In this document: piece after piece, positions 1 to 64,000 of the stretch
Position numbering within the stretch: position 1 is the first letter of the stretch
How the letters are laid out: each line of letters begins with the position of its first letter
IMG/VR virus record: IMGVR_UViG_3300011006_000010
Coordinates: 32,001-96,000 of that record
DNA length: 64,000 nucleotides
Reading direction: 5' to 3' (one strand)
Source: a virus
Taxonomy: Duplodnaviria; Caudoviricetes
Translations under genes and position numbers: made by a program
Notes under the pieces: model-generated
What the model was told of the DNA's origin: nothing
Databases searched by the model: none
The model's input: the letters and a program-made list of their open reading frames with translations, nothing else

Positions 1-1
1 T

Positions 2-3000
2 GGTGATAAGAAGATAGCAAATGTAACTGACACAAAGAATGGTTATATGTATGGCAGTGCCAAGTATGGACAGCATAGTATCGTAGCAGAGACCAGACAA
101 TATCTACAAGATGTTGCGGATCTAAATGTTGAATTTAGCCAGGAAGTTCAAGATGACTTAGATAAGAGAAAAGAGAATTTGACTGACTGGTCGATGGATC
201 TTCAGGATATGCTGAGCAATCAGCAGGCTGCTTATGACGAAGCTATTACAACTAGTGAATCTAGTAGAACAAAAGCTCAAAGAGAAGCAATTGAAAATTA
301 CTCTGAAACACTTAAGATGTATAACGAAATTGCTAAGACTCTTGATTCAGATAGTTTCTGGCAGAATCAACTAACGAATGCAGTAAGCGATGCGTCTGTT
401 GGTGATTTTGTTACTAAGCTGATTGATAAAGCACATAAATACAGCACCAATCAAGATTTCTTTGACTGGGCATCTACTCAAACTGGCTTCCAGGATCTTG
501 AAGTTTTTGCTCAAAATGCTGGTATTAGCATTGATGAACTCACAGAACAGATTTATGCAAGTGAGCGATCTTTAGATTCATGGGCTTTAAAGATTGAAGG
601 CAACGAATCTAGAATTGAAACATTATCTACTACGACTTTGGATTGGTCTAGCAAGCTAGGAGCACAGCTAAAGACTGTTAGCGAAGCTGTTGGCTCAGCG
701 AGCGGATTAACTGCAGAAGCCATTGAAGAAATCGAAAATTTGTATGAAGGATTAGATAGTTATGATGCTTCTACCTTATTTGAAGACACGATTTCAGGTG
801 TGCGTGTTAATACGGAAGCTCTAGCTAAATTAAATAAAGAGTATGATAAATCACAAATCGGTAAATATAACGATGAGATTAAATCTCTTGAAGAGCAGTA
901 CCGCAAAATCTCTATTGCCATTGGAGAGGCTAAAGTTGGCACTGCGGAATATAATGATTTGCTCTCTCAAAGAACGGAGATCGCAGATCAAATTCAGAAT
1001 GTTAAACTTCTAAAATCAGAATATGAAGGCTTGCGTTCTGCTTATAGTCAATGGACTGAGGCATTGGATACGGATAATACTGGATCGGGATTTGATAAGA
1101 TCAGTGAGACTCTTGAATCCATGAAGGAACTTCGTACTGATGGATTGGTTGGCACAGACGATTTCAAGACTTTCCTAAAACTGATTGCTAGTGATAAAGA
1201 GCTAAAGAAAGCAGAAGAGAACTGGGGGGCTTTTGAAACATGGTCTAGTAAACAGTATGCTGAATTCTACGATAATAATATTAAGGCATTCAATAAATAC
1301 TTCAAAGACCAAGACAAAGGTACGGATAAGTTCCTTGCTGACCTTAAGAAGAAAGGTTATGCTGCTTTTAAGAATGGCATCTGGAGCTTTGACGGTGATG
1401 CTTCTGACATAGCTAAATCATTAGGCATTTCTGAAGACGCAGTCGTTCAGATGTTTGGTAAGCTTGAAGACTATGGATTCCATATTGACATGAGTGATTC
1501 AGAGTCTGAAATTCACAAGGCAATCAAAAAGACTGCTAAAACAGCAAAAAAAGATATTGAGTCAGCCAACAAAGATATCAACAAAGATATTAAAGATAAC
1601 AATAAGAAGTCGACAAATCAAACAAAAGATAACAATAAGGCTGCTGAAGATGCTATAAAAAAAGCAGCAAAGGCTATAAAAGGTCGTAAGGATGGAGCTA
1701 CTACTAGAGAAGAAGAGACGACATCTAAAGAGCAGAAGCAAAAGGCTGAAGAAAAGACTTACGTCGCTTCAGAAAAACGCAAAGCAGAAGCTAAAGCCAA
1801 GATTGAAAAAGAACAGAAACTTGCCGAAGCAAAGGCTCAAAGAGCTAAAGATAAAGAAGCTGGCAAGTCTGTTAGCTACGATTATCTCGAAGATGATCTG
1901 AAAGATATCGATAAATTAAAGCTTGAAAATATAGATAAACTGAGTGACAAGAAAGCTTACAAGAAAGCTAAAAAAGGCATTACTGAAATATCTGACGCTA
2001 TGAAAGATATGGAGGAAATGGGCGATCAGGATACAGATATCTATAAGAATCTTGAAAAAGAGAAGAAAGCTTTAGAACGTCTTACTGCCGCTTATGAATC
2101 TGCGAAAGCGAAAAAGAGCGATTTTGCAGCTATAGATTTATCTGATGATGATTCTATTGCCGGATTAAATAGTGCTTTAGACGAACTTAAAAAGAATGAA
2201 AATATAACCGATTTATTATCTAATTTCACAATTGATGGTGTTTTAAACACTGATGATATTAATAGTGCAGAAAAAGATCTTAATACTATTTCTGATGTTA
2301 TCAAAGAGCTTGGCGGTTCAGAGAAGAAACCAATCGAAATTGGAAAGGTTGAAGGCGCAGAGGAAGCTAACGAAATTCTTCAGGCTATAATTACTAAAAA
2401 ACTCGAACTTGAAGAACCGACCATAATGAAGGTAGACAAAGGCGGTTTGGACAATGAGCAGGCTTCTATTATTGGCGACCTGCAAGACATTCAGACTGCT
2501 GCGGATCAGCTTGACAGACTTGAGATGACCAAGAAAGCTGGAATTAAAGTCGACCCTTCTGAAATTAAAAATGCCGAGAGTGCATTAAAATCAGCTATCG
2601 AACAATATAACAACAATCCTAATAGTGAATTAAAGACCAAATTGGGGTTGGATACAAATATCGACACTGAAACTGCGAAGTCAGAAATTCAGTCTAAGCT
2701 CAACAGCATTGATGCCAAAGTGCTCGCTAAGATTGGCATTGACGATAGTGATTTCAAAGAATCCTATCAGACCGATGCGACCGTTTCATATAGCACCGAC
2801 CCTAATTCTCCAGTATATCAATGGACTGCTCCGTCAAAAACGGGCAAGGTTTCATATGGTGTAAACAAAGATAAGTCGGATGCAAACTTGAAATCATATA
2901 CTCCGCCTCAATTAACTGGCAAAGTAAAATATGTTGCTAAGAGTGATGCTATTGGTCAAAACCAAACTACCATTAAAGGTCGCAATATTTTAAGAGGCGC

Positions 3001-6000
3001 CGCTTATGCAAAAGGAACCCCTTCTCTTGTTGGAGAAGAAGGTGCGGAAATTGTAGTAAGAGGCGATGAGTGGTTTACTGTAGGCGATCGTGGTGCTGAA
3101 TTCTTTGCAATCCAGGACGATGACATTGTGTTTACTGCAAGTCAAACAAAGTCTCTTTTAGCAAAAGGTGCCACAAATGGTCGAGGAAAGAAAAAGTCAC
3201 CGGCATTTGCTTCGGGTTCAGGTTCCAAAGTTGGGACATCATCTTCGTCCAAGAAGTCCACTTCTTCTAGTACTTCTAAGAGTACTTCTAACAAGAGTTC
3301 TAGTAAAAAGAAATCTTCTAAGAAGAAGTCAAGCAAGAGTAAAACGTATTTCGATTGGATAGAGAGGAAGATAAAGGCTGTTCAGGATCAATTAGATATT
3401 TTAAGTGCCAAGAAAGACAATGTCTATGATTCTTGGTCTGTTAGAAACGCAGCTTTATCTGAAGAATTGAATTATCTTAAAAAGCAATATGACAATCAGA
3501 TTGCTGCCGCAGATGCTTATTTGAAGGCTGCTAAAAATGTTGGTTTGTCAAGTGCATACGTTACAAAAATTCAAAATGGCACATTGTCTATTCAAGGTAT
3601 CAAGAGCCAAAAGACGATTGATAAGATCAACAAATATCAAGAATACTGGGATAATTACAAGAGTGCCCTTCTTGAAGCGCAGCAGATCCAAAAAGAAATT
3701 GATGATGATTTGGCTGAACAGTTTGCCAATATTAAACAACAATATGACGATCTTAATACTGCTCTGCAGGACAATAATGATCTGCTCGAAGCTCAGGGCG
3801 ATTTATGGCAGTATATTGGAGTTGCTGGTGATAAGGCTAATCTCGATTATTTAAATAATCAGATAGACAATAATAGAAAAATCTTAGAGAATCTTAATAA
3901 AGAATATGCTGAACTATATGACAAGTTAAAAGAAATTACGAATGATGATGATCCGTTAAACTATATCAATTCAACTTCTGAAGGATATGCAAGTTTAAAA
4001 TCTGAATTAGATGGAGTTAATACTGAAATCGTTGAGATGGCATCTGCAATTAGCGAATTGACTAAAGACAAGTTTGACGCCGTTGCTGACGAATTTGAAT
4101 TGAGGTTGGACTATGTTGAGTCTAAGGCGGATCTGGTTAACAGTCTAATGGATTTGGCTGAAACTCAAGGTTATATATCCACAACGAAATATTACGAGGC
4201 TCTGATTGATTTATCTGGCGAAACCATCGAAAAGATGGAATTAGAGAAAAAGAGTCTTGAAGATGCTTTAACTTCTGCCGTATTAGACAAGTCTATCGCT
4301 ATGTATTCTCAGGCTTGGTATGAAATGCTGAATGAAATTCAAAGTGTTAATAATGAAATTATTAGTGCAAAAGAAGAAATGGCGGATTTCAATCAGGAGC
4401 TTAAAGAAGTTTCATGGGATAAATTCGAAAGACTTGAAGATAGTATAGATAATTTCATTGATGAGCTAGAGATGTTCTTTGATTTATTTGAATCGAATGA
4501 TAATATCTTTGATGACAATGGAGCTTTTACTGCTGAGGGATTAGCTGCATTAGGTACTAGAGTATCAATTTATAGAACTTACGCCGAACAGGTCAAGGAA
4601 TATTCTGATGCTCTTGAAGCTTTAAACGAACAGTATAAAGATGATCCATTAAACATAAACTATCTTGACAAGAGAGCAGAACTGCTGCAAAGCCAAAGAG
4701 ATGCAATTAAGAATGCTCAAGATGAGAAAGAGTCAATTAAAGATTTGATTGAAGACGGCTATGATAAACAACTAGACGCTCTTCAGGATTTGATTGATGC
4801 AAGAAAAGAAGCTCTTGAAGATGAAAAAGACGCCTATGAGTATCAAAAGGATATTGCAGAGAAGACTCGTGAGGTTGTAAGATATCAACGTCAGCTGTTA
4901 GCCTATAGTGGAGATACTTCTGAAGAAGGCAGACTCAATGCTCAGAATGCTAGAACAAATCTCCGTGAAGCTCAAGATGATTTAAGAGAAACTCAATGGG
5001 ATAAATACATTGAGGACACTGAAAAGATCCTTGATGAATTATATGACGATGTTGAAGACTGGATCAATAAGCGCTTGGATAATCTTGAAGGCATTCTTCA
5101 GGATGCAATTGAAACCGTTGACACAAACTCGCAAAATATTGCTGCTACAATCACAGAGAAGGCAGACGAGGTTGGATATTCAATCACAAATGAGCTGGAT
5201 GCTATGTTGACTGATTATACTGTTAGCAATTATCAGAATGGTGTTACTAGTGCCTTGTCAACTATTATAGATTTAATAGCTAGATTGAAGATTGCAGCAG
5301 ATAATAATGCTGATTCTAATATGGCTAATAACAACATAGAGAATTATGTTAGCAATCAGGGGCAGGCTTTGGCAGATAAAAATGCCGCAGACGCCGCAGC
5401 AGCAGCCGCTGCCGCAGCAAGCGCTACTACAACAAGTGCCACTAGCGAACCATCTAATAGCACGGATGATAGCACTCCTACTTGGGACTCAGTTCAGGCA
5501 AAAGCTAAGAGCGGTTTGATTCTAAGCGGAACAAAACTTGGCGGAACAACATTTACAGATGCAGAGGTTTCTGTCCTTAAAGCTAATAAAGGCAAGCAGG
5601 TTCTTTATGCAAATGGCAGTGGTGGTTATTATGATGCTACAATCTCTGGCGAAGGAAACTTGTATTATAATAGCAAGGGAACGGTTTATAGATATAATGC
5701 CTCAACTGGTAAAGTGTCGGTTCCTGTTAAATACAAATTAGCAAACTATAAGAAACTTGCTAATAAAGGCAAGGTCGGTTCTATTAGTGCTGCAAATGTA
5801 TGGAAAGAATATAAGGAAGCGTTACATTCTCGTGGCATCAAAGGTTATTCTCGTGGTGGTATTGTGGGTAATCCTGAAGCATTGCTGAAATTAAATGGTG
5901 ATGATCAGTTTACTATCAATACGCTTAAGACTGGAGAATCTGTGTTTGATGTTGCAACTACTAAAGTATTGCAGACGTTTAATAAGCAAGCTCCTATTCT

Positions 6001-6238
6001 GCAGGATTTGATAAGCGCTGCTGATAGAATCACCACTATTCCGCAAATTGCAATGGGCGCAGGAACAAACATTGATAATATTAGTCTCGTTCTTAATCTT
6101 CCTAACGTTAAGAATTATGAAGAATTCAAGAACTCATTGATTTCTGACAAGAAATTTAACAACGCGGTATTTGATGCTGTTAATACGGCTATTACTGGCA
6201 AAGGTAATAGCTTGTCAAGAAATAAATATAAACGATAA
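2..6238 (+). CDS. Tail tape-measure protein (5' end lies outside the window)
   Basis: Frame is open from base 2. More than 2000 aa, mostly helical/coiled-coil, with the TMP-typical 'LVGEEGAEIV' motif and a Ser/Lys linker; it precedes Dit and tail genes. Confidence 0.85.
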   Translation, partial: GDKKIANVTDTKNGYMYGSAKYGQHSIVAETRQYLQDVADLNVEFSQEVQDDLDKRKENLTDWSMDLQDMLSNQQAAYDEAITTSESSRTKAQREAIENYSETLKMYNEIAKTLDSDSFWQNQLTNAVSDASVGDFVTKLIDKAHKYSTNQDFFDWASTQTGFQDLEVFAQNAGISIDELTEQIYASERSLDSWALKIEGNESRIETLSTTTLDWSSKLGAQLKTVSEAVGSASGLTAEAIEEIENLYEGLDSYDASTLFEDTISGVRVNTEALAKLNKEYDKSQIGKYNDEIKSLEEQYRKISIAIGEAKVGTAEYNDLLSQRTEIADQIQNVKLLKSEYEGLRSAYSQWTEALDTDNTGSGFDKISETLESMKELRTDGLVGTDDFKTFLKLIASDKELKKAEENWGAFETWSSKQYAEFYDNNIKAFNKYFKDQDKGTDKFLADLKKKGYAAFKNGIWSFDGDASDIAKSLGISEDAVVQMFGKLEDYGFHIDMSDSESEIHKAIKKTAKTAKKDIESANKDINKDIKDNNKKSTNQTKDNNKAAEDAIKKAAKAIKGRKDGATTREEETTSKEQKQKAEEKTYVASEKRKAEAKAKIEKEQKLAEAKAQRAKDKEAGKSVSYDYLEDDLKDIDKLKLENIDKLSDKKAYKKAKKGITEISDAMKDMEEMGDQDTDIYKNLEKEKKALERLTAAYESAKAKKSDFAAIDLSDDDSIAGLNSALDELKKNENITDLLSNFTIDGVLNTDDINSAEKDLNTISDVIKELGGSEKKPIEIGKVEGAEEANEILQAIITKKLELEEPTIMKVDKGGLDNEQASIIGDLQDIQTAADQLDRLEMTKKAGIKVDPSEIKNAESALKSAIEQYNNNPNSELKTKLGLDTNIDTETAKSEIQSKLNSIDAKVLAKIGIDDSDFKESYQTDATVSYSTDPNSPVYQWTAPSKTGKVSYGVNKDKSDANLKSYTPPQLTGKVKYVAKSDAIGQNQTTIKGRNILRGAAYAKGTPSLVGEEGAEIVVRGDEWFTVGDRGAEFFAIQDDDIVFTASQTKSLLAKGATNGRGKKKSPAFASGSGSKVGTSSSSKKSTSSSTSKSTSNKSSSKKKSSKKKSSKSKTYFDWIERKIKAVQDQLDILSAKKDNVYDSWSVRNAALSEELNYLKKQYDNQIAAADAYLKAAKNVGLSSAYVTKIQNGTLSIQGIKSQKTIDKINKYQEYWDNYKSALLEAQQIQKEIDDDLAEQFANIKQQYDDLNTALQDNNDLLEAQGDLWQYIGVAGDKANLDYLNNQIDNNRKILENLNKEYAELYDKLKEITNDDDPLNYINSTSEGYASLKSELDGVNTEIVEMASAISELTKDKFDAVADEFELRLDYVESKADLVNSLMDLAETQGYISTTKYYEALIDLSGETIEKMELEKKSLEDALTSAVLDKSIAMYSQAWYEMLNEIQSVNNEIISAKEEMADFNQELKEVSWDKFERLEDSIDNFIDELEMFFDLFESNDNIFDDNGAFTAEGLAALGTRVSIYRTYAEQVKEYSDALEALNEQYKDDPLNINYLDKRAELLQSQRDAIKNAQDEKESIKDLIEDGYDKQLDALQDLIDARKEALEDEKDAYEYQKDIAEKTREVVRYQRQLLAYSGDTSEEGRLNAQNARTNLREAQDDLRETQWDKYIEDTEKILDELYDDVEDWINKRLDNLEGILQDAIETVDTNSQNIAATITEKADEVGYSITNELDAMLTDYTVSNYQNGVTSALSTIIDLIARLKIAADNNADSNMANNNIENYVSNQGQALADKNAADAAAAAAAAASATTTSATSEPSNSTDDSTPTWDSVQAKAKSGLILSGTKLGGTTFTDAEVSVLKANKGKQVLYANGSGGYYDATISGEGNLYYNSKGTVYRYNASTGKVSVPVKYKLANYKKLANKGKVGSISAANVWKEYKEALHSRGIKGYSRGGIVGNPEALLKLNGDDQFTINTLKTGESVFDVATTKVLQTFNKQAPILQDLISAADRITTIPQIAMGAGTNIDNISLVLNLPNVKNYEEFKNSLISDKKFNNAVFDAVNTAITGKGNSLSRNKYKR

Positions 6239-6261
6239 TAAGGATTAAATAGGATGAATAT

Positions 6262-6299
6262 TAAATAAGAGAGGATTGATTTCCTCTCTTATTTATTTT
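6262..6299 (+). terminator. Intrinsic terminator-like hairpin after the tape measure gene
   Basis: 14-bp perfect stem TAAATAAGAGAGGA/TCCTCTCTTATTTA followed by TTTT. Confidence 0.7.
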
Positions 6300-6657
6300 G
6301 ATTTGGATAAATACTATGAAGAAAAAAGAAAATAAGAAATCGCAAAAAGCCGTCAAGAAGCTAGAAGCAAGAATTGATGAGCTTATTGCTGAAAACACTC
6401 AATTGAAACTAGATATCGAGTTAAATGATATATCTGCCAAAAAGGCTCAAGAAATGATCAAACAGCTCAAAGCCAAAGAGAAGTTATTAGACGAATCCTT
6501 ATCTAATACTAAACGTGTCAAATCTGAATATGAGGAGCTTTTGGCAGAGAATAAAAATATCAATAGCGAGATTAAAGATATAAAAGCTCAGATACAACAA
6601 GCATCTGATGAGTTAAATCAGGTGTTGCAAGATAGTAAAAATTTATTTAAAACATAG
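6298..6657 (+). CDS. Hypothetical coiled-coil protein (start may be ATG 6316)
   Basis: 119-aa ORF with heptad, K/E-rich composition. Confidence 0.6.
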   Translation: MIWINTMKKKENKKSQKAVKKLEARIDELIAENTQLKLDIELNDISAKKAQEMIKQLKAKEKLLDESLSNTKRVKSEYEELLAENKNINSEIKDIKAQIQQASDELNQVLQDSKNLFKT

Positions 6658-6671
6658 GGAGGTGAATCAAA

Positions 6672-7490
6672 TTGTACTATAACTTTAGTTTTAATGGTGT
6701 TGAGGGAGAAGATTATAATGTGCAGATCGGCTTTATTGATTCTGCGCCTTCTGACGAAGGGCTTGTTATTTCTCGTACATTGAATGATGTAAGACAAAAG
6801 AATACAAATTCTTTCTATATGACATCAAGTACAATTGATGAACCATTGGTTTTGCAGATTGATATCATTAGATATCAATGCAACGATGGGAGATATGAAT
6901 TTACCTATGAAGAAATGAGAAGTATTTTGGCTTGGCTTAGAAGCAAAGAAAACGGAGAATTAGTCATTCATCGTTCTTTGGGAAGTGATGCACATATCTT
7001 TGGTACGTTCTATGAAATTACAGAGAAGAATGCTGGAGCTATGCATCTTGGATATACAATGAGCTTTAGAGCTACTTCTCCATATGTATTTGGAGATGAG
7101 CAGATTGAAACATTCGAGAATCGAAGATTGTTTACGCTTCATATTCCTCGTGATTATTATGCAGACAGAGATTATCTCTGTCCTATTATTATAGTCACCC
7201 CAAAAACAAGCGGAGATCTAAGGATCTCTTGCACAGATTGGGATGAAGATTTGGAATTAGAAGAATCAATTGCCGATGAAAATATTACTTTGAATAGCAA
7301 GTATGAATTATTTTCTAGTGATAATAGCACTAGCAACGAAACTCTTTATAAGCGTTTCAATTATGTCTTCCCTCTTCTTTACACAGACCGTACGGTCACA
7401 AGTACAACAATTTCTCTTACAACAAATATCAATTGTGATATGACAGTAAAATATATTCCTCTCATGTTGCCTGTAGGAATTTTTAATTAG
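6672..7490 (+). CDS. Distal tail (Dit)-like protein
   Basis: Lies between TMP and Tal; 'FSFNG' start and 'FRATSPY' motif typical of Dit; GGAGGT RBS. Confidence 0.7.
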   Translation: MYYNFSFNGVEGEDYNVQIGFIDSAPSDEGLVISRTLNDVRQKNTNSFYMTSSTIDEPLVLQIDIIRYQCNDGRYEFTYEEMRSILAWLRSKENGELVIHRSLGSDAHIFGTFYEITEKNAGAMHLGYTMSFRATSPYVFGDEQIETFENRRLFTLHIPRDYYADRDYLCPIIIVTPKTSGDLRISCTDWDEDLELEESIADENITLNSKYELFSSDNSTSNETLYKRFNYVFPLLYTDRTVTSTTISLTTNINCDMTVKYIPLMLPVGIFN

Positions 7491-7502
7491 TGAGGTGTGA
7501 TA

Positions 7503-10500
7503 ATGGCAAATCTATTAGTTAACAAGAATGGTAATGTCAGTGCACCAACTATTATCATGTCCAATAAGTCATTGGAAAAGTTGGGAACTATTTCTTATGA
7601 CCATACTTCTTTTGAATATACAAAAAATATTGGGTATAGTGAAGCAAGTTTTGTCGTATACAAAAAGTGGATTGACGATATGGGTAACGAGATTGAATGT
7701 CAGTTTTGGGATGCTCTAACTGATCTTTCTGTTATTTTTATAAAGGATTACAATGAATATTTTGAAGCTGAAATCAGCTTGACTGAATCAGAACATATAA
7801 ATAAAACGGTGACTTTAACTAGCCTGCACGTAGCAGAATTGAGTCAAATTAATGCGTACGTAGAAGTTAACACAGAAGAAGACATTGATCGAGATGACTA
7901 CCTCTACCCTACTGTTTTTTACAATCCAGAGGACGCTAGTGTGTCTTTGCTCAACAGGCTGCTAGATGAGAGAGCACCGCATTATACAATCGGTTCTGTC
8001 CCTACGACATTGAGAAATATTCAAAGAACATTCTCTTGGAGTGGTACTTCAATTTGGGATGCCATGAATGAAATCGAAACAGAGATTGGATGTAAATTCT
8101 TAATTGAAGGCAGGACGATCAATGTTGTTGACATGATGACTACATGCAATGAGTGTGGTTATCGTGGTGACTTTTTGGGCGAATGTCCAAAGTGCGGAAG
8201 TGCGAATGTAACTATGCCTTATGGCAAGTTTACAAATATCTTTGTCTCTAGAGAAAATCTTAGTGAGGACATTACTCTTACTACCGAAGATTCTGAAATG
8301 AAGAATTGCTTCAGACTTGAGGCTGGAGACGAAGATATGACTTCAACCGTAATCAACCTAAATCCATCAGGATCGAGATATATTTATTATTTTAGTGACA
8401 AAATGAAAAGCATGATCTCTGATGATTTAAGAAATGCGTTAGATAGCTATGAATCCGATTATGAAAGTTATCGTACAAGATCATATTCACTTGATGCTAC
8501 GCATTCGTCAGCATACGACAATCTTGTCACAAAATACAATGATGGCGAATATTCAGCGTATGTGTATAATGATGAGAATGAGCGAGTTTTACAGGTTAAC
8601 ACATATAAAACTACCGACACTTTAACTTCTCATGAAAACTTGATTGCCTTCTATTATGATGCTTCAGATTTCTATGGATATCTCGAATCAACTTTGATGC
8701 CATCAGTAGAACGGGATATTGATACGGCTGCTGGACAGCTGGCTAGAATCGTATCTTATGTCGGTGATGTTGCGATCAGCAATTATGACGCAACTAGAAC
8801 TAGTAATGAAACTGTTGCCAGTTCTGTTAAGATGATATGTTCAGCAGTATTAACAGGAGCATTTAAAGTAAGTGTTACTTGTACGAAGACTCTAGTTGAT
8901 GATGTTTATGATGCCGAAGTAACTGTCACAAGTTATAGAGATGATGAAGATGTTGCTACAGATACAATTCAGGTAACTGTGTCAAATGACTATCAACAGT
9001 CTTTTGTTCAGAAGCTGCAGAAAATAATGAGAGACATCTTAGATGATTCTAGTATTTATAATATCATTGACTATGATGAAGATGATCTTGAGTCTTTTGC
9101 AGATTATCTGAAACATTATAATTATAATGACTTAGACTCTTTTGAAAATGCTTATAGCGAAGCATTGTCTCTTATCGAACAAGAGGAAAACGATAATCTT
9201 TCTGAGATTGAGGCGAATTATCGTCAGAAATATAATTTAATTGCTGCTGAAAAGTCTTTAAGAGAAAGCGAAGTTGAAATCGTTGAGAACATTCTTGATG
9301 ATGTCGAGGAATTAATTAATGGTATTAGAACGGCTCTTGATATGAATACGAATTATCTTACAACAAAAGCACTGCAGGATGAATTCAATTCATATAGAAG
9401 AGAAGATGTTTATGAGAATGATAACTTTTCATCAGAAGGCTTAAGTGATGCAGAGCTTATTGCTAGGGCTGTTGAATTTTACAATCTTGCTCTTGAAGAA
9501 GTTGAAAATGCCACAAGGACTGTTTATAACATTTCTGCTACTTTGCATAATTTGTTGTTAATGCCAGAATTTGAGTCGTTGTGGGAAGATTTCGATGTGT
9601 GCAACTGGATTGCATTCAGGGTCGATGATAAAATCTTTAGACTTAGAATTCTTAATTACAATATTCAGTTTGATGAGAATTCCATTTCTGAAATTGACGT
9701 AGAATTCACAACTGCTACTGAAGGAAAAACTGCGAGTCTATTTGGTTACACACAGCAGATTCTTGATAGTGCGAAAAGCATGGCAACTAGCTTCCCTTAC
9801 ATTAAGTATCAAACGAAGATCAACAAAGTAAGCGTAGAAGATATAAATGCTTTAACCGCCCTTCTTAATGCTCAATTAACAGCAAAGAACAGTGATATTT
9901 CGGCTCTTACTTCTAGCAATATCGCCTTGAGCGGCGAGATCAACGCTTTGCAAGTTGAAAACCTGGATGTTACTGGAAGATTAACTGCTGCTGAAGCCGA
10001 CATCGATACTTTAGAAGCAGACAATGTAACTATCAATGAATCTTTAACTGCTCAAAATGCTTCTATTTCAAATCTTCAGGCTAATAAAGCGGATATTACA
10101 GATTTGACTGCTGCGACTGCTCGTATTGGGAGCCTTGAAACAAATTATGTAACCGTAACAGGTAGACTAGAAGCTGTAGAAGCTGATATTGGCGATTTGA
10201 CAGCAGACAATGTAACTATCAATGGCACTCTAACGGCACATCAAGGCGTCATTGACAACTTGGATACAAATTACGCACACATAACTAATGGCGTCATTGA
10301 CAATGCAACTATAGGTTATGCAGACGTTGATGGGTTAGATGCTAACTATGCACATATCACAAACGGTGTTATTGATACTGCGACCATTGATCAAGCTAAT
10401 GTCAATAATTTAAGTACTAACTACGCTCAGATCAATTTGGCGAATGTTAACAACGCCTGGATTGACAATGGTGTCATTAAGGACGCAGCTATTTCAGATG

Positions 10501-13500
10501 CGCAGATTATTGGCGTGTCTGCAAATAAATTAACTGCTGGCACTATAGATGCTTCAAACATTACAGTAACAAACCTTAACGCAAGCAATATTACAACTGG
10601 TAGTCTAACAGTTGATGGTATTACAATTGATGTTGAAAATAACGAAGCAAGCATTGATGGTGCTTACATTGAAGACGGTACAATCACATTAAATGGTTTG
10701 TCTCAGGATGTAAGAGATACTATTGATGGAGCAATTGAAACGTTTACAGGAACTGTAGTACCAACGCTTAATAACTCTCCCGCTTCTTCTTGGGAAACAG
10801 ATGCAGATAAGAGTAAGCATGTGGGCGATGTATACTATGTCGTTAATTCAGGAAATGCCGCTGATGGATATTGTTATAGATTTGCTTATGATAATACAAC
10901 TTCATCTTACGGTTGGATTCTTATCAAAGATAGTGATGTTACTGCAGCTCTTCAAAGACTTTTAGATGCTGAAGGAGACATCAGTAATCTTCAGACATTT
11001 GAATCTGAAACGTCTTCATGGATGAGCGATACTGACGATGCGTTGACAGCCATAAGAACTAATCATACGACTTTAGAAGGAGTTGTTAACAGAACTCTTG
11101 TTTCTACAACTCAATTGTGGTTTACAAAGGCTGATACAACTGCTCCTGATCAACCGACATCGCATGTGTCGTCTGACTCTACTAATGGCAATGCATGGAC
11201 GACTGCTGTGCCATCTTATAATTCCAGCTATCCAAATTACTTCTATTGCTATGAATGGGAATATGCAGATGGAACATATGGATGGTCTAGCGTTGTAAGA
11301 GACATTGGTATGGGAGAAACCCAAAGCACTGCAAGAACTGCGAGTTCAACTGCTTCAACTGCGTTGAGTAACGCAGCAACTGCGCAAAGTACTGCAGATG
11401 CAAATATCCAATCTAGTGTGCAATTATGGTTTACAAAGAATGATACTACTGCTCCAAATAAGCCATCAAGCCATGTGATAACCAATGATGCAACTGTATA
11501 TAATGCTTGGAATATTGCAGTTCCAACTTATAATTCCTCATATCCAAATTATTATTATTGCTATGAGTATTTAAAAGGCGATGGAACATATTCGTGGTCT
11601 GATGTTATTTATGACAGAGCCACCACGGAGAATCAGGCTAATGCTAGAAGCGCATTGACACAGGTTTCTACTAAAGTTGAGACTTCAACTTTCAATGAAT
11701 TGAGTCAGACCGTAGATGAAAATAGTGCTTCTATTACTTCATTGTCAACGGTAATTACAAATAATGGATTAACTGAATCTACAAATATTTCTAATACTGT
11801 TAATAGTGTGAGTCAGACTGCAAGTGGTAATTCAAGTAAGATTTCTAATCTTACGACTCTTCTTGGTACAAATGCCGATGGAACAACTGCGTCAAATGAT
11901 ATTGTTCATCAAGTGAGTGAAATTGATCAGGATTTAGATAGCATTACGACAAGAGTCGGCAAGACTGAAGTCCAGCTTAAGAGTCAATACGCCACATCCT
12001 CAACTGCAGCAGGAACTGCAGCTAAAGTAGCAACTATTACTCCTGCCATTAGCGGATATGAATTAGTTGCTGGAGAGACGATCACAGTTAAATTTATTAA
12101 TGAAAATACAACTGCCTCGCCAACTTTAAATGTGAATGGAACAGGTGCAAAAGCTATTAAAACTTATGCCAATGGAAATCTTTCAGAGGCGGAATATAAG
12201 TGGAAGGCTGGTTCGACGTTTACATTTACATACAATGGTACAAATTGGCTGATGCAGGATTCTAGCATTGCAATGCGCATTACATCTGCCGAATCATCAA
12301 TAACTCAAAATGCTAACAACATTGAATTGAAGGTTAGCGAATCTGATGTGACAGGTAATTACTTAATCGGTAAGATCAACTTAGACGCTACAACCGCTAC
12401 TATTGCTGCTGAGAGAGTTGACATTGCAGGAGCTGCAATTTTTAACAGTTATTCAACAACGGCAGAAATGGAGCAAGCTATCGAAGAAGCTGTTCCTACT
12501 ACTGTTGCAGAGTTAACAGACTCAGGCAATTACGCATTGACTAGTGAAATACCAACTAATGTTTCTGAATTAACAAATGATAGTGGTTATACAACGGCTA
12601 CTGCCGTAGCCAATACATATGGTTCTTCTATTAAAACCGAGACTGTTTTATATTATGCTTCTAATAGTACAACTGCTCCAAGTAAACCTACCGCTCATGT
12701 GACTGTTTCGAGTGCAAGTCAATATGGTAAATGGAATATTACGTTGCCAACTTATAGTGCAACCTATCCGTACCTATATACTTGTACAGAATTATTAACT
12801 GTGGCTGGCAATTATTCTTGGACTGGTGTTGAGCAGTCTAATTATACAGCTGCTATTTCTGCTATTAAAACAACTGCGGATGCTGCTGCTCCTAAAACAA
12901 GTGCAGTTTCTCAGGAACAGCGTGTATATTACAAATCAACAAGTACTACCGCTCCTTCTGCTCCTACATCGTCTTGGATATCAGAGACAGGTACGGTAAA
13001 TGAGGCATGGACAACAAAGAGAATGTCATACGATTCCAGTTATCCATATCTATATACGTGTATTCAGAAGCAGACTGTAAGTGGAACAGTTGCTTGTACG
13101 ACAGTCCTGCTTGACGATACAACTACTGTTATTGACGGTGGCAAGATAATTACTGGTTCTGTAACAGCTAATCAGTTGGCGGCTAACAGTATTACTACTG
13201 CAAAACTTGCAACAGATGCGATTAAATCAACTAATTACGCAGCTTCGGGTAATGCCGACTCTCCTTATAGTGCAACAGGAACTTTCCTTGATTTAACTAA
13301 TGGTAATATCTATACTCCGAATTTTGGATTGAACAATACAAGCGGAATGGCTTATTTCAATGGTCAGATAACCGCTTCTTCGGGACAGATCGGCACAGAT
13401 ACAGTTAACTATTGGGAGATTGGCACAAAGACAGATTATAACGGGTCTGACTCTGCGGCTTTAGTTGGACATGGCACTTCTTATATTCAAAGTGGAGATT

Positions 13501-16370
13501 GGATGATTTCTTCTGATCGTATTGACACAAGAAGTTATGACTCAAGTAGAAAATATACGTACTTAAGGGATTCGTCTAACTATTATCGCGATTTTGGATT
13601 ACATGTGCCTAGCCTTACATCTTCTAATATTTATGACAATAATTTTGTTTATGTTAGAAAGAGTTCTGGAACTACCGTCCCTACTCTTGAATCGAATTGG
13701 GAATATCTTTTCCGCATTGACAGAGATGGTGTTATTTATGCAAGTAATCTGTATATTAACAATACAAGTATTGCAGATATGATCACAGATGGCGTAGACG
13801 GCGGTGCGTACCTTCCAATTTCTGGAGGAACTATTTCAGGCAATCTTACTGTGACAGGTACAATTTCAGGATTGAAAACCTTATCTGTTAATGGCAAAAG
13901 TTATAACGGCACATCTGCAGTAAATGTCGGTGTTATTGGTGCATCATATGGTGGTACAGGGCAAACTTCCTTGAATGCTTCAGCGAATGCTTTACTTGGA
14001 GCGTTGGATAATTCAACTGCTCAATCTACTGATTTTACTGACAACACAAGTATTATCACTACAGATATTAATGGTAGTACGGGTACATATTATCATCGTA
14101 AGAGTAGTTTGTTGTGGAATTACATTAAATCGAAAATAAGCTCTGATCATTCTACGCTAGATGCTTTATTTGTTCCTAAGACTGGCGGAGAATTTACCGG
14201 GGCTATAATTATCTCAGACAATTTAAATGCTGACAGCATACAAACTGGTGATTTCATAGCTACTGGTGCTGGCAGATTTACAAATGGACTCTATGGCGAT
14301 CTTGTCGGCGATGTAACGGGCAACCTTACTGGCACCGCAAGCAATTCAGAAAAAGTTAATGGACATACGGTAAACACTGATGTTCCAAGTGGTGCTGTGT
14401 TTACAGATACTACTTATACGTTTGCGAACGGAACTAATGGATTTACTGTAACACCTGCTGGTGGAACCGCACAAACAGTTACTGTCACACCTTCTATAGC
14501 CAATGCAAGTACAAGTGGAGCAGGGTTAATGACTAGCGCTATGGTTACTAAGTTAAATGGTATTACAGATAGTGCTGATAGTGTATCTTTTACAAGGAAC
14601 TTAACAAGCGGTACAAAAGTTGGATCTATAACAATTAATGGAACATCGACAGATTTATACGCTCCAACTAACACAAATACTACCTATACACTTACACAGG
14701 ATAGTTCTGATGGTCATAAAATAACCTTTACTCCGTCTTCTGGAACTGCCACTACTATAACCATTCCAGACAACAATACTACCTATACATTTGCAAATGG
14801 GACAAACGGATTTACTGTAACTCCTAGCGGCGGGACTGCGCAAACAGTTACTGTAACCCCTTCTATCGCTAATGCTTCAGGCAGTTCAGCAGGTCTGATG
14901 AGCGCAGATGATAAGACGACATTAGATAATATCGCAGCTAACTTTTCTGGTGGAACTATTACCGTATCAAATGTAACTGCAAGCAATGGCTTGACATATG
15001 CTTATAATTCTACAACTGGTATTACGGCGATCACTGGCACATATCCAATTCCTACAAGCACAGGCACTTCAGATCAGGTATTAATTGCAAATTCTAGTGG
15101 CGTTGGTGTTTGGAATAGCCAGAGTTCATTAAAAATCAGAAGATTAGATAATAAATATACATCTCGTCCTTCTAGCGCTAATTTTGCTAGTAGTGAAACA
15201 GGCAATTCGAGTTTAGAATATTTTCTATCAACAAGCACTATGACAACAGGGAAACCAATGGGCGACGGTCATATTATTCACATGAATTGGGATAATACTG
15301 ACGGATGGGCTAGCCAATTGTGTGTCCCTGGTTCGAGATCAAATAGCTCACAATGGAGGGCACAAAATGGTGGTACTTGGACAGATTGGTTCACTTTCTT
15401 AGATTCTAAAAACTATAACTCTTACTCTCCAACTCTTACTGGCACGGGAGCAAGTGGAACTTGGGGCATCTCAGTATCTGGCAATGCTGGGACTGCAACT
15501 AAACTTGCTAGTTCTGTAACTATAAACGGAACCTCTTTTGATGGCTCTAGCAACATCACAACAGCTAAGTGGGGAACAGCAAGAAATATAACAATTAAAG
15601 ATAGTGATAGTACAAATTCTGGTACTGCTGTAAGTGTTGATGGCAGTGACGCAATAACTTTGTTGTTGCCAAATACAATCAAAGCATCTTTGACAGGCAA
15701 TGCTACTACGGCTACAACCGCAACAAAACTCGGTACAACTACTGTAGGAAGCACAAGTACTCCAATTTATTTGAATGCTGGCGTGCCTACTGCTATTTCT
15801 GCTGCCATTCCTGCATCTTTGGGTGGTACTGGTCAGACAACATTAAATGCTTCTGCAAATGCTCTAATCAATTCACTGTCAACAGAAGCTTCTACGCCAA
15901 CTGACAACGATTACTACGTCTGTCAATATGCTGGTGGTGGAACTACTACAACCACGTATTACCGCAGACCAGTGTCTGCTTTATATACTTATATTAAAGG
16001 AAAAGCAGATTCTGAATATGTTAATTTGACAGGGGCGCAGACTATTTCTGGCGCAAAAACATTTTCTGCTACCACAATACATTCTGGAGCTGTTAATTTT
16101 GCTAATAATACTCTTAATACCGTTGGTGACGATGCATATTTTGGCGATCAGAATATCTCAGGACATATTGCAATCAAGGGTAAGAATGGTGCAACAGGTA
16201 TCCGCTTTATTCCTTACTCTGGATCAACGACAAATGATATCAGCATAGATGGTTCTGGAAATATGACTATTACAAACAATCTCATTCAGACTGGCACCGT
16301 AACTATAGGCTCACATGCCACTCTAGCATATAATTCAACTCTTGATGCAGTTGTATTTAGCTTTGTTTAA
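7503..16370 (+). CDS. Giant baseplate hub/central tail-fibre protein (Tal-like N-terminus with CxxC..CPKC Zn ribbon, coiled coil, repeated modules, fibre C-terminus)
   Basis: GAGGTG RBS before ATG 7503; position after Dit; four 'TTAPxxPT..W...P.Y...YP..Y.C' modules; Thr/Ser/Gly-rich fibre motifs ('GNAGTATKL'). Confidence 0.8.
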   Translation: MANLLVNKNGNVSAPTIIMSNKSLEKLGTISYDHTSFEYTKNIGYSEASFVVYKKWIDDMGNEIECQFWDALTDLSVIFIKDYNEYFEAEISLTESEHINKTVTLTSLHVAELSQINAYVEVNTEEDIDRDDYLYPTVFYNPEDASVSLLNRLLDERAPHYTIGSVPTTLRNIQRTFSWSGTSIWDAMNEIETEIGCKFLIEGRTINVVDMMTTCNECGYRGDFLGECPKCGSANVTMPYGKFTNIFVSRENLSEDITLTTEDSEMKNCFRLEAGDEDMTSTVINLNPSGSRYIYYFSDKMKSMISDDLRNALDSYESDYESYRTRSYSLDATHSSAYDNLVTKYNDGEYSAYVYNDENERVLQVNTYKTTDTLTSHENLIAFYYDASDFYGYLESTLMPSVERDIDTAAGQLARIVSYVGDVAISNYDATRTSNETVASSVKMICSAVLTGAFKVSVTCTKTLVDDVYDAEVTVTSYRDDEDVATDTIQVTVSNDYQQSFVQKLQKIMRDILDDSSIYNIIDYDEDDLESFADYLKHYNYNDLDSFENAYSEALSLIEQEENDNLSEIEANYRQKYNLIAAEKSLRESEVEIVENILDDVEELINGIRTALDMNTNYLTTKALQDEFNSYRREDVYENDNFSSEGLSDAELIARAVEFYNLALEEVENATRTVYNISATLHNLLLMPEFESLWEDFDVCNWIAFRVDDKIFRLRILNYNIQFDENSISEIDVEFTTATEGKTASLFGYTQQILDSAKSMATSFPYIKYQTKINKVSVEDINALTALLNAQLTAKNSDISALTSSNIALSGEINALQVENLDVTGRLTAAEADIDTLEADNVTINESLTAQNASISNLQANKADITDLTAATARIGSLETNYVTVTGRLEAVEADIGDLTADNVTINGTLTAHQGVIDNLDTNYAHITNGVIDNATIGYADVDGLDANYAHITNGVIDTATIDQANVNNLSTNYAQINLANVNNAWIDNGVIKDAAISDAQIIGVSANKLTAGTIDASNITVTNLNASNITTGSLTVDGITIDVENNEASIDGAYIEDGTITLNGLSQDVRDTIDGAIETFTGTVVPTLNNSPASSWETDADKSKHVGDVYYVVNSGNAADGYCYRFAYDNTTSSYGWILIKDSDVTAALQRLLDAEGDISNLQTFESETSSWMSDTDDALTAIRTNHTTLEGVVNRTLVSTTQLWFTKADTTAPDQPTSHVSSDSTNGNAWTTAVPSYNSSYPNYFYCYEWEYADGTYGWSSVVRDIGMGETQSTARTASSTASTALSNAATAQSTADANIQSSVQLWFTKNDTTAPNKPSSHVITNDATVYNAWNIAVPTYNSSYPNYYYCYEYLKGDGTYSWSDVIYDRATTENQANARSALTQVSTKVETSTFNELSQTVDENSASITSLSTVITNNGLTESTNISNTVNSVSQTASGNSSKISNLTTLLGTNADGTTASNDIVHQVSEIDQDLDSITTRVGKTEVQLKSQYATSSTAAGTAAKVATITPAISGYELVAGETITVKFINENTTASPTLNVNGTGAKAIKTYANGNLSEAEYKWKAGSTFTFTYNGTNWLMQDSSIAMRITSAESSITQNANNIELKVSESDVTGNYLIGKINLDATTATIAAERVDIAGAAIFNSYSTTAEMEQAIEEAVPTTVAELTDSGNYALTSEIPTNVSELTNDSGYTTATAVANTYGSSIKTETVLYYASNSTTAPSKPTAHVTVSSASQYGKWNITLPTYSATYPYLYTCTELLTVAGNYSWTGVEQSNYTAAISAIKTTADAAAPKTSAVSQEQRVYYKSTSTTAPSAPTSSWISETGTVNEAWTTKRMSYDSSYPYLYTCIQKQTVSGTVACTTVLLDDTTTVIDGGKIITGSVTANQLAANSITTAKLATDAIKSTNYAASGNADSPYSATGTFLDLTNGNIYTPNFGLNNTSGMAYFNGQITASSGQIGTDTVNYWEIGTKTDYNGSDSAALVGHGTSYIQSGDWMISSDRIDTRSYDSSRKYTYLRDSSNYYRDFGLHVPSLTSSNIYDNNFVYVRKSSGTTVPTLESNWEYLFRIDRDGVIYASNLYINNTSIADMITDGVDGGAYLPISGGTISGNLTVTGTISGLKTLSVNGKSYNGTSAVNVGVIGASYGGTGQTSLNASANALLGALDNSTAQSTDFTDNTSIITTDINGSTGTYYHRKSSLLWNYIKSKISSDHSTLDALFVPKTGGEFTGAIIISDNLNADSIQTGDFIATGAGRFTNGLYGDLVGDVTGNLTGTASNSEKVNGHTVNTDVPSGAVFTDTTYTFANGTNGFTVTPAGGTAQTVTVTPSIANASTSGAGLMTSAMVTKLNGITDSADSVSFTRNLTSGTKVGSITINGTSTDLYAPTNTNTTYTLTQDSSDGHKITFTPSSGTATTITIPDNNTTYTFANGTNGFTVTPSGGTAQTVTVTPSIANASGSSAGLMSADDKTTLDNIAANFSGGTITVSNVTASNGLTYAYNSTTGITAITGTYPIPTSTGTSDQVLIANSSGVGVWNSQSSLKIRRLDNKYTSRPSSANFASSETGNSSLEYFLSTSTMTTGKPMGDGHIIHMNWDNTDGWASQLCVPGSRSNSSQWRAQNGGTWTDWFTFLDSKNYNSYSPTLTGTGASGTWGISVSGNAGTATKLASSVTINGTSFDGSSNITTAKWGTARNITIKDSDSTNSGTAVSVDGSDAITLLLPNTIKASLTGNATTATTATKLGTTTVGSTSTPIYLNAGVPTAISAAIPASLGGTGQTTLNASANALINSLSTEASTPTDNDYYVCQYAGGGTTTTTYYRRPVSALYTYIKGKADSEYVNLTGAQTISGAKTFSATTIHSGAVNFANNTLNTVGDDAYFGDQNISGHIAIKGKNGATGIRFIPYSGSTTNDISIDGSGNMTITNNLIQTGTVTIGSHATLAYNSTLDAVVFSFV
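14409..14879 (+). repeat. Duplicated 34-aa fibre module (14409-14510 and 14778-14879)
   Basis: TTYTFANGTNGFTVTP[A/S]GGTAQTVTVTPSIANAS occurs twice; 33/34 aa identical. Confidence 0.9.
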
Positions 16371-16382
16371 GGTGGTGATTTT

Positions 16383-18194
16383 ATGAGTTTACAAGTATGG
16401 CTTCCGTTAACAAAGGATTTAAGAAATCAGGGAGTAGGAGACGTAACAGTTACGAATAATGGAGCGACGTATTCGTCTACAGGGGGAAAATTAGGAGGAA
16501 CATATTATTTTGATGGAAATAAACAGTGGTTTCAATTAAGCGAATCATTCGGTGATTTTTATAATAATGATTGGTCGTGCGCAGTCTGGCTTAAACCTAC
16601 TGATAGTACTAGAAGTGTAATAATTTCTGAGTATGGTGGTACTGGTGCGTCTAATGTAGCGATTGAATTAACCGCTTCCAGGGTAGTGAGGGTGTATTGG
16701 GCTGGTAGTCCAGATGTGACTTTTACTACTGCCGGTGCATTAGCATTAGATGCATGGACTCATGTGGTAGTCTGTAAGTCTAGTGGACAATTACAGCTTT
16801 ATTTAAATGGAAGTTTGGCTCAAACTTATACTGGCACGTTGGCAAGTCATACAAGCAACTGTCAACCTAGAATCGGAGATGATTATAGAGGCAATTCAGC
16901 AAACACAGTGAGTTATCAGGGATATATGAACGATTTCCGACTCTACGACCACTGTCTCTCCCCAATGGAAGTTAAGCAACTCTCCAAGGGACTTGTATTA
17001 CATTATCCTTTGAATAGACAGGGTTGGGGACAGGAGAATTTAGTTTGGAACTCAAATTGGAACCTACATTCGACCACCCCTCCAGAGAATTGGACTAATT
17101 GGGGTTCACCTCCAACAAGAGAGGTAATAACAATTAATGGGAAAAATTGGTTGCATGTGATAAGTAACACAACAACTTTTCAAGGCTATTCTCAAAATTG
17201 GACTAAGAGAAATGGCGTAGGTGAAATTAGTGAAAATACAAAGCTAACAGTTAGTTTTACTGCTTATTTGGCTACAGCTGCAACTATTGCTCCAATTGGA
17301 ATACATTGGTGTAATTCATCTGGGACAATAGTTACTCAAAACTGGACTACCACTGCATTGACCACAACACCACAACGATATAGCTTTACTTATACTACAC
17401 CAAGTGGATGCGTCGGCTTTAATATTATGGTGGGTGATAATACTAATGCTGCTCATGAGGTTTGGATTACAGATATAAAACTTGAAAAAGGTTCAATCGC
17501 AACTCCGTGGTGTCCGAACTCCGCAGACACCCTCTATACAACAATGGGTCTCAATGGAACTACGGAGTATGATACGTCGGGGTATTGTAATAATGGAAGC
17601 AAAATGACCACTACTCTAACATATTCCTCTGATACATCAAAATATAATGTATCAACTTACTTCAATGGAACCTATGACGGTATCTTAATTGAAAACTTAA
17701 CTCTTTCAGATATAATCAACTCTGCTGTCACCTATGCTTTCTGGATTAAACCAGATGGTGAAAGTGGCGCAAGGTCAGTATATTTTGGAAGTTATTCTGG
17801 TGTTAGTTGGTCTATTGAAAAGACTACTGGCAATGTATTACGTTTATACTGGAATGGCTCACCAGATGAAACTTGTACTGGTGCAACTATTACAGATGGA
17901 GTTTGGCAACATGTATGTATTACAAAGAGCGGAACTAGTGATATAAAAGTCTATATTAATGGGGTACAAAAGTGGAGTTCTACTGCTACCCATAGTAGTT
18001 TAACCTTTCCAACCACATATGGAATTGGAAGAGATAGTAGAAGTAATGATGGTACGCCATATAAGGGTTATATGTCCGATTTCCGCATTTATGCAACTGC
18101 CCTATCTGCCGAAGATGTCGCAAATTTATATTCTGTATCATCTGCTATAGATTCTAATGGAAATGTATATAGCGCAGCTTATATAGAAAGTTAG
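16383..18194 (+). CDS. LamG/concanavalin-A-like jelly-roll protein (LamG, CBM-like, LamG); putative receptor-binding protein
   Basis: Two 'W.H....LY.NG ... GYM.DFR.Y...LS..EV..L' repeats around a CBM-like insert ('IKLEKGSIATPW'). Confidence 0.8.
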   Translation: MSLQVWLPLTKDLRNQGVGDVTVTNNGATYSSTGGKLGGTYYFDGNKQWFQLSESFGDFYNNDWSCAVWLKPTDSTRSVIISEYGGTGASNVAIELTASRVVRVYWAGSPDVTFTTAGALALDAWTHVVVCKSSGQLQLYLNGSLAQTYTGTLASHTSNCQPRIGDDYRGNSANTVSYQGYMNDFRLYDHCLSPMEVKQLSKGLVLHYPLNRQGWGQENLVWNSNWNLHSTTPPENWTNWGSPPTREVITINGKNWLHVISNTTTFQGYSQNWTKRNGVGEISENTKLTVSFTAYLATAATIAPIGIHWCNSSGTIVTQNWTTTALTTTPQRYSFTYTTPSGCVGFNIMVGDNTNAAHEVWITDIKLEKGSIATPWCPNSADTLYTTMGLNGTTEYDTSGYCNNGSKMTTTLTYSSDTSKYNVSTYFNGTYDGILIENLTLSDIINSAVTYAFWIKPDGESGARSVYFGSYSGVSWSIEKTTGNVLRLYWNGSPDETCTGATITDGVWQHVCITKSGTSDIKVYINGVQKWSSTATHSSLTFPTTYGIGRDSRSNDGTPYKGYMSDFRIYATALSAEDVANLYSVSSAIDSNGNVYSAAYIES

Positions 18195-18203
18195 GTAAAA
18201 CAC

Positions 18204-18800
18204 ATGGCAAATCCGAATATAAATAAACAGGGAATATGGACGGTAGAGAATATTTATGAAAATTGGGCTTTTCAGATTCAAGAAGACACCGCAGGTTCGT
18301 CAAGTTATACTCCTACTACAGGAACAAATTCAACTATAAATGATGACTATAAGAAGGTAATGTTTACAGACTATAGTGCAGGAGATGCGTTTGCAGTTAC
18401 AATTAAAATACAGTACAGTGGATTTGACGAGTCTAATGAAAGTGGTACTTTCGCCTTGCGTTTTCAAGGCAAAAATTATAATACATCGGCAGAAGCATGG
18501 CAATGGGCTGGTACTAATCCTATTGCAGCAGCTCTAAATACGCAAAGGTCGCCGCGAACAGAAGTGCTATCTCAAAGTTCAGGCACATACGTTTACAAAA
18601 CATCTTTTACTTTAACGTCTACTTTTTTAGAAACATATAGCGGTTCTACACTTGGTATGCGGTCGGATTACTCGAACGGAACCGGGCAAATAACTATAAG
18701 TGATTTTATAGTAACTCCAATCAAATCAGCAAATATTGAACCTGGTAAGGCAAAAATTGGGGAAGACTATATGACAACTAATGAGTTTTATGAAATATAG
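18204..18800 (+). CDS. Hypothetical tail-associated beta-sandwich protein
   Basis: Thr/Ser/aromatic-rich ORF in the tail operon. Confidence 0.55.
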   Translation: MANPNINKQGIWTVENIYENWAFQIQEDTAGSSSYTPTTGTNSTINDDYKKVMFTDYSAGDAFAVTIKIQYSGFDESNESGTFALRFQGKNYNTSAEAWQWAGTNPIAAALNTQRSPRTEVLSQSSGTYVYKTSFTLTSTFLETYSGSTLGMRSDYSNGTGQITISDFIVTPIKSANIEPGKAKIGEDYMTTNEFYEI

Positions 18801-18815
18801 AACAGAGGTAAGAAA

Positions 18816-19664
18816 ATGAGAATTAAAGCAATTATTAATGATAGATATGAATTGTCTCTGATTGATTTTCCAACAAGGACTTTTGCTCAAGATCCAGTTT
18901 TGAAGATTCAATCAACGGATTTGGATTACATCAAAACGATTTTAAGTAGCATTCAAAAAATTGAAGTGTATTTTGGAGACCAGCTAATTGCAACCACTAC
19001 GGATTATGATAGTTACTCTTCGATTCAATATCTTGGCGCGGTTTTTTGTGAATCGGAACAAAAATTTGCTGAATGTCTTCAGGTGTCATTGACAAAGGTT
19101 AGTATTGTAGAACAGCTAAATAGGATCGAAGAAAAAATTGACAACACTGTTGATATTGACAGCATGTCCGTAGAAGAATATAAAGGGTATCTTCTTAAAG
19201 AAATATCTGCTTTAGGCGAAGCACAGATTTTTGAGGGAACTGGCGTTGTGTTGTCTGATGGGACTTCTAAGGTGTTTACATATAATCTAGAAGACCAAAG
19301 CAATATCACTCAGGCTATTGCCTTATGTAAAGAGCTTGATGATCCTATGATGCTTTATCCGTATCATTCTCATGGAGAAATATGTTCTTTATATTCCGTA
19401 ACCGATATTTACATTATCTACGTGACTCTTCAAATGATGAGTGTTCAAGTTCAGACAAGAGTTAATCTTTTAATGAATTATATTAGAACTATTCAAACTA
19501 AAGAAGAGTTATTAGACATTACATATGAAACCGCTCTTCCTGACGCCTATCAGAATAGGTATGATGAAATCATTGCTGCAAGTATGGAAATCATGGAGCG
19601 ATTAAAGGATAAATATCTTCCAAATTTAGATGTAGAAGATGAAGAACAAAGCAATGAAGAATAA
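18816..19664 (+). CDS. DUF4376-like tail-fibre assembly/chaperone-type protein
   Basis: 'FTYNLEDQSNI' and 'YHSHGEICSLYS' motifs; C-terminal 'TKEELLDITY'. Confidence 0.6.
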   Translation: MRIKAIINDRYELSLIDFPTRTFAQDPVLKIQSTDLDYIKTILSSIQKIEVYFGDQLIATTTDYDSYSSIQYLGAVFCESEQKFAECLQVSLTKVSIVEQLNRIEEKIDNTVDIDSMSVEEYKGYLLKEISALGEAQIFEGTGVVLSDGTSKVFTYNLEDQSNITQAIALCKELDDPMMLYPYHSHGEICSLYSVTDIYIIYVTLQMMSVQVQTRVNLLMNYIRTIQTKEELLDITYETALPDAYQNRYDEIIAASMEIMERLKDKYLPNLDVEDEEQSNEE

Positions 19665-20106
19665 ATTTAAAAGATTAATAATAACTAGTCTTATTGGACT
19701 TTTTAGTTCAATTGTATATTGTTTTATTGAGATTATGGCGAGAGGCTATACGCATTATAGTATGGCTATTCTCGCCTTTATTTGTGGGATAGGTTTGATG
19801 TTTTTAAATGACACTGTTTTGGAATATGATACTTATTTTGAAATTCAGGTATTATTTGGGACTTTATTATGCACCACCTTAGAATATATATTTGGTTTGA
19901 TGTTTAATAGTAATTTTTCTGTATGGGACTATCGAAATTTGCCATTTACATTGCATTTTTTAGATGATCAAGTAAATATAATGTTTTGTTTTGCATGGAT
20001 GTTAATCTGCATTTTTGGCATTCCTCTTCTCGATTATTTGCAATATAAAGCAGGACTAGGTGATAAGCCTCATTATAGATTTTTAATCAAAACAAAAATG
20101 AAATAA
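19639..20106 (+). CDS. TMEM229/CmpB-like multi-pass membrane protein
   Basis: About 4 hydrophobic segments; 'RGYTHYSM', 'LEYIFG', 'VWDYRNLPF..QV' motifs. Confidence 0.7.
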   Translation: MKNKAMKNKFKRLIITSLIGLFSSIVYCFIEIMARGYTHYSMAILAFICGIGLMFLNDTVLEYDTYFEIQVLFGTLLCTTLEYIFGLMFNSNFSVWDYRNLPFTLHFLDDQVNIMFCFAWMLICIFGIPLLDYLQYKAGLGDKPHYRFLIKTKMK

Positions 20107-20118
20107 AAGGAGAAACAT

Positions 20119-20607
20119 ATGATTATTACAAAAACACTTCAAGGAATTGTGGCGTTAAATATGGACGCTTGGTATGCACAAGATGAAACAATAAAGAAAT
20201 TAGACAAAATGCCATTAAAATTTCAATGGACATTGAGAAAGAACATGAAACATTTAAGTGAAGTTGCCGATGAGTTTAAAACATTTAGAGATGAATTAAT
20301 TCAAAAACGCAACAATGAGTGGTTCGTTGAGGGAAATGGTAAATGTGAAAAGTCTATTGAAAAGAATAAAGATGGTGAGGACGTTGAAATGCTAAAAATC
20401 CTCCCTGATCATCTTGATGAATTTAAACAATACGAGGCTGAAATGAATTCAAGTTTGCAGGATATTCTCTTAGAAGAAGAAGATTACGCGTTTACAGAAA
20501 TAGACATTGAATCTGTTATTGATGCTTCGGAAGAGAAAGATGCAGGAATTAAAATGAGTGATTTGGATATGTTAAGTTTATTTACATGCGATGAGGAGAG
20601 TGAATAA
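20119..20607 (+). CDS. Hypothetical acidic helical phage protein
   Basis: AAGGAG RBS; 162-aa ORF. Confidence 0.6.
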   Translation: MIITKTLQGIVALNMDAWYAQDETIKKLDKMPLKFQWTLRKNMKHLSEVADEFKTFRDELIQKRNNEWFVEGNGKCEKSIEKNKDGEDVEMLKILPDHLDEFKQYEAEMNSSLQDILLEEEDYAFTEIDIESVIDASEEKDAGIKMSDLDMLSLFTCDEESE

Positions 20608-20623
20608 TATCACTCTCTTTTTT
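20596..20623 (+). terminator. Intrinsic terminator-like hairpin
   Basis: GAGAGTGA/TCACTCTC stem followed by T6. Confidence 0.6.
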
Positions 20624-20641
20624 AGAAGGGAGTGATAACTA

Positions 20642-23600
20642 TTGGCTTATCTTGGAAACACCGTAATTAATGGTTCGTTAAGGTGTCTTAACAAAAGTTA
20701 TTTTGGAGATATATCAGTAAGTGGGACTACTACGTTTGCATCTTTAGAAGTGACTGGAAATGCAACCATTTCTGGTGGGACATTAACTGTTGGTAATAGC
20801 AGCACAACTTCAACTTTATATTTATATGGCAAGAACGCCTTGTATGCTATGGATAGTTGGCTGAGGATAAATAGTGCTTCAAGTTTCTCACAAGGTGTTT
20901 ATGTCCCCAGCCTGTTTAGAACAGATGGGAAGTTTCAGGTTGGTGCGAATGGTAACAGACTTTCTGTAACAACCGGTGCTGCGACCTTTGGCGTTCCGAT
21001 TTCGGCTACAACTGCCAACGTTACAAATATAAATTCATCTACAATTTCCAACTCATCAAAAATTACGTCATATGATGTTGAGGTTACTAATGAATTAAAA
21101 TCATACACGTGGGATATTGCGCACGTTGCAAATCTCGCAAACGATTTTACCGTTTCCCCTACTCTTCAACTAGAATCGGGTGCAACAATAACATTCAGTT
21201 CTATCAATACATCAACCAATGTTTGTCAGTTTACAGTTTCGGATTCATCAAGCATATCCAGCTCCAGCTTGGGCGGTGTGACGTGGACTCAGTACTCAAA
21301 AGTTAAATTCACAATGGAATTGAATGGTGTATTGAATACAAATTGTAGTGGTTATTTGACTGCGCAAATGAATTCTACAAGTGGCACGATGCAAATCAAT
21401 GGCACATTGGACACAGTTGACGGACTTGCTACAGGAACCGCATATAGTGCTGAAGGCGCAACTATCATGCTTTATGAAGTTGGTGCCGGAAGTCAATCAA
21501 CAACATATCCTATTGGCATTAGGATGACGGCATATGGCTCAAATAAGAGGAGCTATATCGATATTTACGGTGGCACTTCTGCTAGTTCATGGACTACTCC
21601 ACATGTGAGAATCGGCAATGTCGGCGGATTGACATTTAATGGCAGCACGTTAGATAATCAATGGGGTATTTATACCGATATGGGTTATTTTAGCGGAGCT
21701 ATTGTTTCTACTGAGGGAAAGATTGGTGGATTTACCATTGGAGCATCTAGCATCTATAATGGAACAAACTCTCTGACTAGCACCACTGCTGGTATTTATC
21801 TTGGTACTAATGGTATTAGAAATTATCAAAGCAGTACGGCATATGTTAATATTGCTAGCGGCGTAATTACAGCAAAAGGTGCTAATATAACAGGACAAGT
21901 TACTGCTACAAGTGGTTATATTGGCAATGGCAGTAGCGGTTTTACTATTAATAATACCTCGATTACAAACGGGAAAACTTCTTATAGCGAGACAACGAAT
22001 AATGGCATTTATTTAGGAACAGATGGCATTGGCTTAGGTAAAGGTTTGTTTTATGTCACTTCTGCAGGGGCATTAACGGCTAAATCTGCTACTATTGGTG
22101 GCTGGAGTGTCAATTCTACGTCTATTTACTCTACTGCTAGTACTGCTACGATTTATGGGAACACTAGATCTTCTTATAATAGTGGATCGGGTTTTTATCT
22201 AGGTGGAGATGGCAAATTCGGAGTTGGCAATGGTACGACTAGTTACATTACATATGACGGAAGCAGTTTAAATATGAATGTAACCGCCCTTTCTATTGGT
22301 GGTACAAGTGCTGCTACAACAACAGACACGACTAATGCTGCTAAAACTGCTACAAATTATTTAACCTATGATTCTACGAATGGGATTAAACTGCATAACT
22401 TAAGCGACACAACAGACTATCTGCAAGTTAATTCAACGGCTATTAGGATGTATAGAAATAATGTAGAAAAGATGTATCTTGACGATAGCTCATTTAGAAT
22501 CGGTTCTACTGGAAGCGGAAATTACAATACATATATTACTAGTTCTGGAATTGCTTTAAGAGTGAATACAACTACGTTGGCTAATTTCACTAGTTCAAAT
22601 CTTAGTTATTATTATGGCACAACTGGTAAGACGGCAATGTCTCTTGGAACTTCAAATCTTACATTTTATGAGACTGACGGCTCTACTGTTGCTGCAACGT
22701 TAGGTAGTAACGGACTGGCAATTTCGGCGGGTAGTATTTCTTTAGGCAATAATTTTTCAGTAGATTCTACTGGAAGTATTTCTGCATCAGACGGAACTAT
22801 TGGCGGATGGAATATCTCAAATTCATCACTTGTTGGATACTCAACAGATGCAACGCCGCCAAGCTTAGCAATGTACTCAGGCAATACAACATCTACGCCA
22901 AGAACAGCGTTTATTGGTTCTATGGGTATTTACGGTAAAAATCTGGTAGCTGGAACAATTACTACGCCTAAAATTTCAGGCGGTAAATCTAAAACGATCA
23001 CTGTAAACTTTGCAGATTTCTCAGCTGACGGAACTAGTCCATTCACACAGATTCCTATCGTTGTTGTATGTCCAAGGTCATCAGCGCCTTGGAACTGTGT
23101 TGCTGGAGCTTATGACATTACAACCACATCGTTTAAATGCACGATCAAAAACGAGTCATCAACAAGTATGAAGCGTTCAGTAAACTTTATTGCGTATGCA
23201 TATGATAGCGGATGGACAAACAGAGAGGTTGATGATGATGGAAACTGGAGCACGATCACAGATGTGGACGTAAGCACAAGATATGTAAATGGTATTGACG
23301 CTGGAAACGTTGAAAGTCCAATGGACAAAAAACAAGTCACCGACATTGACTTTAGTTTAACAGAGCTTACTGCAAGTGGCGGAACATCTTATTACCCTAT
23401 TACCGGTGCTGCATCATCTGGTAGATCTATATTCTTTGCTACAAGCAGAACCACAGTTCCATATTCTATATTAAGGAATCCAGCTATCTCTGCCGTATAT
23501 GATAGCACTACAGAAAAAAGCACATATCAAATAAGTGCGTACAGAACAAATACGACGAATTCAATATTTAACTGGATCGGCATAGACATAAGCAGAACAG

Positions 23601-24271
23601 ATGGTCTTGCTGCCTCGTTGAAAAAGTTTGCAGGTGATACTAGTAGTAATTATATTTATGCAGCTGCAACCGAATTAAATATCACAACTACTAGCACAAG
23701 TTCTGTAGCCTCTACAACATGGACTTATGGTGGCACGTTTAGAAATAAACCTTATATTATTACGTGCGTCCTTGATTCGGATGAACCACAGAATGTATAT
23801 TGCTCGGCTTCGACGTATAGCAATTCGGATACAACTGTAACTTCTGCTAAAATCTACGCAATTAATACAAGCACGGTAGGCACCGTAAAAGTTGCGTGCC
23901 TTGCTCTTGATCTTGCAGGTGTCTTGAGTATGTCTGGAGATACTGAAGTTTCCGAATACATTCAGTGCGGTCAGATAAGCATTACACCGAAGGCAAATAC
24001 ACCAACCAGTAAAACACTCACATTCCCAACAAGGTTCGGAGGCACACCAATTGTAATCTGCGGATGTGCTGGAACAGTTCCTGGAACAACCGTTAAGGGT
24101 TGGGGCGTGACGAGCGTCAGTAGTAAAAGCGCAAAGTTCTGGACATACAGAACGAACACAACGGCTGTTGTATTAAACTGGGTTGCTGTTGATATCGGGG
24201 CAATTCTTGCCAAAGACGTCGACAACTATACAGATACAAATGACGCAGAAGGCGAAGAAGATGAAACATAA
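20642..24271 (+). CDS. Tail fibre/adhesin with beta-rich shaft ('GxIGGW/F' repeats) and tandem C-terminal H-type-lectin/gp53-like domains
   Basis: Repeated 'IGGF/W.I...SI' shaft motifs; C-terminal units such as 'TLTFPTRFGGTPIV...LNWVAV'. Confidence 0.7.
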   Translation: MAYLGNTVINGSLRCLNKSYFGDISVSGTTTFASLEVTGNATISGGTLTVGNSSTTSTLYLYGKNALYAMDSWLRINSASSFSQGVYVPSLFRTDGKFQVGANGNRLSVTTGAATFGVPISATTANVTNINSSTISNSSKITSYDVEVTNELKSYTWDIAHVANLANDFTVSPTLQLESGATITFSSINTSTNVCQFTVSDSSSISSSSLGGVTWTQYSKVKFTMELNGVLNTNCSGYLTAQMNSTSGTMQINGTLDTVDGLATGTAYSAEGATIMLYEVGAGSQSTTYPIGIRMTAYGSNKRSYIDIYGGTSASSWTTPHVRIGNVGGLTFNGSTLDNQWGIYTDMGYFSGAIVSTEGKIGGFTIGASSIYNGTNSLTSTTAGIYLGTNGIRNYQSSTAYVNIASGVITAKGANITGQVTATSGYIGNGSSGFTINNTSITNGKTSYSETTNNGIYLGTDGIGLGKGLFYVTSAGALTAKSATIGGWSVNSTSIYSTASTATIYGNTRSSYNSGSGFYLGGDGKFGVGNGTTSYITYDGSSLNMNVTALSIGGTSAATTTDTTNAAKTATNYLTYDSTNGIKLHNLSDTTDYLQVNSTAIRMYRNNVEKMYLDDSSFRIGSTGSGNYNTYITSSGIALRVNTTTLANFTSSNLSYYYGTTGKTAMSLGTSNLTFYETDGSTVAATLGSNGLAISAGSISLGNNFSVDSTGSISASDGTIGGWNISNSSLVGYSTDATPPSLAMYSGNTTSTPRTAFIGSMGIYGKNLVAGTITTPKISGGKSKTITVNFADFSADGTSPFTQIPIVVVCPRSSAPWNCVAGAYDITTTSFKCTIKNESSTSMKRSVNFIAYAYDSGWTNREVDDDGNWSTITDVDVSTRYVNGIDAGNVESPMDKKQVTDIDFSLTELTASGGTSYYPITGAASSGRSIFFATSRTTVPYSILRNPAISAVYDSTTEKSTYQISAYRTNTTNSIFNWIGIDISRTDGLAASLKKFAGDTSSNYIYAAATELNITTTSTSSVASTTWTYGGTFRNKPYIITCVLDSDEPQNVYCSASTYSNSDTTVTSAKIYAINTSTVGTVKVACLALDLAGVLSMSGDTEVSEYIQCGQISITPKANTPTSKTLTFPTRFGGTPIVICGCAGTVPGTTVKGWGVTSVSSKSAKFWTYRTNTTAVVLNWVAVDIGAILAKDVDNYTDTNDAEGEEDET

Positions 24272-24283
24272 TACTAAAATCAC

Positions 24284-24309
24284 AGAGACACCGTGCGGGT
24301 GTCTCTTTT
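24284..24309 (+). terminator. Intrinsic terminator-like hairpin
   Basis: AGAGACACC/GGTGTCTCT stem plus T-run. Confidence 0.65.
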
Positions 24310-24338
24310 CAATCTATGGAAACGAAGGAGGAGTCTAA

Positions 24339-24680
24339 ATGATTTCTATCGATTCAACCACTAATAAAATCACGATGACACGCTCAGACTCTTTGATCGT
24401 GACTGTAACTCCATATACTTCTGACGGTGAAGTCTATGAACCTGATGAAGGCGATTATATTCGCTTTGCCATGTCAAAGAAATACCTTGGACAAAGCGGT
24501 TATCAGCTATGTGTTACCAAGGAGATTCCTACTGACACATTCATTCTGGAACTGGAGCCAGAAGATACGAGCGCTCTTGCATACGGCACGTACAACTACG
24601 ATATTGAGCTGACACATGCGGACGGCAGAGTCGATACATATATTTCTTCAACGATCACTCTAAATAAAGAGGTGAAGTAG
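24339..24680 (+). CDS. BppU-N-like Ig-fold baseplate adaptor
   Basis: 'I.MTR.D', 'LEPEDT..L.YGTY.YDIEL....G.VDT' pattern. Confidence 0.6.
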   Translation: MISIDSTTNKITMTRSDSLIVTVTPYTSDGEVYEPDEGDYIRFAMSKKYLGQSGYQLCVTKEIPTDTFILELEPEDTSALAYGTYNYDIELTHADGRVDTYISSTITLNKEVK

Positions 24681-24681
24681 G

Positions 24682-24942
24682 ATGAACGGAAATGTTACCC
24701 TGAATGGTACGTTAAGCGGCACATTGGTTTCATCCTCTGATGGTCTTTCTGGAACGCTGTCAGGCGGATCAATGAATGGAACACTGACAGTCCCTGCATC
24801 ACTTGCCTCAAACAAAGACTACGAAAAGCTAAAAAACAAGCCTCAAATCGAGACAGTTGAGCTTGTAGGGAACAAATCGTTTGAAGACCTTGGGTTACAG
24901 CCTATCGAGAATACGGAGTTAATGGAGTTACTTACATTATAA
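24682..24942 (+). CDS. Small fibre connector protein
   Basis: 'GTLSG' repeats; 'DYEKLKNKPQI..VEL.GNKSFEDLG' fibre motif. Confidence 0.55.
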   Translation: MNGNVTLNGTLSGTLVSSSDGLSGTLSGGSMNGTLTVPASLASNKDYEKLKNKPQIETVELVGNKSFEDLGLQPIENTELMELLTL

Positions 24943-24955
24943 GGGGGATTTATAT

Positions 24956-26002
24956 ATGGCATTAAAATACTTAGATTATAACGGTGTTGCATATTTGTGG
25001 CAGAAGATCATCAATGCTTTAAACGGGAAGGTCGACACAGAGACAGGTAAAGGCTTGTCGTCTAACGATTACACTTCCAGTGAAAAGACTAAACTTGCTA
25101 ATGTAGAATCCGGCGCACAGGTAAACGTTTTGGAAGGCATTCAGAAAAACGGCACAACCGTTACTATTACAAATAAGATCGCAAATATTTCTGTACCAAC
25201 AGCCACAAGTGATCTAACAAACGACAGCGGATTCATCACTTCAGCAGACGTTCCAGATGGTGCAGCAGCATCTACCGCTACACCATTGATGGATGGCACT
25301 GCAGCAGTCGGCACATCAACAGCATTCGCGAGAGGAGACCACGTTCACCCAACAGACACATCAAGAGCAAGCGCAAGTGACCTGAGCGCTCTTGACACTA
25401 GAGTTGGAACCTTGGAAACGGCTGTAGGAACTGGCGGTTCAGTCGATACTAAAATTCAGACAGCTATTGAAGATCTTGATTCAAGTATCGCTTCGACATC
25501 GAATCAGGCTATCGCCTCTGTAACAGTTGTAGATGGTAAGATTACAAACAGTACAAAAATCACCGTTCCAACAAATAACAACCAGCTGACAAATGGCGCC
25601 GGATATCAGACCGCAAGCGATGTTTCTACTGCAATTGCAGGTAAAGCCGATTCTGCTACTACTCTTTCAGGTTATGGCATCACAGATGCTTACACTCAGA
25701 CCCAGGTACAGAATTATGTTGCAGGTCTAGGATATCAGACTGCAAGTGATGTATCATCTGCTATTTCCTCAGCGATTACTACAGTAATGGATTACAAAGG
25801 CACTGTTGCTACAGTTGCAGCTCTTCCTGCAACAGGAAACAAGAATGGTGATGTGTACCATGTTACGGCAAACAACGGTGAATATGCATGGGATGGTTCT
25901 ACATGGCAGGAGCTGGGTTCTACAATCGACCTGAGTGGCTACGTTGAAGATTCAGACCTTGTGTCTATTACAAACGCAGAAATCGACACAATCACAGCAT
26001 AG
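24956..26002 (+). CDS. Head/tail fibre protein
   Basis: 'KYLDYNG..YLW.KI', 'GKGLSSNDYT..EKTKL', 'FARGDHVHP', 'TTLSGYGITDAY' fibre motifs. Confidence 0.7.
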   Translation: MALKYLDYNGVAYLWQKIINALNGKVDTETGKGLSSNDYTSSEKTKLANVESGAQVNVLEGIQKNGTTVTITNKIANISVPTATSDLTNDSGFITSADVPDGAAASTATPLMDGTAAVGTSTAFARGDHVHPTDTSRASASDLSALDTRVGTLETAVGTGGSVDTKIQTAIEDLDSSIASTSNQAIASVTVVDGKITNSTKITVPTNNNQLTNGAGYQTASDVSTAIAGKADSATTLSGYGITDAYTQTQVQNYVAGLGYQTASDVSSAISSAITTVMDYKGTVATVAALPATGNKNGDVYHVTANNGEYAWDGSTWQELGSTIDLSGYVEDSDLVSITNAEIDTITA

Positions 26003-26020
26003 TAAAGGAGGCTATTCAAA

Positions 26021-26893
26021 ATGGCTTCTAAAAAATACTTAGACTATAATGGGTTGTCTCATCTGTGGGAGAAGATTGAAGATGCAGTAGATGATCGCAT
26101 CCCTATGTGGAATGGCAATATGCTTGTAAATAACGATGGCGATACAAATGGCTTTTTTGTCGAATATGAAGAACGTAATTTGATTTGGGCTTGGTGTGAT
26201 AATGGTTCACTAAAGACGCAAATTCATTATCTGGCTACACCAACCGCAGATACCGATGCCGCAAATAAAGCTTACGTTGATAGCGCAGTATCTGGTATTA
26301 CCATTCCTACTAAAACATCCGATTTAACAAACGACAGTGGGTTTATAACCACCAACGATGTTCCAGATGAGGTTATGATAGTCAGTTTAACTTATGACGA
26401 TAGCTATTATGCGAATAAAACTTTTTCTCAAATCTATTCTCATCTTCAAGCAGGTGGTACGGCGATTCTGTCTTACTCTGAGGATGGAATGACTTCGTAT
26501 TATCCTATTATTTGGTATGACAATACTGAACTATATTTTGCTGATACTTCGTACGATTCCAATGGGATGTCTTATTCTTTATCTAACACTGCCTACTCCA
26601 TTTCATCCAGTAATGTAATCACTGGCACAGGGGCGTCGTGGACACCACCTACAATCACACTGAATGGTGCGAGTTCAGGCGATTCATTAAATTTTTATGC
26701 TCCAACAACCGCAGGCACTTCAGGACAATTCTTGAAGTCAAACGGAAGTGGCGCTCCGACTTGGCAAACTCTAAACATCCCTACCGTTCCTACCTATACC
26801 CTTTCAATCTCAAATGGCGCAATCACATTGACAGGATCAGATGGCTCTACAACCAGTGCATCTCTTCCTGTCTATACAGGGAGTGTAACATAA
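26021..26893 (+). CDS. Fibre protein, paralogous N-terminus to 24956 gene
   Basis: 'KYLDYNGL.HLW.KI', 'DAANKAYVD', 'TSDLTNDSGFIT', 'GTSGQFLKSNG'. Confidence 0.65.
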   Translation: MASKKYLDYNGLSHLWEKIEDAVDDRIPMWNGNMLVNNDGDTNGFFVEYEERNLIWAWCDNGSLKTQIHYLATPTADTDAANKAYVDSAVSGITIPTKTSDLTNDSGFITTNDVPDEVMIVSLTYDDSYYANKTFSQIYSHLQAGGTAILSYSEDGMTSYYPIIWYDNTELYFADTSYDSNGMSYSLSNTAYSISSSNVITGTGASWTPPTITLNGASSGDSLNFYAPTTAGTSGQFLKSNGSGAPTWQTLNIPTVPTYTLSISNGAITLTGSDGSTTSASLPVYTGSVT

Positions 26894-28303
26894 ATGGCAA
26901 CAACAGTAACATATAACGGCAATACGATCACCACGGTAGAAAATAATACCAAGACGTTGAATACTGCAGGGACGTATATGCCGTATGATGTGGTGGTCAA
27001 TGATGTTAGTGGTACTAAAGATGGCGAGACCTATCAGGATGAAACTAATTTTGTCGTTTTAGATGATGACAATGGAAATTATCCCGATCTTGAATTGTTA
27101 AACGTTGCCACGAATGGAACATATACCGCAGAATCGGGCAAGGCATACAACTCTGTAACTGTAAACGTAGACAAGGCTCTGGCGTTTCTTCAAGGAACTC
27201 TTACAGAAGCTACAACAAAAGATATGAGTGGTATAACAAATATTGGATACGCTTCGTTTTACAACGAAAGAAATCTAGCAAGCATCGATTTATCTGAAGT
27301 TACAGCAATTGGTACAGATGCTTTTTATAACTGCAACGGGGCAGCAATTGATTTGGTTATTCCAGAGAGTACTGTGTATTTGGGTTCAGCTGCGTTTAGA
27401 TATTTCAAAGCATTAAAGTCTGTAGAAATGTACGGCGAGAAGATATTTGCTAATATATATGGAACTGATGTGTCTTCTAGTGATGGAAGTAATATGTTCA
27501 GAGGATGTACTAGCTTGGAGAGTGTCGCTGTTTATGATCATAGAAATTTTAATGGGAATGGCTACATCTGTGGCGGATGTACCTCTCTTACAGATTTTTA
27601 TGCTCCCAGGATGACAAATCTTCAACCTGCGTTTTTCATTGATGATACGGCGTTAAAAAGAGTCGCTTTCCCAGCAGTATATGCATGTTATGCATCTGTT
27701 TTTTCGGGATGCACATCTTTAGAGAAAGTCGATTTTGGGGTACGCACACAGTTTTTTAGATATAACCTTTTCTTAAACTGCACTGCGTTAAACACCATCG
27801 TTCTTAGGGGAACAACCTTAACGTCGCTCACCCCACTAACGGTATTTACAAATAGCAGTTTTTCCGAAGGCGGTGCTGGCGGTACAATTTACATCCCCGA
27901 AGTTTTATACAACGAACTTGGGACTGGCTCATCTTTAGATTATAAATCTGCAACGAACTGGAGCACGATCGATGGTTACGGAACTATAACATGGGCAAAG
28001 ATAGAAGGATCTGAATATGAGCATTATTATGTGGATGGACGAGGCGTTCTTCAAACAGTAACACTCAATCTGACAAACTGTAGTGTTTCAAATACATTAG
28101 CTCATTATGGGTCTTCAATGGAAACTTATCTCACTCCTGATGATGGATATGTCATAGACGCTGATTCCATTGAAATAACAATGGGCGGAACTGACATCAC
28201 AGACCTTTGTCATATCATTGAAACTGACGGTGTATATAGTGCGTCAATCGAATCGATTACTGATGCGATTACGATTACGGCAACGGCAGAGGTGATAACG
28301 TGA
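26894..28303 (+). CDS. BspA/TpLRR-type leucine-rich-repeat protein 1
   Basis: Repeats 'IG..AF..C..L..V'; cap 'GGTIYIP...YK.ATNWS'; C-terminal Ig-like repeat. Confidence 0.8.
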   Translation: MATTVTYNGNTITTVENNTKTLNTAGTYMPYDVVVNDVSGTKDGETYQDETNFVVLDDDNGNYPDLELLNVATNGTYTAESGKAYNSVTVNVDKALAFLQGTLTEATTKDMSGITNIGYASFYNERNLASIDLSEVTAIGTDAFYNCNGAAIDLVIPESTVYLGSAAFRYFKALKSVEMYGEKIFANIYGTDVSSSDGSNMFRGCTSLESVAVYDHRNFNGNGYICGGCTSLTDFYAPRMTNLQPAFFIDDTALKRVAFPAVYACYASVFSGCTSLEKVDFGVRTQFFRYNLFLNCTALNTIVLRGTTLTSLTPLTVFTNSSFSEGGAGGTIYIPEVLYNELGTGSSLDYKSATNWSTIDGYGTITWAKIEGSEYEHYYVDGRGVLQTVTLNLTNCSVSNTLAHYGSSMETYLTPDDGYVIDADSIEITMGGTDITDLCHIIETDGVYSASIESITDAITITATAEVIT

Positions 28304-29838
28304 GTAGTATAATATCTTATAAAAATGAGACTCTTGTTGCACTTAGTAACGGAACGAAAACTTTGAATACCGCATCAAAATACATGGAAGATAATATTGT
28401 AGTCTCAAACGTGATTGCTAATGACGAATCGATCTATCAAGATGCCGATGGATATATTGTGTTGGCTAGCGGACAGGGGTCACATGTTCATACAGAAGTA
28501 CTCGTTCCAGAAGAAAATGGTACATATGAAGCTGAAATTGGCACTGCCTACGATGTGGTCAATGTCGATGTTGACGGCTTTAATGATTTTATAAAGTCGG
28601 TAATACAGAGAACAGTCACGTCGATTACACCAGAAGATATTCAGAGCACAACTTCGCTGAGAGCACATATATTCAGAGCATGTCACTATCTTGAGTCGGC
28701 GGATATAAGCTGTGTAACCACGTTCTTGTCCAACGGATATCAGTTGAGTGGATGTTCGAGTCTAAAATGGGTTAAAGCAGACCTGCTAAACACATTGTCT
28801 GGCGGTTATTTTTTTCAAAACGGAACAAGTCTGACAGATATATACATACCGAAAGCTAGTGCGGGAATATACACTCTGCGTGGTTGTACATCTCTAGTCA
28901 GAATATTTCTACCATTTCTTGGAAGCACAAAGACGGTTGGAGATCATGCTTTTAATGGATGCACATCATTGTCTCACGTCGATTTGGGTGCATGTACATC
29001 AATTGCTGCTAATGCATTTTATAATTGTTCAACCTTGAACACCTTGATTTTGAGACGAACAGGAGCCGTGACTTCGTTATCTAACATTAGTGCTTTCACA
29101 GGCACACCATTTGCGAGCGGTGGCACTGGAGGGACTATATATGTTCCCTCTACATTGATAGATACATATAAAGCTGCGACCAACTGGACTACCGTAGATG
29201 GCTACGGCACGATAACGTGGGAAGCAATCGAAGGAAGCATATATGAAAATTTATATGAGATCAAAAGAACGTTAACAAACTGTTCTTCGAGCTGCATGAC
29301 GTTTTACGCCTACGACGGAGAAAGCTACATCACAAATATTGTTGCAGATGACGGATGTTCTTTTAGTACCATTGAAACAATTATGGACGAAGAAGACATT
29401 AGTGACACATGTTACTTAAATGGGACAATTACAATCAATTCTATTACTGGAAATATTAATATTACAGCAACGGCTCAAGCAAGCGATAATTTAATTAATG
29501 TATCTACATTGACTCTTTCAGGTAAGACAGAAGTAGGTGGCTACGTCATATCGAGCACCTATCCGTTCACTGATTTTATGGAGATCACTCCTTCTACTAC
29601 CTATTACGTAAACATTAACAGAAATTTAAAGGATGACACAAAAGAATGGAATCAGGTTCTCTTTTATTATGATTCAGAGAAAAATTATTTGAGCAGAACA
29701 AATCTCCAGGACAATTATTCTTATGGGATAATGACAACAAGAGAATCTCCAGAGGGCGCATATTATGCTAGAATCAGATATCATTCCAGCGGAAATGAAC
29801 ATCCGTACTATGGGTTATCTGGCGAGCTATGGAAATAA
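28300..29838 (+). CDS. BspA/TpLRR-type leucine-rich-repeat protein 2
   Basis: Same LRR and cap motifs; GTGA overlap with the previous gene. Confidence 0.8.
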   Translation: MSSIISYKNETLVALSNGTKTLNTASKYMEDNIVVSNVIANDESIYQDADGYIVLASGQGSHVHTEVLVPEENGTYEAEIGTAYDVVNVDVDGFNDFIKSVIQRTVTSITPEDIQSTTSLRAHIFRACHYLESADISCVTTFLSNGYQLSGCSSLKWVKADLLNTLSGGYFFQNGTSLTDIYIPKASAGIYTLRGCTSLVRIFLPFLGSTKTVGDHAFNGCTSLSHVDLGACTSIAANAFYNCSTLNTLILRRTGAVTSLSNISAFTGTPFASGGTGGTIYVPSTLIDTYKAATNWTTVDGYGTITWEAIEGSIYENLYEIKRTLTNCSSSCMTFYAYDGESYITNIVADDGCSFSTIETIMDEEDISDTCYLNGTITINSITGNINITATAQASDNLINVSTLTLSGKTEVGGYVISSTYPFTDFMEITPSTTYYVNINRNLKDDTKEWNQVLFYYDSEKNYLSRTNLQDNYSYGIMTTRESPEGAYYARIRYHSSGNEHPYYGLSGELWK

Positions 29839-29858
29839 AGATGAGGTGATAAGGTTAT

Positions 29859-31232
29859 ATGAGTGACACACTTAGAATTTTTGGGAAAACTTATAATAAT
29901 GCCACTGGCATTAAAGCTCAGGATGCAAATGGTAATACTCTAGTTTTTACCAGAGGCAATTCTGTTGTCGTTAGCGATAGTTCAAATGCAACTGGCACTA
30001 CGGCAAATGTAACTACGAACAACGCCGTGGTATTGGGACAAAAAACAGTCACAGAAAGTGGCACGTATGATCCAAGCGATGAGGATTTAGATGGCTACTC
30101 TGAAGTTGTAGTAGACGTTAATTATAATTCCAGCAGAACTATTCTTTTGAACAATACATTAATCTATAATGCTTCAGGACAAACATTGAATGAAGTGGCA
30201 AACAGCTCCGCCAATTCCTCAATAGAAACAATAGTTGTTACGGGGACTCTTGGCACTAATGCGGATATGAATTCTGGTCAGGCTATTGATGCTTGGGAAA
30301 GTTCTTTCCCAAATTTAAAACGTCTAATAATCAAGCCGACGGCTATGACTAACGGGAATAATTATTTTAAATTTGGTCATTATGCATTCAACGGTCTTCC
30401 AAATCTGGAGTACCTTGAATTAGGAAGTAAGAATGGGATATATTTTGATTGGGCAGGCTACTATCAACACACTTCCACTCTTTATGTTGGTTCTGATGTT
30501 GGTTTGGAGATAGTCGTATATAGACCTTCGTATGCCAGCCAGGGTGGTTTTTCTTACGGAAAAGTAGCGCCATCAACAAAGCTGATTCAAATAAATTATC
30601 AGACTGGTGAAGTCATGAGAGGTGGAGATGTTCTTTGGACATCAAGCGGGTTAGCAAACGGCACCGAACCGAGTGGCGATGTCACTATAAGCGCAATAGA
30701 TACTGTTGCGTATGGATTAGCTTTTAGACCGGCAATAACATCAGTCACGTATAATGGCACAGATGAGTGGTTTGGCAACTATTTGTTTTCGGGTTGCACA
30801 TCAATGACACGATTCTACGCGCCAAACATGACGTCTATGAGGACGAGCATATATGGAATAACTCAGTATCCATTTCAAAATTGCAGCGCTTTAACGGATT
30901 TTGATGCACCAAATTTCGCAGATGTCTTGCCTAACTATTGTTTTAAGGGTTGCTCATCTTTAGTAACTATCGATTTGGCATATTGTACTAAAATACAAAC
31001 ATCTTTTAACGAATGTACCGCATTACGAAACATCATATTGCGAAGCTCAAGTGTATGCACGCTTGCAGATTATGGCGTAGCTGCGTTAAGTGGCATTTAT
31101 AACAATCCGACTGAATCAACGATTTATGTACCTAGCGAGTTAATATCATCATATCAGACGGCGACTAATTGGGCTTTGGCATATGAGGCGGGTGTGACTT
31201 TTACAGCCATCGAAGGAAGTGACTACGAATGA
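29859..31232 (+). CDS. BspA/TpLRR-type leucine-rich-repeat protein 3
   Basis: 'F.GC.SL' repeats; cap 'TIYVPS.LI..YQ.ATNW...AIEGS.YE'. Confidence 0.75.
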   Translation: MSDTLRIFGKTYNNATGIKAQDANGNTLVFTRGNSVVVSDSSNATGTTANVTTNNAVVLGQKTVTESGTYDPSDEDLDGYSEVVVDVNYNSSRTILLNNTLIYNASGQTLNEVANSSANSSIETIVVTGTLGTNADMNSGQAIDAWESSFPNLKRLIIKPTAMTNGNNYFKFGHYAFNGLPNLEYLELGSKNGIYFDWAGYYQHTSTLYVGSDVGLEIVVYRPSYASQGGFSYGKVAPSTKLIQINYQTGEVMRGGDVLWTSSGLANGTEPSGDVTISAIDTVAYGLAFRPAITSVTYNGTDEWFGNYLFSGCTSMTRFYAPNMTSMRTSIYGITQYPFQNCSALTDFDAPNFADVLPNYCFKGCSSLVTIDLAYCTKIQTSFNECTALRNIILRSSSVCTLADYGVAALSGIYNNPTESTIYVPSELISSYQTATNWALAYEAGVTFTAIEGSDYE

Positions 31233-31777
31233 TAAAGACAGAAACAATAACAATAAACAACAAAACCTTTTATCATACATATTCTAATTTAGGCTATCTT
31301 GTTCAAAGCGCTGATGGTAATTTATATAGCGATGCATACGATATTGTAAGAAAAACATATATAGAAACAGATGAAATCGATCCTGATCAGAAAGAATTAT
31401 TATACAGCGAAGCTGTAAACGCTCTTGTTTCTAATTTAGATGACGAACAGGCGTTAAATTCGCCTATTCTTTTTAACGAATGGGACATGACAAAAACATA
31501 TAATGCAGGAGATAGAGTGTTGTATAACAGCACTCTATTTAAAGTTCTTCAGACTCATGAAGCGCAGGAAACTTGGACTCCATCTAACTCCCCTTCTTTA
31601 TTTGCAGAAATTCTTGCGGGACAAGGTGGCACAGAAATTGGAGAGTGGTCGCAGCCTGATAGTACAAATCCGTACATGACTGGAGACAAAGTTCTTTATA
31701 ATGGAAAGACTTATGTCTCGACGATTGACAATAATGTTTGGGCACCTACCGTATACGGATGGGATGAGGTGGTATAA
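31229..31777 (+). CDS. Protein with two CBM5/12 (chitin-binding-like) modules
   Basis: Two 'EW....Y..GD.V.YN...Y/F' units. Confidence 0.75.
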   Translation: MIKTETITINNKTFYHTYSNLGYLVQSADGNLYSDAYDIVRKTYIETDEIDPDQKELLYSEAVNALVSNLDDEQALNSPILFNEWDMTKTYNAGDRVLYNSTLFKVLQTHEAQETWTPSNSPSLFAEILAGQGGTEIGEWSQPDSTNPYMTGDKVLYNGKTYVSTIDNNVWAPTVYGWDEVV

Positions 31778-31779
31778 AA

Positions 31780-32736
31780 ATGCCTGAAACTGTTTATAAC
31801 AAAGTAGTCATTGATGGCGCCACACTCATAGACCTTTCGGAAGATACGGTTACTAGCGCAGCACATATTGTCAGCGGTAGAGTAGGACACCTTGCAGACG
31901 GATCGCAAGTTACGGGCACGTACTCAGGCGACGGTTCATCAACGCCGTCATTGCAGACAAAGTCGGTCTCCTATACTCCAACAGAAACGGCTCAGTCGGC
32001 TACCGTATCCGCAGATTCTGGCTATGACGGGCTGTCTTCTGTTGATATTTCAGTGGGAGCTATCTCGTCATCATATGTCGGCTCAGGAGTCGTGCAGAGA
32101 AGCTCTAGTGACTTAACCGCTTCTGGAGCTACTGTTACTGCTCCCGCTGGATATTATGCTTCAGCAGCCACTAAAACGACTTCTATCGGTACTGCAACTA
32201 CACCGGCTACGACCATAACAGCAAATCCAACAATCTCTGTTTCCTCTGCAGGTCTGATAACGGCAACCACTTCAGCAACGCAAAGCGTTACTCCAACAAT
32301 ATCTGCTGGTTATATTTCAGCAGGCACAGCGGGGACGATTACAGTAAGCGGAAGCAATACAAGTCAGCTGACAACAAAAGCTGCTGCAACATACAACACG
32401 TCATCTTCAGACCAGACGATTGCTTCAGATCAGTATCTGACGGGAGTGCAGACAATCAAGGCGGTAACGACATCAAACATTACTGCCGCGAACGTCAAGG
32501 CAGGAACAACTGTAGAGGTCGGCGACAGCAACGACTCAGACAGAATCCTTAGTGTTGCAGGCACGTTCACATCAGATGGTACAGCTAGTGCAAGCGATAT
32601 TCTGAGTGGCGAGACAGCGTATGTCAACGGAAGCAAGCTGACAGGAACACTTGTCGTTCAGTCGTACTACACAGGCAGTTCAGCGCCTTCTGCATCCCTA
32701 GGATCTGACGGTGATATTTACCTGCAGACAAGTTAG
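31780..32736 (+). CDS. Ser/Thr-rich fibre shaft protein
   Basis: 'NKVVIDG.TLIDL..DTVT', 'DGLSSV', 'DILSGETAYVNG.KLTG', C-terminal 'GSDGDIYLQ'. Confidence 0.65.
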   Translation: MPETVYNKVVIDGATLIDLSEDTVTSAAHIVSGRVGHLADGSQVTGTYSGDGSSTPSLQTKSVSYTPTETAQSATVSADSGYDGLSSVDISVGAISSSYVGSGVVQRSSSDLTASGATVTAPAGYYASAATKTTSIGTATTPATTITANPTISVSSAGLITATTSATQSVTPTISAGYISAGTAGTITVSGSNTSQLTTKAAATYNTSSSDQTIASDQYLTGVQTIKAVTTSNITAANVKAGTTVEVGDSNDSDRILSVAGTFTSDGTASASDILSGETAYVNGSKLTGTLVVQSYYTGSSAPSASLGSDGDIYLQTS

Positions 32737-32746
32737 GAGGTAGAGT

Positions 32747-34111
32747 ATGAGCACAACAACTAATGTGTCGGATTCTGTCAGCCTCGCACCTTCTAACTAT
32801 ACTGGTTTGACGTCGCTCACAACGACAACCACATATCCTGTTTCAAACGGTTATACAGGCTCTGATTCTACAACGTATGCAAGATTTACTCTATCTTCAG
32901 GGGCAACGGGATATCTTTACTACATGTTTGACACGTCTGATATTCCATCAGGAGCAACGATAGACAGCATCTCGTGTTCAGTAAGAGCAAGAGTATCATC
33001 GACATCGAGAGTCACTTCTACAAATGCACAATTATATTCTGGAACGACTGCGAAAGGATCATCCAGCACGTTCGCTTCGACGTCAAGCACAAACACGTTT
33101 AGCTTGACCACGGGAACATGGACTAGAAGTGAACTTAATGACCTGCGTTTGAGAATAGGCGCTACAGGATCGTCAGGGAGCGGCGGTTCATCCTCCCGCT
33201 ATATCTATTTCCATGGCGCGACTGTGACGATCGTATACTCTTATCAAGAGATTGCATATGAAATCACACTGACAAATAATGCGGGTATCACAACAGATCC
33301 TGCAGCTTCAGGAACGGTAGTAAGTGGAAATAATTATACTCTTACTCTCTATCCAGAAAGCGCAGACGTTACGGTAACGGACAACGGGACTGATGTAACA
33401 AACAGCCTTGTTTCTCATGAACCATCTGCCGGAGGAACGGAAACGTATACTCCAGCAAGTTACACATATGCAAGCTTGAACAGCACAAACTACTGTGGCT
33501 ACTGTATTGGATATTCTGCAGAGTCGCCCTATAGCAGTTCATCTAATACGTATTCGAGTGGTAGTGGCACGGTTGGGCATATCGATTACAGCTTTGGACT
33601 CACATCTGATCTGTTTCCAAGCAATGCAACGATCACAGCGGTTACTTGTGCAGCTACAGGGCATTGTGAAAGTACGTCACAGTCATCTGAGGTGTCAAGA
33701 GTCACTTTATATTTGAACAGCAGCTCTATCAGCAGCACTGAAAGCTTCACAAGTACGTCAAACACTACTGTTAATCTGACTGCTACAACGCTGCCGACTG
33801 TGTCCAATATAGATACTCTTGTAATGAGACACGAGGTTGGATATTATGGTGGGCTTGTCAACGGTGCTACGCTGAGCATCACATATACTGTTCCAACCAC
33901 TGGGAACGATTACTATACTTATACACTGACTACAGTATCAGCAGACCATGTGATCATCATCGGCTCAGGTTCATCTGCAGCATTGTATTTGAAGGTCAAT
34001 GGATCATGGGTAGCTGTGAGCAAGGCATATCAGAAGGTTGGCGGGTCGTGGGTCGAACAGGATATTACGACACTGTTTAATACAAATACAAATTATGTTA
34101 GAAGAAATTAA
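32747..34111 (+). CDS. Ser/Thr-rich beta-sandwich fibre tip protein
   Basis: Two 'FD.S.IP..ATI..V.C' domains; C-terminal 'YLKVNGSW...YQKVGGSW'. Confidence 0.6.
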   Translation: MSTTTNVSDSVSLAPSNYTGLTSLTTTTTYPVSNGYTGSDSTTYARFTLSSGATGYLYYMFDTSDIPSGATIDSISCSVRARVSSTSRVTSTNAQLYSGTTAKGSSSTFASTSSTNTFSLTTGTWTRSELNDLRLRIGATGSSGSGGSSSRYIYFHGATVTIVYSYQEIAYEITLTNNAGITTDPAASGTVVSGNNYTLTLYPESADVTVTDNGTDVTNSLVSHEPSAGGTETYTPASYTYASLNSTNYCGYCIGYSAESPYSSSSNTYSSGSGTVGHIDYSFGLTSDLFPSNATITAVTCAATGHCESTSQSSEVSRVTLYLNSSSISSTESFTSTSNTTVNLTATTLPTVSNIDTLVMRHEVGYYGGLVNGATLSITYTVPTTGNDYYTYTLTTVSADHVIIIGSGSSAALYLKVNGSWVAVSKAYQKVGGSWVEQDITTLFNTNTNYVRRN

Positions 34112-34117
34112 CATCGC

Positions 34118-34143
34118 AGAGAGAAGTGCCCCTTCTCTCTTTT
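34118..34143 (+). terminator. Intrinsic terminator-like hairpin
   Basis: AGAGAGAAG/CTTCTCTCT stem plus TTT. Confidence 0.6.
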
Positions 34144-34165
34144 AACTTTAATTTTTAAAGGAGTT

Positions 34166-34444
34166 TTGGACATGAAAATTAAAACAGATACTATTATTCG
34201 CACTATTATTTTAGCATTGGCATTAGTCAATCAGATTTTAGTTACTACTGGACATTCAGTTATTCCTGTAACTGATGAACAGGTTAGCGAAATCATTACG
34301 CTCGCAGTAACTGTTGGCGCTTCTTTATGGGCATGGTGGAAGAACAATTCTTTTACGCAGAATGCTATTAAAGCCGACGAATATCTAGCAGAGCTGCGTG
34401 ATGAAGAAGACGACATCTCAGAAGGAGATGTCGAAGATGAGTAA
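34166..34444 (+). CDS. SPP1-family holin
   Basis: 'TIIRTIIL.LALVNQ' and 'WAWWKNNSFT' signature; two TM segments. Confidence 0.9.
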   Translation: MDMKIKTDTIIRTIILALALVNQILVTTGHSVIPVTDEQVSEIITLAVTVGASLWAWWKNNSFTQNAIKADEYLAELRDEEDDISEGDVEDE

Positions 34445-34754
34445 TGCAATAACAGTTGAGACTATTGTAATGATTGTCGGCTTTGCTTTGACAATTGTTA
34501 CTTTTGTAACCACAAGAAGAAAAGACATTGAAAAAGAAACAACAGAACGTACAAAAATGTATACGAAGGTCGATGAAACATGTAATCGTATCAATGAAAT
34601 TCTTCGCTCTGTTGACAGAATGTCAGATAAATTTGACGGTTTGAATCACACACAGTCAAGACATGACGAACAGATCAAGACCGTTTTTAAAACGCTAGAC
34701 ACACATGAAGAACGCATTCAGCGTTTGGAACAGAAGTGTCATTCAATGGATTAA
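34437..34754 (+). CDS. Membrane-anchored coiled-coil lysis-module protein
   Basis: AAGGAG 9 nt before ATG 34437; N-terminal TM plus coiled coil; lies between holin and endolysin. Confidence 0.65.
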   Translation: MSNAITVETIVMIVGFALTIVTFVTTRRKDIEKETTERTKMYTKVDETCNRINEILRSVDRMSDKFDGLNHTQSRHDEQIKTVFKTLDTHEERIQRLEQKCHSMD

Positions 34755-34799
34755 AAAAGAAACCATTATGTTAAAAACATGAATTAAGGAGGAATCATT

Positions 34800-35639
34800 A
34801 TGTCAAAAATCCCAGATATCTCACACTACCATCCAGTATCTGATTGGGCTAAAGTAAAAGCGAACTGTTCATTTTTGATTTCTAAAGCAACTCAGGGAAT
34901 CAGCTATATTGACCCTACTCTCGATTCATTCATCAAAGGCTGTGAAGCTAATAAAATTCCTTACTATCTATATGTCTATCTAAACAAGGGAGACGAACTT
35001 CTCCAGGCTAAATATATGGTTTCTGTGTGCAAATCTAAGGTCGGGTCATATTTTCGTGGGTATGCTCTTGATGTAGAAGCAGGTAATTCTGCGACAAATG
35101 TTAAAAATGCATTAGATTATATCTGTAATCAGTCTCCTAAGGCTCTGCTTTATACGATGTATTCACAGTATGACAAATATAAAGCTGTTATCACTTCTCG
35201 CCCTAGCAACTGTGCATGGTGGGAAGCTAGATATGGTGCAAACAATGGTTCATACAGTGCTACGTATCCATGTCATACCGGAGTTGATCTTCATCAGTAT
35301 ACAAGCAAAGGAACCTGTAGTGGAGTCAGCGGCTCTTCAGTTGACTTAAATAGAGTTTCTGGTGCAAAACCATTGTCATGGTTTACGGATGGCGTCAAGA
35401 CTGCTACGGCTTCAACTACTACTAAGACTACAGTAAGTTATTATTCAAAATATAGTGGAAAATCTGTAAGAATTGATACTATTTTCAAAGCAATTGGAGT
35501 ACCTGCCAAATACAGAGGCACATACAAGAAGAGGCTGCCAGTAGCTAAGAAGAATGGGATCTCTAACTACACAGGTACGGCAGCACAGAACAAAAAGCTG
35601 ATTGATTTAGCAAAGAAAGGTAAATTAGTTAAAGCATGA
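34800..35639 (+). CDS. GH25 muramidase endolysin with basic C-terminal cell-wall-binding domain
   Basis: 'PDISHY', 'KATQG.SYIDP', 'LDVE', 'HQYTS.G', 'VDLN' GH25 motifs. Confidence 0.9.
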   Translation: MSKIPDISHYHPVSDWAKVKANCSFLISKATQGISYIDPTLDSFIKGCEANKIPYYLYVYLNKGDELLQAKYMVSVCKSKVGSYFRGYALDVEAGNSATNVKNALDYICNQSPKALLYTMYSQYDKYKAVITSRPSNCAWWEARYGANNGSYSATYPCHTGVDLHQYTSKGTCSGVSGSSVDLNRVSGAKPLSWFTDGVKTATASTTTKTTVSYYSKYSGKSVRIDTIFKAIGVPAKYRGTYKKRLPVAKKNGISNYTGTAAQNKKLIDLAKKGKLVKA

Positions 35640-36520
35640 TTAAAGCGAGTTTAGTATATTATATCAAAGGACTGCCCTTAACATATGCGGTTCAGAAAAC
35701 ATATGTTGGAACAAAGTATGTTTATGCACTTCAGAGAAAAGACAAAGACGCATGGTTGTCAAGATGTCTGATCGAAGGACGTACCGCAACCTATGTAGAC
35801 CATATGGTTCTCAAGAATTTTGGACATGGACAGACATTAGATTGGTATCAATGGAATGAAAAAGATTATTGGCTTGTCGTTTGTAAAGCAACAGATATCG
35901 ACAAGTATAAATGGGGAGTTCAGATTGGGCGTGTGGAATATGTTCCAGACGGCACTATTAACTATACGGAGATTGAAAGATTGTCTTCATGTAATAGAGC
36001 AAGAAAATCTGCAAAATCCCTTGGAGAAATCAAACGTTTAGATGGCGGTCTATCACCAAATAAGAAATATCTTTTTATTTGGGTATGCACGAAGAAGAAC
36101 AAGCGCATGTTTACATTATACGATTTTGACAAAATCAATGAAGCATGGGATAAGAAAATCGATGCTTCATCTAAATATGTTGCTTGTGATTTAGACGAGA
36201 TCAAAAACGCTAATCTAAAGAGTCAAGACAACGGTATTGTCCAAAGAGTTGCATATGGATCATGTCAAGGTTTGGCTATCGATAATATCAAGAATGTTTA
36301 TCTTATCGGCGGAGCCATTGGCAGAAGAACATCAATTCTGAAATTTAAATATGGTGATGGGTGGAAAACTCCATCAACGACCTTGGTTTCAATTGGTAAG
36401 AATTTTACTAAGCATAGTGAAACTGAAGGTATTCAGGTTAAAGGCGATACTATTTATTTTAGTATTACCGACAAATCAAAAAAGGATAGATATATTATCT
36501 ATTCAATCGAAAAATACTAA
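35636..36520 (+). CDS. Helveticin-J-like (class III bacteriocin family/beta-propeller) protein
   Basis: Motif series 'GHGQTL', 'W..QIGRV', 'NRA', 'R.DGGLSP..KY', 'GS.QG..ID', 'ETEGIQV' recalls helveticin J-family proteins; ATGA overlap with endolysin. Confidence 0.6.
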   Translation: MIKASLVYYIKGLPLTYAVQKTYVGTKYVYALQRKDKDAWLSRCLIEGRTATYVDHMVLKNFGHGQTLDWYQWNEKDYWLVVCKATDIDKYKWGVQIGRVEYVPDGTINYTEIERLSSCNRARKSAKSLGEIKRLDGGLSPNKKYLFIWVCTKKNKRMFTLYDFDKINEAWDKKIDASSKYVACDLDEIKNANLKSQDNGIVQRVAYGSCQGLAIDNIKNVYLIGGAIGRRTSILKFKYGDGWKTPSTTLVSIGKNFTKHSETEGIQVKGDTIYFSITDKSKKDRYIIYSIEKY

Positions 36521-36573
36521 TATATCAAAAGCATTCATAATATAGCGTAGGCTATATTCAAAGGAGTGAAATT

Positions 36574-36762
36574 ATGCTGCCAGATATATATAAACGTGTC
36601 AGAGAAGACGCAGTTCCTCTTTGGACACGAGATGGGACACAACATTTTCCAAAATCTTTATATGGATTACCTTTGAAAATAATTGATCAAACTCCAACGA
36701 CTTATACGTTGAAGTTTACTGAAGAATATATCTTCGAGATGAAAAAAGATGATTGTTATTGA
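36574..36762 (+). CDS. Small hypothetical protein
   Basis: AAGGAG RBS; 62 aa. Confidence 0.5.
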   Translation: MLPDIYKRVREDAVPLWTRDGTQHFPKSLYGLPLKIIDQTPTTYTLKFTEEYIFEMKKDDCY

Positions 36763-36808
36763 TTGACTCAGAGATGTATATGTGATATCTTATCATCAAT
36801 GAGTGTAG

Positions 36809-36845
36809 AGGGGAGTATGGCTTAATGTCATATTCCCCTTTTTTT
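36809..36845 (+). terminator. Intrinsic terminator closing the late/lysis operon
   Basis: 13-bp stem AGGGGAGTATGGC/GTCATATTCCCCT (two G-U) plus T-run. Confidence 0.8.
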
Positions 36846-36852
36846 GATTTTC

Positions 36853-36861
36853 TGTTATAAT
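36853..36861 (+). promoter_or_regulatory. Extended -10 promoter (TGn-TATAAT), probably giving a leaderless mRNA
   Basis: TGTTATAAT then 6 nt to ATG 36868; no RBS. Confidence 0.55.
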
Positions 36862-36867
36862 GTATAT

Positions 36868-37419
36868 ATGGATAAATATTATTTAAATGAAGCAATCGAA
36901 TATACTTGCGACGTCCTTGACATTTCTAAGCCAAAACTTAGAACATCTATGCTTAGAGAAGATAGAGGAAAGACAGCTAGATATTATATTACTGACAGAG
37001 GTGGAAGATTATTTATTGATCTGAAATCTTTTACGGATATGCGTCAATTATATTTCACTCTTTTTCATGAGCTATTTCACCATTTTCAAGCTATTAAATG
37101 TGGGATGTATAAGTCTCAAGGAAATAGCAGTTCAATTGATTTTGATGAAGAGCATATAGATTTTTGGGCACAGGAATTGAGTAATTACAAAGCTAACGGT
37201 GTAGAAGGATACGACGATCAATACCTCGAATTGGATTCTAACGCATTTGGAATCTATATGTCTAAAGTATTATGGAATCTAGATGTCCCGTATAATTCAG
37301 AGGCTGTAGACAGAGATAAACTTATTGAATGTGTGGTCAAAATAAAAAAAGCAATACCCGCACAAGATGTGCTAGGTATTGCTGAAGACTATGATTTATT
37401 GGATCTAGGAGAAAATTAG
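36868..37419 (+). CDS. HExxH zinc metallopeptidase (ImmA/IrrE-like)
   Basis: 'TLFHELFHHFQ' plus downstream 'ELDSNAFG'. Confidence 0.65.
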   Translation: MDKYYLNEAIEYTCDVLDISKPKLRTSMLREDRGKTARYYITDRGGRLFIDLKSFTDMRQLYFTLFHELFHHFQAIKCGMYKSQGNSSSIDFDEEHIDFWAQELSNYKANGVEGYDDQYLELDSNAFGIYMSKVLWNLDVPYNSEAVDRDKLIECVVKIKKAIPAQDVLGIAEDYDLLDLGEN

Positions 37420-37434
37420 TTTCTCCTTTTTTTT
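37407..37434 (+). terminator. Intrinsic terminator
   Basis: AGGAGAAA/TTTCTCCT stem plus T7. Confidence 0.7.
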
Positions 37435-37442
37435 GTGGAAAA

Positions 37443-37583
37443 TTATCTATTACCTTTTGCTCTATTATGTGTTTTACAGAGCATCGTGCAATTTGACAGG
37501 TTGGTTTCACCTTTCTTACCGTCAAGATAGTCTCTTACTGCCTGGATCTTCTGCTCAGGTGTAAATTTGGATTTTCTTTCCAT
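37443..37583 (-). pseudogene. 46-aa chimera: IS3-family OrfA N-terminus fused in frame to the C-terminal tail of an HNH nuclease
   Basis: Translates MERKSKFTPEQKIQAVRDYLDGKK|GETNLSNCTMLCKTHNRAKGNR; not in the ORF track. Confidence 0.7.
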
Positions 37584-37645
37584 ACAAAAATCACTCCTTT
37601 CAACAGTTTACTTATTTAAACTGTCTACTTAGAGTGATCATATCA
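37509..37645 (-). mobile_element. Truncated IS3-family (IS150-group-like) left end
   Basis: IRL-like TGATATGATCACTCTAAGTAGACAG (37645-37621), AAGGAG RBS and OrfA HTH start; no transposase or IRR. Confidence 0.65.
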
Positions 37646-37672
37646 AATTGCTCCTGTGTGGTCTTTATAAAT

Positions 37673-38590
37673 CTACGAACGCAACTTGATCTCCACCGAA
37701 AGAATAAAGTCCGCCATTGCCATAGCTGCGTTTACAAATAGCCTTGCGTGGTGTTCATCTATGGCTATTCTGGTTGCGCCTACACCGTGGGCGTCACTGT
37801 CTTTATTCCTCATCTCAGAAATTGCAGATACAATTTTCTCCAAACCTGAGAGCAGAGTGTTAATACGCCTGTCCGTGTTAGCATCTCCATGCATATTGTA
37901 TAGATTTTTGACCTGTTTATACAAATTGCTAATTCTACCGGAAGTCGAAGGAGTTTCTCCCTTTTTCTCTATGACATAGCAGAATACTTCTTCAAGCAGT
38001 GTACGCGATTTTGTTATGGCACTGTCATAGTTGTGCTGGTCTACATCGTTCAAGGCTCGCGTAGAAATACTTCTAATATATTCACGATCAATATTTCTGA
38101 TTTTCGGTGCTTGGACTTCGACTTTTGCACCTATCTTTCTGACAACAAAATGATCGCCTGTAGAAACAAGTTCATGTCCGCCAAAATACAATGTGCCGTT
38201 GATTTTTTCAATGATGGTCTGAACAAAATAATTATATGCGGTTTCTATTACGCTTGCCTCATGACCTGTTAGCACACTGGAGAATTGCTGTTTCCCAAAT
38301 AGATATGCTAAAAAATCAGAGCATCGGTTGACCTTTATACAGTGTTCAAAAAGGTTGTCAAGGTATTGCCAACGGCTGAGATTTACACCTCCCCAGCTAT
38401 AAGTCATTGGCAATCCGAATAGCGTAGATAATTCACATAAATTCGGGCCGCTCAAATATGGCATGGAAATCTGAATCTTTGTGTGGTTATCACTAAATTC
38501 ATATTCTTCAAATTTTGTATCTCCATCCAGAATGGCGTATATCTCCTTGTTCATCAACAATCTAAATGGATTCTGAGTTTCTTTTTCCAT
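37673..38590 (-). CDS. Abi_C/AbiJ-like HEPN abortive-infection protein
   Basis: 'AITKSRTLLEEV' and HEPN Rx6H motif 'RNKDSDAH'; ATG 38590 behind a TAGGAG RBS overlapping the S-gene stop. Confidence 0.8.
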   Translation of the reverse strand: MEKETQNPFRLLMNKEIYAILDGDTKFEEYEFSDNHTKIQISMPYLSGPNLCELSTLFGLPMTYSWGGVNLSRWQYLDNLFEHCIKVNRCSDFLAYLFGKQQFSSVLTGHEASVIETAYNYFVQTIIEKINGTLYFGGHELVSTGDHFVVRKIGAKVEVQAPKIRNIDREYIRSISTRALNDVDQHNYDSAITKSRTLLEEVFCYVIEKKGETPSTSGRISNLYKQVKNLYNMHGDANTDRRINTLLSGLEKIVSAISEMRNKDSDAHGVGATRIAIDEHHARLFVNAAMAMADFILSVEIKLRS

Positions 38591-38600
38591 ACCAACACTC

Positions 38601-40043
38601 CTAATCAACACAGGTGTCTATGTACGATATAGCAGCTGCTTCATCTTCCTCTATGGCTATCTCGACTGCCCGTACTGCCGTTGCGATAAGTTTCTCCGCC
38701 TGTCTGCGAAGAGCAAAGGATTTCTGTACCTTTTCGGCTATGTCTTTTTGTGACATATCGTCAATAAGTGGCAAAGGCATGGATAGTAAAAAGTCTTTCG
38801 ATATAGCTGTCAAAATTGTTCCGGAGCAACGCTGTTTCATAAGTGCTTGAATCGGTTCAGACTTAAATAGCACCAACAAAGTCTCGGAGTTGATGTGATC
38901 CGAATCAATAACATAAAAACCAGTTGAGCAAAGCGCGTTGTGGTAATCATCCGTTATCAGTGCGCAGCTTTGCAGCGAGCCTTCGATAGACGATATAATC
39001 ACTTGACCTTTATTGACTTTTCTCCTTGCTCTTGTAGGTAAGTCTTTGCCATGGATTTTTTCAACGCCATAGACATTACCAAACATACCTACATTTGCCA
39101 ACTCTATATATTGATAATCCTTTTTCTCATCAGGCACGTAATTGGCATCATGAATGTCGCATAATGTTCCGACCGATTCTGTGGTATTTAATCTTTTTTC
39201 TATGTCCTCATACTTCGGTTGGTAATATTCCGCATCCAGTCTGCCTGAGGTGCCGAAGGATTCTGAAAGTAACTTTTCAGAAATGCCGTTTTTTGACACC
39301 ATTGCTGAATCAAATCCTAAAGCAGACAAAAGAAATGTTTTTGCCTCTTCATGTACTTCAGATTCCTTTACCACCTTATCATGAGCAGACTGTATTACTT
39401 CCTTGATTTGCTCCTGTAAGCAGGATGAAAAAATCGGAATAAGTAATTGATCAAAATCCTCCAGCAAAAGTCCGGTCTGAGCTGCCCCGCGTTTGAATTT
39501 CTGAATTTGATTCTGACCATACTTCGTCTTTATGAAGGTAAGGAGTACTTCCGGGAGAATATCTGTTTGTTTGCTTCTCATGATTGCCAACTTACAACTG
39601 CAAGTTGCTTCGGAGTCCGATGTGACAATTGCACTATTGCCGACTATCGCACCCACAATAGACATAAGCACATCTCCACGTTTAAGATGTGACCTTTTCA
39701 TGTGCGGATGATTAAACGTATTCGTGTCTATACAAACTGGCGACGCCGCTTCGATAAATATATTGTATATATCCTGACCTCGGTAATATGGGATACCTTT
39801 ATTGCGGAAAGCATCGCTAATCGACATATGATTTCCGTCAGAGACAGAAAATGATGCCGTAAAAGACTGCAATGTTTTTTCTTTTAGGAAATCGGACACT
39901 TCCAGATTTCCTTTTTTATAGAATTCTGCATCTATGCGAGCAGTTCTCTCAAGAGCAGAAAGATATATTTCGCTGCACTCCAGCCCATCCATCAAAGCCT
40001 TGTATTTGGCTTCATCGAAAGGTTCAATGGATGGGCTTATCAA
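38601..40043 (-). CDS. Restriction-modification specificity (S) subunit with two TRDs
   Basis: Duplicated 'RIDAEFY'/'RLDAEYY' and 'IP..Q..I' repeat halves; ATGA overlap with the RM gene. Confidence 0.85.
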   Translation of the reverse strand: MISPSIEPFDEAKYKALMDGLECSEIYLSALERTARIDAEFYKKGNLEVSDFLKEKTLQSFTASFSVSDGNHMSISDAFRNKGIPYYRGQDIYNIFIEAASPVCIDTNTFNHPHMKRSHLKRGDVLMSIVGAIVGNSAIVTSDSEATCSCKLAIMRSKQTDILPEVLLTFIKTKYGQNQIQKFKRGAAQTGLLLEDFDQLLIPIFSSCLQEQIKEVIQSAHDKVVKESEVHEEAKTFLLSALGFDSAMVSKNGISEKLLSESFGTSGRLDAEYYQPKYEDIEKRLNTTESVGTLCDIHDANYVPDEKKDYQYIELANVGMFGNVYGVEKIHGKDLPTRARRKVNKGQVIISSIEGSLQSCALITDDYHNALCSTGFYVIDSDHINSETLLVLFKSEPIQALMKQRCSGTILTAISKDFLLSMPLPLIDDMSQKDIAEKVQKSFALRRQAEKLIATAVRAVEIAIEEDEAAAISYIDTCVD

Positions 40044-42019
40044 AAAAAACTTAAACCTTCCTTTTTTGCAAATTCAGCAAATGCCTCGGCAATACCGTCC
40101 TCTGTCAGACCGTCATGATTATACAAATCATGATCGACTATCATATGACCATGTTCGTCGAGGATGATATGCCCCTCTCTGTCGGTACGCACAATCTTAT
40201 CGCCGGAACTATCCTTGCTCGGCTTCCGCATAGTGGCAAAGAATATAGGATAATCGTCCTTCTTCGGGCAGAGGGCATCATCCCACTTCTGGATGAACAG
40301 CACCGATGTCTTAGTCCCAGTATGCGGCTTGAATACATTTCCGTGCAATCCGACCACAGCAAGAATACGGCAGCGTTCCAAGATAAAGTCACGGATGTAC
40401 TTGTCGCTCGCATTATTAAACCGTCCCTGCGGCAGTACAATCGCCATTCGACCGCCAGGCTTCAGGAAAGAGAGGTTTCTTTCGATAAAGAGAATGTCCC
40501 TTCCGACCTTACTCCGATATTTACCTTTGGCATTTTTACCCAGCTCATATTTTGCGATGATACGGCTCTCTTTGATGTCCCCGGCAAAGGGCGGATTCGC
40601 CATAACGATATCGAAATTAAAATCCCGGTTCTCGTCCCTATTCGCGCGAAGCGCACGCAAGCCGCGCCAGCCCTCAAAGTAGATATCCTGCCACGCCTCA
40701 TCCTTTGTGGTATCATCCCAACGCTCATAATCAAGCGTATTCAGATGCATGACGTTCGTCCTGCCGTCTCCGGCAATTAGATTCAGTGTTCTTGCCACAC
40801 GAACAGCCTTTTCGTCAAAGTCAATGGCAAACACATTTTTGCGGACGTAATCCTCACATTCGGCAGGCTTCTTTTCTGTGGTGAACAGATGACTCTGCTC
40901 GATACCTTTCTCTTTCAGAATGCTTTTCCATACATAGAAGATTGTATGGACAGGAAAGCCGCATGAACCCGAAGCAGTGTCTATCATTTTCTCTGTCTTT
41001 TTTGGATTGAGCATACGGACGCACATATCAATCACATAGCGCGGCGTAAAGAACTGTCCCTTTTCGCCTTTTTGCGACTTGCTCATCAAATATTCGAAGG
41101 CATCGTCCACTACATCCAAATTGGAGTTGAACAGTTTCACGTCCTGCAGAGATGATACACACACCGAAAGGTGGGACGGCGTGAGCGCAATAACGGCATC
41201 GGACGCAAATACGCCCGGCCACTTATCTTTCGCCTTTTCAAACAGCGATTGGATATTTGCTTTCAAGTCTTCGTCCGTATCGCCATAATTACGGAATTCG
41301 AGCATCCGGCTGTGATCTCTGCCGCTCTCCATTTCGTCATATAGCTTGGTATAGATGAGCTTGAATACTTCCTCGAAAACATCCACTCCGGCATTCGCAA
41401 GGACTTCATCCTCCATTTCCTCAATCAGCCCCTTAAGGGACTTCTTTTCGCTAACGAGCTTGTCCTTTTTCACAAGGTCATCAATCGTCCAGCGTTCGGT
41501 CAGGATATCCTTCAGCTTCTGCGTGGCAGTAGGGATGTTCGGAATATCCTCAAAATAATTGGGATCTTTCCTATGGTAGAAAGAAATCTGCTGACCGTTT
41601 GTCCATACGCCCATTGTCGCGCCTGTGGCATTACAGTAGGACTTAAGCTGTTCCTTTCCATCAGAGAGCTTCGGTTTTTTTACTTCTATAATGATGTATT
41701 CCACATTAGGATGTGACTTTTCAAAAATCACTATATCGGCGCGTTTTATCTCTCGTCCGAAATGGATATGACGCTCCAGTTCCATCTGGTCGGTGGAATA
41801 GCCGTAATCATGAACGAGTGTGTAAATATAGAGCTGCCGAACAGCCTCCTCTGGCGTCAGCTTGATTTCCTTCTGCCGCACCAAGCATTGGATATAAGGT
41901 ACATCTGCGCCTTTAACGGTTTTTGTGTAAATCTTGCTTTCAATTGCCTGTACAGCCTCATTGCTGAAAAGAGAGCTGTTATGGCTGCTGTCTTTGAAAA
42001 GTTGTTCCAGTGAATACAT
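40040..42019 (-). CDS. Fused endonuclease-N6-adenine methyltransferase (HsdR_N-like PD-(D/E)xK plus N6_Mtase; Type IIB/IIG-like with separate S)
   Basis: 'RADIVIF...IEVKK' nuclease motif, 'GQFFTPR', motif I 'DTASGSCGF', motif IV 'NPPF'; no motor subunit nearby. Confidence 0.9.
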   Translation of the reverse strand: MYSLEQLFKDSSHNSSLFSNEAVQAIESKIYTKTVKGADVPYIQCLVRQKEIKLTPEEAVRQLYIYTLVHDYGYSTDQMELERHIHFGREIKRADIVIFEKSHPNVEYIIIEVKKPKLSDGKEQLKSYCNATGATMGVWTNGQQISFYHRKDPNYFEDIPNIPTATQKLKDILTERWTIDDLVKKDKLVSEKKSLKGLIEEMEDEVLANAGVDVFEEVFKLIYTKLYDEMESGRDHSRMLEFRNYGDTDEDLKANIQSLFEKAKDKWPGVFASDAVIALTPSHLSVCVSSLQDVKLFNSNLDVVDDAFEYLMSKSQKGEKGQFFTPRYVIDMCVRMLNPKKTEKMIDTASGSCGFPVHTIFYVWKSILKEKGIEQSHLFTTEKKPAECEDYVRKNVFAIDFDEKAVRVARTLNLIAGDGRTNVMHLNTLDYERWDDTTKDEAWQDIYFEGWRGLRALRANRDENRDFNFDIVMANPPFAGDIKESRIIAKYELGKNAKGKYRSKVGRDILFIERNLSFLKPGGRMAIVLPQGRFNNASDKYIRDFILERCRILAVVGLHGNVFKPHTGTKTSVLFIQKWDDALCPKKDDYPIFFATMRKPSKDSSGDKIVRTDREGHIILDEHGHMIVDHDLYNHDGLTEDGIAEAFAEFAKKEGLSFF

Positions 42020-42080
42020 AATAATTCTCCTATGCTTCTATTTTTCTTTGTCCGAAAAGTGTCACCACTGATGATACTTT

Positions 42081-42163
42081 TTATTTTGTCTCGATGTCCA
42101 GACCTTTGAAATGTTCCTTCATCTCATCTGTCATGCCCTGCGTCCCATGCAGACCTTCTACAT
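42081..42163 (-). pseudogene. Orphan 3' tail of an unknown donor gene
   Basis: Startless frame ..YVEGLHGTQGMTDEMKEHFKGLDIETK*, GC-richer than the upstream sequence. Confidence 0.4.
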
Positions 42164-42241
42164 ATCTATGTCTTCATATTGAGTATAGAATTCATCGTTC
42201 TTATTTTCTCTGGCTTTACTTAGATCTGCTGTTGTTGCCAT
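42158..42241 (-). pseudogene. 27-codon N-terminal stub of an EcoRI-family adenine methyltransferase
   Basis: MATTADLSKARENKNDEFYTQYEDIDM* matches the M.EcoRI-family start 'L.KAK..K.DEFYTQY.DI'; AGGAAGGT RBS. Confidence 0.8.
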
Positions 42242-42271
42242 GTTAATTACCTTCCTAAACAATATAAGATA

Positions 42272-42300
42272 ATTATATTAAATCGAGATGGTAATTTCAA
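42272..42300 (-). promoter_or_regulatory. SigmaA-type promoter for the R-M/Abi cassette
   Basis: TTGAAA-17 bp-TATAAT. Confidence 0.7.
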
Positions 42301-42348
42301 TTGTTAGAAAGAACAAAAAAAAGCGCAAGCAATAAAGCTCACGCAGAT

Positions 42349-42405
42349 TTTTTAACATATTAATGCATTACTTGTGGTGCAAATAGTGTATTAATATGTT
42401 AAAAA
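42349..42405. repeat. 26-bp imperfect inverted repeat
   Basis: TTTTTAACATATTAATGCATTACTTG / CAAATAGTGTATTAATATGTTAAAAA. Confidence 0.8.
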
Positions 42406-42420
42406 GAAAATTTAAATTAT

Positions 42421-42755
42421 GTTGATGTAATCAATGTTTTTCCGTTTAAATGATGTAGGTTAGAACGAGCCTTTATTAGTTGATTTTTTACATCATTTCA
42501 TACATCATACGCATAAATTTTGCGATTAAAATTGCATTGATAAATACAGCATATTTCTCAATAACAGAAATTTGAACTTATAAATTATTTGAAATAACCG
42601 AAAAAACATTGATGAAACCAACATTTTTTTACTTTTTTGTATTTTATTGATTTAATGACTAAAGTAAAATACGATTCAAAATTTAGTTGATTTTTTCAAT
42701 ATATTTTTTAGTTTCAATTTCGAGAATTTCTGTCTTACATCATTTTACATCATTT
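42421..42755. other. Putative attP region with integrase arm-type repeats
   Basis: TACATCA(TTT) at 42489, 42501, 42736, 42746 and inverted at 42423 and 42448; TTAGTTGATTTTTT at 42476 and 42683; AT-rich; directly 3' of the integrase. Confidence 0.6.
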
Positions 42756-43853
42756 ATAAACATTATTTAGAGAGTTAATAGATTCCTTGTCAAAATCCTG
42801 CGTAACATAAACATCTAAAGTTACCATTACGCTCTTATGACCAAGATAACTCTGAATTACTTTAGGATTGACTCCCTTTTTAAACAAAAGAGTAGCGAAC
42901 GTATGTCTCAGCATATGCATATGAAGCTTTGGAAAGTCAGGATATTTTTTAACGATTTCTTCATAAAGCCTGCGAAGAGCAGAATTTGCAGACGATGAAG
43001 TTACACAGTTCCCTCTAGCGTTGATAAATAGCAAATTAGAATCTGTTTCTGTTCTAAATTTTAACTCATTGACAATAGCCTCTTTCGCCATGTTGTTAAG
43101 TGGAATTTTCCTTTTTGAAGTTTGTGTTTTCAGGTTGCTTAACTTATGCCCCTTGCCAGATTCGTAAATCATTTGAGAGTTAACATCTAGATGATCTTCA
43201 TGAATGTCTTCTAGACACAACCCAAAACATTCGCCACTTCTCATTCCAGTTGCAAGCACCAGCTTAAACAGATTCAAATACTTTACCTGATAAATTCCAG
43301 CATAATCTAAAAATATTTTTACCTGTTCCTCATTCAGACATTCAGTCTTTTTTGGAATTTGATGAGACTTTAATGGTATAGATGCAAACATATTTCTGTC
43401 GACATAACCAACTTGTACTGCATAATCATACATGCTGCTGACGATCGTTCTTGTAGCTCCACATAATCCAGCAGAATAATCTCTGATTCCATCATAAAGG
43501 GCGACTATATCACTGACCTTAACTTTGTTCACTCTGACATTACCGATCTTTTTATGTATATGATTCTTGTATACTGCATTATAGAAGGTAATCGTTGCTC
43601 CTCTAAGATCATTTTTCTTGAGCGAAATCCACTCCTCATATAACTGATCGATCTTAACGTTGCATTTAGTGTCGTTTAATTTTAAATTATCCTTTGATCT
43701 TTCCTCAATTAATTTCTTTTTAATACTTCTCAGACTGCTATCGTAGATATATCTTCTTTTGCCGAACCTATCAACGTACGTAGCCTGATACGATCCATCT
43801 TTTCTTTGTGTAATACCTTTCCCAAGATCCTTGCCTTTTAAACTTTTACCCAT
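42750..43853 (-). CDS. int: Tyrosine integrase with Tn916-type N-terminal arm-binding domain
   Basis: 'TGMRSGE', 'HMLRHTFAT', 'LGH...T..VY' catalytic residues; N-terminal 'QRKDG.Y'. Confidence 0.93.
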   Translation of the reverse strand: MGKSLKGKDLGKGITQRKDGSYQATYVDRFGKRRYIYDSSLRSIKKKLIEERSKDNLKLNDTKCNVKIDQLYEEWISLKKNDLRGATITFYNAVYKNHIHKKIGNVRVNKVKVSDIVALYDGIRDYSAGLCGATRTIVSSMYDYAVQVGYVDRNMFASIPLKSHQIPKKTECLNEEQVKIFLDYAGIYQVKYLNLFKLVLATGMRSGECFGLCLEDIHEDHLDVNSQMIYESGKGHKLSNLKTQTSKRKIPLNNMAKEAIVNELKFRTETDSNLLFINARGNCVTSSSANSALRRLYEEIVKKYPDFPKLHMHMLRHTFATLLFKKGVNPKVIQSYLGHKSVMVTLDVYVTQDFDKESINSLNNVYK

Positions 43854-43874
43854 ATTACTCCTTTCTTTATAAGT

Positions 43875-43925
43875 AAAAAAGGCTCGTGTATAACCACATT
43901 TATCTTATCACGGATACACGAGCTT
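43875..43925 (-). terminator. Terminator/attenuator hairpin separating int from the early operon
   Basis: GCTCGTGTAT/ATACACGAGC stem followed by U6 on the minus strand. Confidence 0.65.
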
Positions 43926-43938
43926 GCATAGTATGTTT

Positions 43939-44490
43939 TTAATAAATGGCGAAAGCTGCTCCAATCCTCTTTGCAATTTCTTCAGTTGAATATTCAAAGT
44001 TGTCATTAATAATAGTAAGGTCGCACATAAATCTTGCGTCTCTATGATTTTCAGTATCTCTTTTAAAACGAGCCTTTACTTCTTCTTTGTCATCTCTGAC
44101 TGCCATACACCTAGCCATTCTAGTATCGTCATCCACATCAAGATAGACGCTCTTGACAACGATACCGTTCTTGTTTGTCCATTCCTTAAATCGTTTCAGC
44201 CCGCTAGGCGTTAGAATTAAAACTTGATTTTCATCTTTGTGAATAGACGATTTTAAAGCTCCATAATGCCAGTCATTATAAGATTCGGTTTCAATAAAGA
44301 TATCGTTAGCCATACCCATAATGAATTCCCTTTCGGTATAGAAATGATAGTCAACTCCACTTTTCTCATCTTTTCTTTTTGGTCTTGTTGTGACTGTAAT
44401 GACTTTTTTTAAAATATCTTCTTTGTCAAAGTAATCTGCGAGAGTGGATTTGCCACTCCCACTTTTGCCAACCAGTACTAGAATCATCAA
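43939..44490 (-). CDS. gmk: Guanylate kinase-like protein
   Basis: P-loop 'GKSGSGKST'; 'TTRPKR..E..GVDYHF'. Confidence 0.88.
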   Translation of the reverse strand: MMILVLVGKSGSGKSTLADYFDKEDILKKVITVTTRPKRKDEKSGVDYHFYTEREFIMGMANDIFIETESYNDWHYGALKSSIHKDENQVLILTPSGLKRFKEWTNKNGIVVKSVYLDVDDDTRMARCMAVRDDKEEVKARFKRDTENHRDARFMCDLTIINDNFEYSTEEIAKRIGAAFAIY

Positions 44491-44515
44491 TTTCCTCCTT
44501 TATTTTGATCTCTGT

Positions 44516-44833
44516 TTAAACTAAATGATTTATGATTGCTACAATGTCTTCATACTTTACAATTGGCATATCTACTGCAATTGCATATGCCTCTTCAAGC
44601 AGACAGCCTCTTGAATCACATTCGTCAAGCTGCACAAGCATAGAAGCTTTTGACAGAAGTGTTAGCCCCAGGTCGATATAATCTCTATAGCTAAGCAAAT
44701 GAGTTTCAGGTAAAATAGGGTTTAAAACAGTAAATCCATTTTTTGTCAGATACTCTTCTGCATTTCTAAATTTAATATGGTAGTTTTTATCATCGCTGAC
44801 TTTACCACTTAAAAAAACTAATCCATCTTTCAT
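44516..44833 (-). CDS. DUF4406 (nucleoside deoxyribosyltransferase-like fold) protein
   Basis: 'FLSG', 'F..AEE.L...G..VLNP', 'SRGC.LE..YA'. Confidence 0.7.
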   Translation of the reverse strand: MKDGLVFLSGKVSDDKNYHIKFRNAEEYLTKNGFTVLNPILPETHLLSYRDYIDLGLTLLSKASMLVQLDECDSRGCLLEEAYAIAVDMPIVKYEDIVAIINHLV

Positions 44834-44873
44834 AAGCTATTTAATCTCTCCTCATCTCTTCGTTTCTCTGAAA

Positions 44874-45356
44874 TCATTCCGTATCATCTACGACTCTTTT
44901 ATAGAAAGCTTCTCTGATACGACTTGCAATAGGAGTTATACTGATCACTCTATCTTCAAGCTTTAACTTGCTAGACATTGTTCTGATATCATCAATGCCT
45001 TGCATATATTCATACGTATCTCCTTTAAAACATTCTCTACAGACAGGTACGTCATTAACTCTAAATACGTCTGGTTTTCCACATTTAAAACAGATATGTT
45101 TTGCACACTTAAGATACGCATCATTGATCATCTTTAATTCGCCACAGAGACCTCTGCAAGGTGGATTATTCGCATTGAAGATAAAAGTAAGCACTCTACT
45201 ACCTTCGTTGTTAAATCTCATTCCATCAAATTGAATATATGTATCATATTTGTTGGCTAGAGCTTTGACATCTTCTCTGATTAAGTCAGAAAATGCATAC
45301 GCCCATCCTTGTGGAAATCCTGCATTCTTGTAATCGTCCATTAATTCAATCCTCAT
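44874..45356 (-). CDS. Hypothetical protein with CxxC-CxxC Zn ribbon
   Basis: 'ICFKCGKP...PVCREC'. Confidence 0.6.
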   Translation of the reverse strand: MRIELMDDYKNAGFPQGWAYAFSDLIREDVKALANKYDTYIQFDGMRFNNEGSRVLTFIFNANNPPCRGLCGELKMINDAYLKCAKHICFKCGKPDVFRVNDVPVCRECFKGDTYEYMQGIDDIRTMSSKLKLEDRVISITPIASRIREAFYKRVVDDTE

Positions 45357-45790
45357 TTACAATAGATATGTGTTTTGTGTCTATAGACCACTTTTAATGT
45401 TCTCCACCACCCGTGATATGATGATTTTTCACAGAAATATAATGCTTTCATATTGTTATATTTACCAGCCTTGACTTGCTTCAAGGCTTTTTTTGTGCTT
45501 TTGGTGATCTTTGCTCTATTCAGGTATTTTACTGTTACAAACTGATTCTTTGCGTAGATTACTTTTTTTACTGTGTTGGGAAATTTCTTTGAATAGACAC
45601 GATTCATAATCGTTCTCCCAACTAGAGTCATACCTTTCACACCATGCGTATGTGCTTCAAGATACATTATTTTCTGAATTAGTCTTTCTTCGCTTTTTGT
45701 CATCTTATATGATTTGGCATTTACTTTTGTGGGGATAAGCATAAGTGACAGCATAATGATCACTATCAATCGTTTTGTTAAGTTATGCAT
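45353..45790 (-). CDS. SleB/CwlJ-like (Hydrolase_2) cell-wall hydrolase with signal peptide
   Basis: 'LEA..G..GM..V...IMNRV...FPNTV..VI...NQF'; N-terminal signal ending 'VNA'. Confidence 0.8.
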   Translation of the reverse strand: MHNLTKRLIVIIMLSLMLIPTKVNAKSYKMTKSEERLIQKIMYLEAHTHGVKGMTLVGRTIMNRVYSKKFPNTVKKVIYAKNQFVTVKYLNRAKITKSTKKALKQVKAGKYNNMKALYFCEKSSYHGWWRTLKVVYRHKTHIYCK

Positions 45791-45870
45791 TGCCTCACAC
45801 TCCCTTCTTAAATTTTTATATATTTCTGCAAATGCAAGAAGGAATTGTTATTCAATTCCTTCGCATAAGA

Positions 45871-46059
45871 TTAAGTACTGCTTAATGACTTTATTATAGA
45901 AATACAACTACGACAAATGATGTGTGGCTCTTCTTTTTCGTCATAAAATGTTTTAAAATCTTCTGTGGCTTCGCCACATACATCACATCTTTCTTTGAAT
46001 TTAAGTTTTCTGGCAAAAACTACTTCAGATTTTGCGACAGTTCGTTTCTTTCTAGGCAT
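45871..46059 (-). CDS. Small Zn-finger hypothetical protein
   Basis: CDVC...ICRSC. Confidence 0.55.
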   Translation of the reverse strand: MPRKKRTVAKSEVVFARKLKFKERCDVCGEATEDFKTFYDEKEEPHIICRSCISIIKSLSST

Positions 46060-46465
46060 CTTTATATTTCTTCAGGTTTTCACATGGCTGGATGTAATAG
46101 TATTTATATGTTCCATTAGGTAATTTGCCCAAAGGAGAGACAGTCACAGCGATGTCTAAATCTTCGTCGATATATTTAATTTCGTATAAGAGATCGTCTG
46201 AACATAATCCTTCTTCTTTGATGATTGTCCGCAGCAGACAGAAATCGTCTGTATTTCTGATCAGTTTCATAAGAAGTTCGTTTTTTTCTTTGTCCCGAAC
46301 CTGACTATATTTGGTCAGTTCAACAATGTCTCCAACATTGAGACGTTCTTCCTTCTTGTGCATGTTCTTTCTACTGTCTTTTACGAGCTTACCATTTTCA
46401 TAGATCTTGACACGCATTCCTTCATTGTCTATAGTCACAATTCTCACTCTAGACGACATCAACAT
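46052..46465 (-). CDS. Hypothetical protein
   Basis: ORF tightly packed in the operon. Confidence 0.5.
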   Translation of the reverse strand: MLMSSRVRIVTIDNEGMRVKIYENGKLVKDSRKNMHKKEERLNVGDIVELTKYSQVRDKEKNELLMKLIRNTDDFCLLRTIIKEEGLCSDDLLYEIKYIDEDLDIAVTVSPLGKLPNGTYKYYYIQPCENLKKYKDA

Positions 46466-46688
46466 TGTCCTCGCTTTCCTCTTTTGTACTGTATGGTTCG
46501 ATTGTTTCTAATCTGATAATTAATGATCTGATTACATACATGAGGTACAAAATAATAACACTTGAAATGAATCCTAAAAATCCATTCAAAGACCAGTGAA
46601 TGACAAACTGTAATGCAGTAAATACTGTCAATGCTGTTGCTAATCCTAATCCGTAATTAACCAAATCTCTTCTTTCAAATTCTTCCAT
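46449..46688 (-). CDS. Small two-TM membrane protein
   Basis: GGAG RBS before 'MEEFERR'; two hydrophobic segments. Confidence 0.55.
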   Translation of the reverse strand: MEEFERRDLVNYGLGLATALTVFTALQFVIHWSLNGFLGFISSVIILYLMYVIRSLIIRLETIEPYSTKEESEDNVDVV

Positions 46689-46950
46689 TTTTAATCTCCG
46701 TTTCCTCGATATATCCTTCACAAATATCTGTGTTCTCAAAATGGTGGGTGTCGTCAGTTATGGTTCTAAATACTTCTTTGAGCACTATTGGTTCAAGCTC
46801 TTTCATCATCCAACCCAACATTTCTGGATCAAATACTCCAACCGTCCATCTTACCTCTGATGCGTTATGATGGATGTAATATTTATAATTTCTAATGCAA
46901 CCTGTGTTATGGCATCTTGTGCTACACATCGATATTTTTCTGATTTCCAT
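46675..46950 (-). CDS. Hypothetical Cys-rich protein
   Basis: AAGGAG RBS before ATG 46950. Confidence 0.5.
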   Translation of the reverse strand: MEIRKISMCSTRCHNTGCIRNYKYYIHHNASEVRWTVGVFDPEMLGWMMKELEPIVLKEVFRTITDDTHHFENTDICEGYIEETEIKNGRI

Positions 46951-47015
46951 AAGACTCCTTAAACAAAACAATCAATTTATCACTGTTTTATATACGTATT
47001 ACACCTTTTACCTGA

Positions 47016-47420
47016 TCAATAAAGATTTTTGTTGGCATATGACTTGTCTTCAGCATAATCAAATTCGTAAGTATCACAAAAAATTTCAACAGCAACCTGG
47101 GGGAGATAATATTTGTTTTCTACATCATAGATATCAAAGATGTGCATTTGCGATCCGTCCCATTCTCCGAAGAACAGCCATGTGTCAAAGACTCTGAATA
47201 TATCCACATCTAAAGATTGTGCATAATTCCAGAACCCATTTAACGGCTTTCTGCTATCGAGCTTTCCATATTTTGAATAGGCTACAACCGATTCTGTTTC
47301 ATAGTCGTAATGAATAGACACATAGATCCCTTCAGACTCAACTAGAGCATGAATCTCACCGTCAGATTCAAACATTCTGTTCAGTACGGAGTAAAAACTC
47401 TCAGTAGGATCTTGACTCAT
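47016..47420 (-). CDS. Truncated/degenerate RNA-ligase-like nucleotidyltransferase-fold protein
   Basis: 'FFGEW', 'IFDIYD....YLPQ' resemble motifs III/IIIa; no KxDG. Confidence 0.4.
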   Translation of the reverse strand: MSQDPTESFYSVLNRMFESDGEIHALVESEGIYVSIHYDYETESVVAYSKYGKLDSRKPLNGFWNYAQSLDVDIFRVFDTWLFFGEWDGSQMHIFDIYDVENKYYLPQVAVEIFCDTYEFDYAEDKSYANKNLY

Positions 47421-47527
47421 TAATAGTCGTCCTCATCATCTTCATCAAAGAATTCTTCGGTTTCATCAAAGATGTCATCTCCGACGACGACGATTAATTC
47501 TTCAATGTCATCAATCAAATAATCCAT
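47420..47527 (-). CDS. Unannotated 35-aa hyper-acidic peptide
   Basis: MDYLIDDIEELIVVVGDDIFDETEEFFDEDDEDDY; TAATG coupling at both ends. Confidence 0.65.
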   Translation of the reverse strand: MDYLIDDIEELIVVVGDDIFDETEEFFDEDDEDDY

Positions 47528-48030
47528 TATCTTCCTGTGCTCCCAAATCCAATTTCATCACGCTCAGTTTCACCGAGATCATCAACGATATCCCATCCTT
47601 CACCAATAACATTGCCTTCTTCATCGTGCTGAATGGAAACACCATAGTACTCAAGAATCATCTGTGCTACTCGTTCATTTTTACGAAGAACAACTTCTTC
47701 ATTAGATGTATTTTTTAACATCAGGCAGACTTCGCCATGGAAATCTCCGTCAATAATGCCTACAATATTAGCTAGAATAATACCCCTCTTAGTTGACAGA
47801 CCGCTACGTGGATAGATTTTTGCACAGCAGTTGTAATTCATGTCCATTGCAAATCCCATTGGCACCTTTTTCATTTCATTTGGAGCAAGAGTAACCTCTT
47901 CAGGCAGAAATAAATCATAGCCTGCAGATTTCTCTGTTGCTCTTTCAGGCAAGTTGATTTCAGGATTGATAATTTTTAATCTAGGCAACAAACTCATCTC
48001 CTTTACCATTCTGCAATACGTCTTCGACAT
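47527..48030 (-). CDS. dut: Trimeric dUTPase (true start probably about 10-13 codons in)
   Basis: Motifs AGYDL, PRSGL, GIIDGDFHGE, RVAQ, GFGSTG. Confidence 0.92.
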   Translation of the reverse strand: MSKTYCRMVKEMSLLPRLKIINPEINLPERATEKSAGYDLFLPEEVTLAPNEMKKVPMGFAMDMNYNCCAKIYPRSGLSTKRGIILANIVGIIDGDFHGEVCLMLKNTSNEEVVLRKNERVAQMILEYYGVSIQHDEEGNVIGEGWDIVDDLGETERDEIGFGSTGR

Positions 48031-48247
48031 CGTCTCCTAAAGCATCGTCGTTAGAAGCGGTGAGATTTAACTTGTCGATATTTCCTGCTTCGCTTACTGG
48101 TATGATCTTGATGTTGCGGATGTCAACTGCGCCAAGGCTTTCAATTGCACTAGTTAATACGTTTAACGAAGCTACTATAGCAAAATCTGAACTCGTATTA
48201 GTCACATAAACTCGTGACTTTAAGTCATATTCAACAATATAATCCAT
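47981..48247 (-). CDS. Hypothetical protein
   Basis: AAGGAG RBS; 88 aa. Confidence 0.5.
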   Translation of the reverse strand: MDYIVEYDLKSRVYVTNTSSDFAIVASLNVLTSAIESLGAVDIRNIKIIPVSEAGNIDKLNLTASNDDALGDDVEDVLQNGKGDEFVA

Positions 48248-48258
48248 TTTTTATCTCC

Positions 48259-48468
48259 TTATTTAATATGATAACTGCATACGTTATTGAGGTCGATGAT
48301 GACTTCGCCATCTTTTCCCGAACAACGTAGGAACTGACCGTCAATATATGTGTCTTTAATAAATCTGACGATATTTAATCCTGCATCGTCATAGAACTTA
48401 AACTTCTCTTCGTTTTGAATAAGACATTCAAACTTGTCTCCGTTATTCATTTTTAGAACGATCTTCAT
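48259..48468 (-). CDS. Hypothetical protein
   Basis: Abuts the nrdG stop; 69 aa. Confidence 0.5.
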   Translation of the reverse strand: MKIVLKMNNGDKFECLIQNEEKFKFYDDAGLNIVRFIKDTYIDGQFLRCSGKDGEVIIDLNNVCSYHIK

Positions 48469-48990
48469 TTAGTCACTCCCATCCGACTTGATTTCATAGG
48501 TGTAATTTGTACAACTGATGATCTTTGCGTATTGATTGTCGCTAGCCAATTTTACGCCGAGCACATCATCATAATGTGATTTTTGATCAGGAATATAACG
48601 ACCGAATTTAATAATAATGTTCGGCAATTTTTTTAAGACGTCTATAATGTAAGACAACTCTTCTTCTTTGTACCCCGTATAAATGACGATATCATCGTTA
48701 CATTGATATTTTATTCTTAAGACTCTAATCAATTCCAAGACATCCCACAGTGAATCAAATGGCTCCAGCCCAATACAACAGATTGCTTCTGTAATAGGGT
48801 TATTGAGATACCGCTTGGCGATATCTGATACGTCTATTTCGATACTGGGCATGGCAGCCAAACTGCTGTTTTGGCAGATTGGCTTACCATACTCTTTATC
48901 ACATTTAAATGAACAGTTGGGAAATTCAATAACCATAGATGGTCTTTTATAGTTAATAAAATCTTCATCTAAAATATTTTTGACAAACAT
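48469..48990 (-). CDS. nrdG: Anaerobic ribonucleotide reductase activase (radical SAM)
   Basis: 'CSFKC......CQN', 'GLEPF', 'IYTGY', 'LASDNQ'; follows nrdD. Confidence 0.85.
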   Translation of the reverse strand: MFVKNILDEDFINYKRPSMVIEFPNCSFKCDKEYGKPICQNSSLAAMPSIEIDVSDIAKRYLNNPITEAICCIGLEPFDSLWDVLELIRVLRIKYQCNDDIVIYTGYKEEELSYIIDVLKKLPNIIIKFGRYIPDQKSHYDDVLGVKLASDNQYAKIISCTNYTYEIKSDGSD

Positions 48991-50256
48991 TTAAATTTCC
49001 TCTGTTGTCTGATTAATTCTTTCCCATCTACGCATTTTATATTCAGCTTTACGTTCTTTTGAATATGTTTTAATTGGCGTGTAGAATCCTACGATTCTTG
49101 TATATTCAGTTTCTACGGGTTTTCCACATATTGGACAGACACTTCCATAAAATGCATGATTGTTTTCGCAGGCTTGAATTTTGATATTGAAAGCAAAGTA
49201 TGTAACTCCTTGATCGGCAATATAGTTTGTCATCTTCCATGCTTTATCAAACGAATCAAACGGAGCATCAATATTAGCATGAAGAATAGATCCGCCATTA
49301 CAGAACCCGTCAAATAAAGAAGCGATTCTCACTCTTTCCTGCAACGTTGTTTTAATACCTAGAGGAATAAACTGATTTCCATACAGAGGAAGATCGTAAA
49401 TATCTGCGTCAGGATAGAAAAACATATCTTTTTGCATCAATTTAGCAGCGGCTGTTTCTCCAGGTATCTGCTCAGTATTAATCTGATAGTTGCAACGTTC
49501 TCTTGTGATAAAATCATCGGCGGCTTTACGCATTGTTTTAAAAATTTTATCACCAAGAGCTGACGCCTTTTCATCATAATATGTATTTCCAAATTCGTCT
49601 TGATATGTATACCCAAATTTTTTCATTGTTTCATAGATGCCAATAAATCCATTTGTATTGTAAAGATGATCAAAATCTACAAGCCCATGGCTGAAATTTG
49701 GGAGCAATCCTTTATCTACATTTCGCTTAATGATATATCTAACTCTATCAAGAGCCATCAAATTAATATTTACACGATGTCTCAATTCATCTAAATACTC
49801 TTCTTCTGAATTTGTATCTAAAGCGATACGAGCTAAGTTGATAGTAGAAACCTTAACAGATCCAACTTTTAATGCCGTCCCCCCGATACTGTTAAAATAA
49901 CCCAGGTCTTCAATATTTGACTTGAGTCTACAACAATTACTCAAGCTATTGACGGAACTGTCGATAAACAGGTTTGAATCAGACCATTTCATATTATGTT
50001 TGATTGCCCATTTGGCAAATTCTTCATCTACAAATTTTCCATCTTGTCTCAACAAAGAAATGGTGCTGACCGGGAACGTAAACATATTAGTAGAACGAAT
50101 TTCACTCATGACTTCCATGTACCATTTTTGAAATTCAATAATTTCTTCTTCATAATCAATCATGAAAGTCCCGTCAGGAAATATCGCTCCTCCAAACAAC
50201 GCTTCAAAATAAGGATGGTCAAATACGCTTGTATTAGTAAATGCACTTTGAGAACC
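48991..50256 (-). CDS. nrdD: Class III ribonucleotide reductase, exon 2 (spliced product 649 aa)
   Basis: 'NCCRL', 'EQIPGE', 'CPICG', glycyl-radical loop 'TRIVGFY'. Confidence 0.93.
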   Translation of the reverse strand, partial: GSQSAFTNTSVFDHPYFEALFGGAIFPDGTFMIDYEEEIIEFQKWYMEVMSEIRSTNMFTFPVSTISLLRQDGKFVDEEFAKWAIKHNMKWSDSNLFIDSSVNSLSNCCRLKSNIEDLGYFNSIGGTALKVGSVKVSTINLARIALDTNSEEEYLDELRHRVNINLMALDRVRYIIKRNVDKGLLPNFSHGLVDFDHLYNTNGFIGIYETMKKFGYTYQDEFGNTYYDEKASALGDKIFKTMRKAADDFITRERCNYQINTEQIPGETAAAKLMQKDMFFYPDADIYDLPLYGNQFIPLGIKTTLQERVRIASLFDGFCNGGSILHANIDAPFDSFDKAWKMTNYIADQGVTYFAFNIKIQACENNHAFYGSVCPICGKPVETEYTRIVGFYTPIKTYSKERKAEYKMRRWERINQTTEEI

Positions 50257-51414
50257 CATGCTATCTTATGTTTCCATAAGCACTGACTATTTTTTACTAC
50301 CTTTATTACCGATAGTATCTCTCTTTCAGACAACGTGCCAATAGTTGCCTTACTCTTCTTCGCGAAGATAGTCGATACAGGCTTCAAACTAATTATTTTT
50401 TCTTAGTGGATATTCATATTCTTCTCTGTGATACATTTTGGTTGTACCGTTTTTTATTCCTATGATAACATTTACAGGCACGTTATATTTTTTTGCAATT
50501 TTATTTAATGAAATACTTGTGTCTTTTATTAAATGAATTATTTCCGTTACCTGATCATAAGTAAAAGATGCTGGGTTTGATGTATTTTTGAATTTTCTTA
50601 TAGGATAATCTATGTTGTCTCTTTTATGCCAAATTCCTTTATTTATTCTAGATATTGCCCTTCCTTCGACATTATATAATTTTCCAATCTCTTCAAAAGA
50701 CTTATATGTTTTTTGCAATAAATATATTATTGAATCAATATCTTCGTCATGAATTTTTCCAACAATATTTTTACTATTTCTGATTGGATAATTATTTTTA
50801 GGGTTATAATATGACTTTCCTTTATCTATTTCGTTTACTGTTGTGGAGGAAAGATTATATTTTCTACCAATCTCTCTGAAGCTTAATGAGGTATATTGTA
50901 AGTCACTAATAAGTTCGATTAATATTCCTTCATCTAGCAATGATTCTGGATGATTAATTCCTTTATAAATAGGAGGACTCTCTCCGCCTTTTGTAATGTT
51001 ATAACCGTTTGGAGTTATTGAATTATAATATTTAATCCAATATTTTTCTCTTTCGTTATAATTAGGAATCGATCTTTCTAATACTTCAAACCAAAAATGT
51101 TCTTTGCCATATTTTTGTATTGCTCTTGCAATTATTTCTCTTTTTGCGGAACTAGGTTTACAATGTTCTTGAAATCTTTCTTTTGTGTTAATTGCTTGAC
51201 CAATATAAACTTTATTGTTTATGTCGTTTTTTATAATATAAATATCTTTTTTAATGCAATTCTTCTCCTTTTAATAATATATGAATATCTAATTAGTTTG
51301 ATTCCCACGAGATTGCCATATTTGTAAGTGCTAAACAAACTTAGGTTTCCTCGTTAGCCATTTTTTAATGACCCCATTGGCTAATGGAAAAGAGATAAAC
51401 GGACAATTCTACTT
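50257..51414 (-). mobile_element. Group I self-splicing intron (IA2-like, 1158 nt) in nrdD
   Basis: P1 GGAU^AA/UUGUCC with U-G at the splice site; P3, P4, P6a, P7 (GACUA/UAGUC), P7.1/7.2, P8, P9 (CUUAUG-GAAA-CAUAAG), P10 and terminal G; splicing restores VRD-GSQSAFTN in frame. Confidence 0.95.
50389..51255 (-). CDS. Intron-encoded GIY-YIG homing endonuclease (288 aa, ATT start) with three HTH-like repeats
   Basis: In frame upstream of the tracked 183-aa ORF: 'DIYII..KVYIGQ..ERF..H...EREKYWI...GYN'. Confidence 0.88.
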   Translation of the reverse strand: MKKDIYIIKNDINNKVYIGQAINTKERFQEHCKPSSAKREIIARAIQKYGKEHFWFEVLERSIPNYNEREKYWIKYYNSITPNGYNITKGGESPPIYKGINHPESLLDEGILIELISDLQYTSLSFREIGRKYNLSSTTVNEIDKGKSYYNPKNNYPIRNSKNIVGKIHDEDIDSIIYLLQKTYKSFEEIGKLYNVEGRAISRINKGIWHKRDNIDYPIRKFKNTSNPASFTYDQVTEIIHLIKDTSISLNKIAKKYNVPVNVIIGIKNGTTKMYHREEYEYPLRKNN

Positions 51415-52098
51415 ATCCCTGACGTAAGGTTGATTTACAGCATAAATAAATCTTTGGAAATTCTGATTAGCGTATTTTCTTTCACTCCCTGAAGATTTAA
51501 TTCCTAAATAGTCGTTATTCACATCTTTTTTCCAGAAGTAAAACATATAAGGAATGATATTTGGGAGTCCAACTGCGCCGCTGGATCTGTTCGCACTGTA
51601 ACTCACAAACTCTTTAACGAAATCAACAAACGTTGTTAGGTGCATTGCCGGCTGGGCATTTAATCCTTCGATAAAATAAAGCCCCTTTTCCGCCAAATCT
51701 TTCAAATCAAACGCAAAGCAATAAGGCTTTATAGACGAAGATGGAGCATCATGCATATATAAGTCTCCAATCCATTCCATTTTTAGCCATTCATTAGCTG
51801 TTTTAAATCCGTATTTTTTTTGGATTTCATAATATATTTTGTTAAATGCCAACAATTTTAAATGAGGCTTGGACATTTCTCTTTCCAATGCAACAACGTC
51901 TTTATGTCCAACATTCGCATTTCCATCAATTGAAGCGTCAGCTACAGTATCTTTATCAACGAAATTATCAATGAATTCAGTATAGTCCAATTGTTCATCG
52001 CCAAAGCCATTAAGACGAGCAATGTCAGTCCCATAATCGCTTTGCAGTTTGTTATATTGCGTTGTAAAATTTTTGTTCAACTTAATATTAATCTGCAT
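51415..52098 (-). CDS. nrdD: Class III ribonucleotide reductase, exon 1 (no ATP cone)
   Basis: 'LYMHD', 'PYCF', 'SSGAVG', 'FIYAVNQP'. Confidence 0.92.
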
Positions 52099-52103
52099 AT
52101 GCC

Positions 52104-52313
52104 TTACCCCCTATTATTTACCCATTTGATTGCCTGACCGAATTCTAATAATTCGTCGTCAACCTCAAGATAAGGCACAGACAAAATACCTTTTTCTTTC
52201 ATAGCATCCTGATCATTTTCAATTGAATAATCAATTCCCTTTTGCTGTAATTTAGCTTCCAAAACTTTACATCTTGGACAGCCAGTTGAATAAACCTTTA
52301 TCAATACACACAC
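52104..52313 (-). CDS. Glutaredoxin-like protein
   Basis: CPRC and 'SVPYL' motifs, next to nrdD. Confidence 0.85.
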   Translation of the reverse strand: MCVLIKVYSTGCPRCKVLEAKLQQKGIDYSIENDQDAMKEKGILSVPYLEVDDELLEFGQAIKWVNNRG

Positions 52314-52531
52314 CCCTTATTGTTTTTAGATTGTCTGTACCTCTCATATTCTTCCATTTCTTTGCTAGTAGTCAAATAATATTTACCCATGATCTTATTC
52401 AAGCGTTTGCAAGCAATATAGAGATACTTAATTTCAAATTTACCGCCAAAAAAATCACTACATCCCTGAATAGATCCTTGATATAGTAACTCATTAGTAT
52501 CGGCATCATAAATATTATATTGTTTATCCAT
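52301..52531 (-). CDS. Small NUMOD1-like hypothetical protein
   Basis: 'IYD....LL..GS...C..F.G' pattern; AGGAGA RBS. Confidence 0.45.
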   Translation of the reverse strand: MDKQYNIYDADTNELLYQGSIQGCSDFFGGKFEIKYLYIACKRLNKIMGKYYLTTSKEMEEYERYRQSKNNKGCVY

Positions 52532-52549
52532 CTTGTCTCCTCTTTATTC

Positions 52550-53005
52550 CTAGTTGTAAATGCGGTTAATTAAACTTGTTGCAAACTGTTTTTCGTCTTC
52601 GACGTTTTCTTTATAAACAGACAACATTGTTTTCCCTTTCTCTCTATACGTTGCAACCACTGTATGATCTTTGCTGAATTCGATCACAATACGTGAAGAA
52701 TCGTCCTGAACAGATGACTCGTCATACAATTCTTCGTCATCATACACACCATCTAAATATTCACACCATCCAATGTCATAATACTCATCATCGCTATCGC
52801 TCAGTTCACGCATTGATTTATAGGCGCTTTCAGAAGATTGCGCATTTGTTGCAATTGCTACATTGTTTCTGCTAACACAGACAACATCGAGATCGACACA
52901 GGATTTGGCTGTTTCAGAAAATGAGTATCCCTCATCACATAATTTTTCAAAGACTTGTTCTCTGATTCGTTCGTCTTTTGGAATTAAAATTCTCCAATAT
53001 TCCAT
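52550..53005 (-). CDS. Hypothetical acidic protein
   Basis: First gene after the consensus promoter. Confidence 0.55.
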   Translation of the reverse strand: MEYWRILIPKDERIREQVFEKLCDEGYSFSETAKSCVDLDVVCVSRNNVAIATNAQSSESAYKSMRELSDSDDEYYDIGWCEYLDGVYDDEELYDESSVQDDSSRIVIEFSKDHTVVATYREKGKTMLSVYKENVEDEKQFATSLINRIYN

Positions 53006-53036
53006 TCAACCACCCCCTTAATTTTACTGTAACACT

Positions 53037-53065
53037 ATTATAAAGGTGTAATTCGCACATGTCAA
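53037..53065 (-). promoter_or_regulatory. Perfect-consensus sigmaA promoter for the nucleotide-metabolism operon
   Basis: TTGACA-17 bp-TATAAT. Confidence 0.8.
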
Positions 53066-53082
53066 TGGATAATGTGTACATT

Positions 53083-56000
53083 TTACACCTTTTTAATAAT
53101 TACTTTTTTTAGCCAATAATCATATTTATCAGGTACATTCTCCCAGATCATCCTGCCATTAGACGGATCAACTTTGCCTGTCGGACGCTTCTGATGTTCT
53201 TTAGACAATGCTGTAATATGCAGAATATCGCCATCGCCGAATGGATATCTGGAGAACTGTGAAGCCCACATCTTCACATTGCGTGTTTTCCCCGAAAAGA
53301 TTTCATATAAAAGTATATTAACGATCTTCGATTTCTTGGCTACTGAAAGAACAAAGTAATCTCTTTTATCTGCTCCAGGGCAAACTGTCTGACAATAACC
53401 AAGGTGCTCAATCTCATTCTTCAACATGTCTTCTATAGAGGTTTTCTCATGAACAGAAGCCACTAGATCTCTTATCAAAGGCGTTGTGTCTTCAACCTTT
53501 ATCTGCTTCGCCGTTTCTTTAGACGCATATCTACGTAACATATCTATGTCAATTTCAGATGAATTTTTTCTAAATATCTTTTTTCCATCATACTTATCAA
53601 ATATTCTCTTTATCTCTAATAATGTATTAACATTGCCAAATTCTTCAAAGAAATTTATTTTAATAAGAATATTAATCTGCCTAGAATCTAGAGTCGTATT
53701 CTGTAAATCTTTTAACAGATCAACAAAAGAATCATAATGGTTATCTCTTAATTCGTATAACTCGTTCCCGATTTTTTCATTCATATATTTAATTGATCCA
53801 ATTCCTTTATATATAGAATTAGTTTCTTTTTCATACATATATTGTCCAATAGAATGTCGAAATCTAGGGGCTAGAAGCTTTATTTTAATACTTTTTGTAT
53901 ACTTGATAAGTTCCATCTGTTTATCCTCGTTGTCTGAATTATTGAGAGCTGCAGTAAGGAATTCTAGCGGATAATAATATCTTAAATATCCTGCTACATA
54001 TCCCAAGTAAGAATATGGCTGTGAATGGTTGAGTGAAAATAAATAATTACTTGCATCTTCAATGACCTGTATAAATGCAGTAATATCTTCATTAGATTTT
54101 TCTTCAGAGATGCCATATTTTTCTTTCATGGTCTTGATATATCCATTAATATGATTAATCTTGTTTTTATCGTCAGGAGCATAACCGCCATTTTTAATGA
54201 TAGGAAGCCAGTCTTCTGTTCCATACTTCTTGGCAAAACATCTTCTGACAATATCTGCCTGCCCCATCGTAAATCCACAGTATTCATGCAAGAATTGAAT
54301 GATCTGTTCCTGAAAAACGAGGTATCCAAAAGTATTTGACAAAAAGTCATCTATGGGTTTTGCTCCAGTTTTTCTAACAACTCCATTTGCTAAATCATCT
54401 CTATATGAAGCTCCTGCAGGTCTGATTGCCGAGTTCCCAATACTCATTAATGTCATTCTGTCAACGTTTTCATTAACAGACTGCATTTGTCTGATATTTT
54501 CATCAGACAATAGCTTGCCAATATAAGACTCAGCATATTTTCCTTCCCATTGGAAGATGCCGACTGTGTTATCTCTAATAGAATTCCACACATTCAGATC
54601 ATCAATATCGACATTGTCTGGAACTAGCCTTTCAATTCCAGCCATCTTACATGTTTCGTTTATGACTTCAATTGTATCTAGTTTTAATAAATCTAATTTT
54701 ACATAATTCAATCCGTCAATTTCCTTCATGTTAATCTGACTGACAGGATATGGATCATTGGCAGTAGACATAATGCCGAATTTTTCAGCTATATTAACTG
54801 GAGATACGACCATGCCACAAGGGTGATTTCCACAAGATACAATAGTGCCATTTACCAAATCAACATATTTGAATACGCCTGAATATTTTTCCTTTGCTTT
54901 ATCCAAATCTGCTTCAGCAGCATTCTTTATTTCTGAAGCGTAGCTAAGATAGTCTATATCCTCAGAGTCCTTATATAGACCTCTGCAAACGTCATCAATT
55001 GCACCCTTTAAGGCTATCGTATTAAAAGTGACGATATCGCAGCAATATAGCCCATGTTTATTGACGATGTATTTCTTAACATCATCAATTCTAGACGGAG
55101 GGAAGTCAGTGTCAATATCAGCTAAGCTTACTCTTTCTGTATTCATAAACCTTTCAAAGTTAAGCTTGTGTTTTATCGAGTCCATTTCAGTAATGCCTAA
55201 TAAATAGCAGATGATGCTGCCGTTAACAGAGCCACGACCATATCCAACTTCTATGTCGTGTTCTTTACACCACTGAATGATATCATCCATTAAAAGAATG
55301 AAATCTATAGCTCCATTATGTTTATATGTTTTAAATTCATTCAAGACTCTGTTCTTGTATTCTGCATAATTTGGCTTCGCTTTTATATTTCTCCATCTCG
55401 CACCTTCATTAATTCTTTTCTTGAAATATGCTTCAGGATCGTCCCATAAGTGAGGGTATTTATAAGACATATCTAGTGAAAACTCTTCTACGGCATCAGC
55501 TAATTTGTTTGTGTTTTCAATAGCCTCTAGAACTACATCCATAGGTAAGGAATTCTGCTTCTCATATGCTTCAATCAGAGTTCCATAAGTTTTAAATTCT
55601 AAATCCCACAAATCTTCTTCTGCAAATCTTACATTTTTTGCCTTTTGCAAAATCTTCCTGCCTTCCATCTGAGAAGAATCTATTGCGTGTGTATCCGTAC
55701 CAACAATCAAAGGAATTCCAGTCTTTTTATGAAGCTCATACAGTTTTTTGTTATAAGAAATCTGATCATCAACGTTATGATGCTGAATTTCTAAAAAGCA
55801 TCTGTTCTTGTTTTTTATGAGGAACTGAATAAATTTTCTCTGAAGCTCTGAATTGCCTTTGTTTAAGATCCCACCCAGGCATGCAGTTAGAACATATACG
55901 TTACTGCTTGTTTTAATCAGTTCATCAAACGTAATTCTTGGAACATAATAGAAATGTCCATCTTCTCTATTAAAGGAAGCACTGGACATTCTATTAATTT

Positions 56001-56298
56001 CTTCAACTCCTGCATAATTCTTGGCTAACAATGTACAATGATAATTATCTCGCACTTTTTCACCGTTAACATCTTCAGTGATATAAGCCTCAATCCCATG
56101 AATATATTTAAGACCGTTCTGTTCGCAACACTGCTTCTTTTTGACCCATCCTAGAACATTGCCATGTTCCGTAAATGCGATCGCCTTCATACCACATTCT
56201 TTTGCCTTTAAAACATATTCGTCAAAAGACGTAATAGAATCTATGTTAATCTGTGCATTTGAAAACATGCTATGTAAATGTAAAATTGTATAATTCAT
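53083..56298 (-). CDS. dnaE: DNA polymerase III alpha subunit (family C)
   Basis: PHP 'LHLHS', 'GRGS', catalytic 'DIDTD', 'HPCG', 'KLDLL', 'FQEQ'; GGAGG RBS before ATG 56298. Confidence 0.93.
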   Translation of the reverse strand: MNYTILHLHSMFSNAQINIDSITSFDEYVLKAKECGMKAIAFTEHGNVLGWVKKKQCCEQNGLKYIHGIEAYITEDVNGEKVRDNYHCTLLAKNYAGVEEINRMSSASFNREDGHFYYVPRITFDELIKTSSNVYVLTACLGGILNKGNSELQRKFIQFLIKNKNRCFLEIQHHNVDDQISYNKKLYELHKKTGIPLIVGTDTHAIDSSQMEGRKILQKAKNVRFAEEDLWDLEFKTYGTLIEAYEKQNSLPMDVVLEAIENTNKLADAVEEFSLDMSYKYPHLWDDPEAYFKKRINEGARWRNIKAKPNYAEYKNRVLNEFKTYKHNGAIDFILLMDDIIQWCKEHDIEVGYGRGSVNGSIICYLLGITEMDSIKHKLNFERFMNTERVSLADIDTDFPPSRIDDVKKYIVNKHGLYCCDIVTFNTIALKGAIDDVCRGLYKDSEDIDYLSYASEIKNAAEADLDKAKEKYSGVFKYVDLVNGTIVSCGNHPCGMVVSPVNIAEKFGIMSTANDPYPVSQINMKEIDGLNYVKLDLLKLDTIEVINETCKMAGIERLVPDNVDIDDLNVWNSIRDNTVGIFQWEGKYAESYIGKLLSDENIRQMQSVNENVDRMTLMSIGNSAIRPAGASYRDDLANGVVRKTGAKPIDDFLSNTFGYLVFQEQIIQFLHEYCGFTMGQADIVRRCFAKKYGTEDWLPIIKNGGYAPDDKNKINHINGYIKTMKEKYGISEEKSNEDITAFIQVIEDASNYLFSLNHSQPYSYLGYVAGYLRYYYPLEFLTAALNNSDNEDKQMELIKYTKSIKIKLLAPRFRHSIGQYMYEKETNSIYKGIGSIKYMNEKIGNELYELRDNHYDSFVDLLKDLQNTTLDSRQINILIKINFFEEFGNVNTLLEIKRIFDKYDGKKIFRKNSSEIDIDMLRRYASKETAKQIKVEDTTPLIRDLVASVHEKTSIEDMLKNEIEHLGYCQTVCPGADKRDYFVLSVAKKSKIVNILLYEIFSGKTRNVKMWASQFSRYPFGDGDILHITALSKEHQKRPTGKVDPSNGRMIWENVPDKYDYWLKKVIIKKV

Positions 56299-56341
56299 AT
56301 GGTACCTCCCTAACAATCTAACATACTCATGGAATCATAAT

Positions 56342-56589
56342 TATAAAGGTCTATATAATACTAGCGGATAATCAGGTGCCGTAAAAGAGAGGTTGTAGCT
56401 GATGAAGTCAGCAGCTTCTTCCTCGTCTTTACACACCCCCCCCTTTGATTAAGTGCTCAATCATCAGATCGTAATCATAGACGGCTTGATTTGAAGACGT
56501 GACTCCCATAAAAGCATCTTCATAATCAGGATCGGCAAATACAATCACGTCTTCAAACCCCATATCTAATATCTGATCAATTACGTTCA
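56342..56589 (-). pseudogene. Conserved phage hypothetical protein frameshifted at a G8 tract
   Basis: G7 would continue ..KGGVCKDEEEAADFISYNLSFTAPDYPLVLYRPL*. Confidence 0.55.
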
Positions 56590-57041
56590 TGTTTGAAATC
56601 TCCTTCGGAAGAATCAACGAAGATTACCAACGTATCTTGCTTTATGCAAACTGCAGAAACTGGCAAACTGCCAATTCTATCCCAATCTTCGCGCATTCGC
56701 CAAGAGCTTTTACCAAGAACATCAACAAATTCAGCATCATCGTCTTCGACGAAATCCCATATGCGACCATAGAAAATTTTACTATTTTCTGACGACGCCG
56801 AATTATCATCTAGAATCATGATATTTCCGCTCATATCATACCTGGATAGTAGTTTTGAAACCGTCATTTTATCATTTAGGATTCCAAGGTTTTCAAAATT
56901 TTCAGAGACTTTTATAAAGCATTCTGCATAGCCAGAGGCAAATCCTTCCTCAAAGGCACGGTCTTCTGACACTGTTACCAACCACCAAGTTGCTGATAAA
57001 TACGCAATAATTATCAATATATAAACAATCGCATTCAACAC
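56577..57041 (-). CDS. Membrane-anchored hypothetical protein
   Basis: N-terminal TM segment. Confidence 0.5.
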   Translation of the reverse strand: MLNAIVYILIIIAYLSATWWLVTVSEDRAFEEGFASGYAECFIKVSENFENLGILNDKMTVSKLLSRYDMSGNIMILDDNSASSENSKIFYGRIWDFVEDDDAEFVDVLGKSSWRMREDWDRIGSLPVSAVCIKQDTLVIFVDSSEGDFKHERN

Positions 57042-57190
57042 ACATCACTTCCTATCTGTAATCATCTTCTGATTTAATATGCTCATACAAGTGTCTATAT
57101 AATTTATTTCTCAAATCTTCGATTTCTTTTCTTAATTCATTAATTTCTTTTGTTGCTCTTTAGTAGTCTTTACTTCGTTTTTCTTAACAT

Positions 57191-57367
57191 TCAAAATATC
57201 CCGCGCACCGTAAGCCCTAATAAAAATCCACAAATAACCCCAGTCAAATAAGCCATAGCCGTTATAGTCATTGCATTCCCCTAATTATATTTACTAACAC
57301 TTACTAGAGCCATAAGCGTTACTCCAGTTGCTAATCCGATCATAAATCCAATTACAAACCCAATCAT
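57191..57367 (-). other. Two tandem tiny hydrophobic ORFs (57281-57367, 28 aa; 57191-57271, 26 aa)
   Basis: MIGFVIGFMIGLATGVTLMALVSVSKYN and MTITAMAYLTGVICGFLLGLTVRGIF; the first is TAATG-coupled. Confidence 0.45.
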
Positions 57368-57711
57368 TATTGTTCATCATCCTTAACGCTTTTAGAGAAT
57401 GGTCTTTGCACACACACCTTTTTGTCTACAGTCTTCTGAAAATGAGAATTACTGCCAAAAATATGTTTTATAATTGCATAAGCTACTGCTGTATAAATCG
57501 AATAATTTTCAGTTTTTTCATTTGAAAGTTTTACAACTTCTTTTTCTCCATCAGCAAAGAATACAATCGTAGCTCTATTATTGATAATAATCTTCGTAAT
57601 TAATTCAGATAAATCAGTTGTAATCAGCAGTTTCTTGTATTGAATGGGATATGTATCAGCCTTAACAGCGTAAAAATAAAGGCTCGGCATCACATGGTCG
57701 TTTGGTAACAT
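57367..57711 (-). CDS. Conserved phage hypothetical protein
   Basis: 'KIIINNRATIVFFADG.K.VVK' motif; AAGGGGG RBS before ATG 57711. Confidence 0.6.
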   Translation of the reverse strand: MLPNDHVMPSLYFYAVKADTYPIQYKKLLITTDLSELITKIIINNRATIVFFADGEKEVVKLSNEKTENYSIYTAVAYAIIKHIFGSNSHFQKTVDKKVCVQRPFSKSVKDDEQ

Positions 57712-57727
57712 AAATTTCCCCCTTGAT

Positions 57728-57895
57728 TTATTTTGATTTAGTTGATCTGATATAATCCTCGATAAATTTATATTTGTCATTGATAGGTTTAAAATTATCC
57801 TTGTCGATCACATTTGCCTCCATGGCAAAAATTGTGTACCCTCGTAAAAAACTTAATGTTAATAATGCTTGTTCTGCATTCTGTTCTTTTTCCAT
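57728..57895 (-). CDS. Unannotated 55-aa protein, apparent paralog of the N-terminus of the upstream gene
   Basis: AGGAGG RBS; 'ALLTLSFLRGY...ME...ID' vs 'ALSSLNYLWGY...ME...ID'. Confidence 0.55.
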   Translation of the reverse strand: MEKEQNAEQALLTLSFLRGYTIFAMEANVIDKDNFKPINDKYKFIEDYIRSTKSK

Positions 57896-57896
57896 T

Positions 57897-58241
57897 TTAA
57901 TCCTCCTCCTTATACACTTCAGGCAACGGCATTCAGGCTACTGCTTCGTAATCTGTATCACACTCTATGCTTGGAAATGCAATCCACTCTTTTGTGACTC
58001 TGTCATAATAGCCGACGATACACAAAGCGTTGTCCAGTTGCATAAGGACGCGCATTTCGTCAAAAGGTAACATTTCGGTGCACGAAATCCACTCCGGTTC
58101 TTCGTAAATATAATCCCCGATATCTTCAAATCTTTCGTTAGTTTTGCTGATAACAGATGAATCAATGTGTTCGCTTTCCATTTTAGCGATAAGATAACCC
58201 CATAAGTAATTTAGGCTTGATAATGCGTCGTGTTTGTTCAT
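57897..58241 (-). pseudogene. DUF551-like protein with TGA at the conserved Trp
   Basis: 'EWISCTEMLP' ... 'VA*MPLPEVY'. Confidence 0.6.
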
Positions 58242-58421
58242 TTGTTATTCCTCGCTTTCTATCTGTAGTTCACCCCATGTTTCCCGATAATTACAACATC
58301 ATATTTAATCAGACATTTTATTGACAAGCATACCCATTTCAAGAACGATATGTCGTAATCGCAAATCTTCCATAAATCATCATTCAAATCTCTTGCTTTA
58401 ATGCTCCATTTACTACCCATA

Positions 58422-58691
58422 TCATTCCTCACTCCAATCTAATCTTTGCCCACACCACCGACAGTATGGGAACCTTACGTAGTTAAGTTCACCCGTTTCA
58501 CAATTTGGACAAAAATATTCCCACTTATAAAAGCTCTGGTTACTTTTATCAAAACGTGGCTTCATTGGCTCAGCCCTCTTAATCAGTTCATCAGCCAGCT
58601 CTATAGCTTTGTCTTTGTCATGTTTCTCTTTCGTGTCGTGGCAGACCACTCTGTATAGCATGGTTTTAATTAGTTTGTAATCATTGGTCAT
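58422..58691 (-). CDS. Zn-ribbon phage protein
   Basis: 'CPNC...YCRWCGQRLDW'. Confidence 0.65.
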   Translation of the reverse strand: MTNDYKLIKTMLYRVVCHDTKEKHDKDKAIELADELIKRAEPMKPRFDKSNQSFYKWEYFCPNCETGELNYVRFPYCRWCGQRLDWSEE

Positions 58692-59053
58692 TTATAGCCC
58701 CTTTCCAAATAACAACTGCGCTAGGAAATGGCGCAGATTGATATTCTTTTCCATTATCGTCAGTAAACTTGATTCTGCCTTTTAAAAAAAATCGTATTTC
58801 AGCTTTGTCAAAGATGTAGTCATGCCAGTATCTTGTATCAGTTCTAGCAGGTTTCAAACTTTCCTCATAGCATTTCTTAATCCATTTAGATATCTCTTTG
58901 CCATATGGTGGGTTGCAGAACACGTTCTCCCCCCCCCCCCCCCCGGGAGCAAGGATCAAGTGTAAAGTGAAACTCTCTGTTTAAATCATCAAACAGGTTT
59001 TGAGGTGTGCACCACTCTTGACTTTTGCTCGTGAATAAAGAATTGTTAATCAT
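58681..59053 (-). pseudogene. Phage Dam-family N6-adenine methyltransferase, frameshifted at G16 and internally deleted
   Basis: 'EWCTPQ.LF..LN.EF.FTLDPC' then out of frame 'VFCNPPYG', 'PARTDT.YWH', 'APFPS'. Confidence 0.8.
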
Positions 59054-59060
59054 TAATTAC

Positions 59061-59378
59061 TCAATCTCCTTTATTATTATTTCCATCAATAATGTTATAA
59101 CCAAGGTATTCTAAAAGATTGATAACATCATCGTCTGTAAATTGTGCCCCAGATGGCAATGTTAACGCGTTGATAATCGAGCTTAAATAATGATGATAAC
59201 CAACAAAGAATCCTAATTCCCTTAAACATTTATAACGTCTGTCGAGCATTATCTGCCTTCTAGGTGGTTCAACTTTATAGACTTCTCTTGAAACATAAAG
59301 AAGTTCTAACAAAATATCTTTATTAATTGATAAATCTTCTTTTGCTCTATATCCCCAATATTCATTGATCATGCTCAT
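59061..59378 (-). CDS. Hypothetical protein
   Basis: ATGA-coupled ORF. Confidence 0.5.
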   Translation of the reverse strand: MSMINEYWGYRAKEDLSINKDILLELLYVSREVYKVEPPRRQIMLDRRYKCLRELGFFVGYHHYLSSIINALTLPSGAQFTDDDVINLLEYLGYNIIDGNNNKGD

Positions 59379-59557
59379 TTATCATCGCTCCTCTTATGTG
59401 CCTGATAATATAACTCATCTCTCTCTTCTTTTCCCATTCTGTATCGCCACAACGGACAATCTTTTGTCGGACACAGACGAACCTCTGATGACTGATCACA
59501 GCAGCAGTCTAAACATTTGGCCCTAATAGCCTTAGCCTTCGTTAATCGTTCTTGCAT
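59375..59557 (-). CDS. Small Cys-rich (Zn-binding) phage protein
   Basis: 'AIRAKCLDC....EVRLCP..CPLW.YR.G'. Confidence 0.65.
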   Translation of the reverse strand: MQERLTKAKAIRAKCLDCCCDQSSEVRLCPTKDCPLWRYRMGKEERDELYYQAHKRSDDK

Positions 59558-59973
59558 TTATCAATTACCTTATGTATTTTTTTGCGAATATGATGTTTGA
59601 ATTTATCATCAAGAGCAATTGGTTCTTCTTCTAGCTTTCTTAATGTTTCTCTTGAAATCCCAAGCATTTTATGAAGTTTGGTTCTACTGACATTATTTTT
59701 TTTAATAAGTGCAGTCAATTCTCTGCCTTTATTCATTTCATTATTCATAAATCCAATAAAATCTTTTCTTGTCGGCAAAGAGCTTTCTCCTTTTTTATTG
59801 CTAGCGACACATAATCTTACGTCTGATGATTTAATAGGATATGCAATCTTGCTACCCACATCGACATAGATAACATCCGTGCTGATGGATTCTACTTTAT
59901 TCTTTGCCTTCTTATCGTTTTTGTTTTTTGTTTCTGCGAATTCCTTAATTTCTTTTGTCAAAAATTTGTACAT
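59542..59973 (-). CDS. Basic protein with C-terminal HTH
   Basis: 'SRTKLHKMLGISRETLRKLE'. Confidence 0.55.
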   Translation of the reverse strand: MYKFLTKEIKEFAETKNKNDKKAKNKVESISTDVIYVDVGSKIAYPIKSSDVRLCVASNKKGESSLPTRKDFIGFMNNEMNKGRELTALIKKNNVSRTKLHKMLGISRETLRKLEEEPIALDDKFKHHIRKKIHKVIDKCKND

Positions 59974-60011
59974 CTCTTCGTCTCCTTAATTCTTTTAGTT
60001 ATCTGTACGTA

Positions 60012-60665
60012 TTACACATTTATAATGTCTTTTAAATACTTGCATTCATCTAACATGGTATCGCAAAAGTCATGCCACTCTTCTAACTTATGATTTTTTC
60101 TTTGTTTAATGATATTAATCAATGCCTGATAAGACATTTCATATGTTCTCTTTTGCATATATGACGATGGAAGAAGCTGAATCAGCGAATACCAGACATC
60201 TTTTTTAGTAGGATAACGTTCCGTAATGATATCAGCACAATCATCATAATTAACATACAGGGTTCTTAGATTTTCCAAATGGTAAATAAATGGATAGAAC
60301 CAATTATGTAAATCTTCTTCACTCATTTTGTCATGTGCAAAATCTTCGATATCGAATGGCTTCGACATGATTTTATGCATTGTTGATGTTGAGTTGCAAT
60401 TTACTCCAACTTTATATGTATCCATCTCCTTTAAAAGATAAAGAGGTGCAGTCATATCAAATGTGACTCTGATCATTCTCAGATACTTTGCATGTTCTGT
60501 TCCAGCTTTATATAATCGTCTAGCTAGATCCAAATCCTTTTCGCCTAATGTATCGTTTTCTAAATCTGAATCGCTTAATTTCCATGAGTTCATTGGATTC
60601 CTAGCTGCATATACAGCTCTTGCAACATTTGTCACTTTAATGTTCTCAATTTTAATTAGACTCAT
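60012..60665 (-). CDS. Divergent ThyX-like (FAD-dependent thymidylate synthase fold) protein
   Basis: 'H.KYLRMI.V', 'STSTMHK', 'LLP.SY', 'QR..HKL.EW'; canonical RHRx7S absent. Confidence 0.55.
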   Translation of the reverse strand: MSLIKIENIKVTNVARAVYAARNPMNSWKLSDSDLENDTLGEKDLDLARRLYKAGTEHAKYLRMIRVTFDMTAPLYLLKEMDTYKVGVNCNSTSTMHKIMSKPFDIEDFAHDKMSEEDLHNWFYPFIYHLENLRTLYVNYDDCADIITERYPTKKDVWYSLIQLLPSSYMQKRTYEMSYQALINIIKQRKNHKLEEWHDFCDTMLDECKYLKDIINV

Positions 60666-60678
60666 TTTTTCTCCTTTT

Positions 60679-61000
60679 GGATTGCCATCTTATCCTTGTC
60701 ATAGTCGTTAATAATTGGGAGGTATAAAATAGTAGCGTTTTGTCTTGGTTAAGTCGATTAGTTATAAAGATGAAAATAACTATTATGAATTAAATTCTAA
60801 CTATGGCAAGGACAAGACGACAATCCTTTTATACAACCTTCTTCCTACAAAACTGCTAACCAAGCTATTTTTTGATAGTACCCCCTAACTTTTTCAATGC
60901 CGACACATCAGCAGATTTATTTTTTTGGTTATACTATTCGGGAAAGGATAGCTGATGTATGATTGAAATCCTGATCAGCAGCTTGGTAAGAAGAAGGTTG
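60679..61000 (-). ncRNA. Two tandem highly structured RNA domains of unknown class
   Basis: 31-bp and 27-bp closing stems plus inner stems, with G-U pairs biased to the minus strand. Confidence 0.65.
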
Positions 61001-61007
61001 AAATAAC

Positions 61008-62603
61008 CTATTTAATCTTAAATTCGTTTGTAATTACTTGAAGATAATGTTTTCTTCCAAAATATCCTGACTGCAATGTGCCAATGCAATACAAGTCATC
61101 TCCAAACAATTCTGCATCTTGAGCAAATGCCTTCGTTTTATCTGACACATTCCAAATAATAAGTCTAACTTCGTCTTTCTGAACTGGAGAAAGATATAAA
61201 TGATTGCCTTTCCCCATTTCTCCAACAACGAAATCTGAAATATTTACTTTGAATTTTAAACTTTCAAAACCGTGTCCTGAAATATTGTCAGCTTTGCTGA
61301 CAATTTTAATCAAATCATCACTCAACTCTAATGCGTCAATTTCGGCATCGTAGCTTTCTTCAGTTGAGTATTGATACTCAACGAAGCATTCTTCTAGATA
61401 ATTTTTAAAATCTTGAATGTCATCTTTTGAAATGCTTCTTACACCAAAGCTATTTGGATGTCCTAAAAAATATCCGAATCCAGAATCCTCACATATCTGT
61501 CTCATGTCCTCTGTATTAATACTTCTGCACGATCCTGAGAAATATCCGTTTTTTTCTTTTAGGACAAATACTGGTCTTTGGTATTCTCCAAGAACCTTGT
61601 TTGCAATTAAACCACTTAGTCCAGAATCCTGGTCATCAATCATAACGAATATGATCTTGTCATCCTTTTGTTCTTCAAGTAGTTCTTTATTGGCTTTCAT
61701 TACATTAGAAACAATTGCGTCTTGCTTTTTCTTAAGACCATTAAATCCAGAAATATATTTCTTAATTTCCTGATCATTGTCTGTCAAGAAAGCTTCGACA
61801 GCCATTTTATTTTCATTCATTCGCTGACATGCATTAATCTTCGGAGCAACAGAGAACGATACTGCACGAGAGTTAAATCCAAATCCACCAACAATTTTTT
61901 TTAGAGTTTTATTTTTTAAATGGTCTAGTCCGTCTTTAATAAGAAATCTGTTTTCCATATATTTTTCAGAAACATCCATCATGTCTCCAAGCAAAGCACA
62001 GCAACAAAGATCTGCATATTGTTCTGCAAAATTAGTTTTCATTTCACTGTCTATATAATTTATAAATTTATAAACGACACCGCCACCTGAAAGCTGATCG
62101 TTTTCCGTTCCATAAGAACTTACTAATGTAATATAGTCTTCGTATGGTTCATCTCCAATATGATGGTGATCAAGAACAACAATCTCTTTGCCCATTTCAT
62201 ATAATTTTTTATAATTATCTATTACCGAATCTAATGAATCTACGATAATGGCAACATCAATATCTGTGCAAAATTCCACAAAACCTTTTGTCGTTCCGTG
62301 TATTTTGCCTTCGTTAATGTAATATGAAACATCGGCTCCCATATCTTTTAAATATCTGGTCATGATTGTTCCAGACATAATTCCATCTGTGTCAACGTCA
62401 TACAATACACCGAATCTTTTCTTATTTGCTACGCCATTGATCACAATATCACTAGCTTCTTTGATGTTAGGAAGAACGTCAAAGGGCAAAAGGTCTTCTT
62501 CCATAGGCTCTAAGAATGCATCGATATTTTTAATCCCCCTGTTTTTCAAAATTGTATTAACAATTTTTCTAGGCTCCATCCCAGAAACATCCAAGCTAAC
62601 CAT
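61008..62603 (-). CDS. recJ: RecJ-like DHH ssDNA exonuclease
   Basis: 'YDVDTDG', 'LDHH', 'PKINA..R', 'GSCRS', 'GH..SFG'. Confidence 0.88.
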   Translation of the reverse strand: MVSLDVSGMEPRKIVNTILKNRGIKNIDAFLEPMEEDLLPFDVLPNIKEASDIVINGVANKKRFGVLYDVDTDGIMSGTIMTRYLKDMGADVSYYINEGKIHGTTKGFVEFCTDIDVAIIVDSLDSVIDNYKKLYEMGKEIVVLDHHHIGDEPYEDYITLVSSYGTENDQLSGGGVVYKFINYIDSEMKTNFAEQYADLCCCALLGDMMDVSEKYMENRFLIKDGLDHLKNKTLKKIVGGFGFNSRAVSFSVAPKINACQRMNENKMAVEAFLTDNDQEIKKYISGFNGLKKKQDAIVSNVMKANKELLEEQKDDKIIFVMIDDQDSGLSGLIANKVLGEYQRPVFVLKEKNGYFSGSCRSINTEDMRQICEDSGFGYFLGHPNSFGVRSISKDDIQDFKNYLEECFVEYQYSTEESYDAEIDALELSDDLIKIVSKADNISGHGFESLKFKVNISDFVVGEMGKGNHLYLSPVQKDEVRLIIWNVSDKTKAFAQDAELFGDDLYCIGTLQSGYFGRKHYLQVITNEFKIK

Positions 62604-63606
62604 CTCCTTTATATGGTATTAATTTTTCATTGATTATTTTTTTGAACTCAATTTCTCCAAGATCAGTGGGTGAAATTTTGTTTGAATAATCAGAATCTTC
62701 CCAGTAATAAATATTGAATACCTTCATAATCCCACAAACTTTTAATAATCCCATATTCCTTTCGACAGTTTCATAATTCAGCCCTTCGTCCATCAGAAAT
62801 ATATAATTCTTTGCATTCAACGCCAGCAGCATTGAAGCTTGTTTTCTAGAAAGACTTGAACTGCCAAGCGCAACTATATTTCTTACTCCGAATGTGAATG
62901 CCTGCATACAAGATTTTTCACTTTCGACTATGTATACAGATTCGACACTTTCTAAATACTGATAACTCTCAAAATAGTTATAAAGCGTAGAACTCATTTG
63001 ACACGGTTCTATGTAATAGTATTTCTGCTCATCTTCTCTAGGAGTTCTATTTATCCTGGCTTTCAAACCAATGATTTCCCCTGTTTCATTTCTTATCGGA
63101 AATACGATTGCCTGACTTTCTACGTCGAAACATACTTTATAAAATTTCTGAGCCAGAATTGATATTCCGTCTCTCAAAAATCTTAGATTAGCATCATGAG
63201 AATATTTATCTAAAACGCTTTCATCTAGAATGCGACATCTATTTTCTTTTTTAACTCTTAAAGCACCATAGAAACTTCTAAAGCCACTTTGTTTATTTAT
63301 ATATGTATAATCATCAATGCCAAGAACATCTTTAGCAGCATTAATAACATCTTTAAAATCAACATGTCTTTGCAGTATTACAAAACTAAATATGTCTCTG
63401 ATCTGATTTCTTGCATAATCATGTACGAGTAAAGCATCATTATTTTTTAATCTTATGACAATGCTCTTAGGAGACGAAGTGATGTCACGCCCAAACGATA
63501 TGTATGTTTCGTGCACTTTGATATTCGCATATTCAAATTTTTCTAAATATTCGACAATCAGCTTAGGATTTTCTAAGAATTTAACCTTCATATCCTCAAG
63601 CATCAC
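62596..63606 (-). CDS. Phage DNA primase (TOPRIM)
   Basis: 'IVFPIRN..G.IIG.K.R', 'KY', 'VESEKS', 'ALG', 'MDEG'. Confidence 0.8.
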   Translation of the reverse strand: MMLEDMKVKFLENPKLIVEYLEKFEYANIKVHETYISFGRDITSSPKSIVIRLKNNDALLVHDYARNQIRDIFSFVILQRHVDFKDVINAAKDVLGIDDYTYINKQSGFRSFYGALRVKKENRCRILDESVLDKYSHDANLRFLRDGISILAQKFYKVCFDVESQAIVFPIRNETGEIIGLKARINRTPREDEQKYYYIEPCQMSSTLYNYFESYQYLESVESVYIVESEKSCMQAFTFGVRNIVALGSSSLSRKQASMLLALNAKNYIFLMDEGLNYETVERNMGLLKVCGIMKVFNIYYWEDSDYSNKISPTDLGEIEFKKIINEKLIPYKGDG

Positions 63607-63617
63607 ATCACCTCAAT

Positions 63618-64000
63618 TTAAATATTTCCATGTTTAGGTCTGCAATAAGCTACCTCTCTAAATAGAGCATGTGCTGGATCAAACTCAAGAAGAAAACCTT
63701 CTCCATTGCCACTATCATTTCCTGACCTGTTTTTATCTATAAACATCACACAATAGTTTTTTGTCATATCGGCGTCAAAATCCTCTTCTATCCATTTGCC
63801 ATTGTTATATTTTCTCCTAAAAGGATGACAGAAATTTTTAGATTTTGGATCAAGCTCAACATCATAAGCTCGCCTGATCATCAGTAGCAAGTTGCAGATT
63901 TCCTTTGTCGCCTTTGAATTCGACAATAATCCAGCATGCAAGTACAAGGTGCCTTTATAGGCTTCGCCAATTTGCTGCGTCATAAGAACAGCAATGTCAT
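63618..64000 (-). CDS. DnaB-like replicative helicase, C-terminal part
   Basis: 'TQQ', 'SNSK..KE', 'DKNRSG' SF4 motifs; upstream of primase; runs off the window. Confidence 0.7.
   Translation of the reverse strand, partial: DIAVLMTQQIGEAYKGTLYLHAGLLSNSKATKEICNLLLMIRRAYDVELDPKSKNFCHPFRRKYNNGKWIEEDFDADMTKNYCVMFIDKNRSGNDSGNGEGFLLEFDPAHALFREVAYCRPKHGNI

Follow-up and report, generated by a model that had tools for sequence, protein, structure and literature searches.

Does the gap that separates the lysis genes from the integrase in a 118.6-kb virus genome (IMG/VR record IMGVR_UViG_3300011006_000010) record the replacement of one defence system by another? We analysed 64,000 nucleotides of this record (positions 32,001 to 96,000; the window), in which the remnants of two genes lie on either side of a 4.65-kb block that carries intact R-M and Abi genes. 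All features of the scars and of the block are on the minus strand. A first-pass annotation had read the locus as a defence-cassette swap, and every element that it listed was recovered, on the minus strand and no more than a few bases from where it had been placed; its overall reading is partly supported. The best explanation, to which we assign a probability of about 0.82, is that the interior of an older cassette was replaced by a foreign defence block through illegitimate joining, an estimate that takes in two very short scars (27 and 24 codons) in one genome. The locus is a clean, yet single and fairly ordinary, case of defence-gene turnover in a phage, and it reveals neither a new system nor a new mechanism.

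The near-consensus promoter reported earlier at one end of the locus is a sigma-70-type sequence, TTGAAA-17-TATAAT, with 11/12 matches (42272..42300, minus strand). An AGGAAGG ribosome-binding site lies between this promoter and a 27-codon stub, MATTADLSKARENKNDEFYTQYEDIDM (42161..42241; stop 42160-42158), which had been attributed to the N-terminus of an EcoRI-family methylase. The attribution, to an EcoRI-family N6-adenine methylase, holds. The stub contains the N-terminal K/N-D-E-F-Y-T-Q motif found at the start of the PF13651 EcoRI_methylase profile and matches positions 2-21 of that profile (E 7.5e-5); this match and that of the nuclease tail described below each score below the Pfam gathering score when taken alone. 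The 12-mer KNDEFYTQYEDI within the stub is identical in the intact methylases of two other loci (L109 and L110), and the stub DNA is 91% identical to that of L110 over 32 nt. Homology is secure through the Ile codon at 42169-42167. The full-length PF13651 domain, with its AdoMet-binding and catalytic NPPF-type motifs, is absent from the 27-codon reading frame.

At the other end, the block runs into the orphan tail of a nuclease gene. The last 24 codons of a DUF262(GmrSD_N)-HNH restriction nuclease (37446..37517) are in frame with the start of an IS orfA, giving a chimeric 46-codon ORF (37583..37446, minus strand; stop 37445-37443) in which residues 1-23 correspond to HTH_Tnp_1 positions 1-23 and residues 23-46 to HNH positions 24-47 of 47. 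More than 100 DUF262+HNH proteins of ~387 aa share 79-87% identity with the tail, KKGETNLSNCTMLCKTHNRAKGNR, at their C-terminus. All of these matches belong to one family (best E 1.8e-4 among 5.8 billion proteins) and confirm that the tail is the C-terminus of an HNH nuclease, as first proposed. The tail is identical at 20/24 residues to two proteins (P0004 and P0009) and retains the C-terminal ...SNC.MLCKTHNRAKGN(K/R) end of the HNH motif (PADLOC REase_II PDLC03418). Its DNA is ~90% identical over 42 nt to genes of the family, and the similarity ends at the stop codon. Only these last 24 residues are left; the GmrSD_N (DUF262) domain and the first HNH histidine (DADH) are both absent, and no other piece of the old methylase or nuclease gene is present anywhere in the 118.6-kb genome.

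Stub and tail are the two ends of a known gene pair. A methylase gene lies directly upstream of the nuclease gene, on the same strand, in 16/17 inspectable loci (10/11 viral and 6/6 bacterial loci with enough upstream sequence), and the stub precedes the tail on the same strand here, which is the order of the intact cassettes. These loci, together with a natural 82-aa methylase-N::nuclease-C fusion protein (P0001), bear out the statement in the first-pass annotation that EcoRI-family methylases are often followed by DUF262-HNH genes. P0001 is an independent deletion product of the same cassette type, and truncated copies of the cassette also occur in two other loci (L116 and L118). In PADLOC, the nuclease is recognised by REase_II PDLC03418 (E 2.6e-86) and its partner by MTase_II PDLC03297 (E 3e-97); the pair is a catalogued two-gene type II R-M cassette, which occurs intact in bacterial genomes and viral contigs, often amid other defence genes. 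For Bifidobacterium animalis BanLI, M.BanLI has been aligned with M.EcoRI, and the accompanying nuclease is described as a 43.5-kDa protein, its domains not given (PMC3990576). Compared with the intact PDLC03297/PDLC03418 cassette, the stub and tail are the first and last residues, in the order and orientation of the 16 intact loci, but only 27 + 24 codons survive and the catalytic parts of both proteins are gone. The stub and tail are therefore a remnant of this cassette type, not one of its working members.

The block between the scars begins, as the first-pass annotation had noticed, in a piece of an unrelated gene. This fragment of a small unknown gene, here called gene X (42084..42170; frame stops 42083-42081), matches at 42170..42090 residues 33-59 of an 83-aa protein (P0121) with 78% identity over 27 residues (81% by phmmer). 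P0121 is the only relative among 1.84 billion representatives, without family and without context, and the homology is secure from the Tyr codon at 42164-42162.

Three intact genes follow, each full length against its relatives. The first (40040..42019) encodes a 659-aa fusion of an HSDR_N_2 nuclease-like domain and N6_Mtase, which matches PADLOC MTase_I PDLC03034 over its full length (1125 bits) and is 92% identical in amino acids and 82% in nucleotides to its counterpart in a Lachnospiraceae genome (L003). The second (38601..40043), whose start overlaps the methylase-gene stop, encodes a 480-aa specificity (S) subunit with two target-recognition domains. The third (37673..38611; likely true start, the ATG at 38590) is an AbiJ-type Abi_C (HEPN-like) gene, the product of which matches PADLOC PDLC02347 (residues 14-307 against profile positions 4-277 of 281, E 7e-81) and Abi_C (PF14355; E 8e-21). 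AbiJ relatives are at most 82% identical in amino acids (JGI metagenomes) and always lie in other contexts. Elsewhere, AbiJ relatives trail R-M operons of type I and type III. Neither the window nor the related loci (L003-L009) show a separate HsdR motor/nuclease subunit next to the R-M genes. With its HSDR_N_2+N6_Mtase protein, two-domain S subunit and Abi_C/AbiJ gene, the block resembles the combination of a type IIB (BcgI-like)/type I-like fusion, an S subunit and a HEPN-type gene, and type IIB (BcgI-like)/type I-like is, judged from sequence, its closest known class, with a putative nuclease activity. The NCBIfam MADS2 and MADS5 models match the block only below their cut-offs.

The block had also been described as GC-richer, with 38/60 GC at 40621-40680. 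That count is correct, and the block as a whole has 42.8% GC against 36.1% in the rest of the genome (sd 2.5%, same-size windows), a difference that is suggestive and not distinctive because another phage region reaches 42.7%. GC content is 33% in the stub, 35% in the tail and 22% in the promoter region.

As first noted, the block ends in the start of an IS3-like element fused in frame to the HNH tail; ~130 bp of the element are present. This left end of an IS3/IS150-type element (37518..37645) begins 27 nt past the abiJ stop. As in the IS150 group of the IS3 family, it comprises a terminal inverted repeat starting TG (TGATATGATCAC...), a leader and the orfA N-terminus, here the first 22-23 codons, with the N-terminal HTH (HTH_Tnp_1 positions 1-23). 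Multi-copy IS3/IS150-type elements in Clostridia have left ends that are 75-91% identical to it. Related full copies are multi-copy and carry HTH and rve domains (rve seen in the related copy L106), whereas the fragment ends after ~130 bp, without the DDE (rve) transposase core, the right inverted repeat or a target-site duplication.

The left junction of the block is located at ~42169-42162 and the right junction at ~37520-37509. Both lie within coding sequence, and both fall within about 5-10 nt of the earlier estimates (42163 and 37509), which had likewise placed the two breakpoints inside genes. The original cassette would have consisted, on the minus strand, of an EcoRI-family adenine methylase gene followed by a DUF262/GmrSD_N-HNH nuclease gene, ~2.3 kb in all, and everything between methylase codon ~27 and nuclease codon ~363 appears to have given way to the 4.65-kb foreign segment. 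The joining was probably illegitimate (non-homologous and non-transpositional), either in one step or as an insertion and then a deletion, because both junctions are inside genes and neither coincides with an IS end. Transposition of the IS is rejected as the maker of the right junction, since the break is within orfA and not at the IS end; the IS fragment would be a passenger in the exchange. Capture of the block by aberrant prophage excision is also rejected, since the stub and promoter sit between the block and the presumed attachment region.

The first-pass annotation had expected a nucleotide search to reveal a bacterial donor, and sister phages to carry an intact methylase plus HNH gene at the same slot; neither expectation was borne out. 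Among 185,579 species genomes, the best match was to the methylase gene only, at the 92% amino acid and 82% nucleotide identity given above, and the similarity ended at the gene edge. The best match to the abiJ gene was 76% identical in nucleotides, a plasmid search gave one distant match only (72% identity), and none of the searched genomes and metagenomes had the three block genes together. On the phage side, none of 50,697 phage records was matched by 36500-44000 in a megablast search, and IMG/VR contained no match to a degenerate DNA pattern derived from the tail peptide. Close relatives of the integrase, ORF191 and the helveticin-like protein were likewise absent from IMG/VR, and the integrase is at most 31% identical to that of any reference phage.

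Several other explanations of the scars have to be weighed. Chance similarity of both short matches in non-coding DNA, which their individual sub-threshold scores might suggest, is hardly credible, because the two matches are independent and point to opposite halves of a known cassette, with order and strand both correct; moreover, they show ~90% DNA identity over 32-43 nt to real genes, and the tail similarity ends exactly at the stop codon. We also consider it very improbable that misassembly of phage and bacterial reads into a chimeric contig created the block. The record is metagenome-derived, and one edge of the block has IS sequence, repeats being a common cause of misjoins, but the IS piece is 130 bp long and lies within the block, not at a contig end. 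Beyond the block, the contig also re-enters the same cassette with order and orientation preserved, and an artefact would need two misjoins, at unique sequences ~2.2 kb apart in the true genome.

Two further explanations accept the scars and differ over how or where they arose. A longer fragment with a complete IS may have landed in or beside the cassette, and a later deletion, perhaps selected by packaging size, may have eliminated the remainder of the IS together with any surplus donor DNA and the 5' portion of the nuclease gene. We give such a history of several steps somewhat less than an even chance: the IS is cut within orfA and its left end retains its donor-side neighbour, 27 nt past abiJ, as a secondary deletion would leave them, and independent deletions in the cassette do occur (P0001 and the truncated copies in L116 and L118), but the sequence does not separate this history from a single double-ended illegitimate event, and the searches recovered no intermediate form. 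Alternatively, the scarred arrangement formed earlier in a bacterial defence island, a plasmid or another mobile element, from which the phage acquired a ready-made copy; the swap would then not be a phage event and would be uninformative about a phage slot. The intact cassette is also found in bacterial genomes, often with defence neighbours (SIR2_2 and GmrSD_N genes in L085), IS3-type elements and AbiJ genes trailing R-M operons are typical of bacterial islands, and no sister phage with the cassette at the same position was found. Against such an origin, the GC contents of the stub, tail and promoter are phage-like and unlike that of the block, though the pieces are too short to weigh much, and the stub and tail directly adjoin phage features, a convergent-gene terminator next to the tail and, on the stub side, the AT-rich intergenic region that leads to the integrase. 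We regard acquisition of a ready-made scar as unlikely.

If the cassette was indeed replaced in place, the phage or its lysogen would have traded one DNA-targeting defence for an R-M-plus-Abi pair, because the old promoter, ribosome-binding site and 27-codon leader would now transcribe the new genes. There are no terminator-like sites between the promoter at 42272-42300 and the methylase-fusion gene. A second promoter-like site, TGGACA-18-TATCAT with 10/12 matches (42071..42100, minus strand), lies within the block 5' of the nuclease-methylase gene and could render the old promoter irrelevant. The promoter region shows no similarity to the sequences upstream of intact cassettes in other loci.

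Phage and prophage defence genes turn over fast, and this turnover is usually inferred from relatives, without the order of events or the mechanism. In this locus, one genome indicates which system came first and which second, and points to exchange by non-homologous joining within genes. The locus is thus a useful worked example of defence turnover, and other genomes could be mined for defence genes flanked by the orphan first and last codons of known cassettes.

Does the locus also identify an exchangeable slot? Defence hotspots or 'moron' slots are known in temperate phages and satellites, such as the P2/P4 hotspots, and their definition comes from comparisons across many related genomes in which the flanks are conserved. 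As in such hotspots, the defence genes here occupy the lysis-to-integrase gap on the strand opposite the late genes, have their own promoter and terminator, and differ in content from the backbone. In contrast to known hotspots, the present case comes from one genome and the signs of turnover are internal, namely the scars of the previous occupant. It is doubtful that the gap is a promoter-equipped landing pad in which any defence block that arrives downstream is expressed from the retained promoter, ribosome-binding site and leader; if it were, defence cargo would be renewed by illegitimate 'promoter capture' and not by whole-module exchange via flanking homology. The exchangeable-slot idea comes from one case, and no general rule can be drawn from a lone case that lacks relatives.

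The window contains no tRNA gene able to mark the attachment site. The phage-side boundary of the locus is formed, immediately past the nuclease tail, by the terminator of the convergent phage gene 36844-37419 (37407..37427, plus strand). Upstream of the cassette promoter, a terminator-like hairpin followed by a T-run (42323..42344, minus strand) would, from its sequence, insulate the cassette from transcription on the integrase side.

The window spans bases 32001-96000 of the phage genome, a record of 118,568 bp rated complete. Late and lysis genes occupy the plus strand as far as 37419, and the integrase gene is on the minus strand (42750-43853). The late and lysis genes include a GH25-type lysin (34800-35639), a Helveticin_J-like gene that overlaps the endolysin stop (35636-36520; Pfam Helveticin_J, E = 2.6e-15), and a 191-residue gene without an assigned function. 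The first-pass annotation had described, between the lysis genes and the integrase, two gene remnants flanking a block that ends in a piece of an insertion sequence (IS), and had read the arrangement as a newer defence block set within what is left of an older methylase-nuclease cassette. We find the structure as described, with all of its parts on the minus strand, and our analysis supports the core of that reading. On the integrase side come, in order, a terminator-like hairpin (42344..42323), a predicted promoter (TTGAAA-17-TATAAT, 42300..42272, 11/12 consensus matches), a ribosome-binding site (AGGAAGG), and a methylase stub of 27 codons (42241..42161). At the other end, the terminator of a convergent phage gene (37407-37427) lies directly past the nuclease tail and marks the phage-side boundary.

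The stub belongs to the EcoRI_methylase family, matching positions 2–21 of the PF13651 profile (E = 7.5e-5). The segment KNDEFYTQYEDI is identical between the stub and the intact methylases of two bacterial genomes, and over 32 nt the stub DNA shares 91% identity with the methylase gene of one of them. The tail lies in a chimeric ORF of 46 codons (37583..37446), in which 22–23 codons of IS orfA are followed, in one uninterrupted frame, by the final 24 codons of an HNH nuclease. A search with this ORF against 5.8 billion proteins gave 148 hits; all 120 hits listed contain an HNH domain and align over the C-terminal half of the ORF. Most of these are ~387 residues long and also contain PF03235 (DUF262/GmrSD_N), while shorter ones have HNH alone. 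The hits terminate in ...ISNCTMLCKTHNRAKGNK/R. The tail DNA is ~90% identical over 42–43 nt to the 3' ends of nuclease genes, with similarity ending at the stop codon, and the first HNH histidine (DADH) has been lost. No further pieces of the old methylase or nuclease were found in the whole 118.6-kb genome.

Loci with the nuclease were collected from IMG/VR and from 399 sampled Clostridia genomes. Among the 11 viral loci with upstream sequence, 10 have an EcoRI-family methylase as the next gene upstream in the same orientation, separated from the nuclease by a few bases or overlapping it, and so do all six bacterial loci. The PADLOC classes likewise pair as type II (methylase PDLC03297, E = 3e-97; restriction enzyme PDLC03418, E = 2.6e-86). 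The best hit of the 46-residue ORF, P0001 (82 residues, on five contigs of up to 162 kb), is a natural fusion that joins the first ~40 residues of the methylase in frame to the last ~42 of the nuclease; it is another decay product, an independent deletion within the same cassette type. The two genes belong together. The first-pass annotation's refuting condition, two stubs that never share an operon, therefore does not count against its reading. Two Clostridia loci (L116 and L118) carry shortened copies of the nuclease gene, of ~100 and ~185 codons, and lack a methylase within 1.5 kb; the cassette seems to decay commonly. BanLI of Bifidobacterium animalis, an M.EcoRI-like methylase with a partner nuclease of 43.5 kDa whose domains the paper does not describe (PMC3990576), may be a further example of the pair. 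On one viral contig (L085:6032-12065), genes for a SIR2_2 protein and another GmrSD_N protein come after an intact cassette, forming a small defence island ~3 kb from an integrase.

The block contains three intact genes, all on the minus strand: an HSDR_N_2 and N6_Mtase fusion of 659 residues (42019..40040; PADLOC MTase_I, 1125 bits, full length), an S subunit of 480 residues (40043..38601; PADLOC type I specificity subunit), and an Abi_C protein (38611..37673; PADLOC AbiJ, E = 7e-81). Relatives of the fusion occur across gut and rumen Clostridia, the best (92% amino acid, 82% nucleotide identity) in a Lachnospiraceae genome. Similarity stops within 12 nt of the start codon, and the relatives' neighbourhoods keep the S gene with no abiJ, IS or gene X (the small gene at the block's left edge) nearby. 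The HSDR_N_2 domain of the fusion is nuclease-like and N-terminal, and no separate R subunit adjoins the fusion in the window or in seven relatives (L003-L009); instead of a type I methylase, this may be a BcgI-like enzyme made by two genes. Matches to the NCBIfam MADS2 and MADS5 models fall below their cut-offs. Relatives of AbiJ, at most 82% identical in amino acids, lie behind other restriction-modification operons, of type I and type III. In four metagenome loci (L119, L121, L126 and L131) a close relative is the last gene after quite different restriction-modification operons; the one in L119 is type I (R-M-S), and those in L121 and L126 are type III (Mod-Res). This pattern suggests an add-on gene that moves with restriction systems.

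The left edge carries a 27-codon fragment of gene X (42170..42090) in a frame other than the stub's, and then 64 nt of spacer that include a separate ribosome-binding site. Its single relative among 1.84 billion representative proteins is P0121, an 83-residue protein without family assignment (81% identity over 26 residues, E = 3.8e-6); the fragment matches the middle of P0121 (residues 33–59), so gene X lacks its 5' part here. At the right edge, the IS left end starts at 37645, 27 bases past the abiJ stop, with the orfA start at 37583. The 164 nt around it have matches in 11 of the 399 Clostridia genomes, often two per genome, mostly beginning at 37645-37650 (TGATATG...), and related copies (L106, L108) extend further, with HTH domains encoded in orfA and an rve domain in orfB. 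The ~130-bp remnant, fused in frame to the HNH tail, is therefore the left inverted repeat, leader and first 22–23 codons of an IS3/IS150-type element.

The left junction falls within ~42169-42162, with methylase homology secure through Ile (42169-42167) and gene X from Tyr (42164-42162). The right junction falls within ~37520-37509, with IS homology through ...YLDG (to 37518) and nuclease homology secure from Gly/Thr (37511 on). Because both junctions lie within coding sequence and neither is an IS end, the joins were not made by transposition or a site-specific event. The exchange removed ~2.2 kb of the old cassette and brought in 4.65 kb. It may have been a single event and probably took place in this phage lineage; a search of 50,697 phage records, IMG/VR and reference phages found no sister phage. 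The retained promoter (42300..42272) would transcribe the new genes, with no terminator-like site in between; a second promoter-like site (42100..42071) lies inside the block.

The block's GC content is 42.8%, compared with 36.1% elsewhere in the genome, and lies 2.7 sd above that of windows of equal size; another phage region reaches 42.7%. The bacterial donor anticipated in the first-pass annotation is absent from the collections scanned, where the best match covers the methylase fusion alone (82% nucleotide identity). The block is a mosaic of mobile defence genes. Nor is there evidence beyond this one case for a general exchangeable expression site. Turnover of defence cargo in phage accessory regions is already known, and the old and new systems are both of catalogued kinds; the value of the locus is as a clean, directional example. 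In four Clostridia loci (L100, L102, L103 and L104, at ~1501-1565 of each), miniature elements consist only of the two inverted IS3/IS150-type ends (for example TGATATGATCCC...GGGATCATATCA), with no transposase and a MITE-like appearance.

Follow-up and report, generated by a model that had tools for sequence, protein, structure and literature searches.

The recJ-thyX gap and its two stem-closed domains

The DNA analysed here (hereafter the window, 64,000 nucleotides in length) comprises bases 32001-96000 of a 118,568-bp IMG/VR virus record, which has 36% G+C and is complete according to CheckV. The gap between the recJ-like and thyX-like genes was located at 60666-61007 (342 nt), corresponding to approximately 92.7-93.0 kb in whole-genome numbering, and both flanking open reading frames (ORFs) lay on the minus strand. 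The features of the locus, in window positions, are as follows.

61008..62603, minus strand: DHH/RecJ-like exonuclease gene, upstream of the gap (531 aa; Pfam DHH, 4.8e-17)
60834..61000, minus strand: E1 (domain 1), 167 nt, defined by folds, stem scan and pair count
60970..61000, minus strand: 5' arm of the E1 closing stem, 31 nt, beginning 7 nt past the RecJ-like stop codon
60962-60968/60892-60898 and 60951-60960/60903-60912, minus strand: stems of the E1 inner hairpin (78 nt), with a 38-nt loop at 60913-60950
60865-60891, minus strand: E1 3' internal loop, 27 nt, within the closing stem
60879..60888, minus strand: E1 G-rich motif UUAGGGGGUA, in the 3' internal loop
60834..60864, minus strand: 3' arm of the E1 closing stem, 31 nt, defined by stem scan and pair count
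60679..60826, minus strand: E2 (domain 2), 148 nt, defined by folds, stem scan and pair count
60715..60724, minus strand: E2 C-rich motif UACCUCCCAA, unpaired, resembling the 3' tail of 16S rRNA
60671..60676, minus strand: thyX Shine-Dalgarno sequence AAGGAG (start codon at 60663-60665)
60012..60665, minus strand: ThyX-like gene, downstream of the gap (217 aa; Pfam Thy1, 8.6e-07, exceeding the curated cut-off)

The initial annotation described the gap as unusual for a tightly packed operon. It was found to be large but not unique, being one of 27 gaps of at least 100 nt and one of eight of at least 325 nt genome-wide, as counted by crude ORF calling across the genome. The annotated absence of a U-tract was correct, as a search of the gap for a terminator-like site returned none. 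Promoter-like hexamers occurred in the gap at the frequency expected from shuffles. A sigma-70-like pair (TTGCCA, 16-nt spacer, CATAAT; 10 of 12 matches) was observed within E2 at 60782-60809 on the minus strand, and transcription initiated there would yield an RNA devoid of the E2 5' arm; sigma-70-like sites were about as frequent in the region as in shuffles.

As minus-strand RNA, the gap folded into two adjacent stem-closed domains, E1 and E2. The minimum free energy (MFE) of 60660-61015 on this strand was -104.75 kcal/mol (z = -10.2 against dinucleotide shuffles), while that of the plus strand was -90.5 kcal/mol (z = -4.2). In the case of E1, the closing stem (60970-61000 with 60834-60864) contained 25 Watson-Crick pairs, 5 G-U pairs and 1 C-U mismatch over 31 positions, exactly as had been annotated, and the two inner stems that had been proposed, UUUCAAU/AUUGAAA and AUACAUCAGC/GCUGAUGUGU, were both present in the MFE structure. 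E2 began 7 nt after E1 and terminated 2 nt ahead of the thyX Shine-Dalgarno sequence. Its 28-bp closing stem (60799-60826 with 60679-60706) enclosed 92 nt, mostly unpaired, together with a small UAGUUAU/AUAACUA hairpin, and the interior of E1 measured approximately 105 nt. Each of the closing stems, of 31 bp (E1) and 28 bp (E2), had one non-pairing position, and the earlier count of G-U pairs at 9 of the 11 non-Watson-Crick positions holds for the two closing stems together.

To place these stems in their genomic context, ungapped long-range stems were scanned on both strands of the whole 118,568-bp genome. The closing stems of E1 and E2 were the top two of the genome on the minus strand, with scores of 26.5 and 23.9, while on the plus strand they scored only 16.5 and 19.1. 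The next unrelated minus-strand stems scored 19 or less, except for an inverted repeat at 42407-42636, and stems scoring at least 23.9 numbered approximately four in 541 kb of other thyX/recJ phage loci. Moreover, when the genome was folded in sliding windows of 180 nt, 60821-61000 was the most stable on the minus strand. The structure of E1 and E2 is real.

The pseudoknot suggested in the initial annotation fared differently. The two octamers proposed to pair between the E1 loop (60950-60943) and the tail (60886-60879) were present, but shuffling also produced an 8-bp loop-tail run in 9% of cases, and 10% of shuffles equalled the strongest duplex between loop and tail (-9.9 kcal/mol). A competing pairing of AUAGUAUAACC with GGGGGUACUAU uses the same bases. 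The E1 pseudoknot is thus unsupported and at chance level (p ~0.09).

The inverted repeat at 42407-42636 (genome 74407-74636) has 42-nt arms and scored similarly on both strands (23.7 and 22.3). It is situated in a 730-nt gap (42020-42749), which is longer than any other gene-free part of the minus-strand arm. The repeat lies a few kb beyond the turn of gene orientation and cumulative GC skew at approximately 70 kb, and is regarded as a candidate origin or divergent control region. As for the phage itself, a sequencing-run search for the stretch returned three DNA runs from one study and no RNA run. Every cultured phage with a related RecJ-like protein infects Bacillota and, as strong Shine-Dalgarno sites are also present, the host is probably a member of Bacillota.

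Related phages and selection on pairing

Three near-identical assemblies of the source phage were 100% identical in the gap and thus carried no covariation information. Protein searches led to one closer lineage, represented by L093, an ENA contig of 77,952 bp. Its RecJ-like protein and ThyX were 63% and 56% identical to those of the window phage, and it encodes a UG27 reverse transcriptase (RT) that is 68% identical. Two tandem stem-closed elements were found right behind the RecJ-like stop codon of L093. A second relative, L102, showed 79% nucleotide identity to L093 across the thyX block and carried homologues of both elements.

L093 11161-11513, sense strand: R1, 353 nt, 38-bp stem
L093 11514-11735, sense strand: R2, 222 nt, 29-bp stem
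L102 3917-4316: E1', homologue of R1, 400 nt
L102 4325-4485: E2', homologue of R2, 161 nt

R1 and R2 were the best two long-range stems in the 38 kb of L093 scanned, with scores of 30.6 and 25.7 on the sense strand versus 19.5 and 21.5 on the antisense strand. The closing stems of the relatives measured 29-38 bp, and the second element stopped 2-9 nt before the next Shine-Dalgarno sequence in all three phages. Downstream of R2, L093 has a small ORF with its own Shine-Dalgarno sequence, and the L102 pair precedes the same small-ORF/thyX block, while an integrase and small ORFs lie upstream of it and recJ does not. Since the L102 pair was kept without an upstream recJ, the elements move together with the genes that follow them, in the manner of a leader. 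Position and architecture are thus conserved in two related phages.

Two further observations concern these neighbourhoods. The small ORF after the second element (L093 11752-11942, L102 approximately 4505-4700) is conserved, encodes approximately 63 aa and looks hydrophobic; it is absent from the window, where thyX directly follows E2. L102 also carries a third element, E0, at 3724-3894, with a perfect 20-bp closing stem and an interior of approximately 130 nt. E0 occupies the place of the whole replication module of L093, and the number of elements therefore differs among close relatives.

In sequence, the window elements did not detectably resemble those of L093 (z no higher than 1.2 in local alignment), while the flanking proteins were approximately 60% identical. 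A covariance model of the 3' half of R1 from the relatives did not detect E1 in the window (best match 5.1 bits, E = 0.7). The homology of the window elements to those of the relatives is accordingly proposed from position, architecture and two short motifs only. Wider searches were also conducted. The gap had no blastn match among 50,697 phage records, and none of 80 IMG/VR ThyX loci was similar to it by blastn or nhmmer. A motif search of IMG/VR with words from R1 and R2 returned none, and a 17-mer searched in JGI metagenomes gave 55 seed-only matches, as expected by chance. No such gap was present in L087, the ThyX of which is 64% identical, and the four loci with RecJ relatives of 43-44% identity (L082, L083, L094 and L095) had a DNA polymerase III alpha gene directly next and no elements. 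For L082, stop-codon recoding was considered and rejected, as the long ORF ran past the end of the locus.

Other long stems were noticed near thyX in these searches. In two ThyX phage contigs (L037 3858-4376 and L027 2242-2760), 31-nt arms enclose 457 nt downstream of thyX, with scores of 26.5 on the sense and 21.3 on the antisense strand, and the arrangement looks like a small gene inside an RNA stem. Very long hairpins were present near thyX in two IMG/VR contigs (L012 4004-4245 and L020 5014-5131, with arms of 85 and 39 nt, respectively).

The survival of a stem of approximately 30 bp despite the lack of similarity between the window and L093 indicates selection on pairing. The four closing stems of these two phages contained 104 Watson-Crick pairs, 17 G-U pairs, 1 A-C pair and 4 other positions. 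The ratio of G-U to A-C was thus 17:1 (binomial p = 7e-5), on a sense strand that is not G+T-rich; two terminal G-U pairs were possibly favoured by the scoring, and the ratio without them was 15:1. Between L093 and L102, the elements were 65-66% identical overall, which is below the 79% of the adjacent coding DNA, while perfect conservation was confined to islands, namely the stem arms (with runs of 20 and 15 nt) and a few interior blocks. Among the 20 pairs of the R2 stem, 4 had one-sided, pair-preserving changes and none was broken, and the central mismatch remained a mismatch in L102 (U-U to U-C). In the case of R1, 11 of 61 predicted pairs had changed on both sides with the pair kept; these changes were mostly interior, with 4 in one interior hairpin and 1 in the closing stem. 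The R1-type stem of L102 had two A-C mismatches, the arms being paired from sequence.

Taken together, the 17:1 bias toward G-U and the pair-preserving and compensatory changes between L093 and L102 indicate that the structure is selected on the transcribed strand, so the earlier proposal of selection on RNA instead of a DNA palindrome was borne out. G-T wobbles are tolerated in DNA hairpins too, and the strand bias by itself would thus be compatible both with RNA and with single-stranded DNA of the sense strand. Accordingly, the hairpins might work as single-stranded DNA, serving as a priming or primosome-assembly site, a replication or recombination site, or a recombinase target. The elements adjoin the DnaB, AAA_24 and RecJ-like genes of a replication module, and L102 and L093 differ by a whole replication block exactly at the elements. 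However, the cumulative GC skew turns at approximately 70 kb and at the genome ends and not at 92.7-93.0 kb, and the gap contained no iterons, direct repeats or distinct AT-rich unwinding stretch. An origin of replication at the gap was therefore rejected for want of support from GC skew. Moreover, in L102 no replication genes adjoin the elements, which are nevertheless retained, and their distance to the next ribosome-binding site is preserved; a role at the message level would fit this better. A function as single-stranded DNA is thus considered improbable.

A further explanation is that the elements are selfish palindromic insertions, similar to MITE or Correia elements, with terminal inverted repeats of approximately 30 bp that fold incidentally when transcribed. 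Terminal inverted repeats do flank a variable interior here, the number of elements varies (E0 of L102), and L087 and the distant RecJ relatives are without the gap. However, E1 and E2 are each single-copy in the phage and their database matches were at chance level, so neither is a detectable multi-copy mobile element. A 20-nt arm word searched in one genome each of 185,579 species gave two chance-level matches of 22-26 nt, and a search of IMG/VR with the E0 arm returned nothing but single, unrelated matches of 18-25 nt. No target-site duplications or flanking direct repeat were visible in the sequence, and neutral inverted repeats would not produce the 17:1 G-U bias or the pair-preserving substitutions. 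This explanation was judged very unlikely.

RNA families and the UG27 reverse transcriptase

Whether the gap belongs to a catalogued RNA family was determined with Rfam 15. The gap reached the gathering threshold of no family, in agreement with the initial annotation, which had recognised none. The best matches were plant microRNA precursor models, with 14.6-24.5 bits against thresholds of 75-200; these matches, and those of snoRNA type at permissive E-values, were read as chance, and the corresponding gap or locus of the relatives returned nothing. Thus, the tandem pair is a new structured RNA under RNA-level selection and outside the catalogued families. An analogy to type III antitoxins had also been drawn. 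A ToxI-like antitoxin consists of tandem direct repeats of approximately 36 nt, followed by a toxin endoribonuclease gene. The gap contained no tandem direct repeats and no toxin gene was adjacent, the next gene being that of ThyX, and the analogy was therefore dropped.

The phage also encodes a UG27 RT (genome 112211-113491; PADLOC RT_UG27, E = 4.8e-125), which had escaped the initial annotation. RNA units of UG27 RTs have been described (Mestre et al. 2022, PMC9226505; 10.64898/2026.09.22.753630). According to the latter, a preprint, most units measure 149 or 167 nt (modal lengths), sequences are diverse, and the main hairpin is broken by an internal loop of asymmetric form; the RT begins copying at AUC within AUCNNNNNNNUANAG and stops past UUYA, extra units occur in neighbouring intergenic regions, and some clades are missed by the model (10.64898/2026.09.22.753630). 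Accordingly, E1 and E2 could be non-canonical templates or partners of the UG27 RT, that is, dispersed units copied into short hairpin cDNAs. The RT is shared by the window phage and L093, the lengths of E1 (167 nt) and E2 (148 nt) are close to the modal lengths, and UUCA is placed directly 5' of the inner hairpin in both.

To evaluate this, a unit was defined by the priming motif AUC-N7-UANAG 3' of a central hairpin and by a length of approximately 135, 149 or 167 nt. All six true units of the window phage and L093 carried YUC-N7-UANAG-AAAG-AYACC and a lower-stem strand UGAUUUUC, and this motif was absent from the gap. A model of the conserved 76-nt region scored 43-55 bits on the six true units; with filters off, its scores did not exceed 3.2 bits for window 60600-61100 or 5.7 bits for the L093 gap. 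A regular-expression scan for the priming motif matched only the three known units. True units further have lower stems of only approximately 15 bp, together with a base hairpin, the loop of which base-pairs to AYACC (the GAYACC pseudoknot); the gap is without this hairpin and pairing partner. The same genome encodes the RT, with the gap approximately 19 kb downstream of the RT gene and outside the intergenic regions that neighbour it. Since the homologous elements of the relatives measured 161-400 nt (353, 222, 400 and 161), the match in length is a coincidence of one phage. A role as RT templates or partners is therefore very unlikely, and this negative result indicates that such units should not be assigned by length and architecture alone.

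The three true units beside the RT were located at genome 108269-108431 and 110190-110528 (L088 4270-4432 and 6191-6529). Their neighbours include a 148-aa accessory protein (PADLOC RTas346) and a 351-aa ORF without a family match. The unit model gave one weak extra match at L088 5162-5198 (14 bits, E = 0.004), inside an ORF.

Possible roles and comparison with known systems

As described above, the flanking genes are on the same strand with no terminator-like site between them, and the closing stems are the top two genome-wide on the sense strand only, as they are in L093. Moreover, a near-perfect helix of 28-38 bp just ahead of the ribosome-binding site is conserved with the downstream block. 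These observations point to E1 and E2 being processing or stability stalks of the RNase III type in a leader of the thyX operon, which is our preferred explanation, although it is held tentatively. According to this explanation, E1 and E2 would be tandem cis-acting structures inside a long minus-strand early/replication transcript. Host RNase III would cut the 28-31-bp stalks, or the stalks would be left uncut and block exonucleases. Either way, the nucleotide-metabolism genes led by thyX would gain a 5' end of their own, a few bases ahead of the ribosome-binding site, and the stability and expression of the thyX block would be uncoupled from the upstream replication genes. The interiors may additionally come free as small RNAs. 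In proposing stalks, we infer that the gap is transcribed, that the stalks are cleaved and that stability is affected.

The preferred explanation was compared with what is known of RNase III. A continuous helix of at least approximately 20 bp on the transcribed strand, as expected of an RNase III stalk, was present. The B. subtilis enzyme, which is of narrow specificity, cuts rRNA stalks, the scRNA precursor and early mRNA of phage SP82 (PMC4838370). In this phage, a search for an RNase III domain or a dsRNA-binding domain returned none, and thus a host enzyme must be assumed. The explanation by stalks does not account for the conservation of two tandem elements. A simple processing site requires approximately 20-60 nt only. 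The large interiors, together with the conserved blocks of the relatives and the covarying hairpin in their first element, therefore suggest a function beyond a stalk.

Such a function could reside in short motifs shared among the elements, which were tested post hoc and are treated as leads. The 10-mer UACCUCCCAA was identical in E2 and R2, elements that are otherwise unalignable, and a shared 10-mer with at least five G/C occurred in 1.3% of shuffles (P = 0.013). ACCUCC had just 11 occurrences on the 118.5-kb sense strand. CCUCC was found exactly once in each second element (E2, R2 and E2'), where it was predicted to be unpaired, and never in the first elements, and an unpaired CCUCCCAA was present in the second elements of all three phages. 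In the first elements (E1 and those of both relatives), UAGGGG was located immediately 5' of the 3' arm. The first elements of the relatives also conserve GAAAGGAAGGUGACCAAUC, a near-perfect Bacillota Shine-Dalgarno sequence with no start codon behind it. The G-rich and C-rich motifs could form a duplex of 11 bp in the window (-11.9 kcal/mol).

On the basis of these motifs, the stalks might merely excise the interiors, which would then be released as stable trans-acting phage small RNAs. The CCUCCC of E2 is similar to the seeds with which Bacillota small RNAs reach Shine-Dalgarno regions, while the tracts of E1 are Shine-Dalgarno-like, so E1 and E2 could pair with one another, or bind ribosomes or messages of the host or phage. 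The covarying interior hairpin in the first element of the relatives is consistent with this. However, the motif duplex was weak in the relatives (approximately -6 kcal/mol), and beyond the motifs the interiors of the second elements showed little conservation, L093 and L102 differing there by a 60-nt indel. Trans-acting small RNAs are thus doubtful as the main function, and the more specific proposal, namely a new class of phage small RNA excised by RNase III, with CCUCCC and the G-rich tract acting on ribosome-binding sites or ribosomes, is rather unlikely. The remaining weight is divided among a role as single-stranded DNA, mobile DNA, a template of atypical kind for the RT, and explanations not yet conceived.

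The annotation of large gut phages is nearly all protein-based, and the RNA-level organisation of their long operons is little charted. In this regard, an uncatalogued pair of RNA domains was selected in three phage genomes despite complete sequence turnover, and the pair is tied to the beginning of a nucleotide-metabolism gene block. Should RNase III indeed act on the stalks, they would provide a testable case of a Bacillota-type phage partitioning a 40-kb transcript. If the interiors are released, they would be new phage small RNAs with motifs like a ribosome-binding site and its complement; a new small-RNA class of this kind could retune host or phage translation, or E1 and E2 could buffer each other as an RNA-RNA pair.

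Several known systems resemble the tandem pair in part. UG27 units share with E1 and E2 the same phage, unit-like lengths, a hairpin with an asymmetric loop, a tandem arrangement and sequence diversity. Unlike those units, E1 and E2 have neither the priming motif nor the base hairpin, and the conserved lower-stem sequence and the partner for the pseudoknot are likewise missing. Their closing stems are approximately double the length, the RT is 19 kb away, and homologues reach 400 nt. Among miniature inverted-repeat elements, those of the Correia/ERIC type form structures in mRNA that RNase III cleaves. They are similar in having inverted repeats of approximately 26-30 nt around an interior of 100-150 nt and in being co-transcribed with their neighbours, whereas E1 and E2 were unrepeated in the searches, lack target duplications, and show strand-biased wobbles and compensatory evolution.

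In the first elements, purine tracts that resemble a Shine-Dalgarno sequence but precede no start codon recall the STAB-SD and polypurine 5' stabilisers of Bacillota mRNAs, and the unpaired CCUCCC of the second elements recalls C-rich-seed small RNAs such as RsaE/RoxS. In contrast to both, the motifs here are inside stem-closed domains, and their binding to ribosomes or targets is putative.

The preferred comparison is with RNase III stalks. In bacteria, RNase III processes the stems on either side of 16S and 23S rRNA, as well as sites in phage T7 messages and the lambda N-leader. The tandem pair shares with RNase III stalks a long near-perfect helix that brackets an interior, a polycistronic setting directly ahead of a ribosome-binding site, and pairing that is kept while the sequence drifts. 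However, the classical phage RNase III sites are single hairpins of approximately 50-60 nt, whereas two adjacent elements of 148-400 nt with large interiors are present here, the first marked by a conserved motif rich in G and the second by one rich in C, and cleavage of these elements is predicted only.
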